From contig OX597838.1 in assembly GCA_951406725.2 (NCBI GenBank), positions 5,642,001 through 5,706,000 on the forward strand: a DNA stretch of 64,000 nt, read 5' to 3'. Numbering within the stretch: the first letter of the stretch is position 1; every line of letters begins with the position of its first letter. Positions 1 to 64,000 of the stretch are shown here, one piece after another. Position numbers and translations under genes: made by a program. Source of the DNA: Octopus vulgaris (taxonomy: Eukaryota). Below the pieces are notes generated by a model. That model searched no databases, was not told where the DNA came from, and saw only the letters and a list, made by a program, of their open reading frames with translations.

Positions 1-44
<44 letters not shown>

Positions 45-72
45 TATATGTGTTTATGTATATATGTATATA

Positions 73-110
<38 letters not shown>

Positions 111-650
111 CACTTACACGAATTTACGCCTCTTTACTATATACAGTCATGCACATCCATTTCCTTCCAGCTCCTTGTCTATCATTGTTCGTGTGTTAAT
201 TAATTACCAACGTATAATTTCTCCTTCTAACTATCACCGATGCCGTCGCCACCAAATTAGTCACTTGTTGGTAGTCCTATTATCTTATTGTTTCCATTAT
301 TAGTGATGGTGTCGATGCAGATTTTGCTTTGTATATGCCATTTTGTTCTCTTATTATTCGCTATTTTTTTTTTTTGTTTAATGCTCTGGTATATATATGT
401 TTTCCTTGTTTTTTTTTATATATATTAATCAACCTCGTTTTGTTTAATTTTGTATTATTTGTAGATATGCTGTACGTTTTTGTTTTGTCTTGCTTTTTTT
501 GTCCTTTTTCGGGTGGCTGATAGATGTTGTAAGCGTATGCGCACGCGCATGTGTATTTGATTGCCTGCATGTCTATATGTTCGTATATTTTCATTATTTT
601 CCAATGTTATAACGTAATTAGCTAACGTAATATATGAGAAGAAACTAACC

Positions 651-668
651 TACTACTACTACTACTAC

Positions 669-734
<66 letters not shown>

Positions 735-799
735 ATAATAATAATAATAATAATGATAATAATAATAACAACAACAACAACAACAACAACAATAACAAC

Positions 800-864
<65 letters not shown>
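651..864. repeat. Compound trinucleotide microsatellite (TAC)n-(AAT)n-(AAC)n-(AAT)n
   Basis: Directly visible; source of poly-L/V/Y/C spurious ORFs. Confidence 0.95.
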
Positions 865-1318
<454 letters not shown>

Positions 1319-1319
1319 T

Positions 1320-1720
1320 GTAATAAAATGCTCTGATACAGCAATAGAATTGTAAAGAAGGAGAATGGAAAATTAAAAACAAGACAATCCCTTAAAATTT
1401 GATATTTTAAGAATTTGAAGCATCAAATTTGTAAAGTTTGTGTTCGTAATAATTGGCGCATTTAGAACTGCGAGCCAAGATATAGACAAAGAAGTAAAGC
1501 AGATTGGAATAAAATGCCACGCAAAGCTTCTACAGAAAGCTTGCCGCTTAGGGATAAGGATAGGCCACCGTCAGGGTTTTAAGTACTTCAAAGACTATTG
1601 AAGGTTTGTGAATACCTAAGCTTACATGTAGTAACACGCTACGCAAATAAATTCTACTACAACTAAGAATGAACCTGAGTCAAGCCCGTCAATAAGTCCA
1701 TCAATCAATTATTTAAATAA
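1320..1720 (+). mobile_element. Decayed C-terminal RLE region of a third Dong/R4-type LINE
   Basis: Reads VIIGAFRTASQDIDKEVKQIGIKCHAKLLQKACRLGIR, resembling the PIIIGALG...LQKACLLGT motif. Stop codons upstream. Confidence 0.65.
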
Positions 1721-1749
1721 AATAGATAATATATGTATATATATATGAG

Positions 1750-1964
1750 TGTGTGTGTGTCTGTATTTGTCCCCCTAGCATTGCTTGACAACCGATGCTG
1801 GTGTTCTTATGTCCCCGTTACATAGCGGTTCGGCAAAAGAGACCGATAGAATAAGTACTGGGCTTACAAAAGAATGAGTCCTGGGATCGAGTTGCTCGAT
1901 TAAAGGCGGTGCTCCAGCATGGCCGCACTCAAATGACTGAAACAAGTAAAAGAGGAAAGAGTAA
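1750..1964 (+). mobile_element. SINE family B, 3' half
   Basis: Matches the reverse complement of ~43023-43240 (gtccccctagcattgcttgacaaccgatgctgg...ggtgctccagcatggccgc...gaaacaagtaaaagag). Confidence 0.9.
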
Positions 1965-2004
1965 ATGAATAATAACAACATCAATAATAATAATATTAAT
2001 AATG

Positions 2005-2098
<94 letters not shown>

Positions 2099-2449
2099 TG
2101 ATGATGATAATAGTAACAATAGTAGGATTAATAATAGCTCTAAAGATGGCTCTGTATGCTGGAAATAACAAGTAAGTAGAAACACTGCTACCGATAGTGC
2201 ATATATTTACCAAACGAATAGATATTAAATTCAGCTTAAAAAAACCTTCAAACCTACATTGAAAATAAGAAAATTAGTTGAGCGTAAGAATATCACACTG
2301 GATAATGAAAATAAAATAAAAGACCCAGACATGCAAATAGTAACTATAATTATTGCAAATATGATTACCGCTGCTGCCGCCTATGCTAATGGTAGCAATT
2401 AAAATGCAATTAGTAATAATAGAAATATTAATATTGTATTGATAATGAC

Positions 2450-2510
<61 letters not shown>

Positions 2511-2790
2511 ATAGTAGTAGTAGCAGCAGCAGCAGTATCAGTGGTAGCTTGAGAGCTAGTGAAGCAATAGTATTATAAGGTGAAATAGGTGTACGGATAC
2601 AGAAGAAATGGGTGTTTCTGATCAGATTCTCGTTCACGGTGATGATGATGATGATGATGATAATGATGATGATGTTGATTATGATGATGACGATGATGAT
2701 GATGATAATGATGATGATGGTGATGATGATGATGAGGATAATAATGATGATGACAATGATGATGATGATAATGACGCTGATGGTAGTGAT
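2450..2790. repeat. (TAG)n and (GAT)n microsatellites
   Basis: Directly visible; give poly-D/M/H/S spurious ORFs. Confidence 0.9.
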
Positions 2791-2844
2791 AACAAAGTAT
2801 AGAATGATGATTGTGATGATAAATGATCAAAAAACCAGACATAC

Positions 2845-2921
<77 letters not shown>

Positions 2922-2956
2922 ATATATATATATGTATATATATATATGTATAAATA

Positions 2957-3029
<73 letters not shown>

Positions 3030-3510
3030 CGTGTGTGTGCACACACATGCATGCATACATGAATAAACAAAAAATGGACTAAATAAACTGACGAGGAACG
3101 TAAACAATAGTATGAATGCCGTCACGTTTGCAAGCAACGGAGCGGGATGAGTGGAGAGAGGCAAAGTCGCGCTAAAGATTGTTATATATAAATAGCGAAC
3201 TAATCAAGAAGAATCAAAGAGAATGGCAAATTGCGTCAATTATTTCATGCAATATATTCTTGTGCTTTACAGCTATTGCTGAGACCAGGTAGCTGTTAAT
3301 TATAACTGTGAAATATTTAATGGGACAATTTCATACACTTTTTTTTATTGCCGTGCTAATTACCAGTGCATGGCATATACGAAATTGAATAGGTCTCTAT
3401 ATATCTTTACGTATGCAGACGAATATAACCCTCTCACATTCTCTCCCTCCCTGCCTTCGTTCTCTCCCTCCCTTACTCTTACTCAGTATGTATATATATA
3501 TACATATGTA

Positions 3511-3542
<32 letters not shown>

Positions 3543-3556
3543 CTCATATACATGAA

Positions 3557-3591
<35 letters not shown>

Positions 3592-3607
3592 ATACATATA
3601 TATCTCC

Positions 3608-4195
<588 letters not shown>

Positions 4196-5618
4196 CTATG
4201 GTAGTAAATGTATTGAACACATCGATTAATAAACATCTATTGATTGCTTATCGTGCATTTTGTGTTATATGTACAACCATTGTCTATGGTATAAGCTGGG
4301 CCTCTATTTTATATGTGCGTGTATTTATATACACATAATTTGTAAGTACTTATTATATATATGTACAAACATACATGCAGAAATGTTTTCATACACGGAT
4401 ACACAAGGGTTTAAAAGGCGATTAGCAAAAAGTTGTTCCTAATAGAAAGATTAGAATTTAAATGTCGATGGTTGAATACAATGCCAGTAGAAAACAACGA
4501 GAATGTCTACAACAACAGCAACAACAACAACAACAACAAAAACAATAAAAGCTGACAACAACATGAACAATGAGGAAATTTTAGCTTACATAAAAATAAA
4601 AGATATTGTAAACAAAATATATAATCAAATATTTAAAACAAAAAATACAAACGTAAATAAAATGTAGAAATTAAAACACAAAATAACAAAAATTTAGCCT
4701 GAAAAAGAAAATGGCAGAATAATGAACATTTTTAATTTAACTTCAATTTTGGTGTATTTCTTATTTTGTTTGTTTTTTCTTAATTTTTTTTTAATATTTG
4801 CTTTTGTGTAGAAAACAGAGTTACAAATAAGCTGGTTATTAACAGCTTCATTAAAATTAGATTTAGATAAATATAAAACAAGAAGTGTAAGGTAGAAAAA
4901 AAGGTAATAGACGTCGAGAAAGAAAGAGAGTAGTAGAGAGAGAGAGAGAGAGAGGGGAAGAGAGAAAGATAAAGTAACAGCGAGAAAAAGACAAAAAAGA
5001 TAACGTAAAGGCATTGAAATTATGAAATATATAAATGTTATTCTTTAGACAAAAGGAATCTAATTTCTGAATAATTAATTTCTTGGTGGTTTGCGTTTCT
5101 TACAATCGCCACACACCTATCTCCGGCATCCAAACGCCTCTCGGCTCCCGTCCTCCCGTGCTCTCCTCCCATTCGCTAACACTCATTAACGTGGCATTCA
5201 TTATCCTCATCAACTCATTAAGTGGTATTTATTACTTGTTTTGACTGTCGTCGTCGTCGTCGCCATCTTCAAGTTCGTCAGCGCCGTCGTCGTCGTCGTA
5301 GTAGTAGTAGTATTAGGAGTAGTATTAGTAGTAGTAGTAACAGCCATCGTGGTGATTATTGTTAGGGTTAATGATATTATATTGCAAGGACTCTAATACG
5401 TACACCAGACACATACGCGCGTACACAAACCCACACACACATACACACTCACAACACACACGTACAGTTACACACATAAATACAAACATATATTTATATA
5501 AACATATGGATGTACATGTGTGTAAGCATACGTGAGTGCGTGAACCTGTTTGTGAGAATGAATATGTGTATTCTGATAAACATTTACATATATACAAACA
5601 CAGCTACGCTTATGTATT

Positions 5619-5679
<61 letters not shown>

Positions 5680-6649
5680 GTATGTATATATATACATATA
5701 CATATATATATACATATATATATATATATGTATGCATTTTATGTATGTATTTATATGTATATATATATATGTGTGTGTGTATATATATATATATTATATT
5801 ATATACATATATATATATGTATATATATATTATATGTATATACATATATATGTGTGTGTGTGCGTCTGAGTATAAATATGTGTGCATACATTCCAATATG
5901 TTTTTATACATTATATACATATATGAATATATGTATTACAAACACAGCCATACATCCTAACACAAATATAAACATACATACGCATCCCGCCACACACATA
6001 TGTATGTATGTATATATGTATGTATGTATGGATATGGATGTATTGATATATGTACATTACTTCATACGCGCATGTACATTATCACATCACACACATATCC
6101 ATGCGTATATATGTGAGTATGTATCTGCGTGAGTAACAAAGTGAGAGGGAGAGAGGTGTATGCGAATGAAAAGAAAAAGATAGGAAGCGAAAACAATATA
6201 TAAGTGGTAGGAGTACAGTCGCCATTGTCATGTAATTTGAACTGCGAGTTTTGAGGCCATTTTTCCATACATTGTTCTAAGAAAGATTAACAATGAAACA
6301 CAGAAACGAATATAGTGTTTCAGAAAATGCTAACTCTATGCGAAAACCATTCGACAAATAAGAGAAACAAAGGTGAAGAAGGAAAGAAATAAATAATATT
6401 AAGAAAATTCGGAAGTGAACTGGGAGGAAGAAAAGTGAAGTGGAGAGGTAAAAAGGAAGGGGAGAGAAACGAGAATGAACGCTAAGTAAAAATGTCGAAA
6501 TATTAAGTAATTTGTTGAATAGGGCTTTGTTTGTCATTGTTTGGGTTAAAATTTTCTATAGATTTACAGGAAAAATATCATCAAGTTCAGTATGTATGTA
6601 GAATCACATGCGCTGAAGGACTAAATATAATCATCAGATTAAAAATAAC

Positions 6650-6790
6650 ATTATTTACATTATTTATATTCAACGGATATTTGTCCTCATTTTCTTTGTT
6701 GTTAACACAATGCTTCGGGTGATATACCATCAAGCCTTCTTCAGGTGTCTTGGTGAAATTTCGAACCTGGGTTCTCATTCCTTAGGTGCG
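6650..6790 (-). mobile_element. Penelope-like terminal-repeat fragment with degenerate minimal hammerhead ribozyme (6705-6748)
   Basis: Minus strand reads ACAC-CTGAAGA-A-GGCTTGAT GGTAT ATCACCC-GAAG-CATT-GTGT. Stem I ACAC/GTGT, imperfect stem II, GAAA changed to GAAG. Confidence 0.6.
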
Positions 6791-6846
6791 TGTAAATATA
6801 TGCATGTTTCATTGCAATATACGCATATGTGCTTTCGGGTATCTGA

Positions 6847-6907
<61 letters not shown>

Positions 6908-6952
6908 ATGGGAAAGAAAATATATTTATTTATTGTGATAGCTATATTGAGG

Positions 6953-7011
<59 letters not shown>

Positions 7012-7480
7012 TAAAGATGAGATACGTAAGTGCTTATTTCCGCTACATTAAACAGAACACCATTTACTAGATGATATGAAGAAAATGTCAGACCACTTGT
7101 GTAACGGAATTAAACATAAACTTCTGAGAAAAATGGCCAATGAGAAAGAAAACAATACAGCAAGAAGAATGCCAAGAAAACCACTAATATAAGAATAATT
7201 AAATTTTAGTGCCGTCCATCCATCCATCCATCCATCCATCCATCCATCCATCCATACATACATACATACATACACACATACATATGTATATATAGGAGAG
7301 GTTACCGAAATGAGGCCCAAACAAGCGGGTTCCTCCACAGGCTTTAGAAAAACTGAAGGACCACTGCAATAAGTGTGTAAATCATACATGGGAATACGTT
7401 GAATAAAACCATAAGTAACTGATGCACCTTTAATTTCTTTTATCCAAGGCTAAAAACATTTTAGCAACCCCTATAGAGTG

Positions 7481-7570
7481 GGAGCTATGTGGTAGGGAGT
7501 TTATTTCTTAACCACATGGTTTCGTGTTCGTTTCCACAGCGTGCGTCCTTAAGCAAGTACCTTCTATCAT
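7481..7570 (+). mobile_element. Degenerate SINE B head
   Basis: ggagctatgtggtagggag...aaccacatggtttcgtgttcgtttccacagcgtgcgtccttaagcaagt aligns to the SINE B 5' end. Confidence 0.6.
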
Positions 7571-7894
7571 AATCTTGTAAACTTACGTTCCAAGGAAACA
7601 CTCGTAAATGTGAACCTATGGGGTCATTCTTTATTATAAAGGGAGGTTAAAGCAGATCGTTACAGTGTCTCTTTGGCGGGTGGGAATGATGGAGGAGCCT
7701 AAACTTATACGGCACAAATGTCTATAATGTTGGCAACAAGTTGATTTCCAATATTCCACCTGATTATATCCAACACGTCTACGAGTTGCGTCTACCGCCC
7801 AACTAAGCTATAACAAAATTTGAAACGAGAAGGAAAAGAATCATAAAACATATTGTATAATAATCGTTTCAACGTTTTCGTCGTTCTACCATTC

Positions 7895-8040
7895 AACCGC
7901 GTTTGGATGGTAATTTTTTATCGACTCTGAGCGGATATAAAGCAAATTTAGCTTCAGTGAGATTTGAACTCAGAACTCGGAGTGCCTGAATAAGTACTAA
8001 GAAGCATTCCGTTGTGCCCGATGTTGTTCTAACACTGCTA
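7895..8040 (-). mobile_element. Degenerate SINE A
   Basis: tttatcgactc...gatttgaactcagaac is the reverse complement of the SINE A core and B-box region. Confidence 0.5.
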
Positions 8041-9117
8041 AATAATAACCTTTTTGTTTGCAGATTTTGGCTATTTAATTATATCCCCTTGAAAAGGCAC
8101 AACCAACTGCCACACCGAAGGCTCCCAACCGTCATCTATAGCCCATACCTGATATCTATTCTATATTCTGTGTAAACAAGAAAATTGCAGAAAACCTGCG
8201 TGATAGTGGCGTCACGCGTGGCTTGCAGACTATCATATGATTTGTTTAACAGGCGCAATGCATTTTTACTCTTCTTTTCTGTTTTATTTTCATGTGCGCA
8301 TTGTATATTTATTCTTCTCTTCCGTTCTAATTTGACATGCGCATTGCATTTTGTTCTTCTAGACCGTTTTACGAATCCAATGTGCACACGGACATTGTTT
8401 AATCTTTTCTGTCCGGTTTGATCTCAAAACTATTTAGAGATCACAACCAACTCCCGAACCTGCTGTTGGGTGGAGCGCTTCCAGCTCTGATAGTTAGGGT
8501 GGGGGAAACAAGTCTATGTGAATTTGGATGTTTCTGCACACATAGAAGAAACCCAGCCGATATATACCCATCGCATCTGAACATTAATTAAAATGACTTC
8601 TTGAATCCAAACTACCTCCAAGTTCCTCAATAGAGGTTCGATACCCACAACGAAATCTATACACGATTACAATGATTATATATACAACTTTATGAAGACT
8701 TTTTCAGGCTTTATAATCAAAGTTGGTCAGTGAGACTTCGGTGTACGCACATGAGGGAAGAGCGAATATATATAGTGCGTGTGTTTATTTGGCAAACAAA
8801 GAAAATGACTATCCCAAAATACAACAATATTTATGTATACATAATTGTATACACACACAGACAGACACACAGAGGCACACACATACATACTATATATGTG
8901 TGTGTGTGTGTGTGTGCGTGCGTGTGTGTGTGTATCTGTCTCCGTGCTATGTGTACATATATGTGTCCACGTTGACACATATCAACATATATGAGAGAAG
9001 ATAAACATATATTCATATGTATATGTATAACCTCCCTGCTTCCATTTCCTGAGCGCCTATTAATAATAATACTGTAACTGTTCCATTGTTGTTGTTTTTT
9101 TGTTTCCCGTTTGGATT

Positions 9118-9163
<46 letters not shown>

Positions 9164-10433
9164 TTAAATTTTACAAATATATTTACATAGCGCATATATA
9201 TAATTGAGTGCGTGGTGCAACGTGCGTGTGTGTGTGTGTAAACAACAGCATTTTATTTTAACTTGTTGCAATTTATTATAATATGCTCTTAACTTGTCCT
9301 ATATATTTGGAATTTTGGATTTTGTAGTTTGCCAACTTAGTCAACCTTCACTATATTCACAAGTCAGGGTCAGTTCCGGAATACGACCGACTAGAATTTC
9401 TTGCGAAAATTCCAAGAAACCGTTCCATTTGTCCATGTACATGTCGCTTGTACAAGAATTTACAACCGAAATTCTCCAATTGGAACTAAATAATTAATTC
9501 AATGCAGCGTTATATCTTGACATCGCCTTGGCATTCGGAATTGGAAAACTGATGAGAAGAATTCTGAAAGTGAAAAACCATTCTAAATACGATATTCAAA
9601 CGATCACATTTGTTCGTAGACTTATTTCTCACTGGTAAATTTAATTTAGGTTGGTAGAATTAATTCCTCGCGAAATCTTCCTGTTCCTAAAATTTTTCGC
9701 TCTGCCGCCTTATCTATCCAATATATTTTTTTTTAGTTTACGATTGAATATTGAACGTTGGATCACATATTGCTCGTTTCTAGATCGAAGTAGAGCTCCC
9801 CGTCTTTTCAAATATCACACAGGTCTTTTGGGTTAACTCCTCAATTCTGTATACGTATCATGTTTTCCCCTCACTGTCAGCTCCAGGATCACGTACGTAT
9901 CTGTAATTTTGTACATTCTTCTGATTCTGATTCTCAGACAATATCTGACCAGTACTGCTATCCCAACCATACTCCAAACCCCACTCAAAGGAGGCGCTCA
10001 TACTCATTAAACGCACAGTTTACAGATACAACCATTCCTTCCCCAAAACACAAACACTACTCTTAATAGACGCATATATTCAGGTATACACTCATACATA
10101 TCTCCTCACTGGCCGTTTTACAATTTAACATAATTATGAACGCATTCTGGCACAGTGGTGGGAGTTTATTCGCGACAAACTATGACTCAATTCTTAGACT
10201 ACGTACATCCAAGAACATGTTCGGCTGTCCAAGAATTTCTTCTTTGTAAATTTGATTTGAGTGGAAAAAGAGTTGCACGGCACTGAACGTATTTTGCAGT
10301 GTTATCAGCTCTAAAGGACGTAGCAGAACAGAGGTCGAAACGATCAGAAACCGAATCCTGTCGTGAATCTTCACATCAGTATACCTTCTAGAAGGAAATA
10401 CTAACGAGAACTAAGAGTCCTTCAAGCACTGTA

Positions 10434-10652
10434 CGGTAACCCGTCAAGTATTGCGGGTGTTATGTTCCAAAAATACCCGCGAAAGGTGAAACTCCGCGAG
10501 TAGAAACAACACTGTACTGTATTATTTTAATCATCGTATAGTTTGTGTATATTTATTTTATTAAAAAATCCGAAACAACACCACGAAGAATTCGACGTAA
10601 GTTTAAATAATAAACCATGATAGTTGAACCGCGATGTTGCGAGGAATTACTG
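10434..10652. mobile_element. Tc1/mariner-superfamily (pogo/Tigger-like) MITE
   Basis: Flanked by TA on both sides. Imperfect terminal inverted repeats: cggtaacccgtcaagtattgcgg vs reverse complement of the right end, cagtaattcctcgcaacatcgcgg. Confidence 0.6.
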
Positions 10653-11079
10653 TAGTTCACATAGTACTTACACCCTAACTGTGATCTTAACTAGTGCTAC
10701 AACTCCGGTCACAGTAGACTTAAAACATTAGATACTAAGATGCGATTGCACTCCCCTCAAAATCGCGGGGCTTTCGTACCGAGGCCTCACGAGTGGAAAC
10801 AATTTAAATTCATTTAAAGTAATGGAATTTAAATCACAATCTAGGGCACCCAGTTATAGTAACACATATGCGAAAAGATGCTGAACATACATGTACAAAA
10901 GAACTCAGGATGTGTCACACACGTACAGGGTGCAAGCACTCAAATCAATGATCTCGTTTTCTGATCTGATTCCCAAGATTCAACTACCCATTTCTAATTC
11001 CTTACCCCTATCGTCTCTCTTGCCTGACCATCGCTGATACCACAGCAACGTAGTAAACTGATACACACAGCCACGCTTA

Positions 11080-11320
11080 TATTGGAGTAAGATTGTTTGC
11101 CAACATAGCATGGCAGTCCTGGTTTAGGACGAATGTTGCTGTGATTTAGCCCCAGGAGTCATCGTCTCAAGCTGACTCCGTGTCCTTATATTTTCGAACA
11201 AGAACACAGGTCGTGCCGTATAGCGAGCTGGAGACGATGTCTCCTGGGGCTAAATTACAGCAACATTCGTCCTAAACCAGGACTGCCACGTTACGTTGAC
11301 AAACAATCTTTACTCCAAAG
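11080..11320. mobile_element. Foldback/MITE-like element with ~92-bp inverted arms
   Basis: 11082-11173 is the reverse complement of 11226-11318 with about 7 substitutions and 1 indel. Symmetric TA at 11078-79 and 11321-22. Confidence 0.8.
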
Positions 11321-12567
11321 TACTATTGCTGAATATCACTCCTTGTGAGATTTACAAATAGTAATTTCACACTCATATTATTCTACCATTTACCTCGCAT
11401 TAAGTCAGATCTTTCCTCAAAAACGACAATTTTCTTCCGACATTTGTTCTGTAGAGTTATAGTAGCATGTGTTGACCGACTCGAAAGTTTTCGATTTTTA
11501 CCGTCTCAAATTTGCACTATTTCACCCCCCCTATTGCATTTCCTCCCCATTTTATCAGACTTTTACTGAATTCTCAAACTTACAATCTCTTCTAAGAATC
11601 TTTTGGTTTCAATCACCTTTACTTTACGTAACCAGCTCACTCCTCACAACCTGATGCAGAAACTTATACAATAGATTTCTAATCTCGTCTGGGAATCTTG
11701 GAAATCTTATACGTTGAACTGTTTTAGAACTTTATACTTTGTATTTGTATTTGGCTCCTGGGAAAAACTTTAACATTTTCCTCATTCAAAACCACAAATC
11801 TGAAAAAGAAATAATTTCAAATGCAACTTGCTTTTCATTTGTGTAATATGCACACACACACAGACACACACACACACACGGACAGAGATGTGCACAGCAC
11901 AAACACACACAAGGAGACAGACATGCACGCACGTACATATAACTCCTAAAAAAACTGTCACGACACAGCATTTCTTCGACGTCTGTAGGTAAACGAATGC
12001 ACCCCCACACACCCTTACATATACAAGTTCACAATATCACCTAACATTCAGAAAAAAAGACAAAAACCGTGTTCCAAACCATCAATCAATGCCACAAAAT
12101 TTACATACCCTTCACCCGTTTGTACACACTTAGCTACTTTAACAGCATAGAGCATATCTCCTCGTGCCCTTTTCCAGACACAAATAATATGATACGTGCA
12201 TCGCTGTTACCATCCACTCATCGCTTTTCCTCTCCTCCTTCCAAACAGCGAGGAAGAATCCTTGGTTTTCAATATCAACATTCAATTTGGCGTAAATGAA
12301 TAATTTTCATTATATACTTTTTGAAATTTTTTCCTAAGTTTTTTTATATATTCATTTTTTTTTTTTCACTAAACCGATCTTTTCCCGCTCTTCCTATGTC
12401 TTCATTCTTACCCCCATTTATATTCCGATGAAATAACAATGGCTGAAAAAATGGCGTACGCCAAATCTGTAGCTATTAAACTGATGCCGTGTTGTTAATA
12501 ATTTTTACTTTCTGTAAAACTTTCATTGTATCTTATATATGCCCAAGCACGCACAACTATATGCATA

Positions 12568-12610
<43 letters not shown>

Positions 12611-12699
12611 TTATATATATATATATATATATATACATATATATATGTTTATATATATATGAGAACAAAGTGTACGTACGCCGCTATGTATGTATATAT

Positions 12700-12875
12700 T
12701 TATGCAAGTGAAGGAACAAGAATTAGTTACAATATTTTAACGCTCGGGAAGAATGGAAATATCTTTGATGTTTCGAGCACACGCTCTTCGACAGAAAGGA
12801 TTAAGAGGCAATAAACGGTGAGAGAACAGAAGAAAAAAACGGTGTGAGGAACCCACATATGCGATGACTATGTAG
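12700..12875 (-). mobile_element. Penelope-like short repeat with variant minimal hammerhead (12763-12798)
   Basis: Minus strand reads CTTT-CTGTCGA-A-GAGC GTGT GCTC-GAAAC-ATC-AAAG. Same family as 17740-17935 and 50655-50818. Confidence 0.6.
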
Positions 12876-12901
12876 GGATTAATGTTTCAACAAAATGTAT
12901 G

Positions 12902-12968
<67 letters not shown>

Positions 12969-13690
12969 GTGTATATATCCACCCATCTATACGTACATAC
13001 ATATCTACTTACGCTAATATATCCATGGTTTCAGTTACTGTTATTAAAGCCACGAAATATTAAAATCCAAGAGAAAGTCTGGAATGAATTTGATCTTAAT
13101 TTGCCTTCGCTGACAATAGACTTAGAACTTACATAACGCCGACGACCCCGAGAACAGAAAGAAATATACAGCAATAACTACAACAACTATAACATCACCA
13201 GCATCGATTTATTACAAAATATGTTTTCAGATAATTCATCATGAGGCCTGGATATATTATTTCATTTAATTTTAGTTTGATCTCTCTAAATGTTGCACTC
13301 ATCCTGTATGGAGTTTTTCCCATATGGAGAACACACAATGGACTCTTATATTTATAATACACATTATTTCCTGCCGCCACTTCGAAATTAAAATGAAACG
13401 TGCTATTAAGCTGCCTGCAGCAAGATGTGCATAAGAAGCATATTGTGTAAAATTATTTATACCCAAACTGCGTTTAATTTTATGAGTATAGCAAAAACTG
13501 GTTTCTTGGTGTTGTTTTTTTTCTTCTTTTTCACGTCGATCATATGTATGAAGCATTTGTTCCGAATTTAGAAAGTTAAACATGTGACTTCAGATTAACT
13601 AACAGACGCCACCGCTGAATTGATTGAAATGCGTTATGTCTGTCTCTAACTGAGCTCTCTCTCTCTAGCTGAGAGAGAGAGAGCTGGAAA

Positions 13691-13800
13691 GAGATCTAGT
13701 AGTTACGGCTCGTATTCACTATTGCGAGAGTATGAGTTCGATTCCCAGAGCAGAATTATTTCTGTTTTGAGCAATTTACTTCATTTCACGATGCTCCATT
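13691..13800 (+). mobile_element. Degenerate tRNA-derived SINE head with CORE-like segment (family C-related)
   Basis: B-box gagttcgattccc followed by ttgagcaatttacttcatttcacgatgctcca, similar to 55905-55970. Confidence 0.5.
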
Positions 13801-13809
13801 CCAAACTAA

Positions 13810-14590
13810 AAAATTTGGACAAAAAAAAAATAATACGAAAAACATTTTAGATGTACAGATAGGTTCGCGTGACTCGACTCAGATCACTGTTCCCGTAGAA
13901 ATGTAAATAATATATTGCAATAAAAGAAATGCTTGTATAAGAACCTCGATCGGGACGACGCACTGCTGGTGTCCGAAAATACTATAACACTATGGGAGAC
14001 ATAAGCAAAAATATATATCGTTAAAAGTGTAATTCATAACACAAAAACTATTAGCCGAAAAGAATAAGACATTTTGCTAGATGTCAACTCTGTTCTTTAA
14101 GAGAGTACAGTCGGACAAATCAAGAGACTCCACATTCGAGTAGAAGGAACAGAAAACCAAGATAAAATATACAAGGAATAACATTTACCATTTTTTGTTG
14201 CCGCAGCTGGAATATGTCTTACAACACTGAGATCAAATCTATCCAACAATTCTATGAATATCTCTAAAAACTGTTTCCAAAAAGAAATTGATATAATTTT
14301 TCTTATGAGTTAGCAATGAAAATTAATTATCCCCGTTGTCTTAGTTAAATTTAAAAGGAATGATTAGAAACATTTCCATGTGAGTGTGAAACGAATATAA
14401 TTATCATACAAGTGACGTTTCCAGTGTAATTAGGGAAAAGATTAAAACATGTCTATTTGTGCTTTAATTACTATAGTGACTAAAAGTTTACTATGTATGT
14501 CAGTTTAAATGTTTGTGACATTGTACACACTAATTAACCAAAGCCCACTTTCAAACAATTTACTGGCGTTTATAAGTGAAGTATGTATAC
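13810..14590. repeat. Diverged direct duplication, copy 1 (partner ~15180-16015)
   Basis: Colinear shared blocks: tttggacaaaaaaa, gtccgaaaat, aaaaactattagc, tagatgtcaa, ttgccgcagctggaatat, actgagatcaaatct, tctctaaaaactgttt, ctaattaaccaaa, cccactttcaaaca. Confidence 0.85.
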
Positions 14591-14602
14591 CTAGTAAAGA
14601 TT

Positions 14603-14634
<32 letters not shown>

Positions 14635-14719
14635 TATAAGGACTGTTTTCATTAAAGTTTTATATACATTAGCCACCTGTTAAATTATCCATAGATTTTT
14701 GTATATAATATATATATTC

Positions 14720-14890
14720 TGATAGTCGAGGTAGCCCGGAATCAACCGAATAAGCTGGCCTTACTGAAGATGGCTATGGCAATAGCCGAAACTGACCGGT
14801 TAATCTAACAAATTGTCGGTTCGGGGGCCGGGGCGATTGCAGCCGCTATCAGCGTATATTTTACATGCTTTGTAACAGCATTGGAGTATT
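14720..14890 (+). ncRNA. Hammerhead-ribozyme-like motif (type I layout) in a probable Penelope-like terminal repeat
   Basis: CTGAAGA (14764-70), T, GGCTAT-GGCA-ATAGCC (perfect 6-bp stem II), GAAAC (14788-92) ... GT. Distal helix aaccga/tcggtt. Stem I register is off by one. Confidence 0.55.
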
Positions 14891-14966
14891 TTAGCTCCTA
14901 TTTCTAGCAATGTTGGTGTTATTCACACCCTTAGGCAAGTTCAGTTGACGATTATGATGTTCCTTT

Positions 14967-15009
<43 letters not shown>

Positions 15010-15179
15010 CATATGAGGAAAGAGAGAGAGAGTGAGAGAGAGAGAGAGAAAAAAAGTGAGAGAGAGAGAGAGAGAGAGAGGGGGGATGCAAAGCGTGTCT
15101 ACTAATAAGAACGGCGACATTTCGAGAACGGAACTGGATATTATATTGCCGTCTCTGATTGCTGTCGAATTCAAATATA

Positions 15180-16015
15180 GATTTTGGACAAAAAAAGAAA
15201 AAAATGATATAATGGTTGAGTCGAGGGATTCCACCATTATATCATTTATTGCAGTAGAGAGAAATGTCTAAATAGGAATATCTTTATAGGGATGGGGGGG
15301 GGGGCACACTTTTGGCTGTCCGAAAATGCAATAATGCTGTGAGAATCATAGGCAAAGTTGTTTAGATTATACAAAAGATATATCGTTAAAGCATTAAATG
15401 TAATTCATGTCATAAAAAAAAACAAAAAAACTATTAGCTGAAAAGAATAGGAAAGTTTGTTAGATGTCAAATCTGATCTTCGTTCCTTTAAAAGCGTGAA
15501 ATCAGATAATTCATGAGATTTGAAATACGACTAAAAAGAACCGAAAACCTAGTTCTATAATGGTTTTTCATGTATAACATTTACCAAAGCAGATTGAGAA
15601 ATGCCTTTTATTTTTGCCGCAGCTGGAATATAACTTAGAAAACTGAGATCAAATCTTTCCAACAATTCTTTGAATAATCTCTAAAAACTGTTTTCAATAA
15701 GAAACCAAAATGAATCTTATATGAGTCTTCATTCAAAATATCTCTGCTAATCTTTGCAGTTAAATTTAAATGTAATGATTTAAAACATTTTTTTTGTGAG
15801 TGTTACACGAGTGTAACTATCATATGAGAGGTTTCTGGTGGAATTATGGAAAAGGGGAAAAAAGCACATCTATTTTTGTTATGTATTCTCATTAAACATT
15901 TACTATGTGTGACAATTAATTACCCTGCTCTAAATGTATTTGACATTGGAAGTACTAATTAACCAAAACCCACTTTCAAACATTTTATTGACATTAAATA
16001 AATGAAATAAGTGTG
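15180..16015. repeat. Diverged direct duplication, copy 2
   Basis: See 13810-14590. Confidence 0.85.
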
Positions 16016-16484
16016 TGTGTGTTACTATATTTCAACATAAGAATGTTATTAACACGCAGTATTAGCATACATATACACAACTACACGAACATTGAACTCG
16101 GTCCAGTTTCAGAAACACAATTTGGGCTCTCTGTATATCTTCTCTAACTGCATCTCACGGTCAGACTCTGCCTCTGTCTCTCCCTATCTCTCTTTCTCAC
16201 TCTCTCTCTTTGTCCCCCACTCTCTCTCCCTATACATACATACCCATATATGAACACACCTGTACTGATGTAATTAGGCTGAGATAAACCATCCCCGATC
16301 TAGAAACCACTTGTGATTTTTACCTTCTATTCTTGCCACACGGTTTGATATACTGCCAACAGGAGAAAAACAAGAAAGTACATAGGCACATACATACCTG
16401 CTTACATACAAATATACGTACACATATATATACATTTTTTATCTTTCTTTTTATTATAAATGTTTGTATATGTATATATACACA

Positions 16485-16516
<32 letters not shown>

Positions 16517-16546
16517 CACGTGTATGTGTAAATATGTATGTATAAG

Positions 16547-16614
<68 letters not shown>

Positions 16615-17184
16615 TGTGAGCAACAAATATAGTCAAGCACAAACAAAATAATCTAGAAATAAAATGTAGGGAAAATGGAAAGAAAGGAAGAGAATAGATG
16701 CATCAACTTAGAATGGTATGAAATGTGTAAAATATACGAGTGTGTGTGTGCATGTGTTTGCTTCAATCCGTGGGTGTGTATATTTCTATGTGCTAGTGTG
16801 TGTGTGATTGTACATGCGTGCGTATATTGAAGACCTTAGACATATGAGTGACGACTGCTTAGAGAAGAATTTCTAAATGATAAATTAACAATTGTCTGAT
16901 GAGAGAACAAGATTTCTAATCTAGCTATCATTTTTCACAATCCGATTCTACTTGTCTCAAGCGTTGACAACAGTCTATTTTAGAAACTAGTTTATTTAGG
17001 AAAAGAAAAAGAGAATAGCAAGGATTTCGTTGAACTGTGTAGTAATATTTATTTTATCTATTGATAGAAACCACTTATTTGGCCCAGTGAATCCTGGCTT
17101 TTAATCTACTCTAACCTATTTAGACTTTAACGAGAAAGAGGGTGAGAGATATGAAGTAAAATGAGTAGAGAGAGAGAGATAAAG

Positions 17185-17226
<42 letters not shown>

Positions 17227-17469
17227 TTTGAAAGAGATGGAGAATCAGAGCGGGTTTGAAAGACAGAGAGAGAAACAGAGAGAGTTTGAAGGAGAGTTAA
17301 GAGATGATAAAGGAATCGTTTCATGAGGGAAAAGTGGTAAATGATGGACAGTGAATAAATACGTGTTAATGTGTGTGATGTAAAAGGCGAGTGTATATAG
17401 GTTTTAATCAAAGTGTACGCGTGCGAGCGTTTTGCATGCAAGTTTGTGCAAGCATGGATGTATAGTATG

Positions 17470-17590
17470 AAGCTTATCTTTCAAGCATGCGGTTTCGATT
17501 TCAGTCGCACTACGTAGCATCTACCGTAGATCAAGACCGACCGAATCCTTGTAGACGGATACGGAAAATACAGAAAGCATCCCATCGTAT
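17470..17590 (+). mobile_element. Degenerate SINE B head
   Basis: cggtttcgatttcagtcgcactacgtagcatct...gtagacgga...agaaagcatcccatcgtata, then (TA)n. Confidence 0.5.
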
Positions 17591-17605
17591 ATATATTTAT
17601 ATATG

Positions 17606-17654
<49 letters not shown>

Positions 17655-17684
17655 TTACCCACATACACACGCACACGCATACAT

Positions 17685-17734
<50 letters not shown>

Positions 17735-17739
17735 ATAGT

Positions 17740-17932
17740 CGCCATGAGTGACCGCTAAATATACAAGGTTTTTTTCTCTCTATCTCTCTCTTTATTTATT
17801 CGTGTTCCTTTCTGTTGAATAGCGTAGGCTAGGATCGTAAAATACTTTCTAACATTTCCAAGCATCAAAATTAATACACTTGTTTGCTGTGTATACACTT
17901 GTCTTCGTCTTTTATTTTTCTGCAAATTTCAA

Positions 17933-17935
<3 letters not shown>
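17740..17935 (+). mobile_element. Penelope-like short repeat with decayed variant hammerhead
   Basis: CTTT-CTGTTGA-A-TAGC GTAG GCTA-GGAT-CGT-A-AAA, followed by aatacacttgtttg...gtcttcgtctttt shared with 50655-50818. Confidence 0.55.
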
Positions 17936-18009
<74 letters not shown>

Positions 18010-19445
18010 TCCCGGGCTACGTTTATTAGCCAAATTGTTCGTTACATGTTTGATTTCATTACATAGAAAATGGAGTAATCCTTTCCAAGCAACACAAATC
18101 TACATAAAGGCATGCAATGTAGATTTATTGGTCATTCTCTCACTAGCGTACATATAAAAATATACGTATATAGATATAGGTGTATGTTTGTGAGCCTTTC
18201 ACATTGTTTTGTCTCTGCCTATGCATGTTTTCTTGGCGAAAATATGAGAATTATTGTTTTCTACGTAAACTATATATTTGCATGCTGCAAGAATTGCGTG
18301 CTTGGACATAAAAAAATCGTTTGAACATGCTTTTTCACTCGTATATACGGGGTTGGTTGTCCAAATTTCCAAGCGTTGTTTGGCAATGTAATTTTGATGC
18401 GCTGATTCGCAAAACAATGTACTCCCAGCTCTCGTGGTTTTTTGTTCAAATCTCAGGTCGTTAAGCTAATTGTTTCCCAGTCGCTATTACACGAGCGTTG
18501 TGTGATTGCGTTTTATTATGAAATGTTTTGCTCATACTGAGAGAATGTTTCAGCAAAACTGTTCCTCACTTAACTTATTCGCGCACAGAAACATACGCAT
18601 ATTGGAACCCCAAAGTGTCTATGTACATACGCATACACGCACACACACACACACACGCACACACACACACACATACGCACAGACACACATACACACACAG
18701 AGTCATTTAATCATGTTTTCAATTACATTTAACCGCATAGAAGGCAAAAAAAAAGAGAGAAAGAATACTCCATCGATTCGAATTCTCAGTTTAAGCAAAA
18801 TTGGTGTCTCGTAAATTTACAATATTCACAAGTGAAAAATATTGTCGCGTACTATTTCCTATTATTAACTTTCTACAATGTATATCATTACAGCAATTTT
18901 TGCAGTCAGCACGTTGACATATCATTAATTCCTGAATGTAAACTTAATAAACATTTGGTACTGTTGGAAACATAATGATGGCTTTCTCAAATATCCACAC
19001 CTTCGAATTTTAAGAATTATGAGCAAAAATAAAAATAAAAAAAAACAGACAGATAAGAAATAATTAGAAATAAACAAAGCAAAATATGAGTATACCAATA
19101 CAAACATACAAATTTAATAGCGAATATAATGGCCTATAGAAGTGTAACCTTTTATAGATGTGTCGCTTATAATTAAATCTAATTTCATGTTTCCGAACGA
19201 ATGTGTTATAATAGCGCAGAAAAGGTTGACTAATTAACTAAAAATTAAAACATGAGAATATGATTAGATGCTAATTCCTATACTAATCTTAAAATCCATT
19301 TACAAAGATATTGAAGCTGAAGGGTACAGAGATATAATAATTAGGATTAAACACGAAACAGTCTTGAAAATATTTCGCAATTTTATTTTCAAAGACAACA
19401 CTGGTAAAAAAAATATCTGTCAATGTCACATACAAAAGTAAAAAT

Positions 19446-19457
19446 ATAATAATAATG

Positions 19458-19531
<74 letters not shown>
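19446..19531. repeat. (AAT)n microsatellite
   Basis: Directly visible. Confidence 0.95.
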
Positions 19532-19532
<1 letters not shown>

Positions 19533-20719
19533 TTTATAGTATTATTAATACGGTGTGGCTTACCATATATAATGCGTCCCTTTATTTCCTAAGATCAAAT
19601 CCTACTCAGTTCGATTTTATCTTTAGCATATATGGGATCGATAAAATTAATCAAGTACCAGCCATGTCCTAGGGGACACTTATTAATTTAATGGACGCTA
19701 TATTACATTACCAAATTTGAGGCGTATATGTCAATGTTAAAAATCAATATTATGTATTCAGTATATTTTATTGTTTGCGCTCTTTTACTCTGAGCTTTTC
19801 ATATCAGAATTGTCGGTTTTATTGTTGTTAGTTTTGCGTTGTAACATCCCTGTGATGTGTTCTTTGATCAGCATTGTATCAGTCTAGGTTATTTAACCGT
19901 CGAAGATACCCAGACAAACATCCAATCTACGTAACTAGAACTATTTAATTATCACATGCTCTAAACTCATAAAGAGACTTTATCGTTTGCCATTTCCGAA
20001 TCTGAATTATCCATCTAACCACAGTGTACCATCAACAGTAAACGTTCAAAGAAGTGTAAATGGGTATAGCTTTGTTATTCCCAAAGCCATAAGCTTTTTG
20101 TAATTTCGCAATGGAAGGGAAATATAATAGTAAGTGCAGGATAGAAATTGCAAAAACTCAATCTACTTGCTGATTAAGTGCTGCCATTAAGTGAGGTTCC
20201 GTTACAAAACAATCTTCACTGCTTGAGTAATTATATAAATATACATAGATATAATACATTTATTTCACACGTCGTGTGAGGCAATGCATAATTACAACGT
20301 TTCGCTTTTCTGTCCAAGCTTTAACACATTTTCCGCGTAATTGAGTGTCCATAAGCTGTATACTTTCAAATATTAGAGTGCAAGTCTGGCCAGTTGTGGG
20401 TCTGAGAAAAACCTGTGTATACAGGCAATAATGTCAATCAACTTTGAGGTCAATCAAACCATTATTATCAATCGAAGAGAATGTGTGCATATGTAAAAGG
20501 AAAACAGAGTGCCACACTTTGTGTTCGAAAACGTGTCAATGAATCTTTTCAGCAATGTCCATACCTTTAAAATGGTCTTCATGCTGTTGTACTTTAGATA
20601 CGCACAATTACAGCTATTGTGAGGGAGGAGAGATAGTTGATAGATTCGCCGCTGTTGCTGTTATTTGACTGATATTGTATTTTGTCGATCCCGAGAGGAG
20701 GAGAATCAAAGCTGCTGTA

Positions 20720-20756
<37 letters not shown>

Positions 20757-21076
20757 AGAAACAATAGAAATGATTTGTAGCGAAACCAAGTCAAGTGAAC
20801 TTTATCATCTGTATCACCAAGAAAATAAACACGAACACTGTGTAGTAGTATTCATACATTTGATGACAAATGCATGAGCGGTACATGAAAATGGACCCGC
20901 TTCTGTCCGTCATATCCACCCCACTTCCCATCCTCTCTCTTTGTAGATTAAGTTCTTAGGTTTATCACAATATTTGAATATATACATTAATCGCACTTTC
21001 TAAATGATCACCTACTGAATAATTCTTTATCTTCCTCATATATTACCATCATTAACAACATCACTATTATTATTAT

Positions 21077-21470
21077 TGAGTGAGAGAGCAGTGCATGCCA
21101 TCAAAGTGACACTGGGGTAAAATATACGAAGCCCAATATGCCCATCATGACTACCCGTCTGATAAGGGTACACCAGGTACATGCATCATAACCATATGTG
21201 CGCGACATGGTGAAACACCGCATGACCTTGCGCTGGTGGGGCTCAGAATTTTCTTCTTGTCGACTTACCCATCCCGCTCAAAAGGTCCCTGAATAAGGAT
21301 TGTTTAAGGATGATGATTGAAACACCCATGTTTCCAAAGGTGAATTATCCAAACCTCTAAGTATTCCTTTCAACACACGGCTATGATGCACATATCGTCA
21401 GCCACTAAGGGACATACTCAACTGGTTAATGCCAAAAAACTGACAAGCAAATCTGTGGTAATGAGCAGAA
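21077..21470 (-). mobile_element. Non-LTR retroelement 3' region ending in (AAT)n
   Basis: Higher-GC non-microsatellite block bounded by (ATT)n on both sides. Minus strand ends ...gcactgctctctcactc-(AAT)n. No ORF recognised. Confidence 0.5.
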
Positions 21471-21722
<252 letters not shown>

Positions 21723-21726
21723 ATCG

Positions 21727-21882
21727 AGGCAGCGGCAGGCAAAATGTTTAGCGGCATTTCGTCCGTCCATATGTTCTGAGTTAAGATTCTGTCGATTTCA
21801 ACTTTGACTAACATCCGTTCGGGGTATATACAATTAAGTACCAGTGAAAGACTAGGGTGAGTGTAATCGACTAGTCCCGTTC
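21727..21882 (+). mobile_element. Degenerate SINE A
   Basis: tttagcggcatttcgtcc...gttctgagtt...cggggt...aattaagtaccagt...gtgtaatcgact. Confidence 0.7.
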
Positions 21883-21884
21883 CG

Positions 21885-22655
21885 CTAGATTCTAACTTCT
21901 TTATGATATTCTGCTGGTCAAGGTTAACGTTAGATGTTTCTCTCATTTTCCATTTGATGAAGTAGCTTTTGCAAATTTATCTAGGCCAAATTGCATCCTA
22001 ATATCATCACTGGATTGTTTAACAACTGCTTTTTATCCCTGTAGTTATTGGTTATCTTTTGCAAAGAGCTGTAAATCATCCTTGCAAGTGAGATGATTTA
22101 TATTTTTATCAAACTGTTTATAACCATAGTGTAAATTATTGAGCAATTTCGTGAGAGGTATTAAGGCTAGACAAAAGAGGGGAGTGGTAACTGGGAATCA
22201 CCCTGGAAAATGTCACATGGAATTCTTACAACTCCAGCTTTGAGAGATTCATTGTCACTGTTCGCAGTTAGTGTGGTTCTCAATGATCTCATACATACAG
22301 ACAAAAAGCTTCGCAGAGTAGGCGCTATTTTATACATTTCCAGACATTTCTTAATCCAGCTTTGTGGTAGGGCTATCAACAGCCTTTTTACAGTCTATCC
22401 AGGCCAGTCACACGTTTCTGTGTCGTTTATGAAAATCTTCCAGGATTATCTTATTGATGAGTAGCTGATCCTTACAACCAATATGATCCACGTTTACATC
22501 CTATAGGTAAATTCAGTCAAGACGGATGTTAGCGTTTTATAAATTGTTGTTAAGCAGGTTATGGGCCGATAACATTTTGGTTCATTTGTTTCTTCATGAT
22601 TTGGAAATAGGAATGTTATACCATTAACTAGCCAATAGGGAATCATACGAGGATG
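21885..22655 (-). pseudogene. Reverse transcriptase fragment of a Dong/R4-clade (RLE) LINE, frameshifted
   Basis: Minus-strand peptides YRPITCLTTIYKTLT, GCKDQLLINKIILED, PQSWIKKCLEMYKI, IFQGDS, HLTCKDDLQLFAK (YMDD equivalent), DDIRMQFGLDKFAK. Confidence 0.85.
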
Positions 22656-22659
22656 TCGC

Positions 22660-22693
<34 letters not shown>

Positions 22694-22700
22694 TCCTTAA

Positions 22701-22864
22701 GGCGGGGAGCTGGCAGGAAACCACAGCGGTCGACATTTTTTAGCTGCGTTTCGTCTGTCGCGACGTAATGATTTCAAATTCTGCCGAGGTCGACTTTACT
22801 ATTCCTCCTTTCGGGGTCGATAAATCAAGTACCAGTTGAGTACAGGCCTTGAGCTTATAGTCGA
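22701..22864 (+). mobile_element. Degenerate SINE A
   Basis: ggcggggagctggcag...ttcaaattctgccgaggtcgacttt...cctttcggggtcgataaatcaagtaccagtt. Confidence 0.8.
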
Positions 22865-23154
22865 AAGGTTCGTTATTAGTATCCTTATTTCCACACACAC
22901 ATACACACACACGCACACAATATTTCCCTCTAATTTGGTCATATGCCTGTTGGTCTCGATGCCTTCCAGTCAGAATTTTGATCAATAAATATTTCTTCAT
23001 CACACACTCTCATCATCATCAATGTATGCCACCCTATCTTCCCTCTCCCTCTCCTTCTTTCTTAGCTTTCGAGAAATTATTCTACGGCTTCCTTCAACCA
23101 TCTGTTTGATCGTCGTCCTCTTTCTAACACACACACACAAGCAATCTTGCAATC

Positions 23155-23225
<71 letters not shown>

Positions 23226-23272
23226 ACTTTCTTTCTTTCGTTTTGTCTTTCTTTCTCTCTCTCTCTCTCTCT
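23155..23272. repeat. (TTTC)n/(TC)n microsatellite
   Basis: Directly visible. Confidence 0.9.
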
Positions 23273-23719
23273 CCTACTCTTTGTTTAACAATTGTCTTCT
23301 TACAAGGATACAAAAGTTAATTACATTTTCAACAATAATAAGACAAAGTAATTATTAATTAATTATCTAATTAATTCGTTAATATATCTCTCAGGTGACG
23401 TCCATACTAATATACTCAAAGAAAACAACACGCAGCTTGTTGGTTGAGGGAAACATTTGTCAGCCATCAAACTATTGGCAGTGGTTCGCATTGATTTGAC
23501 AGTATAGATGTGCGTTTTGAGGATAAAATATTTAAAATCACAAGAACTTTGTCTGCGTATCAAATGAAACGATTTTGTCGTCGTTACACAAATGCGCCCC
23601 AAACGATGTCGTAATCTCAGCAAAAATTGCATGTCTCTTACCTGATAGGTTTGGACACAGAAAAACGTAAAATAAATAGCAAAACACATAAAAAAATATT
23701 AGAATTCAATGTTGTGAAT

Positions 23720-24370
23720 TATGGTTACATATGACGCGTTTTAGTCATTAGAATGCGATTATGTTAGGACACTGCTTTGCAGAGTTGAAGAAATATATCC
23801 GAGTAATTATCGTAAATCTGCTAGGTATTCTGTCGGACAGATGCCGAACCGCTAAATCAAAACGAATTAAAAATTCCACAGGAATTAAATAATAATAAGG
23901 AAATTATTGTATACAGTGCTCAGGTGCACCACAACTTGTCAGAAAGTGCATATAAAGTACATGCAGTAATGTAGAAATGTCTGGAAAGCGAACAATGTAC
24001 GAGTCAGATACATGCTTGTGTGTGTATGGAGGGGAGAAAATCAAGTGTAGTGTTGGCGAATCTCTGGAAGCATGGAAGTTCTGAAGGATGCAGTGCTCCG
24101 ACAACTAACAACTGATGCCGGCAGTTGTGAAGCTGTACTGGGGCACAAACATAATGACGCATACACACACACAGGCAAACTCACACACATACATATACAT
24201 ACAAATACATATCTATATATACAACAGGCTTCCACTCAGTTTGCATATGCGAAAGTCCTTTAGAAAGCAATGATTGTTCCGCACTATCGTAAAAAACACT
24301 TGCGCAAGTTGTCGTGCAATGTGTTTCAAACCAAAGCCACATGGTTGCAAAATGAATTTTTTCACAACAC
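23720..24370 (-). mobile_element. Old SINE B split by a CR1-type insertion
   Basis: Tail half at 23720-23860 (gccgaaccgctaa) and remainder at 24125-24370 (ggcacaaaca...caggcttccactcagtt...) flank the LINE fragment. Confidence 0.5.
23888..24124 (-). mobile_element. 3' end of a CR1/L2-type LINE
   Basis: Minus strand LPASVVSCRSTASFRTSMLPEIRQHYT* resembles the WNxLPxxVVxxxSxxxFK C-terminal motif. The 3' UTR ends in an ATT-rich tail. Confidence 0.65.
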
Positions 24371-25267
24371 ATTAATATCTATGATTTTAAATATTCAACC
24401 GCGTTTAGTTTGCTCCATATTGTCGTTTACATCATTCTTGATGTTTAACATCCAGTCAGACGTAAATCGACAGATCTAATTTCAAATTCATTCCAAAAGT
24501 GACAATCAGCTATTTTCAGTTTGCTGGACATATATGGTCTATGATGGTCTTCTCTAAGATATTAGAGAGTAACAGATATATTTTCGTTGTTGTTTCTATC
24601 GTGACGAGAATGTTAATAAATCCTGCCTATTAAATGGAATTACTGGCCGTGTTAAGTGCAATGATGTTTTTGTCAACTTTCAGTGAACTGTGTGACCTTG
24701 GTCAAGATATTTCAAAAGGAATCAACCCATATTTTAGTTGAAAATATTATACCTAGAATTACGATGTCGGTGAGAATTAAGACAGATATAGATTATATCT
24801 AGTGAGGTGGGTAGCCATATAGTGTATCTGGAACTATTCTATTTCTTGTTCGATCTATTAAGTATTTCTCAATATTTCTCAAGCTATGTAAGTGCTTCGA
24901 GCTGGTTGGAGAGTAGAACATACTTGCCCATTGTACAATGTAGGGAGTATTGAATGCGAGTCTATGTGCTTGGCAACCAAAGTCCGAAACCGCAGAGCAA
25001 GCCGTGCTACCGTTTAGAAAGACAAGGAAAAGCAGTGATGCCTACTTAGGCGAGAACTGAACTTAGTACAATCAGTCTTAGCTGGATGGTGCGAGACGAT
25101 TCTTACGCCGTTCTGTCACCGAGCTTGCTACGAAATGGTAGCAAAGAAATAAAGATATAAACATCATTTTCATAACCAAATAGGAAGCCCATTTCAAGGC
25201 ATCTCCATTGAGATAGATTTATTTTATTAGATTCACACAGACACACAGACACACGCACGGACACACA

Positions 25268-25337
<70 letters not shown>

Positions 25338-25623
25338 CATATGTATGTATTTAATTTTCTGCATTTATTTATCTTATCAATTAAATATGTTGATTCATCC
25401 ATCCATCTAAGCAGCTTGTTTGTTCGCATCCTAACACATTCACTTACAATTTCACACGTTCGTATTTTCTCTTTCTGAACGTCTTTTCATTTTTAAATCT
25501 ACAATTCAAAAGTCTATCTTCTCCACCAGCCACACTCACAACTCCTCACTTTTAATCTCTCCCAATCTCTCCCACTCACATCTCACTCTCTTATACACAC
25601 ACATACACAGACAAATATAGATT

Positions 25624-25667
<44 letters not shown>

Positions 25668-26169
25668 TTTCACGCACCTAATGCAAACGTTCTCTTTCTC
25701 GCTCCTCTTCATATAATACAACAAGGAGATTTACTGTCATTCGCCGGAATTTCAATGAGATGCAAATAGGAAAGAAATGTAAACACTTGGGGGAATGCGT
25801 ACGTGTCAGCGTATTTTGTATATGTTCAGTGCGTATATGCTTCGGGAATGTATACGAGTGCACCAGTGCGTACACACAACGCGTTTACACGTAAGTGTCA
25901 GTATATAGGTATGTATGTAGCATACGGATGATGAGTGCGGGTGTGTATACGTGTTGCTGTGTGCATATATTTGTGTAACCGTGAAGATAAACGAACGCAC
26001 ACACGTATATCTAACTATGTATGGGATTCTACTGCAATAATATTTTAGTACTTACATTTAAAGTTTAGTGATTATTTTCTTTAATCTAACCATGTATCTA
26101 CATCAATTCTCATGTATGTGTGTTTGTGTGTATGTGCGTGTGTTCGTGCGTAAAAACACACACACACAT

Positions 26170-26212
<43 letters not shown>

Positions 26213-26496
26213 AGTGCATAAGTGCGTATGTGTTCTTGCGTATACACACACACACACACACACATATATTTATATATATAAGTATTTATGAGTATAAGTG
26301 TGTGTGTGTTCGTGTATATATATATATATATATATATGAGTGAGTGTGTGTATGTGTATGTTACGTGTGTGTATGCATGAAGATATTTATTGATATTTTC
26401 TCTACGACTTATTTCCATGCGTGTGAGTGTGCACCTGTGTTTATGTTTATCACACACACACACACACACACACACGTGTGTATATATATGTACGTG

Positions 26497-26528
<32 letters not shown>

Positions 26529-27156
26529 CACATACATATAATATACATATACGTAGATATATATATATATATATATGAGATGCACATATATATATCTGTA
26601 TATATATATATATGTATATATATGTATATATATATACATATATATGTATGTAAGTGCACACGCATATGTGATTGCATGTTTATTCGTAACGAGATAAGAA
26701 ATGGAATTTTAGTTCGTCTTTAGCCCAGTAAAATTTTTGTACGTAAGTACTTATATGCCAACGGGTTTTTATATATATATATATATATGTATATGCATAT
26801 GTATGTATATGTATGCGTTTGTGTACACATCTACATATATACATATATATATATATACATGCATATACATACATGCATACATACAAAAATACAAGAAGAT
26901 AAGTAGTGAGGAAAAGAGAGAGAGACGGAGAGAGAGAAAGTGAGAGATAGGAAGAAAGAGCCGTGAAACTGGAGATAATATACACACACACACAGAAAAG
27001 TGAAAATTATTTTTCCCCTGGAAATATACTGAATTACACATAGAAGATTAACTCCATGTATAGCAAATTTATATACGCAGTAAGAGATATATACACACAT
27101 GCACATCCACATATATATATAAATGTGTGTTGGTACTTATGTGTTTGTGTACACAT

Positions 27157-27193
<37 letters not shown>

Positions 27194-27212
27194 TATATAT
27201 ATATATATATTT

Positions 27213-27443
27213 GGGAGCGAGCTGGCAGAACCGTTAGCACGCCGGACGAAATGCGTTGCCGTATTTCGTATGTCGTTACGTTCCGAGTTCAAATCCCGCC
27301 GAGGTCGACTTTGCCTTTCATCCTTCCGGGGTTGATAAATTAAGTACCAGTTACGCACTGGGGTCGATGTAATCGACTTAATCCCTTTGTCTGTCCTTGT
27401 TTGTCCCCTCTGTGTTTAGCCCCTTGTGGGTAGTAAAGAAATA
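27213..27443 (+). mobile_element. SINE family A, full-length monomer (tRNA-derived)
   Basis: A-box-like tggcagaaccg, B-box gagttcaaatccc, central ccgaggtcgactttgcctttcatcc...gataaattaagtaccag, tail ccccttgtgggtagtaaagaaata. Sits in (TA)n. Confidence 0.92.
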
Positions 27444-27499
27444 TAGATATATATATATATATATATACATATACATGTAAATAATAACATGTATATAAT

Positions 27500-27559
<60 letters not shown>

Positions 27560-28336
27560 GGATAACAGATAAAATGTATATGCACGTGCGTATGTATGCG
27601 TGCGTTCGTGTGTGTTTGTGTGTGTGTGTGTGCATGAAATCATACTTATGCGCCCCTTATACATTGTGTTTCTGCGTGTGCTTTCCTTTGCCTTCAAAAA
27701 TATGCCCGTTTGTAATTGTACGAAACATTAAGTAGTAAATCAAGTTGGAGTTATATAGATTCTATATTTTATAGTTGGGTAAGGGAAGCCTGAAACGGAG
27801 ACCAGCAGTTGGTCGTGGCGATAATGCAGCAAATATCGAATCGAAATATCAACGTTTCGATATTACACTTATACTGTAATTTAATATTAGCTGAGCTGGT
27901 TACTACAATTTCTGTTAAGGTGAAGTACTCTGATATATCCTGTAGTTGTGTGTTTGAACGAGTTTCTCTTCTCCTAAGGAAAGTGAGGCTAAATGGTGAA
28001 TGATAATTCACGCAGCTCCCCAGGCTATAGATACATACATTTAAATATATATATTATATTATGTATATGCGTGTGCGTGTGTGTGTGTGTGTGCGTGTAT
28101 AAATTAAGATACACAATAGCATGAAAATTTCACTCCTACGGCCTTTTCATCACTGATGATCTTTGGAAGTTAACGTTGGATGTTCCAAGAGCATTTGTAT
28201 TCTAAACTAAAAGGGATCAGCTACAAAACAACTTTATATCATTCTTTTACAGGAATCAAATATCTACCTATCTATATATCTGTCTATCTATCTACATAGG
28301 TGTATATATATATCTATATATATCTATATGGGTGTA

Positions 28337-28375
<39 letters not shown>

Positions 28376-28569
28376 GCATATATATATATATATATATATG
28401 TATGCATGTATGTATGTAGGTAGATATGTAGATAAAACTTACTTGGAAAAGGATGCGTGGCGTTCGATCATATAATTATATAAATGATATATAAATATAT
28501 GCATATATACATAGATATATGTACATACCTACATATATATGTATATATACATGAATATATGGGTACTAG

Positions 28570-28960
28570 ACACCAAAAGAACTTTGAACACAACGAGAAG
28601 CGAAAACATAAAAACAAAATCGTAGAAAACGAACTTTATTTCGAATAACGAAAAAAACAGAGAAACGAGACATGCAGCATAAAGAATATTCCCCTTCATC
28701 AGTTGTCCCTGTTTCATCTTCTCCGCGTTAGGAAGGCAAGGACAATACGCGACTTCATTGAAACAGTTCTTCCCGCAAAGTAAATTAAATAAAATATGAG
28801 ATTTTTTGCGGAGGGTGAAAGAGGTAGCAAGAACAGGACAGTGAGAAAAACAGTAAACGCAAACGGTGTGGGCTGTTAAGCCGAGACGATAGAAAAATTA
28901 TTATGAACGCGGACGAGGAGGACGAGGTTATGAGAGGAGACAGGTATAAGCACGTGTTGT
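28570..28960 (-). mobile_element. Probable Penelope-like terminal-repeat fragment
   Basis: Purine-rich repeat-like block between microsatellites with CTGATGA on the minus strand. Family assignment by resemblance only. Confidence 0.3.
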
Positions 28961-28983
28961 CTTTATGTATGTATGTATGTATG

Positions 28984-29014
<31 letters not shown>

Positions 29015-29129
29015 GTTTATGTATGTGTGTGTATGTGTGTGTGTGTGTGTGTCCAATTTCGAATGTTTTTCAGCTATAGGGAGACATCATCAAATGTGGA
29101 CAGAAGCAGGTAGGTGATTAGTTCGCTCA

Positions 29130-29270
29130 CAGTACTCAATTGATACTTATGTATTTCGAACTCGAATCAAACGAAAAGTCTGTTCGGTGGAATCTAAAAT
29201 CAGAAGTCTAAGAATAATAATGAGAAATACTGCTAATGATTATTTCTCCGATGTTCTAATGATTCTTCTA
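29130..29270 (-). mobile_element. Very degenerate SINE A-like copy
   Basis: gatacttat...ttcggtggaatctaaaatcagaa...gaaatactgctaa echoes the reverse complement of SINE A. Confidence 0.4.
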
Positions 29271-29421
29271 GTTTTTGAAATGTTTGACTTGTGTGCAAAT
29301 TCTAAAAAAAGTGCAATGACGGTGTTTAAGGTGATTTTTGCACATTTTTAAATATGGTTCCGTAATCAATCTAATTTCAACATTGCTGATGAATGTTGAC
29401 ACACTCGAAACGGATAAGAAA

Positions 29422-29465
<44 letters not shown>

Positions 29466-30433
29466 GAGACAGACAGAGAGAGAGGGAGGGAGAGAGTAGG
29501 AGAGAGACAGGAAGATGACAGAAAAATAATCAGAGAGCGCGAGAGCGTAAGATATTAAGACAGAAAGCTGCTGTTTGAATGAATTATTTTGTTTGTTTGT
29601 TATTGTTTTGCCTTCATTTGTTCTGTTTTTATATTTACGAAATGGGAGCGTATATATATATATATAAGGGTGAATAAGATCCCGCAAGAGGAACGGTGGG
29701 GTGTGATGAAGAGATCGGGCTGTGTGGCAATATTGAACGGAAAACAATGTAAGGGAAATGGAAGGTAGATTGAGTAAAGAGTAAGTTGAGGAGAGAGAGA
29801 GAGAGAGAGAAATGTGTGAGTGTTGGAGTTCGGGGAATGGTGAAAGCGGTGTCGTTGGTGTTGTGCAATTTGTAGCTGTGGTGGTGTTGTTGTTGGTGGT
29901 GGTGGTGGAGACAGTAGTGTTGGTGGTGGTAGTGGTTTTGGTAATGATGGGGTTGGCGATCGTCGAGAGATTTCAAGAGAAAGGGATACCGTGATCGAAG
30001 CGGGAACCTAGATATGAAGGTGAGGATAGCGATAAACAGATAGGTAGATAGATAGATAGACATGGAGAGAGAGAGAGAGAAAGGGTGAGGTAGAAGATAT
30101 GCATGTGCTTGAGAAAGTGAGATAGATGCTGAGATAGAGCTAAAAGAGAGAAACATCGGGAGAAAAATTAAAATGCATAAAGTTATTCAGCGTGTGTATG
30201 TGTGTGTTCATGTTCAACAAACGCACACCCACACCCTCATCATTCTTTGCGGTTCTGTCTCTCAATCCCTTCTCTCTCTCTCTCGCTCTCTCTCTTTCTG
30301 ACTGTCTGTCTCTCACTCTCCCTCCTTCATTTCTTTCTAATTCAATCACACTTACTCCGCATCATACATTCACACATACCTATATATATGTATTTATGTA
30401 CGTATGTATTATGTATGTAAGTATGTGTGTATG

Positions 30434-30478
<45 letters not shown>

Positions 30479-30687
30479 CATATATACACATATACATAAA
30501 CACACATACATATACTACACAGCACATACATTTACATATACGCACACCTTTATAGATATATATGTATATATATATACAGATATATGTATATATATATATA
30601 TACAGATATATGTATATATATATATAAAGATATATATGTATATATATATATGCATATATATATGTATATATATATATATATATATAC

Positions 30688-30749
<62 letters not shown>

Positions 30750-31529
30750 TCATACATACACAGGCCACAACGTGTCTATACACTTCAATAAGCTATATGA
30801 ATAGTTGTAATTGCTTAAGTAGACATTTTATAATTCCGAACACGTTTAACTAATAGTAATTCTATTTTTTTTTCTATTTTGTTTTCTTCAATCGTTTATT
30901 TTATTTATTAATTATATTTTCAAAAGGAAATCATTTTAAAGAACCGTGTTGTACAGAGTTTTTTTTGCATATGAGTAATTGGTGAATTAACATTTTCCTT
31001 GAAAATCAAGTATTTGCTCTTAGTTTATTCTATCTCCGACTTATCGGGCCTCTGTGGGGGTGTAGAGGTAAACTTGTTACTGTGGTGACTTTATATATCG
31101 TGGTGTAATGAGACATGTGTTTCATTCGATTGTGTTCAAATCTCGACAAAGTTATTTAAATTTGACCTTTATATATGTATTCTGTAACCTTAAATGCAAC
31201 CATGGAATATACATCGACCCTTCATCCATCTTTGCCTTCACTTTTATTTTTTAACTTTTAAAATAAAATATGGTGCAAAAGAATATATTTCGTCACGGTT
31301 AGAAAGTCTTGCCCAGATATAGCGCTAAAAGTTAACACAACCAGACACGTTTGTCCTACAGTCGAACACGGTGAGTTACCCTGAAATAAATATACCGATA
31401 TCTATTGGACAAATAGATTCCTAAATAATTTGGAGCATGTAGATATATGTTTCAATTTCTCGAGTGTGATTCCCTGAAATGTCTTTTAAATTTGATCTTC
31501 ATTTACTTATTGGAAGTTATTTAGATAAA

Positions 31530-31815
31530 AACCTCCAATAAAAGACAGAGTTATCTTTGTACAGCTGTGATGCAGACAACAAATGTTGCCTGAAAAGTAT
31601 CGAATGTCACTGAGAAAGCAAGATATCGACTCCAACTCAAGAGGCAGGATGAATGCTGCAGCCAGGTCGAGCATTGAGAGTGGCAGAAACATCTGGCTCA
31701 GAGTCACAGCATCTGACTCAACAAAGCTCGTATTGTTGCGTGGAGGTTTTCTAGCTAAATTGGCAGGTGATCCCGGATAGTTCTGGTACCTTAATAGAAG
31801 AGGCCGAAACATCTA
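31530..31815 (+). mobile_element. Possible decayed RTE-type LINE C-terminal region
   Basis: A frame with stops reads RYRLQLKRQ...EWQKHLAQSHSI*LNK, resembling the RTE motif RYKDxLKR...WExLAxDRSxWR. Confidence 0.35.
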
Positions 31816-32920
31816 CAGTGTTGCGTCATATTCTAATGTGGCTTCGGCATTTACATTCGATAGATGAAGTATAGAACCCCATCAGCACGCAAGTGTTTCC
31901 CATAAATTTTAATAGCAGACTCACTTTCATATCACTAAACCACTTTATTCCTCTCACTCTCTTGTATATCATTGTACACTTTAAAAAAAAAGCAGAATCC
32001 ACATAGGTATGTTGATAAGAAAACGGTTCGAAGCGTTTTTTAATACATCAAATTCTCAAGCAATATATATCGGCACATTCAGAAATTAACAGTCTGCACG
32101 ATAATTCATTATTACCTTTATTTATTTATGACCAATTAATACCAAACTGCATTTTGTAGTTCAAGATATATTTTACTCAAGTGGGAAATCATTGGGCGTC
32201 GACACCCACTAATTGTATTTTTATCTTTTATATTAAAATATCCATTTAGAACTATTTTAGATTAAAGTGCTAGTTGATGCACCATTAATAAAATGTTGTA
32301 TAAACCATTATATAATAATGTAGGGGGGTTAGTCCGAGAGAAAGATCTCGAAGGGTTTAGTTGGTTAAAAATGAAGGGAGCTGCTCAGGATATTGATGTA
32401 TGTGAAGAGATGGTGCTTCCTGATTATTTAACCTACCAAGGGATAAATATCCTGAACTTCCTCAGCAAAAGAGAAAATATATTTTAATGATTTGTGTGAA
32501 ATACAGCCAAGTAAGAATGTTTCGAGAAAACCAGATCAGGCTGAGAACTGTGTTTTGTGATCCACAGTTGTTCTCATTAAGTTCCTTTTTTTTCAACCTA
32601 AAGTCTGTTTCAGGTGTTTCTAGGAGGCAGAATATTACAGCAAATGCTTTTCAACACTTGTGTACAACATCTTTTAGTTACACGTACACATAATTCATTA
32701 TCCCTTACGAGCCATCGAGCGAGTACGTTTACATGTGTCATTGATATCCTCTTTGCAACACTTGATTAACTATATTATTTTATTATTTTATACAAGACGA
32801 AATGTCATGGCTGTTGAAGAAATGTGTTCATCCTTGTTCCTTATAAGTTGAATAAAGTTAATTGGCTGATTTTTCAAGATTTCGAATGCTTCGTTCTTTA
32901 AAATAGTAGTGAAAAAAACC

Positions 32921-33178
32921 CCTTCCATCTGAGAAGGGTAAATTGCCCGCCAGTCCAGTACTTTCCTTTTGTTTGTGTTTAAGCATGTCCACCATCCATT
33001 TCCGGGTTGCCAGACCGGTTGCAACACTACCATATTGCACTTTTTGCAGGGATAATGAACAACAGCAACGTGAAGTAAAATGTTATGCTCAAGAGCGCAA
33101 TTCACCGCCTAGTCCAAGAATCGAACGTACAATATTACGATCAACAGTCCAACACTCTGACCAATAAGACACACGCCT
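32921..33178 (-). mobile_element. tRNA-derived SINE with CORE-like segment and a different 3' part
   Basis: Minus strand aggcgtgtgtcttattggtcagagtgttggac...gttcgattcttgg...ctcttgagcataacattttacttcacgttgctg. Confidence 0.55.
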
Positions 33179-34329
33179 TTCCCATCTTGGAAGGGTCATT
33201 CATATATTCTCTTCCTAACTCACATTCAAATATGTTGAATTTTCTCACAAAGTCAGTGATAAGTATGACATCATGGAAATGCATTTAGCAACTCTTTGTA
33301 GTTTCATATCAACTTCATTGCGACGCATTGGAAAATCTGTGAAAATCCTAAGTTTAATGAGCCAAGTAAAACCATTTATTTAGCGAAAACCATACTCCAT
33401 GTTCCTGATATCTAAAATTAGTTAGATTAGACTGAAATATTCAACACACCACTCTGTTACTTGACCGTGACACCTAATGTACATTATCGTACATTAGGAA
33501 TGTGATTCAAATTCACTTGAGCGTAAATAGTAAATTAAGGTCGCAGCTCTGCAAAACTCTGAATGTTTTCAAATTGACTACCTTTATCGAAAGTTTTATG
33601 ATATCATCGAACTCTTCAAAGCTTCCCTTTTCTACAAAGTACATCGGTTATATAATGAAACAGAAATAAACAAGAATATAACAAACGGTTTCTGAAAATT
33701 GCTTTATAAAACGAACATTTCAGCCTACAAAACAAAGAGTACCCTCAGTTATAACCGAAACTATTTTCTCAAATCTATTTCTCTTACAGGAAATGTTTCA
33801 ACCAAACAGAAAATAATATCATTTTCTGGAGTGTTTTGAGGATAATTTCTAATTTCATCAAAGATTTGCAAATAGAATCTTAGTGAAAATTTCAAGCGGA
33901 GGAAGTTGTTAAAATTTCAGGAAAAGAAGAAAGGGAAGGAAGCAACGTCTATGTGATGTTGTAGTTATTTGAACTTATTGCTAAAGGTGAAGGTCAACAT
34001 CTCCCATTGCAGTAACGAATAATAAAATTATTAATTTGACAAGATATTTTGCTAGCCGTATGTTTTGTAGGTTATACCAAATACACTTATAGGGTAATCT
34101 CTAGTGCGCTTTAGTGTACTAGTCGACTCTGTTTCCGCATTCTGTAGTCGTAACGAGGATCCAGATAATATTGGTTTCTCCGGAAAGTTCGTGCCGATTT
34201 ATAGTAGCTTAACTTTCGACTTATTTTAGAACATAGTTGAGTCTATAAAATAGGATTTCACTACACCGCCATTTAGAGCACAGTTTAAGCTATCTTTTCG
34301 TGGAAGAAAGTTTACGTTCTTATAACCAG

Positions 34330-34720
34330 TGTTAATTCTGTAACCCTTTAAAATTGAAGATAAGAAAGTTCATTTTCGGCACTTGATGCTTTGGGAACCA
34401 GACAAAATTTGCTGCAGCTCGACTGGGATGTGTTAACCCACCCTCCATATTCACCAGATATTGCTCCTTCGCATTTCCACTTATGATAGCGGATGATAGC
34501 AACAAAATACCCACACGACAGCACGAGTTTTGTTGAATCAGATGTTTTGACACTGGGTTACATATTTCTAACATCCTCTATCTGACTGATAATTTATTGC
34601 TAAAGCCTTGCACTTAATTCTCGATTTAACATCACGAATCGGTCTTTATGAGACTTTAAAAGAAATCATTTTGCTGCATAAAGCTAGCTCAGATGTCGGA
34701 AATACAATTCCTCACCTTCC
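34330..34720 (-). pseudogene. Possible P-element/THAP9-like transposase C-terminal remnant
   Basis: Minus strand YLVNMEGGLTHPSRAAANFV resembles the RGGLxxPS motif. Upstream KMISFK/SLIKTD requires a frameshift. Confidence 0.35.
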
Positions 34721-35264
34721 TATATTACCTTCTACAATTTTAACATAGAATTCAATTATTGCGCTACTTTGTAAATCCCATCAAAGGTAATAGCGCCACC
34801 TATAAGCTTTTCAATAAGATTTATTGCTTTTTAAATATTGCCTCCCAAATTGTCATAAAGTAATACAATTTCTTTCATGAAATGTGTTGTTCAGGACAAC
34901 ACTTTCCGATAAAAGAACGGAAGGTTAATTTAATTCAAGTACTTGCCTGGTGCTATATTTTATCTAGCTCGTCAATGTGAACGGTTAAGTTGAGATTCGG
35001 CTAGATTCGGTTATCACTGCGCCATTTACCTTGTTTTCTTTTTACTTTTAGCCTATGCAGTAGAATTCAAGATCTCGTAGATACTGATAGTACAATTCTA
35101 GAAATTACTCAGCTCAAATATAGCAGAAACATGTACAATAACGAAGACCCTAAGGCATCGTAGGTTTTGAGAATATTTTCCTTACTTTAACAATTAAATA
35201 AAATAAAATAGGTGAAAACCAGCAGCGACTATTTACCTTTAATATTTCAGCTTTTAAATTATGT

Positions 35265-35460
35265 GAGCCATTGGATTGCGCCCTTAAAGAATCACTGCTT
35301 TGAAGGAAAGATTAGTCGAATGAATAAACCAATGTAATTAGTTTTGTAAGCAACGGTACTTATGCTATCACTCTGTTTTGCTGGACCGCAATTTTACGGG
35401 ATTTAATCAAGCGTAGGATGGGCAAAATTCGAGGCAAAAAGACACACATACATAAATATA
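35265..35460 (-). mobile_element. Degenerate SINE B 3' half
   Basis: cactgctttgaagg...ttagtcgaa...ggtacttatgctatcactctgttttgctggaccgc. Confidence 0.5.
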
Positions 35461-35489
35461 CACGTGTCTTTTAAGTTGTTTATCTTTCA

Positions 35490-36225
35490 ATTTTTTCTGT
35501 TATTAGATATCGGTCATACTGCAGAACTGCTTTCACAGATTTTAGTCGAACGGATTGACCTAACATCAAATTTATTAAGCCTGGTGTATATTCTATCGAT
35601 TTCTCTTTTGCTGAACAGGGAAGAACTCCGTCGGTTACGACGACGAGGGTTCCGGTTGATCCGATCAACGGAACAGCCTCCTCATGAAATTAACGTGTAA
35701 GTGGCTGAGCACTCCACAGTCACGTGCACCCTTAACGTAGTTCTCGGGGATATTCAGCGTGACATAGAGATTGATAAGGCCGGCCCTTTGAAATACAGGT
35801 ACAACAGAAACAGGAAGTAAGAGTGAAAGAAAGTTGTGGTGAAAGAGTACAGCAGGGATCGCCACCTCCCCCTGCCGGAGTCTCGTGGAGCTTTAGGTGT
35901 TTTCGCTCAATAAACACTCACAACGCCCGGTCTGGGAATCGAAACAGCGATCCTACGACCGCGAGTCCGCTACTCTAACCACTGGGCCATTGCGCCTCCA
36001 CAACATAAACGCAGCAACTCCGATTGTAAAACAGTGTTGGGGTGGTGCAAAAGTAAACTCACACACATAATTATATACGAAATATTTATTTCTGTTTCCG
36101 TCTACCAAATTCACTCACCACGCTCCGGTCGGCCTGGAGTTATAGCAGAAGACACTGGCCTAATCTGCCGAACATTGGGACTGAACTCAAAGCCAGGTGA
36201 GTGTGATGCAAACTTCTTACCACAC
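35490..36225 (-). mobile_element. Old SINE B interrupted by SINE C
   Basis: Tail part at 35490-35622 (ttagtcgaa...ctcttttgctgaac) and head part at 36001-36225 (tttccgtctaccaaattcactcac...ggactgaactc). Confidence 0.6.
35625..36000 (-). mobile_element. SINE family C, full-length (tRNA-derived)
   Basis: Minus strand tggaggcgcaatggcccagtggttagagtagcggactcgcggtcgtaggatcgctgtttcgattcccag (A and B boxes) ... 3' end ccctcgtcgtcgtaaccgacggagt. Confidence 0.9.
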
Positions 36226-36271
36226 CTGGAAAATATAAAATATACACACCTGAAAATACTGAATTGTTGTA

Positions 36272-36642
36272 TTACTCTTTATTCTTTACTCTTTTACTTG
36301 TTTCAGTCATTTGACTGCGGCCATGCTGGAGCACCGCCTTTAGTCGAGCAAATCGACCCCGGTACTTATTCTTTGTAAGCCCAGTACTTATGTTATCGGT
36401 CTCTTTTGCCGAACCGCTAAGTGACGGGGACGTAAACACACCAGCATCGGCTGTCAAGTAATGCCAAGGAGACAAACACAGACACACAAACATATACACA
36501 CACATACATACATATATATATCGGAGACCCCCTTCGGTCACGACAGAGATCATGGGATTGCACCTAGAAAGTTACCCTCCTAGACACAAGTCCGAGCGAG
36601 GTGGTTTATGGAAGACCAGCAGTCGCCCATGCATACCAGCCT

Positions 36643-36728
<86 letters not shown>

Positions 36729-36885
36729 TACGACAGGCTTCTTTCAGTTTCCGTCTACCAAATCCACTCACAAGGCATTGGTCGGCCCGGGGCTATAGCA
36801 GAAGATACTTTCCCAAGATGCCACGCAGTGGGACTGAACCCGGAACCATGTGGTTGGTAAACAAGCTACTTACTACACAGCCACT
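36272..36885 (-). mobile_element. SINE family B, near full length, with an insertion in its internal microsatellite
   Basis: Both halves are near-identical to 43023-43440. Confidence 0.9.
36522..36650. mobile_element. Short repeat inserted in the (TA)n spacer of SINE B (possible RTE-related 3' end)
   Basis: cggagacccccttcggtca...cctagaaagttaccctcc...gcataccagcctccccc is absent from the 43023-43440 copy. A related degenerate copy lies at 41174-41262. Confidence 0.6.
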
Positions 36886-37940
36886 AGGCATGTTTTTTTT
36901 TTTTGGTGTTTTAAAGAAACAATATATTTCAATATTATAGATGTTTTAAAGCTTCTATATGATACCTTATAATTTTTTAGTAGAATAAATTTTCTAGTTT
37001 CCATTTCTAGAAATTCATCCATCCAAAGAGTTAACGCCAGATTCTTACTTCTTCCTCAGAAAAAAAAAAAAAAAAGGTTAGAACGGTTGTGTCTTATCAA
37101 AAATAGAAAACGAATATTTTAAGTTAAAATGAATGGAAATATTGAATGTAAAATTACAAATAACACAGAAATACAGATGTTTTTTTCTTTAATATGTAAA
37201 ACTAAACAATAATTCATTTCAAGATGGCAAAAAAAAAAACAGTGAATTTGAGGGGAGGGGAGCAACTGGATTTCATCATCACCAGCGCTCAAACGTTATT
37301 CATTTTACCAATCCCAAAGGGTGAAAGGGAGCTGAACGAACTCTCTGGACTTATAATGAGCCGCAGATGACTTATATTCTATGTTAGTGTGAATAATGGT
37401 CATCTTGGAATAGCCTACAGATCGGATAAAGGCAAGGTTTGACGTTTCTTGGGACTTGTTCTCTATGACACATTGAATCAACGCTACAACGATTGATATG
37501 GTGTCTCTCCAATGTTCATGGTTATATTGCACCCTCCACCAAAAGAAAAAAAACACGGATGTCAATGCTGATATCAATGAATTTCTTTTTCTTTATCAAA
37601 ACAAACAAGATAGCAGTGCGCACATCCATACTTTGTTTAAGTCACTCAAATGGCGGCATATTGGAGCACATTCTTCTTTTCAGATAATTCGAGTGATATT
37701 TACGCACTTAATTCCATACAGAAATGGCATAAATGGCGGGACGCTGCAAGTGGTGATGGTGGTGGTGCGGGTAATTCTAGGCGCAAGTAGAAATCGAAGG
37801 GAAGATAAATAACAAAAGAGATTTTTGTTCAAACTAAAGATTTGAGTATTCCATATCAGTTTTCCATCACTAGATGGCTATCTCTATATCTCTCATTTTC
37901 TCTCTCGCTCTGTATCTATAGGTCACTCTACATATTGATG

Positions 37941-38024
<84 letters not shown>

Positions 38025-38029
38025 CATCC

Positions 38030-38094
<65 letters not shown>

Positions 38095-38097
38095 GCC

Positions 38098-38135
<38 letters not shown>

Positions 38136-38215
38136 TTATCTATCTATCTATGTATATCTACCTATCCATCCATCCGTCCATCTATCCATCCATCTAGCTA
38201 TCTATCCATCTATCT
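37941..38215. repeat. (TATC)n microsatellite
   Basis: Directly visible. Confidence 0.95.
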
Positions 38216-38775
38216 GTCTGTCTTTCTGTTCTCTACGATGCATATGTCTACCAGTCTGTCTCTTTATCAAACTATGCATTCAAATGCGGGTATGGTGTGT
38301 TTGAGTGTATACTTGCGTATGTACACCATTCTGTGGCGGTGTTTTTGTGTAGTGTGTATGTACGTGCAAACTTTTGTGTACGTGTGTCAGTATGAGTTTA
38401 TAAATGTCCAGAGTAAAACTATCCATAACACCGACATTCAATAACAGCGGCGTTCATTTCGGATAATGTTCAACGGAACGAAGCTAATATTCTAACAGAA
38501 GGCAATATACATTACTTTACCATTATGATGGTTCTCTTGAAAGAATCAGAATTTTCAGACAATTCCTTCTCTAGCACTTAACGTCAGCACACTCATATAT
38601 ACATTCTCTCTGACTAATGCGATCAAATGTTAGGGAAGATGAAAGCACGAACAGCTCAACAAGAAAATGTTATTTTATACTCTCCATTCGTATAGGGGAT
38701 TCAAACGCACACAGACACACAAATATATATATGTATGTTTGTGTGTGTATATATATATATGTATATATATATATG

Positions 38776-38850
<75 letters not shown>

Positions 38851-39020
38851 GTATATATATATATGCATGTGTCTATATAAGATACTTGTTTGTGTATAAT
38901 ATATAAATAGAAGTACGAATAAACCATGTCTCGAGTTAAAAGTACCATAAATAATAATATCGATACTAATGCTGATGATGATTATAATAATATTAATAAG
39001 AATGGTAATAATGATAATAA

Positions 39021-39084
<64 letters not shown>

Positions 39085-40138
39085 GTTGGAAACTAAAATT
39101 TCTTCTCTACAGCAAAAAGAAAAAAAAAGATGGAAAAGAAGCAAATATTCCCATTAACTTAAACGAATCAGTAAACAAAATCTGCAATTGCGAATGAAAT
39201 ACATTACAGTATCCAAATATAGCAGAAGCGAACATTTAATATCAATGGATATTTTTCCTCATCTTCATTCCGATGTGTCAATATCGTTTTAAATTTATCA
39301 CTTAGCTTCAAGACATTTTTGATCTTTCTCAATTCAGGATTTCTCTAAAGGAGAAACCTATTCAATTGACGAAAGCTGTCAAAGGTAAACATATCACCGC
39401 ATTCCTAGTTTCACTTTCACTTTCGATGCTATAGCTAAAGCTGATGGTATTAGCTATATGAATCGCTTTCTCGATTGAATATCGATTACATGCCATACAT
39501 GGTTGCTTTCTTCGTCTACTTAACAGCAAAGCTTTCATTTGTCTCCTCTCTATTTATCACTTTCTTCGATTTCTACCAAACTCTCCCTCCCTCTTAGGTT
39601 TCATTTCCACTTTCCCTACCTCTATATTTACATCTCAATAATTTCACAACTCACCTCCATCCTTTTTCTCGTTCTCTCACTTTACAATGTTTCTTGTTTC
39701 CAGTACTTTACCGATGTTTGCTGTTGATATACTTAATATAATAATGAGAACGGCAGATGGCGAGGTCGATAATGTCTGTCTGATTTGGAGATGATAGCAA
39801 GATTGATACTTCATATCCTGTCATCGAGACTAAGCAATCATACACACATAAATACAAAAACAAACAGGCACAGACACAAATTCACGCACAAAGAGATACA
39901 CACACACATACATATATACACATTGACATATACATATGTATGCACATATATGTGTGTGACTTTGTGTGTGTGTTTATTTGTGTGTGTGTTTATATTAGTG
40001 TATGTATATATATATATATGTATGTATGTGTGTGTGTCTGTGTACATATATGTATGCATATATATACACTTATTTATATACATATATACATAAAGACACA
40101 CAAACACACATACAAACACACACAAACGCATATATGTA

Positions 40139-40930
40139 ATAAAGGGTTGACTGAAAAGTTCAGAAGATGACTTCGATGGAGTGACGCTAGAGCTGTGAAA
40201 TCCTGCATGCATTAATTTCAATTCTTCTTTCTATCAACTGTATTGTTCCTTACCAGGTGAAGTGACAGCTCATGGTTTTAAAAGGCTTCGAAATTAATTA
40301 GGGGGTACAAAATCGATAAAATATGGCATCGTGGTGTTGTTATCTGTATTCAGAAAAAGGGTGTGGGGCCCCAAGGTTATTCACATTGACATGGTTGCTA
40401 TCCTCAGTGGATGATATACCAGCTTGCTCCATTTTTATCAGAAGTGCTAAGTGGGAAGCTGTATTTGAAAGAAAGCGGAAGGACCTTGACTTTGTCTCAT
40501 AGTCCGGACGTCCGGCATTTTACACCACCGAAGGAAATATTAATCATATTCCGCATATGAGATACATGACAGGCGGTTTATTATAAATTAAATGGACAAT
40601 GTTAATAGCATATTCCGTGAGAGAATCGAGAATAGTCTGCACAATAAAATTGGCATGACGAAAGTTTCAACTTGGTAAGTTCCGCGTGTTCCGGTGACTG
40701 ATCAATGATCAAAAGCTCACCAGTCTGATCGCTTCATGGGAAACTATGATATATTTTGAAACAGACACAGTTGGCTTCCTTGAACATTTTCTAGGATGTG
40801 ATTATTTGGGTTCACAAATTTTAGCTAGAGACAAAGAGACATCCTTCCCCAAAAATGTCCAAAGCCGTGTCCTGTGTAAGGGTGAAGAAAGCTTCTGTCA
40901 TTTGGGAAGAAATATCTGGACTTAAAAAAG
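40139..40930 (+). pseudogene. Decayed mariner transposon (5' TIR and N-terminal transposase)
   Basis: TIR-like aaagggttgactgaaaagttc. Peptides IDKIWHRGV, QKKG, SGRPA..TTEGNI, GMTKVSTW*VPR (WVPxxL motif), WVH. Multiple stops and frameshifts. Confidence 0.8.
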
Positions 40931-41173
40931 CATATACTGGTTCACAAACATGTAAGAACTATCTTGAATAACATATGTTATTAGACCCTATCAATCGGTA
41001 GCTGTTCTTAACATTCATATGAGGACTCATCAACGAAGAGAGTATGGTGTGTGACTGTTGAGAGGTGTGTAATGACGGGATGGCTATCATCTGTCAAGAT
41101 GAGGCAATAACCATATTGTATACACACACACACACACTCACACAAACATACACACACACACACATATATGCAT

Positions 41174-41262
41174 GAAAACCTCTTTCGGTCAGGAATAACA
41201 ATGATATTACCCCTGGAATGTACCCTTCCAAGACACAAATCCGAGCATACTGCCTCCCCTTT
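41174..41262. mobile_element. Degenerate, internally deleted relative of the 36522-36650 repeat
   Basis: ctttcggtcag...agacacaaatccgagcatactgcctcccc. Confidence 0.5.
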
Positions 41263-41317
41263 TCCATATATATATATATATAGAGAGAGAGAGAGCGAGA
41301 GATAGAGAGAGAGAGAC

Positions 41318-41376
<59 letters not shown>

Positions 41377-41401
41377 CAGATAGATAGATAGATAGATAGA
41401 C

Positions 41402-41462
<61 letters not shown>

Positions 41463-41463
41463 C

Positions 41464-41511
<48 letters not shown>

Positions 41512-41520
41512 TGCTAGATA
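41318..41520. repeat. (GATA)n microsatellite
   Basis: Directly visible. Confidence 0.95.
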
Positions 41521-41902
41521 GATTGAGAGAGAGATAGGCCTTTTACCTGACATATATGCATTATGTCTCTTAACATTGATGCTCATCCATATCTTAATGA
41601 TGCTCAGACATGAAATCGAACCCAGATACAGAAACAAAGAACATTGAAAACTTTATAATTTTTTCAGTAGATGTTTATATGATAATTCTTTTGCGGTTAT
41701 CTTCCTCTAGCGCCACGTGGACGCTGAAATCAATGCTCTAAAGCATCTTCCCTAGTTTTCCAAACAAACTCAGAGCGTACAAGTTCCAGTGCTATTAGTT
41801 TAGATATAGTCTGGACCAATGGCCAATGCAGGTCGAAATTTACATATGTATGTAAGCATCTAAGTATATCAACCCTTCAGTATGTACGTGAAACCTGGAC
41901 TA

Positions 41903-42218
41903 AGAGCATGGCTTAGTGGTCAAGGTAGTTGGATCTCGATCGTAACGGCGTGAGTTCAATTCCCGAGGACGTGTTGTGCCCTTGAGCAAAACTATTTATC
42001 TCATATTGTTCGGGTCCACTCCGCTCAGAAAAATGAGAAGTATCTGTATCTGAAAGGGCTAGCCTTGTCGTAGTCTGTGTCACACTGAATATCCTTGAGA
42101 TCTATGTTAAGAGTGTACGTCTCTCTAGAATGAGCAACCACTTGCATGTTAATTTCATGAGCAGGATGTTCTGTTGATCGGATCAACTGGCACCCACGTC
42201 GTCGCAACCGATGGAATG
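41903..42218 (+). mobile_element. SINE family C, older subfamily with CORE-like segment
   Basis: atggcttagtggtcaagg...gagttcaattccc...ttgtgcccttgagcaaaac...gttgatcggatcaactggcacccacgtcgtcgcaaccgatgga. Confidence 0.8.
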
Positions 42219-42702
42219 GCAGTTTTATATAAAACAAAGAATACAGGCGGGAAGTATCCGAATACGCTGATGATAGACTCCACTCATTGCGCAATTAAGA
42301 AACGAAAGATTGCATGTTACTGTCAAGTACAAAGCTACCACTCGCTATCCAAAATGATTGCTCACAACACAGTTGAAGGGAGGGGTGACCGATAGGAAGA
42401 TACAGGACTAAATATCAAGTGAAGTTAACTCGTTCATCTGTTCTCGTCTGTTTATTAGTACCCATGTCATGCTGTTTACAAGATATGAATACTTCATAAG
42501 ACAGAAGCATCCAGAAAATTTTAAAATAGGATATTTGAGGGGAGTTAGGGCTTCGAACGAACAAAAAACAACGCAGTGGACGTACAGAATAAACAACCAA
42601 CGAAGACTGTGACGTAAGGTCATATATACATGCATACACACACACACACATATATAAATATACACATCTTTAATAATAATAATACAATTAATAATAATAA
42701 TT

Positions 42703-42733
<31 letters not shown>

Positions 42734-42806
42734 TAATAATAATAATTATAATAATAGTATTAAAAATGGCAATAATCGTATTATGTGTTTGTTCACAAAC
42801 ATATTG

Positions 42807-42839
<33 letters not shown>

Positions 42840-43022
42840 TGTGTGTGTGTATACACGAGTGGGTGAACAAACCTTTAGTCTGGAGCCAAACTGACAATAT
42901 TAGACGGAACATTGGAGTCCTTGGAGCCAAAGCACACTGTGATTAAATAATATGAGTGTGTGATTGTGTGTGTGTTCATCCGTGTATATATATATATATA
43001 TATATAATGTATGTACATATTC

Positions 43023-43438
43023 CTCTTTCACTTTTCTCTTTTACTTGTTTCAGTCATTTGACTGCGGCCATGCTGGAGCACCGCCTTTAGTCGAGCAAAT
43101 TGACCCCGGGACTTATTCTTTGTAAGCCCAGTTCTTATTCTATCGGTCTCTTTTGCCGAACCGCTAAGTGACGGTGACGTAAACACACCAGCATCGGTTG
43201 TCAAGCAATGCTAGGGGAACAAACACAGACACACAAACATACACACACACACACACATATATATATATACACATATACGACAGGCTTCTTTCAGTTTCTG
43301 TCTACCAAATCCACTCACAAGGCATTGGTCGGCCCGGGGCTATAGCAGAACACACTTGGCCAAGATGCCACGCGGTGGGACTGAACCCGGAACCATGTGG
43401 TTGGTAAGCAAGCTACTTACCACACAGCCACACCTGCG

Positions 43439-43440
<2 letters not shown>
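43023..43440 (-). mobile_element. SINE family B, full-length (tRNA head + internal (TA)n(TG)n + structured tail)
   Basis: Minus strand ggcgcaggtgtggctgtgtggtaagtagc...ggttccgggttcagtccc (A and B boxes), CORE-like atcttggccaagtgtg, microsatellite spacer, tail ending gaaacaagtaaaagag. Confidence 0.92.
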
Positions 43441-43485
<45 letters not shown>

Positions 43486-44482
43486 TATTCGTACATATGA
43501 GAGTGTGGACATATATATGTGTATGTTTGTATATATGTACATATGTATTAGTGTGTGCGTGTATATATGTGTGCGAGTGCATGCCACCACAGTCCTCACA
43601 ATACTATTTAGCATATAAACTAGTTGCATTGACTTCCATAATTCTTCCTGGTCGTGGCACTTTTACTGGCATGCTGGTGCCACCGATGCTGCATTGTAAA
43701 GAGTCGTAGTGCATCGTAAAAAACCCATATGTATGTTAAATCTGAGATTATTGACAATAACAATGGTTTAATGCCACGTACACTAATGTAGATATAAAGA
43801 AGAAAAAAAAGCTAAATAAATATACGAAATAAAATAACGTATAACATATATTTACTCAGAGAGAGAGAATGTTTGTCTGGATAAATTGCCAGGCAGCAGA
43901 CAGAACATCTAAGTCTTAACTTAAAAGGGTATATTTGATATATTCCATTGTAATGACACTGGCAGATAGAAAATCTAATTAATCACAGAAAAATGTGATT
44001 AAGAACGGATGTACTAAGACATGGAGAGCAGCTCAAATCTCAACTGACTTCGACTACATTATAAATAATGCTGACATCTCCATCAAGCGTATACGCGGAT
44101 AAATCTGACAGCAGCCATAACACTTTATTACATATACAGTCATTAAACGAATGAACGACTTTTAGGGGGAATTCTGTAACAAAACAGACATTATGTAACA
44201 ACGAGCACAATAAAACGGATTTACTTATAAGCTATAAAAAATAAAAAAAACAAAACAAAACATACCTGCTTTTCGAAACATTGTCGTAATACAAAATTGA
44301 GAACATAAAAATTAGAGACATATATACGTAGTGAACTCTCGAGACAATACTAAGAGGAATATGTATTATGTATGTACACATAAGTAAAATGCAAACACAC
44401 ACACACACACACACACGGCCAAACTTCCCCCTGCATTTATATATGTATATGAATGCAACATCCATACATCATATGTCTAATA

Positions 44483-44529
<47 letters not shown>

Positions 44530-44726
44530 ATACATACATATATATATATACACACACATTTATATATATATATATATATACATGTATACACATATCAATA
44601 TAGGTATGTATATATGTATATATACTTGTGTATGTATACGTGGATATATGTGTGTAGATATATATACATATATATGTATGCATGCATGCATGCATGTATG
44701 TATGTATCTATGTATCTATCTATATA

Positions 44727-44799
<73 letters not shown>

Positions 44800-45567
44800 A
44801 TTCACATCAAATATGGCTGCCTCTTGCAAAACAGCCTAGGCGGCAAATACTTTTAAATGATTAGCGTGTACAAATATATTTACCCACATAAAGTAATTAT
44901 CGTGTAAATATCGTAAATCGGTGGATATAGTGTTTATATATTGAACATGTTACAGAGCGACAGGGCATTCTCCAGCGTCTAGGAAACTGTACCTGCATGT
45001 TATCAAACTGCATGCTTCGTTAATAGGGATTAATGCCAAAGTTTTGATAAACCTGTCGGAAAAAACTGCGCAGTGAAAGTGTGCACATTTTGTGGTTATG
45101 ATGCATCTTTCCAGCGTAGGGAAAAATGTGGGAGCGAGCATCAAGAAAATTGAACTAAGTTATTGTTAAGAATTGTCACTCAAACTACAATCTGAAGTCT
45201 GAAAATATAAGATCGCTTTCGACGAATTGGTAAGGGATAGGCTTTTGAATAACGAGATTTACGTTAATTTCTAATGATGGGTTGGGTTGTTTTTGATAAT
45301 TTGGCAGCCATTTCTTAGATCCCACCTGTACGATATTAGACACAACAATGGCGTCAGAAAAAAGGCAATATTTATTTCTGATGTAGGCACATGGCCAACA
45401 GATTTTAGCAGAGATGTTTTCGTAATCATATCGATCTCATAGGTGGCGCTTCAGTTCATCGATCAAACTTGATAGAAGCGAATTGAACCCAAGATACTAC
45501 ACGCAAAAGCGCACAATACACATTATATGTGTGTGCATGAACGTGTGTGTGTGTGTATGTACTTGTA

Positions 45568-45635
<68 letters not shown>

Positions 45636-45844
45636 GAAGTCGAATGCACAGTAATTTTACGTTACTAAAAATATAAATATATTTTTTCACTATGAAATTC
45701 TGTATATATTCCATTATAACATTTTCCTGTAATTTACCATGTGGAATTTTTGCACGAAATTTTCAAATATATTAATATGTGTGTTGGGTGTGTAGATGTA
45801 TGCCTGTGTCTTTATGTTTGAGTGTGTGTGTGAGTAAGTCTGTA

Positions 45845-45896
<52 letters not shown>

Positions 45897-46082
45897 GTAC
45901 ATGTACATTAATGGATTTATATGTACATTCATGCAAACACACACGCATAAATATGTTAGTTTCTATATTTGTGTGTATGAGTTTCTGTACGTTTATGGGT
46001 ATATGTGTGTCAGTTCAATTTTCAGCGCTGCTACTTACATGTAGTGCGAAACGACATGATATATAACTAGAATGTTCTTTAC

Positions 46083-46173
46083 GACCACAGGGTTCCGGGT
46101 TCAGTCCCACTGCGTGGGCCGATCGTGTAATTGTAAGTGAATTTTGTAGACGGAAACTAAAAGTAGACCCTTG

Positions 46174-46210
<37 letters not shown>

Positions 46211-46454
46211 GTGTGTGTGTGATATGTGTGTGTGTGCCCGTGTGTGTGTATGTGTGTGACTGTCCCCCAGCATCAATTGACAACCGATGCTGGTGTGTTT
46301 ACGTCCCCGTAACTTAGCGTTTCGGCAAAAGAGACCGATAGAATAAGCACTAGGCTTACAAAGAGTAAGTCCTAGGGTCGATTTGCTCGACTAAAGGCGG
46401 TGATCCAGCATGGCCACAGTCAACTGTGTGAACCAGTAAAAGTGTAAAGAGTAA
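46083..46454 (+). mobile_element. SINE family B with 5' truncation and internal deletion
   Basis: gggttcagtcccactgcgtgggccga (internal segment missing) ... gtttacgtccccgtaacttagcg...taaaggcggtgatccagcatggcc. Confidence 0.85.
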
Positions 46455-46486
46455 TATATCTATCTATCTATCTATCTATCTATCTA

Positions 46487-46539
<53 letters not shown>

Positions 46540-46564
46540 GTATGTATATGTATGTATGTATATG

Positions 46565-46596
<32 letters not shown>

Positions 46597-46826
46597 TATA
46601 AATATATAATTATTTGAGGGAATATTATTCACAACTTACAGGGAAACATTCTACCAAATATATACGTCTTTATTATTACAATTTACTTAATCATTGGTAT
46701 ATTATTGCTATTTTATTTTTAATATTTCTATTATATGTAATTTTCTAGATGGTGTAATTTAATTGTTCATCTTGAAATGATAAAAGGTGTTATTTTTCTA
46801 ATTTATATGTGCGTGTGTGTGTATGG

Positions 46827-46873
<47 letters not shown>

Positions 46874-47180
46874 CATATACCATCATACATACAGGCATAG
46901 CTTCAGACACGAATAAAGACTGTGGTCATAAGATACACAATGAAATAGCTCTATCATTGCAATATCATTTCTATGCAAGTCTAAAAATATGCATTGAGTG
47001 AAGTATCGGGATCGATATCGTGATCTATATCACAGAACGCTCTACCACAACACCACCGTAACAAGCATACATACTTGCATAGATTCATATATGGGCAAAT
47101 ATATACATACGCATACATACATGCACAAAGATACAGAGACACACACAATGACATATATATATATATATATATACGTATAC

Positions 47181-47223
<43 letters not shown>

Positions 47224-47671
47224 CACACACACTCACACACATATATATATATATATATATATACATATACACACAGGCACACAGAAACACACAATGGCAC
47301 ACACAGACATATTCGAGCATTTACGCATTCAGATGCTGTATTCATAGCTACGAAGGCAATACTAACACTAGCCGTGTGCTGTAACAAAAGGCGTCGAAGT
47401 GTATGAGAACAACTGGTATAATATGAGACGGTGCGATATAAAATATTTTCAACATTGAATTTCAAAAGAAAAGATTAGTAATCTGATATCATATCACAAA
47501 AAGTGTCAAACATAATATCAGCCGAAAAATTTGGTGATAATATATATTTTTTATTCTTTATAAACCTCGAAAAAATGCTGTTCTTTCTTTTTATTTTGTC
47601 TTCATATCCATAATCACACACGCACGTACACTCACATATACACAGACACACACATACATATGTATTTGTAC

Positions 47672-47771
<100 letters not shown>

Positions 47772-47979
47772 GTGTGTGTGTGTATACTTGTATACATATG
47801 CATATATATGATCATATGTCTACTTGAGTGTTACAATACGTAGAGAAAAAAACAATTCATATACGAACGCATATACGCAGACACATTTCACACGCACACG
47901 CACAGATGCACAAGCACCCACCCACACAGACGCACCCTCGCATATATGTATACATGTATATATATATATATATATCTAC

Positions 47980-48133
<154 letters not shown>

Positions 48134-48718
48134 ATACATTTATACATTTCGCTATTGTAGCGACTTTACACCATATATGATAAGATTCGATATGTACCAA
48201 GATAAATTATTTGTGATTTTGTTGGTGATGTTTCTCTATACTATTTTCATTGATGTTGTTTCTGTTAATGTTGTTGTAATATTGGTTTTCCAATATTCTC
48301 GAAAATATTTTATGGTTGTTTTACTTTCCCGCCATATTCTACGCTTAACTATTAGAAGTGTTCTATTATTACAGCACGACACAACCTTTATAATTCGATT
48401 TCATTTCGTATCGTTGCAGATATTTTTTTTTCTGTAATTTCTTTTAAATTAACATTATTTTTATGATAGCCATCACCATCACCGTCGTCGCCGGCATTAT
48501 CCTTGCCTCTCCGTCTCGTCATCATCACATGCTCATAATCATCAATATCATCGTCGTTGTTTAGAACGGTTGGGCCCGTATATGGTCTCTCGAAGTTAAT
48601 TAACAGCAGCATTCGTCCTATTTCTCTGGACTACCACGTTAGGTTGGTCGATAAATAATAATATCCAGTAGAACTGACGTCTCTCGTTTAGAGAGATTTA
48701 GAAATAATAATAATAATG

Positions 48719-48782
<64 letters not shown>

Positions 48783-48799
48783 TAATAATAATAATAATA

Positions 48800-49003
48800 A
48801 CTGGTACATCACACGTATTGAGAAGAGCATTGTCGATGTGAGAACTATTACTACCCATGTATTTTAATTTAACTTAAAAAAATGAACGAACTAGTGAGTT
48901 TAGTTTAATGGCCTACCAATGTATACTATGAGTTTCTTTGCCCTGGGAGTCGGGAAGACACTAGGCAAGAAATGGAAGCAAATTTGAAAGTAGAAAAAAA
49001 GAG
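48800..49003 (+). mobile_element. 3' end of a Dong/R4-type LINE
   Basis: 48800-48841 translates TGTSHVLRRALSM*. The 3' UTR ends as at 1162-1224. (AAT)n on both sides. Confidence 0.75.
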
Positions 49004-49008
49004 ATAAC

Positions 49009-49074
<66 letters not shown>

Positions 49075-49914
49075 TATAATAATAATTATAATTATATTCA
49101 CATATATATATATATGTGCATACGTATATATGCATATATGCACACACACACATGTAACAATAAATGTACTAGCTTAGCAATATAACGAAAATCCCTCAAA
49201 CGATTTGACATTACAATGGCTACGATGATGATAAATCCATAAATAATATAAAAGTAGCGACAAAAATTATATATGAAAAATAAACTTAATTATTATATTT
49301 AATCGGGAAAACAGAAGTCGATAATTTAATAATGTAGAACTCTTGGAAGAGAGTAAGAAAAAAAAAAAGAATCTTAATTAATGAGATTTGGTGCTTCATG
49401 GAGACATCTTTAACTGAAATGATGTAACACAAGCGAATAATATCAGAAATGAAATAAATTTGCACATCTAAATATGTTGATTGTTTACTTACAGAGCTTG
49501 GGAAAAATTTTCAGATGTGATAAAGATTTGTACTGTGGGTAACGATAACAATGATGATGATGATGATGATAATGATGATGATGATGATGATGATGATGAT
49601 TATGAAGATGTCTATGATATAAGTTATAATAATATTTTTTTTTGCCGTTTGGTATTGGTTACCAAATAAACATCAATTACTATTTCTTGTATCATAATGT
49701 GCAAGAAGATATAAAATTCAGTCACGATAGAAATCTTCAATGGAAAGATTTATTTTCGCAATAAGTTGTCGCAATTTCTATCAACATTAATAATTCCTTA
49801 AGAATCTGTATAATTCGCAGAATCTCGACAGCGTCGAATAAACATTCCTCGTTAAATTTGTTCCGAGTTTGGCTGTTTTGAGTTTAAATGCCACTCACGC
49901 TAATTGGTAGTATC

Positions 49915-50310
49915 TCTATTACTTGTTTCGGTCATTGTGTTGCGTCCATGCTGGAACTGTCCTTGAAGGATGTACTCAAGCAAATCAGCTCCTGAAATCA
50001 TTTTTAAAGCCTGGTAGATATTCTATCGCTCTTTTTCTTGTACCGCTATGTTATGTGGTTATAAAGACACCAACAGTGTTTGCAAACTTCTTTTGTTGGG
50101 GGTAACATCACAAATAGAAAGATATCCATATACATATATGGAGATATGAGTGTGTTTGTGTGAGTGCGTGTGTGTGCATATTAGTACAAAGAGCTTCCAC
50201 ATAATATCCGTATACCGTATTCACCGACAAGGCACTTGGCGGCCCGGGACTATAGTAAAACTCATTTGCTCAAGGTGCCAGGCAGCTAAGCGAAATTCTC
50301 AACTACACAG
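49915..50310 (-). mobile_element. Degenerate SINE B
   Basis: tacttgtttcggtcatt...ccatgctggaactg...aagcctggtagatattctatcg...ggcccgggactatagtaaaactcatttgctcaaggtgcca. Confidence 0.6.
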
Positions 50311-50654
50311 CCGTTCACAGGCGAGTGGTAACAAATTCTAATAATTCATTGGGAAATGAAGTCGGTGAGAAGAAAAAACAAGGACAGTCCATTCGGAGAT
50401 TTACTTCGCCAGTCGAATTCCATATTAGATTAACAGTTTCGGCTTGCTATACTTGAATCTGCTCCAATCTGGCCAGCTCCAAGGAAAATATAAGCTAAGA
50501 ACACTAGATTGCTTGAAGGAAAGAAGCGAATGTATACGAAAACGGAAAAAAACGAGAAATATTACACAAATACACATGCGAGTGACAGGCCATAAACAAC
50601 AGGTGTCTTTCGACTAAGGACAAATTAAATTAAGCTGATCGCTTAATAAACAGG

Positions 50655-50818
50655 TCTTTTATTATCCTCTCTGTTTATTTTCTCGTATTCATTTCTGTTG
50701 AAAAAGCGTAGGCGTAAAACATAAAAGGCTTTCTCAATTTTCCGAGCGTCAAACTAATACACCCGTTTGTTTATTTTTACACCTGTCTTCGTCTTTTGTC
50801 TTTCTATAAATTTCGCCC
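50655..50818 (+). mobile_element. Penelope-like short repeat (third copy) with decayed variant hammerhead
   Basis: tttctgttgaaaaagcgtaggcgtaaaacataaaag...ccgagcgtcaaactaatac...gtcttcgtctttt. Confidence 0.55.
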
Positions 50819-50829
50819 ATCTCTCTGTC

Positions 50830-50868
<39 letters not shown>

Positions 50869-51422
50869 ATGTGTGTGTGTGTGTGTGTGTATTGTGTGAG
50901 TGTGTGTATGTACATAAAGATATATACCTATGGGGACGTACCTATATCATATCATTTTGCAGTTCTTCTTATTTAGATAATAGTGAATATCTGTATTCAC
51001 CTAAATGATTTCTGATGTGTAAAGCACGGTGTTTAAAATAAATTGAATGTGTAATCAATGAAAGACAATTTAGAAAATGAATACATTCACACGCACACCC
51101 AAACACACACACAAGCACACACACTAACATACACATAGAAACACACACACACACACATACACACAAATATGTATCATGTATTATGCATATATAAATATAT
51201 ACTTATGTCTAAGCATATGACATGTTATATTACCGTTTACATCTATTATTTACAAGGAAACACGCAGACGCGTACACAATGACACGAAAGTGTATACATA
51301 TATTGACACAGGGATATATGCATGCACAAGTGCATATATAATACATACTTCAATATAAATAAATAGTATTTCTTCGCACATTAATAAGATATAAATATAT
51401 ATATGCATACCTATATATATGC

Positions 51423-51483
<61 letters not shown>

Positions 51484-51560
51484 AGATAGATAGATAGATA
51501 TGTAGATAGATATATAGGTAGAGAGATATATATGTATGTATAAATTCGTATATATATATG

Positions 51561-51593
<33 letters not shown>

Positions 51594-51913
51594 TTGCGTG
51601 TGAGTGTGCCTATGTACCTGTACACAGGTAAATGTGCGTCGTTTGTCAGTGCATACACACTTAGCTGTGCATTCATACACATAATACGTAGGCATTATGT
51701 ATATAAACTTACATCAATTTCTATAATGAACTCGCGCATATTATTACACGCATGCGTATTACTAACAATTATGGAGAAAGTAATAACATAATAAAAGCAT
51801 AAGTGATACGACACCATAATATGTATAAGTGTATAAGTATTCATACATATATAAATATGTGCATATATATACATACACACACATTTATATATTTATACTT
51901 TCGATTAGTTTTT

Positions 51914-51956
<43 letters not shown>

Positions 51957-52227
51957 ACTTCTTGCAAGTATAAAAATTATAATAGTGAAAATGGACTATA
52001 AAATATATAGATTATAATTATGTGGCCTATGAAATACATAAAAAAATGTTTCCATAATTTATTTGATAGAATATAACAAATATTTTCATAATCTCCATAC
52101 GTACTTTAAAATATGTTATTAGTTTCAGCTGTATTTTTTTCATCCGTTGCTAACGTTGTTTTTCTAATTATGATTTTCGCATCTTCTATGATCGCGTGTA
52201 TTTCATTGCGCGTCTGAACGTTAGTAC

Positions 52228-52303
<76 letters not shown>

Positions 52304-52458
52304 AATGAGATAGGGGAAAATTCTGGGATAATATATATCCAATATACTGCTAGATAGGTACCCAACAAAAATTAATACATAGATGTTAGAAATTGTCAAG
52401 CAATCAGTTCATCTATTGTATTAAATGGTAGGTAATAATATTACGTAATTAATACTAC

Positions 52459-52501
52459 AAAATAAGAATGGAAAAATTTAAATCAATATCAACTATCGAT
52501 G

Positions 52502-52533
<32 letters not shown>

Positions 52534-52791
52534 GATATATATAGTAAAGTAAAAGATAAAGAGATATAAGTAAAATTACAAATACAATATGCAAATAAAT
52601 AAATAAATCAAAACTATTTATTTGCATATTGTATTTGTAATTTTTTACTTATATATCTTTTTACTTTTACTATTACTGTATATCTCATTTCATTTTATAT
52701 ATTGCCTTTACTCCTATGTAATGGTGTATTAAAGTATGGATTATATCATCGATAGTTGATGTTTTATATTTAAGTATGTTTCTCCATTCTC

Positions 52792-52798
<7 letters not shown>
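52459..52798. repeat. AT-rich ~340-bp imperfect palindrome
   Basis: 52572-52601 is the exact reverse complement of 52615-52644 (30 bp). Outer arms share atcaactatcgatgatata/tatatcatcgatagttgat and agaatgga/tccattct. Confidence 0.85.
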
Positions 52799-52832
<34 letters not shown>

Positions 52833-52856
52833 CATATATATATATTATATGTATAT

Positions 52857-52915
<59 letters not shown>

Positions 52916-53212
52916 GTATATAGAGAGAGATAGATAGATTGATAGACAGAAAGATAGATAGATATTATGCATAAATATATGTTTGTGTATCTGTGATGGA
53001 AGGTGTGGTGATTGTGTAGTGTAAGCAGTCATTGATGAAAGAACGGAAAATGACCCCAAATCGTCTCATATTTGACATCTGAAAAAGGAATATTCCTCTC
53101 TTCACTTGTCACCAAGTCTCTGCCTCATGTTTTACACAATTAGATCAAGGAAAAGCGTATTTTTCCAGAATACAAATCGAAGTAATATATAATATAATAG
53201 AACCATGTCGAA

Positions 53213-53402
53213 GGTGGCGAGCTGACAGAAACTTTATCACGCCAGGCGAAATGCTTAGCAGTATTTCGTCTGCCGTTACGTTCTGAGTTAAAATTCCGCC
53301 GAGATCGACTTTGCCTTTCATCCTTTCGGGGTCGATAAATTAAGTACCAGTTACGCACTGGGGTCGATATAATCCACTTAATCCGTATGTCTGTCCTTGT
53401 TT
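53213..53402 (+). mobile_element. SINE family A, 3'-truncated monomer
   Basis: ggtggcgagctgacagaaac...gtatttcgtctgccgttacgttctgag...gtcgataaattaagtaccagttacgcactggggtcg. Confidence 0.9.
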
Positions 53403-54599
53403 CTCTCCTGAAGCATGGACACTGTCAAGTGACTGAAACAGGCAAACTATTAAAAGACTACTTGTATGGACCTTTGGGATATTTGAATTGTTTACAGAGA
53501 AAATCCGTTCCATAATCGTTAAAACTCGCAGATCATGGACCAAAATACAAACGTCTGCAAAACTGTGATTGTGACAGACCCAGAAAGAAAATGATAGAAA
53601 AAAAGCAAACTGTGATTGGCTGATGAAGTATCAGCCATAATAGAGGTCATGGTGAGGTTTGGAAAGGGTTGTAAAATATAGGAGTGTTGTTATAACTGAT
53701 AATGCTGATGTTGGATTCAAATATCCACATACCTATTGGTTTTGATAAATTTCCTGATATACTCTACGGCCAATATATTCTGTCTGCTAAAACCTGTTTC
53801 GGATTTTGTTATTATTTCATCTTCCATCATTTTTCTTTTTTCCTTTTTGGTTTTCGTTTTCTGGAAATCTCCATCAAATTTTATGGCAATAAAGTCGACA
53901 CATTATATCCAAATTAACTTTCTCTCCTGTATCCTGATGAGTTCTGATGGCTCCCTTATCTAAATGCACTGACATTCAAATAAAAAAAAAATGTCGTTGC
54001 TGCGCATAATTTACAAACCATTCCTTTTTTTATTTTATAAATCTTCCACCGATACATTCCAGCTGCGAATAGTATTATAACCCCATTTATACTGGCCTTC
54101 TTTCTCATTCGCTATTCTGATACCCAACACAATAAAAATAGAAACTGTGTGACACAAACATTACGTATTGAATCGTATTCAAATATAAATCACATGCCGT
54201 CGCCATCAGGAAATATCGCTGCATTATAAAACTAACGTAGATTAATATTTAGTTTGTATTTAATTATGAACCTCATAATTGTCAGTAGTGCCAGTATTAT
54301 ATAAATATATATATATATATATGCATATATATTTTATATATACATTCATATATAGGTATGCATGTATATATGTGTATATATGTATATGGATGTATATTTT
54401 AATATATATGTATATGTATATAGATACATATATACATATATTTATTGTGTGTAGGGATGTATACCTTCGTTCAATCACACCCAGTTACACTACCCCCACG
54501 CATTCCTTCCCTTGCCAGTCGGGGTCTGTGCTTCCTCCCGCTTCACTCCATCCAGTAACGAATTTCAGACTCGTGCAGATATTCATAGCTCCAGGTTTT

Positions 54600-55192
54600 A
54601 TCGCCCCTGGGTTAGTAGAGGGGAAAAATTCTGAAGCTTGGATTTTTGTTATTGTTGCAAATGTCTATGTGTTGGCTGAATGCTATTTTTCTGTTTTAGG
54701 GAATGTTCATCTGGGATCTGTGCAGAGCCATTCTTTTACGTAGAATGAGTTTTGTTTGGTCTATGTATTGCTCTTGACACCCAGAGCAGGTTAGTGCGTA
54801 TATCAGGTTCTCCGAAGCATATGTGAAGTTGCTTTTCACTGTGAAACGTTGACCCTGCTTGAAGGAGAACTCTGATCCCTCAATTAAATAGACGCATATC
54901 CCTCAGTTGGGATTATGCATTTTTTTACTGACGGGTTCTGTGTTGTTGAGCGTATTCGGTCTTGTGTTAGGATACTTTTCATAGATTTGGGCTGTTACTT
55001 GCTTTTTATGATGGTGTGTGTTTGGAGGATTATGTTCATTCTGTGATCCTTTTTTCGCAGGGGGATGTTTTGGAGGATGGTGTGTGCGTGGAGATGTATG
55101 GTAGGGCTTTTTGTTGTAAATCTTTCTTTAATTTGGGATGTCTGAGTTCCTGGATGTTGAGTTGAAGGGCACTTTGAAAGCATTTCTATTAG

Positions 55193-55195
<3 letters not shown>
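54600..55195 (-). pseudogene. Penelope-like element: linker and GIY-YIG endonuclease remnant
   Basis: Minus strand reads ...[58 protein letters not shown], the xIY-CxxC-YIG-T-R-H pattern of PLE endonucleases. In-frame stops present. Confidence 0.85.
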
Positions 55196-55245
<50 letters not shown>

Positions 55246-55305
55246 CATATGTGCAAATATATCAATAATATATATATAGAGAGAGACATTGTTATATTAT
55301 ATACG

Positions 55306-55376
<71 letters not shown>

Positions 55377-55856
55377 TAGAGACATACACACTCTCTTACA
55401 TGCATATAGGCATATATATACGCACACACACATACACACAAACGCACAGAGATGTATACTTTTGGATCGAAATATTTCAGAATTTTCAGATTCTGTTGGT
55501 GACGCTTGTCTGTAGTATACAGCAATATCCAAAAACCAAAATATTTATTCCGCAATCCAATTGAAATTCTATATGACTTCAATATACTGCACTGCGATAA
55601 ATTTGGAATTATTCGTTATGGTCGGAAAAGTCATTGAACGGTTATCGATATGAAACTCTCGTAGATTTGCTATTAAATTCGAGTTAAAAATCAAATGATT
55701 CTTTAATGATTTCGAAAACATCAATAGGCTCCTTAATGTCGGAGTGGATGGATATAACATTCAGCTTAAATCCAATCTTACATTTACCCTTAAAAACTAA
55801 CTATGAGACTCTACAACATTAATAATCCAGAGTTGCGTTTGTGTTATTTCACTTAC

Positions 55857-56645
55857 GCGCATGGCCTAATGGATACTGCATTCGACTTATGATCATAAAG
55901 TTGTGAGTTCGATTCCGAGTAGAACGTTTTGTCCTTAAGCAAAACACCTTATTTCACGTTGCTCCGGTTCACTGAGTTTCGAAAAATGAATGGTGCATTT
56001 TTTCAAAGGGCCACCCTTGTCACATTCTGTGTCACGCTGAATCAACTTTAACCCAATTTGTTGATGCATAATTTTTTATGCATTACTTGGTGTCTTAGGA
56101 GTTAATAATATTTAGTATATAAATTTTCTTCATGTGTGAATTATTTTGGATATTATGATACATTTTTCGAAAAGTTCCAAATGGGGTTTGCTGAAAAAAG
56201 CATATCTATCTTTTTCTATTCAATTGCAATAAATAAACATTTTGGTTTTCTTGAAACTATAGAATCAAATGCGAATCTTTATGAAATACCAATGAATGAT
56301 GGGAAATGCAAAAAAAATAAAAAGCCTTTTCAAAACATTCAAAATTTTTGTAGTTAAAAACTTTGCGATTTATGACATAAAATGTCCTCTAGAATTATTT
56401 TGAGCAGATTATGACAAAGTTTACCTACTAAATATTGTTAAAATGCAATGTGCATAAGCAATTCACCTCAAATTCAAGGAACAAATGGCTGTGAGACTGG
56501 TTTCATCATATTCCCAAATGCGGCCCATGGCTGGCAATGGGCTAAGTGTATTGATGTCTGTGGAGTGTTCAGTTACTTGCGGATTAATTTCACGAGAAAA
56601 CTGTTCCGTTGAGAAGGCCAACAGGAGCGCTTGTCGTTGTAAGCG
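55857..56645 (+). mobile_element. SINE family C split by a DNA-element insertion
   Basis: Left part 55857-56047 ends gtgtcacgctgaatc; right part resumes at ~56546 with gtgtattgatgtctgtggagtg...ttaatttcacgag. Confidence 0.7.
56052..56541. mobile_element. Candidate piggyBac-type non-autonomous insertion
   Basis: Begins CCCA after TTAA (56048-51) and ends TGGG before CTAA (56542-45), at the point where other SINE C copies have gttaag. TIR match beyond 5 bp is weak. Confidence 0.45.
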
Positions 56646-56689
56646 ACAGTGCCAGTGTGGTATCTCACCTTGTAGCATTACACTTCTGA

Positions 56690-56998
56690 AGGCCCATGAC
56701 TTAATGAGTAGTTTATTTGTCTCATGATCGTAACATCGGAAGTTCGATTCCTGGCAGTGCATCTTGTCCTTAAACAGACAGATTACTTCACGTTGCTTCA
56801 CTCTACACGCCTGGAAAACATTAGTAGTCACTGTATTTCAAAGGGCCAACCGTGTTACATAGTCGAGCTTTCAATGAACTACGTTAAGGTTGCGCGAATC
56901 ATCTGTGAAATGTCTAGTCAATTGATCGTTAATTACACGAGCAGGCTGCTCTATTGATTGGATCAACTGAAACCGTTGTCGTGGTAACCGACGAAGTG
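56690..56998 (+). mobile_element. SINE family C, older subfamily
   Basis: catgacttaatg...gttcgattcctgg...ctgtatttcaaagggcca...gattggatcaactgaaaccgttgtcgtggtaaccgacgaagt. Confidence 0.8.
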
Positions 56999-57094
56999 CA
57001 TTTAAGCACATTTGTGCTATAGGTACAAGAACTGAAGTACTTTGCGTTTTTTGTGGGGCTGGACGGAGATTATGTATGTTCATTCGCTGCATTC

Positions 57095-57200
57095 AATCGG
57101 TTCATATTTTATCGATGCTGTGATGCTGAAAGATAAAGTAGGTGTCGGTGGAATTTGAACTAAGAAGAGAAAACCGGTAGAGACGCCGCTAATACTTCGT
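57095..57200 (-). mobile_element. Degenerate SINE A fragment
   Basis: ttttatcgat...gaaagataaagtag...tcggtggaatttgaactaagaa...gccgctaa. Confidence 0.5.
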
Positions 57201-57367
57201 GCAGGTCATGAACAATTGTGTCAGGATACGGAGTACCTGGTGGTGTGAATCACGCTTTCGCTATTGTTTTCGCTTTGCACATGTAATCACGAGCAGATAG
57301 AGATACACTATTAATACCATACCATCAACCATGTGTCACTGCAAGATTGAGTAATTTCCATCGGAAG

Positions 57368-57760
57368 TAGAGAGAGTGACTGGGATATAGATAGATAGCT
57401 AAGGAGAGAGAAAGAGAGAGAGAGAGAGATGTGACAGATGGACTGAGAGAGCGTGTTTGAGAGAAAGAGAAACAGAGACAGAAAGAGCAAGAAAGAGAGA
57501 CAGAGAGACAGAGAGAGAGAGAGAGGGAGCAAGCAAGACTGAAAGACAGATGAAGTGTAAAAAGAGAGAGTGAGAGAGACATAGAGACAAAGTGAGTTAG
57601 ACAGAGAGAGACAGAGAACACGAGAGAACACGCGTGAGTGAGAGAAAGAGAAAGTGAATGAAAAAGAGAATGAATTAAAGAGAGAGTGAGAGAGAGAAAT
57701 AGACAGATGGACAAAGAGAGAGAGAGAGAGAAGGAGAGAGAGAGTAAGAATGAGAGTGAC
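57368..57760. repeat. GA-rich low-complexity tract
   Basis: Degenerate (GA)n; produces the LSLS-type ORFs. Confidence 0.9.
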
Positions 57761-58377
57761 AGATATACCAGCGTTCAACAGGTAGTTCTTTTCAGGTGTG
57801 TAAACTGGATAAGCATGGAATGAACTGATTTGCTAAAAACTCACAGCAAGGTGCCTAGTCAACCTACGAATATATGATAGTCATCGCACACCAAAACTAA
57901 GATACTGTTTCCTTTCACACATTTAATCAATATTTAGCACATGAAATAAGAGTAAAATATTTGATATTATAATTAAGAAAGGTCAGATTTGGTGAGTAAT
58001 GAATGCTTTCTGAAAGAAGCAAGTTTGCATGTTAAAAATAACGAGATCATTATGTCCTTTTCCATTCTCTGACGGCGTTTTCTACTACATCAGATATATG
58101 TTTGTTATTTCTACCGTATCCAGCTGCTATTTTAAGCCAAGTTTAACAAACATTAATAAGAATAATCTTAGAAGATATATCTGTCGTAGGCTTTACCAAG
58201 GTGTCTTCTAGCCAAGCATTATAATGTACCCTTTCTTTGATACAGAGAATAATTACTATTTCTATTAATTTAATAATCGATGTTCACCTATTCTCTCTTC
58301 CAGGCCGTTTTTTGCGATTGTAGGGTGCCTCGTTATAGTTGGTTGCCAGAAGTAGTGACAGATATATTTGGGACAAA

Positions 58378-58723
58378 GGCGGCGAGCTGGCAGAAACGTT
58401 AGCGTGCCAGACGAAATGCTCAGCGGCATTTCGTCTGCCGCTACGTTCTGAGTTCAAATTCCGCCGAGGTCGACTTTGTCTTTCATCCTTTGGGGGTCGA
58501 TAAATAAAGCACCGGTTACGCACTGGGGTCGATGTAATCGACTTAATCCGTCTGTCTATCCTTGTTTGTCCCATCTGTGTTGAGCCCCTTGTGGGTAGTA
58601 AAGAAATAGAAATGGGTATTGTGTCTGCCTTTCGGTTCTGAGTTCAAATTCTGCCGAGGTCGGCTTTGTCTTTCATCCTTTCGGGGTCGATAAATTAAGC
58701 ACCAGTTGCGTCCTGGGGTCGAT
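58378..58723 (+). mobile_element. SINE family A dimer (full monomer plus a head-less second body)
   Basis: Monomer 58378-58608, junction aagaaata-gaaatg-ggtattgtgtctgcc, second body ~58615-58723. Confidence 0.9.
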
Positions 58724-58734
58724 TAAAAAAAAAT

Positions 58735-58985
58735 TCGGGCCTTCTGTCTACAGTAGAAAAGATACGTCTTAGACAGATATGAGAACCTACAGAGGCTAGC
58801 GTGGATCTGTCGGACCGATCCCTTAACGTTCCAGCCCCCAGAAAGCTAGTAATTCTGAAGAGCTGATATTTTGGCAAGGAGGACTGTAGCCTATGTTTTG
58901 GACGGTTGTGTGATGTGAGAAATGTTTGGCAGCTATCTTTAGCAAATCGGGCATCCTCTCCACATAGAATAACCCTCACACGGTA
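58735..58985 (+). mobile_element. Possible decayed RTE-type LINE 3' coding end
   Basis: CEKCLAAIFSKSGILS resembles the terminal CxxC...SxIGLxSH motif. Stops present. Confidence 0.3.
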
Positions 58986-59845
58986 ATGTTTCCTGTGCGA
59001 GCAAGGAAATGCGATGTGTTTATTCAGGCGTGAATATTTAAATAATTACTCTAAAGTATCTTGCCTACAGCGTCAATGAAAACCTCTCTCACTAAAAGAC
59101 ATCTAAGGCTTGTGTCACTGGTGATCAAATTAATCCATACGATCCCTTCTATAGAAACCATAAATATCTTTGGATCTTCATCTAAATCCATGTGACAATT
59201 TAATTAAATATAAACCTTGCAATTTGGCAACGTTTAAAGTGTATGCAGTAGGGAAAATTAGTTGAAGCTCAACAAATCGCATTAACATAACTTTCGTATT
59301 TACGATTTAATTCTTAAATTTTCTTAATAAAATTCAGAAGCATTGCGATGTAAAATTTACATCGAAATTAGAAAATGTTCGGAACTTATTTAATGTTCCA
59401 TCGTTTACAGTTGATTAAGATGAAGTTTGAGTCTGCTTAATAGCTGGCTCCGTTCCAGGAATCAATCAAGCAATCTGAGCAACTTCCACTCCATAAAATC
59501 CATATCGAATATCTTATAGTTTTGTTCCTAATGAAACTCTCCCCGCTTTGTTAAGCTTTTCTCATCCCCCACTTTCACCGCTTTATTATTATTATTATTA
59601 TTATCATTGTAACTAATGTCTTTAACTCTATACCCCATTCCCAGCTCAATAGTTCTTATCTACCTCTGCCCCATAATCTTCCTCCGTATCCGCATATTTA
59701 ATTTTCCATTATTTAACATGGTATCGTCCTTGTATTGTTAAATCATTTTTTTCTTTCTAGATGTAAACGTGTCATATAATTGTTGTTTTTATCAATTATC
59801 TCTCGTCTTTTTCTATCTATTTTCTATCACGTGCTTTGTGCGTGA

Positions 59846-59886
<41 letters not shown>

Positions 59887-60432
59887 GAAATACAGACGTA
59901 CGCACACACATGCGTGCACACAAAGAGTTACATACATATATAGATATATATATATATATATAGATAGACGGATAGATGTCGGAGAGAGAGTGAGAGAAAA
60001 ATTGTATGGAACCACATATCCACGTGCGTGGGTGCTTTCCCTCGCCGTAACACTCTCTTTGTGTGTGTAGATATATATATATATTTATTTATTTATCGGT
60101 AAGAGATGTATTGGTATCCGGACGACCAAAGGTGGGAGGTAAAGCTATGCAAGTACTGACCGTTGTTAAACTTTTAGTTCGCTAATATACTCCTTATTTC
60201 CTTCCTTGCCTAAATTAACTCCTTATATACATCTCTACTATATACCTCTAATTAATAATTTCGCATAGTTTCTGATGAAAGTATATCCCTAATATCCCAG
60301 AATCCTAAAAATTCCACACACACATGGCTTTGTTTTCTCATTTTATTTAACATATACATATCCGCCTAAGGGAATGTTAAAACAATCATGATGCCACCTG
60401 GGTTTAACCACATACATTGCTAGAAATTTCCG

Positions 60433-60482
<50 letters not shown>

Positions 60483-61342
60483 TATAAATATATAAACGTC
60501 AATAAAAGAAAATGGAGACGAGAAATTAAAAAGGTCACTTGGTTAATTTCATTTGCATTACAATTGGAAATCTGGCGCACATTAAAAGATTAGAAGATGT
60601 ACCTATAAGAACAAGTATAAAAGAAACTGAAAGAAATATAAAAGGCACGAAATAACGCCAAAATATGGAAAGGATATTCTACATATGTTTCAATATAACA
60701 ATATTTTAAAATTATCAGTAATTGTAACTTTTGAAGATGTAATATGCAGTATATTGTTAGATTTATCTTCTTCAGGAAAAATAAGTATATTTTAGTCTTG
60801 TGGTACAAAATGATTTATTTGAGGACTATGTTTAAAGAATTTTCTAATGTAAACATACAACTTTCAAATTCGGAGATTGCATGTGATAAGAAATTTATCA
60901 ATTTAAATTTAGCTAATATTGGACGTTAAAATGTTAGTAAAACATCAAATTTATTTGAAAAAATTGCATTATATTTATATTTATAAATGTGTATGTAAGG
61001 CAGGTGGTAGGAAGACGGTTGTAGCTGATCGCCAGAGGTGTAATATGCTAAAATATTTTGGGAATTGTAAATAAAGATTGGATGAATAGCATTGCTGTTA
61101 TTTAGGAATTAAATTAGTCAGGATGTAATTCTCGGTGTTCGAAGAAAAAATATTTTTTTAAATTTAAAATATAGAGTGTATAAACACTATGCAAAACCCA
61201 CTTACGAAACGTTGCTAAATGCTAGACAAAATTAAAAGCGGTGTTACAGGATAAATTCCCTAGGTCAAAATTTGAGTAACTAGTCATCCCCCTTTATTTC
61301 ATATATATGTGTAATCATGCCATTCAATATTAAAAAAATGAA

Positions 61343-61410
<68 letters not shown>

Positions 61411-61827
61411 ACTGTATGTATATGCAAGTATGTATGTTTTATTGTGTCTTCACCCTTCATAGGTGTCTAAGAAAATCATGATATGAGTTATACATCAGTA
61501 AACCGATGGTTGGCAGATTTACAGTGTCGGCAGGACGAAATGTTAGAATATGTGTTGCAGACGTAATTAAATAGGAAATAGCATTATCGCATAATCAGCA
61601 ATACTTGATTGATTAGCTCTATTACACTGCATTTGGACATATCGAATCTAATCTGACATCGTTGATTTACTTCTCTGTGAACGACAGTCAGACTTGTCAA
61701 CGTCAGGCCGACGTTAGATAACGTGTTTTTCCGTAGACTAACCTCTCAATTATGTGACATTATAGCTTTTCTCATCAGAGACCGTAAAGTTGAATCGTTA
61801 AGATATTTAGCGAAACATTAATATATT

Positions 61828-63537
61828 AAGGCGGCGAGTTGGCAGAAACGTTAGCACGCCGGGCGAAATGCGTAGCCGTATTTCGTCTGCCGTTACGTTC
61901 TGAGTTCAAATTCCGCCGGTAGGTCGACTTTGCCTTTCATCCTTCCGGGGTCGTTAAATTAAGTACCAGTTACGCACTGGGGTCGATGTAATCGACTTAA
62001 TCCGTTTGTCTGTCCTTGTTTGTACCATCTGTGTTTAGCCCCTTGTGGGTAGTAAAGAAATAGGTATTTCGTCTGCCGTTACGTTCTGAGTTCAAATTCC
62101 GCCGAGGTCGACTTTGCCTTTCATCCTTCAAGGGGTCGTTAAATTAAGTACCAGTTACGCACTGGGGTCAATGTAATCGACTTAATCCGTTTGTCTGTCC
62201 TTGTTTGTACCATCTGTGTTTAGCCCCTTGTGGGTAGTAAAGAAATAGGTATTTCGTCTGCCGTTACGTTCTGAGTTCAAATTCCGCCGAGGTCGACTTT
62301 GCCTTTCATCCTTCCGGGGTCGTTAAATTAAGTACCAGTTACGCACTGAGGTCGATGTAATCGACTTAATCCGTTTGTCTGTCCTTGTTTGTACCATCTG
62401 TGTTTAGCCCCTTGTGGATAGTAAAGAAATAGGTATTTCGTCTGCCGTTACGTTCTGAGTTCAAATTCCGCCGAGGTCGACTTTGCCTTCACATCCTTCC
62501 GGGGTCGTTGAATTAAGTACCAGTTACGCACTGTGGTCGATATAATCGACTTAAATTCGTTTGTCTGTCCTTGTTTGTACCATCTGTGTTTAGCCCCTTG
62601 TGGGTAGTAAAGAAATAGGTATTTCGTCTGCCGTTACGTTCTGAGTCCAAATTCCGCCGAGGTCGACTTTGCCTTTCATCCTTCCGGGGTCGTTAAATTA
62701 AGTACCAGTTACGCACTGGGGTCAATGTAATCGACTTAATCCGTTTGTCTGTCCTTGTTTGTACCATCTGTGTTTAGCCCCTTGTGGATAGTAAAGAAAT
62801 AGGTATTTCGTCTGCCGTTACGTTCTGAGTTCAAATTCCGCCGAGGTCGACTTTGCCTTTCATCCTTCCGGGGTCGTTAAATTAAGTACCAGTTACGCAC
62901 TGGGGTCGATGTAATCGACTTAATCCGTTTGTCTGTCCTTGTTTGTACCATCTGTGTTTAGCCCCTTGTGGATAGTAAAGAAATAGGTATTTCGTCTGCC
63001 GTTACGTTCTGAGTTCAAATTCCGCCGAGGTCGACTTTGCCTTTCATCCTTCCGGGGTCGTTAAATTAAGTACCAGTTACGCACTGGGGTCAATGTAATC
63101 GACTTAATCCGTTTGTCTGTCCTTGTTTGTACCATCTGTGTTTAGCCCCTTGTGGGTAGTAAAGAAATAGGTATTTCGTCTGCCGTTACGTTCTGAGTTC
63201 AATTTCCGCCGAGGTCGACTTTGCCTTTCATCCTTCCGGGGTCGTTAAATTAAGTACCAGTTACGCACTGGGGTCAATGTAATCGACTTAATCCGTTTGT
63301 CTGTCCTTGTTTGTACCATCTGTGTTTAGCCCCTTGTGGGTAGTAAAGAAATAGGTATTTCGTCTGCCGTTACGTTCTGAGTTCAAATTCCGCCGAGGTC
63401 GACTTTGCCTTTCATCCTTCCGGGGTCGTTAAATTAAGTACCAGTTACGCACTGGGGTCGATGTAATCGACTTAATCCGTTTGTCTGTCCTTGTTTGTAC
63501 CATCTGTGTTTAGCCCCTTGTGGGTAGTAAAGAAATA
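61828..63537 (+). mobile_element. SINE family A concatemer: one tRNA-like head plus nine ~184-bp tandem bodies, 14-bp TSD
   Basis: Units start at 61877, 62063, 62248, 62432, 62618, 62802, 62986, 63170 and 63354. ATATTTAGCGAAAC occurs at 61803-61816 and 63537-63550. Confidence 0.95.
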
Positions 63538-63685
63538 TATTTAGCGAAACCACTGAGGGGGGATCATCCTGCGTGCTGGTTCAACCAGCTAGTAAGAGAA
63601 ATGAAGTGCCTCTCAAATTGCTGTCCTAAAAAGTGGTTTTCTATTCTGGTACAAAAGCAGCAATTTTGAAGGGTGGTGGGGGGTC

Positions 63686-63848
63686 ATGTCGATTTTATCA
63701 ACTCCGGTGCTCAAATGTTATTTATTTTATCGAACCCCGAAAGTATGACAGGCGAAGTTAAACTGGAGAATTTGAGCTCAGAATGTAAAAACGGTCCAAA
63801 TGCCACCAAGTATTTTTCCGGTGCGCTAACGATTCTGCCAGTTTGCCA
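63686..63848 (-). mobile_element. Degenerate SINE A-related copy
   Basis: ttttatcgaaccccgaaag...gaatttgagctcagaa...gcgctaacgattctgccagtttgcca is the reverse complement of the head and core. Confidence 0.7.
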
Positions 63849-64000
63849 CGTTTGCTGCCTTAACGATTAATCACCAAAATAAATTACCTTTGAGACAGAA
63901 AGCCAGCTATTTGGGTGTAGATCTTAGTCAATTACAGTCTTGAACTGAATATCCTAACCCCCCTTTACATTCACCCCCCTTTATATTTGGTAAAATATAG

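Follow-up and report, generated by a model that had tools for sequence, protein, structure and literature searches.

The array at positions 61803–63550 of the window (the whole stretch of 64,000 nucleotides that was analysed) is a one-headed chain of nine SINE units, ordinary within its family except for its length, and the junction that repeats between its units (J1) is demonstrably created by the nested insertion of one SINE copy at position 50 of another. Self-targeted insertion, read-through into chains, and later DNA-level expansion of the nine-unit array are, taken as a whole, the explanation that we regard as reasonably probable. The observations behind it are nested insertions with target-site duplications (TSDs), a fixed junction, polar mixed chains having TSDs of their own, an array free of four-T runs, a tail shared with a LINE, and variants copied between units of the array.

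All parts of the array are on the plus strand. It opens with the 14-bp left TSD, ATATTTAGCGAAAC (61803–61816), which was found in the window only once more, at 63537, where it forms the right TSD (63537–63550); the repeat cannot be extended further. The right TSD begins with ATATTT, in the same register as at the 3′ ends of the candidate partner LINE described below. Eleven A/T bases (61817–61827), untemplated or captured, separate the left TSD from the single SINE head (61828–61877). In most TSD-bearing copies of the family, the 5′ gap is shorter than these 11 bases. Unit 1 (61878–62062) consists of a core with a B-box-like motif (61904–61913) and of tail A, which is like a LINE 3′ end. Units 2–8 (62063–63353) each open with a linker G and GTATTTCG, the junction J1, which corresponds to element position 50, and start at 62063, 62248, 62432, 62618, 62802, 62986, and 63170. 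Unit 9 and its linker G occupy 63354–63537, and the right TSD begins on its final tail base. The repeated part was reported by TRF as 61878–63537, with a period of 184, 9.0 copies, and 97% matches, and the unit spacings were 186, 185, 184, 186, 184, 184, 184, and 184. The left flank is single-copy in the 2.8-Gb host genome.

These results reproduce most of what the initial annotation had described from the letters of the sequence. One head, nine units of 184–186 bp, and one flanking TSD were recovered by TRF, unit spacing, and repeat search; the 14-bp TSD is perfect at both ends and confined to 61803 and 63537 in the window; and the eight junctions are identical, as had been stated. The 1-nt ambiguity that had been assigned to the breakpoint did not hold, the linker G being no ambiguous base, as the array's own head has C there.

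The head carries an A box (61840–61850) that matches the Pol III pattern, and the B-box-like motif at 61904–61913 is one base off the strict pattern. This B-box-like motif is present in every unit, and the unit start falls between it and the A box. Since no tRNA was detected by ARAGORN (in the window) or by Rfam (in the head and first units), the label 'tRNA-derived' is owed to the boxes only. T runs longer than three are absent inside the array, and a Pol III transcript begun at the head would likely meet its earliest stop at the first TTTT downstream (63637–63640). With no Pol III stop in the array, read-through would give a one-headed multimer RNA. The head (61828–61877) also provides the 5′ arm and the UAGC loop of a long hairpin, the 3′ arm of which begins the repeated unit, and the junction sits just 3′ of this loop. 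The fold of the head and unit 1 was not more stable than those of shuffled sequences (z −0.47).

Other members of the family in the window, also on the plus strand, were a monomer inside a TA microsatellite (27213–27445), a 3′-truncated copy (53211–53402), and a heterodimer (58376–58775), in which a head and a tail-A unit are followed by a junction with an extra GAAAT repeat and then by a core with the older tail B. Two old relatives of the SINE head and core, with 74–76% identity, are located at 21738–21872 and 22699–22837.

Genome-wide, the exact 24-nt junction J1 gave 26,764 matches against 0 for the control, the head-to-body pattern 51,806 matches, and the tail-end pattern 75,354 matches. 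An unbiased sample of 100 stretches of 10 kb (1.0 Mb) was picked regardless of the element. Tail-A ends continued into another unit in 48 of 97 cases in this sample. The entry point was exactly position 50 in 33 of them, no more than 6 nt away from it in 4, and at or near position 17 (J2) in 10; the one remaining tail ran into a new head. As nearly all continuations fall at two fixed points, the junctions are fixed and not scattered at random across the genome; such scatter is the outcome that the initial annotation had named as speaking against its reading. By extrapolation, the genome holds about 1e5 J1-type junctions. The 53 head-bearing tail-A elements in the same 1 Mb comprised 31 monomers, 15 dimers, 4 trimers, 1 five-mer, and 2 six-mers. 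Family members with TSDs are dispersed and of high copy number, and TSDs were detected around 22 of 56 monomers, compared with 0% in the control. The same joint with G was the best-supported back-joint listed in the contig runs of organisms D and A, and was present in organism E.

Several further arrangements were observed in the genome. An array of the 184-bp unit at C9 (L304, ~732,400–736,000) has at least 20 junctions and is of satellite scale. A six-unit array (L181, minus strand, 216–1400) includes both junction types, at positions 50 and 17, and its units share a private tail variant. The J2 junction at element position 17 (e.g., L072, L122, L168) is tied to CAA-type tails and shows AGAAA microhomology.

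Chains were characterised in loci pooled from the unbiased sample and from pattern-picked loci, mostly from the start of contig C1, so that the proportions given for them are biased toward intact junctions. A TSD was called at a score of 10 or more, and mismatched flanks were used as controls. TSDs surrounding the whole chain were found for 12 of 26 A-ending dimers and 10 of 26 B-ending dimers, and for 11 of 18 and 9 of 17 longer chains, with 0–2% in the controls for these classes; in roughly half of all elements, no TSD was detectable. The many unlinked, one-headed multimers with the same junction and their own TSDs, which the initial annotation had suggested looking for, are thus present. 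TSDs at terminal tails frequently open with the first bases of J1 itself. The first two units of an array differed by 8.6% on average (n = 41), compared with 10.8% between arrays. As the paired units are nearly as divergent as unrelated copies, late DNA duplication is not the maker of the typical dimer; typical multimers were already multimers at insertion, and a plain post-insertional origin, the alternative that the initial annotation had set against its own, does not fit multimers generally.

The composition of the chains is polar. Among 97 multimers that start with a head, the last tail was the older tail B in 43 and tail A in 44, the other 10 being unclassified; tail B followed by J1 gave 3 pattern matches only. 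The 26 A-A dimers shared the tail subtype in 11 cases and differed in 15, of which nine were TAG-then-CAA, the reversed order being absent (0). Internal units keep the full tail to GAAATA. The linker base was G in 152 of 158 junctions regardless of the head base, including 41 of 43 in which the head has C, as in the array. Upstream of most chains there is no host head. Heads of A..B chains were A-like, lying 6.4% from the A majority, compared with 15.6% in the case of B monomers (p = 2e-7), and only 2 of 23 A-B dimers had the same 13 bases at the core start in both units; one-headed chains are accordingly not seamless insertions into a resident copy, which was rejected as their main source on these two grounds (heads not host-like and few identical core starts). 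Terminal B units were more diverse than their A partners (9.3% versus 6.8%). No linkage between first-unit and last-unit variants was detected in 43 A..B chains (p = 0.46, one head site in the test being at the wrong column), and p fell below 0.02 in 1 of 72 site pairs. A single master heterodimer as the common ancestor was not supported, no linkage having been seen in this test, and the result means that many source loci, or template switching between RNAs, are needed.

A minority of chains is homogeneous. Unit 1 and unit 2 matched at all six subfamily sites in 21 of 64 pairs, compared with 8% of random pairs. A rare variant was shared in 17 of 41 first pairs versus 9.5% of random pairs, and at least two rare variants in 8 of 41 versus 0.3%. 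Median pairwise divergence was 9.1% in dimers (28), 10.0% in trimers (21), 6.4% in tetramers (9), and 5.1% in chains of five or more units (12).

The origin of J1 is visible in nested insertions. TSDs opening with the first bases of the junction pointed to GGTATTT as the target, and the pattern of positions 50–61 followed by a new head gave 111 matches against 15 at a control position deeper in the core, both lists including a few tandem repeats of one locus. The inner tail was of type A in 27 of 30 such loci (28 distinct places), and all 27 continued in J1-type sequence, compared with a baseline of 38 of 97. A private host variant was duplicated on both sides as part of a 13–17-bp TSD at L228, L229, L230, L237, L239, L253, and L256; at several other nested loci, the two sides disagree. 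Twelve of the 30 nested insertions had landed on an existing junction. Insertion at position 50 also explains the linker G and the young-before-old polarity of the chains. Visible nested insertions, with 111 exact matches, are greatly outnumbered by junctions, with 26,764, and 2 of 38 J1-type junctions were visibly nested in the unbiased 1 Mb, namely L079 and L173, both with older hosts and both likewise with private variants duplicated in a 13–17-bp TSD. At J2 (position 17), no nested excess was seen (12 matches).

The hosts at L079 (6980–7420, minus strand) and L173 (5890–6520, minus strand) represent an even older family, whose tail is of a third type, and the targeted site is therefore common to at least three related SINE families. 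At another place (C10, 17996023–17996506, also L234 and L235), a 64-bp head segment (positions 1–64) is repeated in tandem in up to eight copies, and the repeats likely expanded between the paired heads that a nested insertion creates.

A candidate for the partner LINE was found via matches to tail A that lacked the core, a repeat with 2,883 pattern matches genome-wide. Its 3′ end and tail A have 39 of 50 aligned columns in common, and TATCTA follows at 20 of 28 intact ends. Its upstream frames contain RVT_1 and zf-RVT (Pfam), and the closest solved structure in the PDB ranking was L1 ORF2p (E ~1e-27), with R2 at ~1e-15. Judged by sequence, the SINE partner is likely a LINE of the L1/Tx1 type. 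At L301 (4155–7498; also L102, L300, and L302), an abundant LINE with RVT_1 and zf-RVT has its 3′ end before (TATC)n and about 48 nt in common with tail A; a second zf-RVT fragment upstream in L301 suggests a tandem insertion.

The bases that follow a terminal tail depend on the tail type. TAG-type tails, which go with J1, were followed by GG in 22 of 38 cases compared with 4 of 25 for CAA-type tails (p = 0.0015), and CAA-type tails, which go with J2, were followed by A in 13 of 25 cases compared with 1 of 38 for the TAG type. That the target start tracks the junction of each tail type suggests RNA-guided priming, and annealing of RNA beyond the tail fits because the two tail types differ in their following bases; these differences could also reflect different epochs or enzymes. 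Endonuclease preference probably contributes, since the TATCT context of the LINE resembles both the TATTT found at position 50 and the ATATTT with which the array TSD starts, and an enzyme that prefers TATYT may account for some of the targeting with no RNA annealing involved.

In the mechanism that we propose, a new SINE copy inserts at position 50 (GGTATTT) of a copy of the same or an older family, which puts the new tail directly ahead of the host's remaining body. The Pol III promoter of the inserted copy would read through the host remainder, and the resulting one-headed multimer RNA would be pasted elsewhere, with its own TSD, by the L1/Tx1-type LINE, reverse transcription probably beginning at any recognised tail. 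The GGUAUUU past the tail may anneal to the nicked target and so bias insertions to GGTATTT, including position 50 of other copies, and the junction would thereby renew itself. The array in the window would then have been lengthened and homogenised by DNA-level duplication. Unlinked variants do not demonstrate the descent of chains from particular nested masters. More tentatively, and at a confidence that stops short of an even balance, the read-through 3′ extension, acquired when a copy once landed at position 50 of a relative, might be regarded as a heritable guide that primes preferentially at matching sites, the same position of other copies among them, regenerates one junction, re-mobilises dead older SINE bodies, and seeds thousands of 184-bp proto-satellites.

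The evidence for DNA-level lengthening of the array comes from the locus itself. The nine units differ by 1.8% only, and both variants by which they had been said to depart from the monomer at 27213 were found in all nine. The variant pair is private to the locus, all of its 8 matches genome-wide being there; ten other genome matches had the ACCA variant, all without the T variant, and no source copy was found in the assembly. One of the 12 CpGs carries a transition, in four of nine units, and a non-CpG variant is present in three of nine, with all four combinations occurring. Private changes per unit, by a hand tally, were 1, 2, 1, 6, 1, 0, 0, 1, and 0, which is uneven (p = 0.008), unit 4 having six. 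Since re-reading of one RNA cannot propagate variants shared by a subset of units, and unequal exchange or conversion can, the nine-unit array was likely expanded at the DNA level. The sameness of the nine units, which the initial annotation had derived from one template, is better explained in this way. The founder at the locus probably had at least two units, because a junction is required and the last tail ends at the TSD.

The locus was also compared between organisms. One contig of organism D covers the flank and goes on into the head, so that the insertion is shared with that organism. A contig of organism E follows the left flank to 61814 and continues for 185 bases with no SINE match, which suggests an empty site; the empty allele that the initial annotation had proposed to look for is indicated to that extent. 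For organisms A, B, and C, the unique flank was covered by short stray matches only.

Other ways of making the chains were weighed against nested insertion and read-through. Chains could be built at insertion by template switching between different RNAs, the enzyme starting on one RNA (often of the tail B or CAA type), copying to position 50, and moving to an RNA with a GGUAUUU(CG) 3′ extension. The missing linkage across the junction in A..B chains would agree with this, as would the roughly geometric fall in unit numbers (31, 15, 4, 1 five-mer, and 2 six-mers in 1 Mb), the position of the junction atop a long hairpin that could stall the enzyme, and post-junction units with a B-type start and A-type rest, which look recombinant. 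It needs RNAs that already extend past the tail into junction sequence, however, and nested insertion supplies these; the visible nested insertions already give the same joint, and the strict polarity is what one would expect when a young copy lands in an older host, so that we consider template switching unlikely. The initial annotation had preferred repeated passes over one linear, pseudo-circularised RNA, giving a homogeneous multimer at integration. Complementarity between the tail end GAAATA and TATTTC at the unit start is compatible with such passes, and so are the private variants carried by all nine units and the excess of like pairs (21 of 64 matching at all six subfamily sites, 8 of 41 sharing at least two rare variants). 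Most chains are mixed and polar, though, the linker G occurs in 152 of 158 junctions and is absent from the array's own head, no source copy with the variant set is in the assembly, and subset-shared variants cannot come from one unchanged RNA. The idea is thus abandoned for most chains, leaving room for same-template slippage in the homogeneous minority, and as an explanation of the multimers it appears quite improbable.

Rolling-circle reverse transcription of a 184-nt circular RNA, retrozyme-like and with the head added by a final switch, would account for the fixed unit length and junction, the place of the junction just 3′ of the hairpin loop, and the existence of arrays of 20 or more units. 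It is contradicted by the mixed chains and terminal B units, by the rising homogeneity of longer arrays, as DNA-level turnover predicts, and by the nested insertions, which account for the junction; moreover, searches of the unit turned up neither a hammerhead core nor any match to a simple HDV-like descriptor or to an Rfam ribozyme. CTGANGA is absent on either strand, in accordance with the initial annotation, and the array is not a retrozyme; we hold a circular template to be very improbable. A similarly small chance is given to purely DNA-level origins of all chains, by post-insertional duplication of a monomer or by seamless insertion of units, even though the nine-unit array itself shows DNA-level copying and squamate and clam SINE arrays have been ascribed in print to unequal recombination. 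The units of a dimer are on average 8.6% divergent and unrelated copies 10.8%, mixed A..B chains own TSDs, heads are not host-like, with identical first 13 core bases in 2 of 23 A-B dimers, and the same junction recurs genome-wide and in the runs of three other organisms; for the family, this explanation is largely refuted. That the nine-fold count is an assembly artefact is scarcely credible: the array's units carry distinct, patterned variants, its flank is single-copy, and comparable and longer arrays exist elsewhere. Self-targeted insertion with read-through, followed by local expansion, is retained as the preferred reading.

If this reading is right, it describes a route from dispersed SINEs to tandem satellites that needs no chance recombination as its start and that leads from self-targeted insertion through read-through and mobile chains to local expansion. 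A non-autonomous element would set its own target bias through inherited downstream sequence. Old SINE bodies would be re-amplified as passengers, and the estimates of age and subfamily that repeat annotation gives would be distorted. Since one genome holds tens of thousands of junctions, sequence alone can serve to test each step.

The family may resemble, and may even be one of, the octopus OR1/OR2/OK SINEs or the elements with MetaSINE/Sauria-type central domains, which have a tRNA-type head, a conserved centre, and exchangeable tails. The mentions of OR1/OR2/OK SINEs in the available portions of two papers describe no multimer structure (PMC4824008, PMC4758252), and words beginning with 'multimer' or 'satellite' are absent from the main text of an octopus repeat annotation (PMC13282606). 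A self-targeting, read-through multimer family at such a scale was not found in the literature searched, which lay outside subscription journals, Repbase/Dfam entries, and supplements; one-headed SINE arrays are already in print, and the self-targeting loop was not found there.

Animal non-LTR retrozymes, according to the sections drawn on here, occur as dispersed dimers to long multimers of 150–450-bp units, with TSDs when present and a hammerhead in each unit (PMC7229834, bioRxiv 10.64898/2026.07.22.740005). The tandem 150–450-bp units with a TSD are likewise found here, whereas the type I hammerhead is lacking and a Pol III-type head, a LINE-shared tail, and mixed chains are present. In target-primed reverse transcription by R1Bm, SART1Bm, the I factor, R2Ol, and RTE-related elements, as far as the sections used report it, sequence located at the 3′ end of the RNA or beyond it base-pairs with the nicked target and thereby determines where reverse transcription begins (PMC7265360, PMC6007223). 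Those elements are LINEs that have either fixed host targets or tails of microsatellite sequence; in the present family, by contrast, the annealing sequence would be SINE body sequence gained by self-insertion. SINEU of crocodilians shows, in the part of the paper referred to, a target preference for a Mariner element, is likely mobilised by the Tx1 clade, and forms tandem insertions that sandwich a TSD (PMC4494074). A preference for a site in another repeat is common to SINEU/Tx1-Mar and to the present family (111 matches against 15 for the control). Here, however, the element targets position 50 of its own sequence, and what results moves on in the form of one-headed chains, while SINEU tandems are, in that account, sequential full insertions.

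The squamate SINE-derived satellites (sSat) repeat part of a SINE in tandem, the terminal unit being longer, on a scale of 150–180 bp, and have been attributed to duplication and concerted evolution; the main text of that paper nowhere uses the terms TSD, template switch, or reverse transcript (PMC10702118). Homogeneity rises with unit number here as well, whereas the short chains of the present family are mobile and bear TSDs, satellite-like behaviour being confined to long arrays. A structural parallel is provided by the TSD1-(SINE)n-TSD1 arrays of Scapharca broughtonii, which have one complete tRNA head, head-truncated repeats, one TSD, and 4–15 units, with some mixing families; they make up 3% of SINEs, their internal units are also 3′-truncated, and unequal recombination has been suggested for them (PMC11481361). 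One full head, head-truncated repeats, and one flanking TSD are shared with the array described here. The present family differs from the clam arrays in that about half of its tails continue into another unit, the tails are full, the junction is fixed, and a nested insertion was seen making it.

Follow-up and report, generated by a model that had tools for sequence, protein, structure and literature searches.

The origin of tandem arrays from SINEs is usually ascribed to DNA recombination, and it is so ascribed without a test in the available text of two recent accounts (PMC10702118, PMC11481361). Martelossi et al. (2024) described TSD1-(SINE)n-TSD1 multimers in the blood clam Scapharca broughtonii and proposed recombination as their source (PMC11481361), and Vassetzky et al. 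(2023) described the SINE-derived satellites (sSats) of squamates (PMC10702118). In the bacterial defence system DRT2, Wilkinson et al. (2024) described concatemeric cDNA (PMC12039810). The reverse transcriptase (RT) of R2 jumps from the 5' end of a template to another 3' end with little homology (PMC4117753), and in the U6/LINE-1 chimeras made by RTCB the joining of RNAs before retrotransposition gives precise chimeric insertions (PMC13247085). The tRNA-derived SINEs of Octopus, OK, OR1 and OR2, are credited to Ohshima and Okada (1994) in the available passages of PMC4758252, PMC4824008 and PMC3531059; the CORE-SINE label is attached to OR2 in the first of these and to OR1 in the second.

The locus analysed here is a tandem array within a window of 64 kb (the whole stretch of DNA under study) of microsatellite-rich animal DNA with ~33% G+C. 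Like the clam multimers it has one duplication, a complete first head and repeats truncated at one head position, but the first and middle units of the clam are also truncated at the 3' end, as unequal exchange would give, whereas the octopus units keep full tails; the accessible part of the clam account contains neither a junction sequence nor an RNA structure (PMC11481361). With the sSats the array has in common tandem units that carry box B and lack the 5' head, one longer terminal unit, the same unit boundaries at many loci and alternating subvariants within arrays (PMC10702118). An sSat, typically a long homogenised array with a subtelomeric preference, comprises at least four middle monomers of partial SINE sequence and a longer terminal unit, and in the octopus array we found seven middle units and a head-bearing 5' unit. 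In the available description of sSats a DNA-level origin is assumed, target duplications are not analysed and arrays reach ~1000 units (PMC10702118); in contrast, the octopus array is short and dispersed, with a clean duplication and a palindromic junction at the edge of a hairpin loop. DRT2 resembles the array in that part of the interior of a structured non-coding RNA is copied precisely and in tandem. As far as the available text goes, however, it relies on a dedicated RT, on ACA motifs at both template ends and on a promoter and frame rebuilt across the junction (PMC12039810), none of which was found here: the window holds 60 frames of 110 or more codons, but none past 59045 that could be a dedicated RT gene beside the RNA, and the unit junction does not restore the A box. 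The R2 jump, in the accessible portion of its description, adds up to 5 untemplated bases and is not programmed for a site, whereas the octopus junction has one dominant register (PMC4117753); the U6/LINE-1 chimeras, in the text available, are single joints of two RNAs with no multimers (PMC13247085).

The architecture itself is already published for the clam, and the new aspect lies in the junction, which in several species is fixed and linked to structure, and in the full tails. Neither octopus SINE multimers nor a loop-edge re-entry site were found in the literature searched; subscription papers, Repbase or Dfam entries and the 1994 paper may describe them. The array family is presumably one of the Octopus OK/OR SINEs, judging from the resemblance of head and body, with the name serving as a lead only, and the likeness extends to two sister families with a common head and body and different tails (seen as loose ends at 61997). 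A base-precise loop-edge junction in three related species, with full tails and in two sister families, makes a countable system, and RNA-level and DNA-level origins predict different patterns on the existing assembly. If an RNA route were true, it would link retrotransposition directly to the birth of satellites; if the junction is inherited, the array would belong to an ordinary but abundant complex-SINE subfamily.

Anatomy of the array and its unit junction

The array at 61828-63536 consists of one full SINE monomer followed by eight head-less 3' units of ~184 bp (Table 1). We read it as a multimeric insertion of a putative tRNA-derived SINE, with the palindromic stretch as its unit junction. 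Of the attributes by which tRNA-derived SINEs are recognised, the element is shorter than 1 kb (236 bp), dispersed, present in many copies and flanked by a 14-bp target-site duplication; further hallmarks of the class are Pol III boxes with a head at least 60% identical to a tRNA, for which only box-like candidates were seen by eye, and a 3' end in common with a partner LINE. A single 14-bp pair encloses the whole array, with no target duplication between its units. The nine units have a mean pairwise identity of 97.6% and all of them extend to GAAAT(A), the full tail. In the contig comparison described below, the 5' ends of copies of the family cluster at 61827/61828. No TTTT run occurs in 61826-63540, so that transcription by Pol III from the single head could extend through all units. 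The extra bases ahead of the head are included in a perfect 12-bp A/T palindrome (61818-61829), and 8 of them recur across the 3' end of the array.

Table 1. Positions of the array, its parts and the other SINE copies in the window
Feature	Position	Strand	Remarks
Target-site duplication, 5' copy, 14 bp	61803..61816	+	longest common substring of flanks
Extra bases (11) between duplication and head	61817..61827	+	presumably untemplated or transduced
Full SINE monomer, 236 bp	61828..62063	+	tRNA-like head, body, tail
A-box-like Pol III promoter element (candidate)	61840..61851	+	first unit only; by eye against the consensus
Head hairpin, 13 bp	61860..61888	+	4-base loop 61873-61876; -17.2 kcal/mol
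Re-entry site, 3' edge of loop	61877..61878	+	61877 or 61878, ambiguous
B-box-like element (candidate)	61904..61914	+	in each unit; sequence against the consensus
First junction palindrome, GAAATAGGTATTTC	62057..62070	+	tail GAAATA, G, re-entry GTATTTC
Eight head-less units, ~184 bp	62064..63536	+	starts 62064, 62249, 62433, 62619, 62803, 62987, 63171, 63355
Target-site duplication, 3' copy, 14 bp	63537..63550	+	
Independent older dimer	58376..58770	+	full copy of the array's family, then unit from same site with sister-family 3' part
Monomeric copy, same subfamily as array	27217..27443	+	no second unit
3'-truncated monomeric copy	53211..53402	+	
Older relatives of SINE body	21738-21872, 22697-22837, 63688-63840 (minus), 57099-57172, 37269-37328		70-76% identical

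The sequence GAAATAGGTATTTC was found at all eight junctions (62057, 62242, 62426, 62612, 62796, 62980, 63164 and 63348), in agreement with an initial annotation of this DNA that had read each of them as GAAATA-GG-TATTTC; the span given there, 62055-62072, takes in two more flanking bases on each side. The perfect 6-bp inverted repeat claimed in that annotation is present in the letters, but a 6-bp hairpin is not, since its 2-base loop cannot close. In predicted folds of dimer RNA the junction formed a hairpin of 5 bp with a 4-base loop at a probability of ~0.7, the sixth pair having a probability of 0.0, and the isolated junction sequence gave no fold at all. The joined sides share at most one base (0-1 base of microhomology), and the G at the joint has three possible sources: the tail, a head that carries G at 61877, and untemplated addition. 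Among the 206 possible re-entry positions of the monomer, only the run 61876-61879 yields a 6-bp stem with the tail, and a stem of this length at the fixed junction was obtained in 0.4% of 20,000 dinucleotide shuffles, or in 0.7% when the real tail was kept. These figures overstate the surprise, because the 5' strand of the head hairpin reads GAAATG and the tail GAAAT is a copy of that strand; since re-entry takes place at the 3' strand of this same hairpin, any tail ending in GAAAT is automatically complementary to the site. An assembly artefact was rejected on the grounds that three runs, each from a different study, have contigs with the junction and that the units differ from each other, although the number of units may be inexact.

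The junction in contigs of three related species

The reference 61600-62063 was compared with four of 24 runs: contigs from organism A (X3), organism C (X6) and organism E (X10), and raw reads from X21. Between 101,573 and 336,414 contigs were matched per run. Only 18 of 12,895,792 raw reads matched, 12 of them less than 90% alike and one with the junction, which is too few to inform, and the RNA-labelled runs contained at most 0.07 of the words. The precise junction for which the initial annotation had sought an explanation does call for one: it is family-wide and recurs well beyond the array, in contigs of all three species. Fifteen of 563 joints were listed, 11 of which start at the tail. 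Among the tail joints listed, the contigs with re-entry at 61878 numbered 134 of 233 for organism A, 197 of 354 for organism C and 8 of 10 for organism E, and those with re-entry anywhere in 61878-61881 numbered 190, 290 and 8, respectively. Twelve of the 534 rows with letters between the two sides were listed, 10 of them from the tail, and the junction register was kept in 9 of these 10; we therefore read them as substituted copies of one junction and not as ragged joints. Among the joints listed, none led from the tail to the start of the head and none from the tail to 61877. Loose ends before 61878 numbered at least 1142 in organism A and at least 1415 in organism C, with a tail-like consensus (agreement 0.56 and 0.53), and loose ends at the true 5' end at least 550 + 871 and at least 694 + 1168; these counts, like those of the joints, are lower bounds, and as contigs also break in repeats none of them is a frequency. 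The loose ends before 61878 in organism E (at least 269) read as ordinary heads clipped at variants of the reference itself.

A minor tail joint, from 62062 to 61844, also recurred in the three species (4, 17 and 2 contigs among the joints listed). Its stem is only 1 bp, so the complementarity that had been invoked for the junction is not required for a recurrent joint. This second joint enters the A-box region, and its entry AGAAAC resembles the tail AGAAAT; direct microhomology may drive it, to judge from the letters.

One contig from organism C runs from the flank into the head, which means that this organism shares the insertion. In organism E one contig matches the flank up to 61814 and continues with ~185 letters that do not match, a pattern suggestive of an empty site, and no flank was seen in the contigs from organism A. 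The subfamily whose loop-closing pair (61872, 61877) is G/C occurs commonly in organisms A and C and hardly at all in E. There the tail junction, too, seems to be less common, and the tail depth of the array's family is much lower, contig depth, here and below, being no measure of copy number.

Within the window there are four head-bearing copies (identity 90-100%), three of which have a tail, and in two of these three the tail is followed by a unit that starts at the 61878-type site. Besides the array, such a unit is present in the dimer at 58376-58770, whose junction has a doubled tail motif and the A-to-G form of the standard junction, a form also found in the contigs from organism C. At its 3' end the second unit of the dimer has the sequence found as the loose end at 61997; the dimer joins two families and hence requires two molecules, or a later switch by homology. 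It is old (85% identity) and has no clean target duplication, only a displaced 9-mer, and its two units share two variants that are absent from the other copies. The sister SINE family is abundant; its head and body are common to both families up to 61997, after which it has a different 3' part.

The head hairpin and RNA folding

TATTTC had been described in the annotation as the 3' strand of a hairpin at the anticodon-arm position (61862-61887). The hairpin itself was confirmed by folding (-13.0 kcal/mol), while its identity as an anticodon arm is positional only. The whole tRNA-like head is predicted to fold as one long irregular hairpin (61843-61903), not as a cloverleaf; such a long hairpin might be open to cutting by enzymes of small-RNA processing. 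ARAGORN reported 0 tRNA genes, Rfam gave no significant family and no tRNA match at E<=10, the A- and B-box-like motifs being recognised by eye, and the T-stem halves do not pair. Retrozymes, tandem retroelements with a self-cleaving ribozyme in each unit, were rejected as a model for the element, since no Rfam ribozyme was detected in 61700-62300 at E<=10; an undescribed ribozyme is conceivable. Across the four copies in the window the loop-closing pair 61872:61877 is G-C, U-G or U-A, and it is kept via two-sided changes in two of the four; such changes affect 2 of the 33 predicted pairs. The hairpin arm looks maintained over this thin set of four related sequences.

Folding of the whole monomer was no better than that of shuffles (z -0.39), which limits the structural argument to the head hairpin. 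The initial annotation had proposed that in the intact RNA the tail competes with the 5' strand of the arm, and had offered folding of the monomer as a check. In the predicted fold of the intact monomer the arm pairs had probabilities of 0.997-1.0, tail-arm pairs stayed below 0.0001 and forcing them cost +11.1 kcal/mol; two of two other tailed copies folded likewise, with no tail-arm pairing, and this part of the proposal is not supported. When the 5' strand was removed, leaving a 3' fragment from 61878, the tail paired with the start of the fragment at a probability of 0.09-0.12 and a cost of ~2 kcal/mol, and in a fragment that starts eight bases earlier this probability fell below 0.01. In an RNA nicked in the loop, the predicted pairing between the halves was worth -9.5 kcal/mol and left the tail unpaired. 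Pairing of the tail could therefore aid a jump or a ligation after a cut, and not compete in the intact RNA.

Origins of the junction and a related element

The history of the array can be read in part from its variants. The reference letters at 61945, 61954, 62024 and 62027 are replaced in 86-96% of the contig depth in organism A, and all nine units carry them; such family-rare alleles in every unit indicate one lineage. Of two further variants, one is shared by units 2, 5, 7 and 8 (4/9) and the other by units 3, 5 and 6 (3/9), so that all four combinations occur, and otherwise the 12 CpGs of each unit are hardly changed. Since one copying session cannot pass changes from unit to unit, the units must have exchanged sequence once inserted or else stem from a multimeric source, and the repeated passes from one monomer in one session that were envisaged at the outset do not explain the pattern alone; collapsed assembly haplotypes are a possible confounder. 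At 61877 the head of the array has C, whereas the junctions carry the G of the other subfamily (79% of depth in organism E, 32% in organism A). This difference speaks for inheritance of the junction, unless the tail supplied the G, as the G after GAAATA at 58609 would allow.

We tentatively favour an origin in which a cut or drop-off is defined by the hairpin, the RT jumps from end to end, and the array grows later by read-through and exchange. The hairpin, and not the tail, would set the site: either the SINE RNA would be cleaved at the loop's 3' edge, or the refolding 5' strand would eject the nascent cDNA at that edge. The RT of a partner LINE, which would be at that end during target-primed reverse transcription, would then jump to the 3' end of its own or another SINE RNA and add a head-less unit, and copying would stop once the RT ran into a head. 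Pairing of the tail with the arm would help only after the 5' strand had departed. Multimers so made would spread and change in length as Pol III, starting at the single head, read through them and as units exchanged sequence. The anatomy, the single target duplication, the recurrence and register of the junction, the predicted hairpin, the missing TTTT and the shared variants are results of the analysis, whereas we infer all of the RNA-level steps, from the cut or drop-off to the jump and the read-through.

The dominance of re-entry at 61878 among the listed tail joints of all three species agrees with the hairpin-defined origin, as do the register kept in 9 of 10 listed rows, the lack of a tail-to-head-start joint among those listed, the position of the site at the 3' edge of a loop whose closing pair was kept by two-sided change in two of four copies, and the re-entry of the two-family dimer at the same site. 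The shared sequence of at most one base is unlike homology-driven DNA slippage, which would use GAAAT and keep the loop. The -9.5 kcal/mol of pairing in the loop-nicked RNA would keep a matching head at hand, the 3' fragment from 61878 can pair tail to start (0.09-0.12), and the RT of R2 jumps from template ends via untemplated bases and microhomology in the available account (PMC4117753). However, the rivalry with a single inherited junction is close. According to this somewhat unlikely alternative, the junction had one origin or a few at most, dimeric or multimeric masters spread as a complex SINE subfamily with Pol III reading through TTTT-less units, and arrays grew by unequal exchange, like the SINE-derived satellites, the palindrome being incidental or mildly advantageous. 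A constant register (9 of 10 listed rows) is equally expected from one inherited junction, and jumps of the R2 type, with up to 5 untemplated bases in the text available, should blur it (PMC4117753). The head C against the junction G at 61877, with no tail-to-61877 joint among those listed, fits inheritance, the lack of TTTT in 61826-63540 fits read-through, and the four combinations of variants with nearly intact CpGs fit units that were duplicated or converted after they had mutated. Arrays of a head and truncated units within one target duplication are known from the clam, in the accessible text (PMC11481361). The dimer that counts for the hairpin-defined origin is one old locus with 85% identity and no clean target duplication, and the covariation comes from only four related copies. 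Against the inherited junction stands the same dimer, which would have needed either its own event at the site or a switch by homology inside ~14 bases; the rare alleles of all nine units would demand full homogenisation with the head unit, and the exact position at the loop edge is left unexplained.

The remaining readings divide this evidence differently. In one that we regard as unlikely, the SINE would have a built-in programme of repeat synthesis: in a loop-nicked RNA the head half would stay paired, and the RT would pick either the head, and finish, or the tail, and add a 184-base unit, the tail being perhaps a mimic of the 5' strand of the arm. Repeats made from one RNA by guided jumps fit the shared rare alleles but not the four combinations of variants or the folding of the intact RNA; if true, a single insertion event would suffice to produce a head-plus-n array, eukaryotes would have an equivalent of DRT2 repeat synthesis, and SINEs could become satellites directly through RNA. 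Cleavage in the loop with RTCB-type ligation, in which the 5'-OH of the 3' fragment is joined to the SINE 3' end and linear chimeras or a 184-base circle are then reverse transcribed, seems distinctly unlikely, even though it would account for the single-base precision and the two-family joints and the ends of the 3' fragment can pair (0.09-0.12). The canonical 3' tRNA exon starts ~16 bases before the B-box TTC, against 27 bases for the re-entry site, and this distance and the absent cloverleaf make the tRNA-splicing endonuclease an unlikely cutter; on the same grounds the RNA does not match a tRNA-intron splicing substrate (TSEN/RTCB), which has a cloverleaf and is cut one base 3' of the anticodon. 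RTCB needs a 2',3'-cyclic or 3' phosphate, here on the tail, while U6 has a cyclic-phosphate end, and a circle without a head would need an extra switch. In favour of ligation, RTCB joins U6 to LINE-1 RNA before retrotransposition in the available account (PMC13247085). The intact-monomer model of the initial annotation, in which the tail displaces the 5' strand of the arm and parks the 3' end at the restart while the RT cycles on one molecule, we hold to be improbable. It draws on the re-entry site being the sole 6-bp match of the tail in the monomer (chance 0.4-0.7%, uncorrected), on rare alleles of the head unit that are common to all units and on DRT2, which in the accessible text makes tandem cDNA from one ncRNA (PMC12039810). 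It conflicts with the tail-arm pairing below 0.0001 at +11.1 kcal/mol, with the same result in two of two copies, with the recurrent 61844 joint that has no such stem and with the four combinations of variants; an RT jumping back on one molecule cannot make the two-family dimer, and during copying the tail and the arm would both be paired with cDNA. Serial nested insertions of 5'-truncated copies behind the tail, or DNA slippage on short homology, are the least probable, although A-rich tails are common SINE targets and the 58376 dimer joins different families. For the array, the presence of one flanking duplication and of none between units largely refutes nested insertion, and rare alleles of the head unit are found in the other units as well. 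Slippage on GAAAT was rejected because it would keep the loop, which the junction lacks.

Pattern scans for the head and junction gave 0 matches in metagenome contigs, and a body pattern gave 0 matches in genome contigs and 0 in viral contigs. The body pattern had one match in metagenome contigs (L001, 655-870), a SINE-like element with an unrelated tRNA-like head and the same central stretch, which suggests, from this resemblance, a conserved domain shared with another animal.
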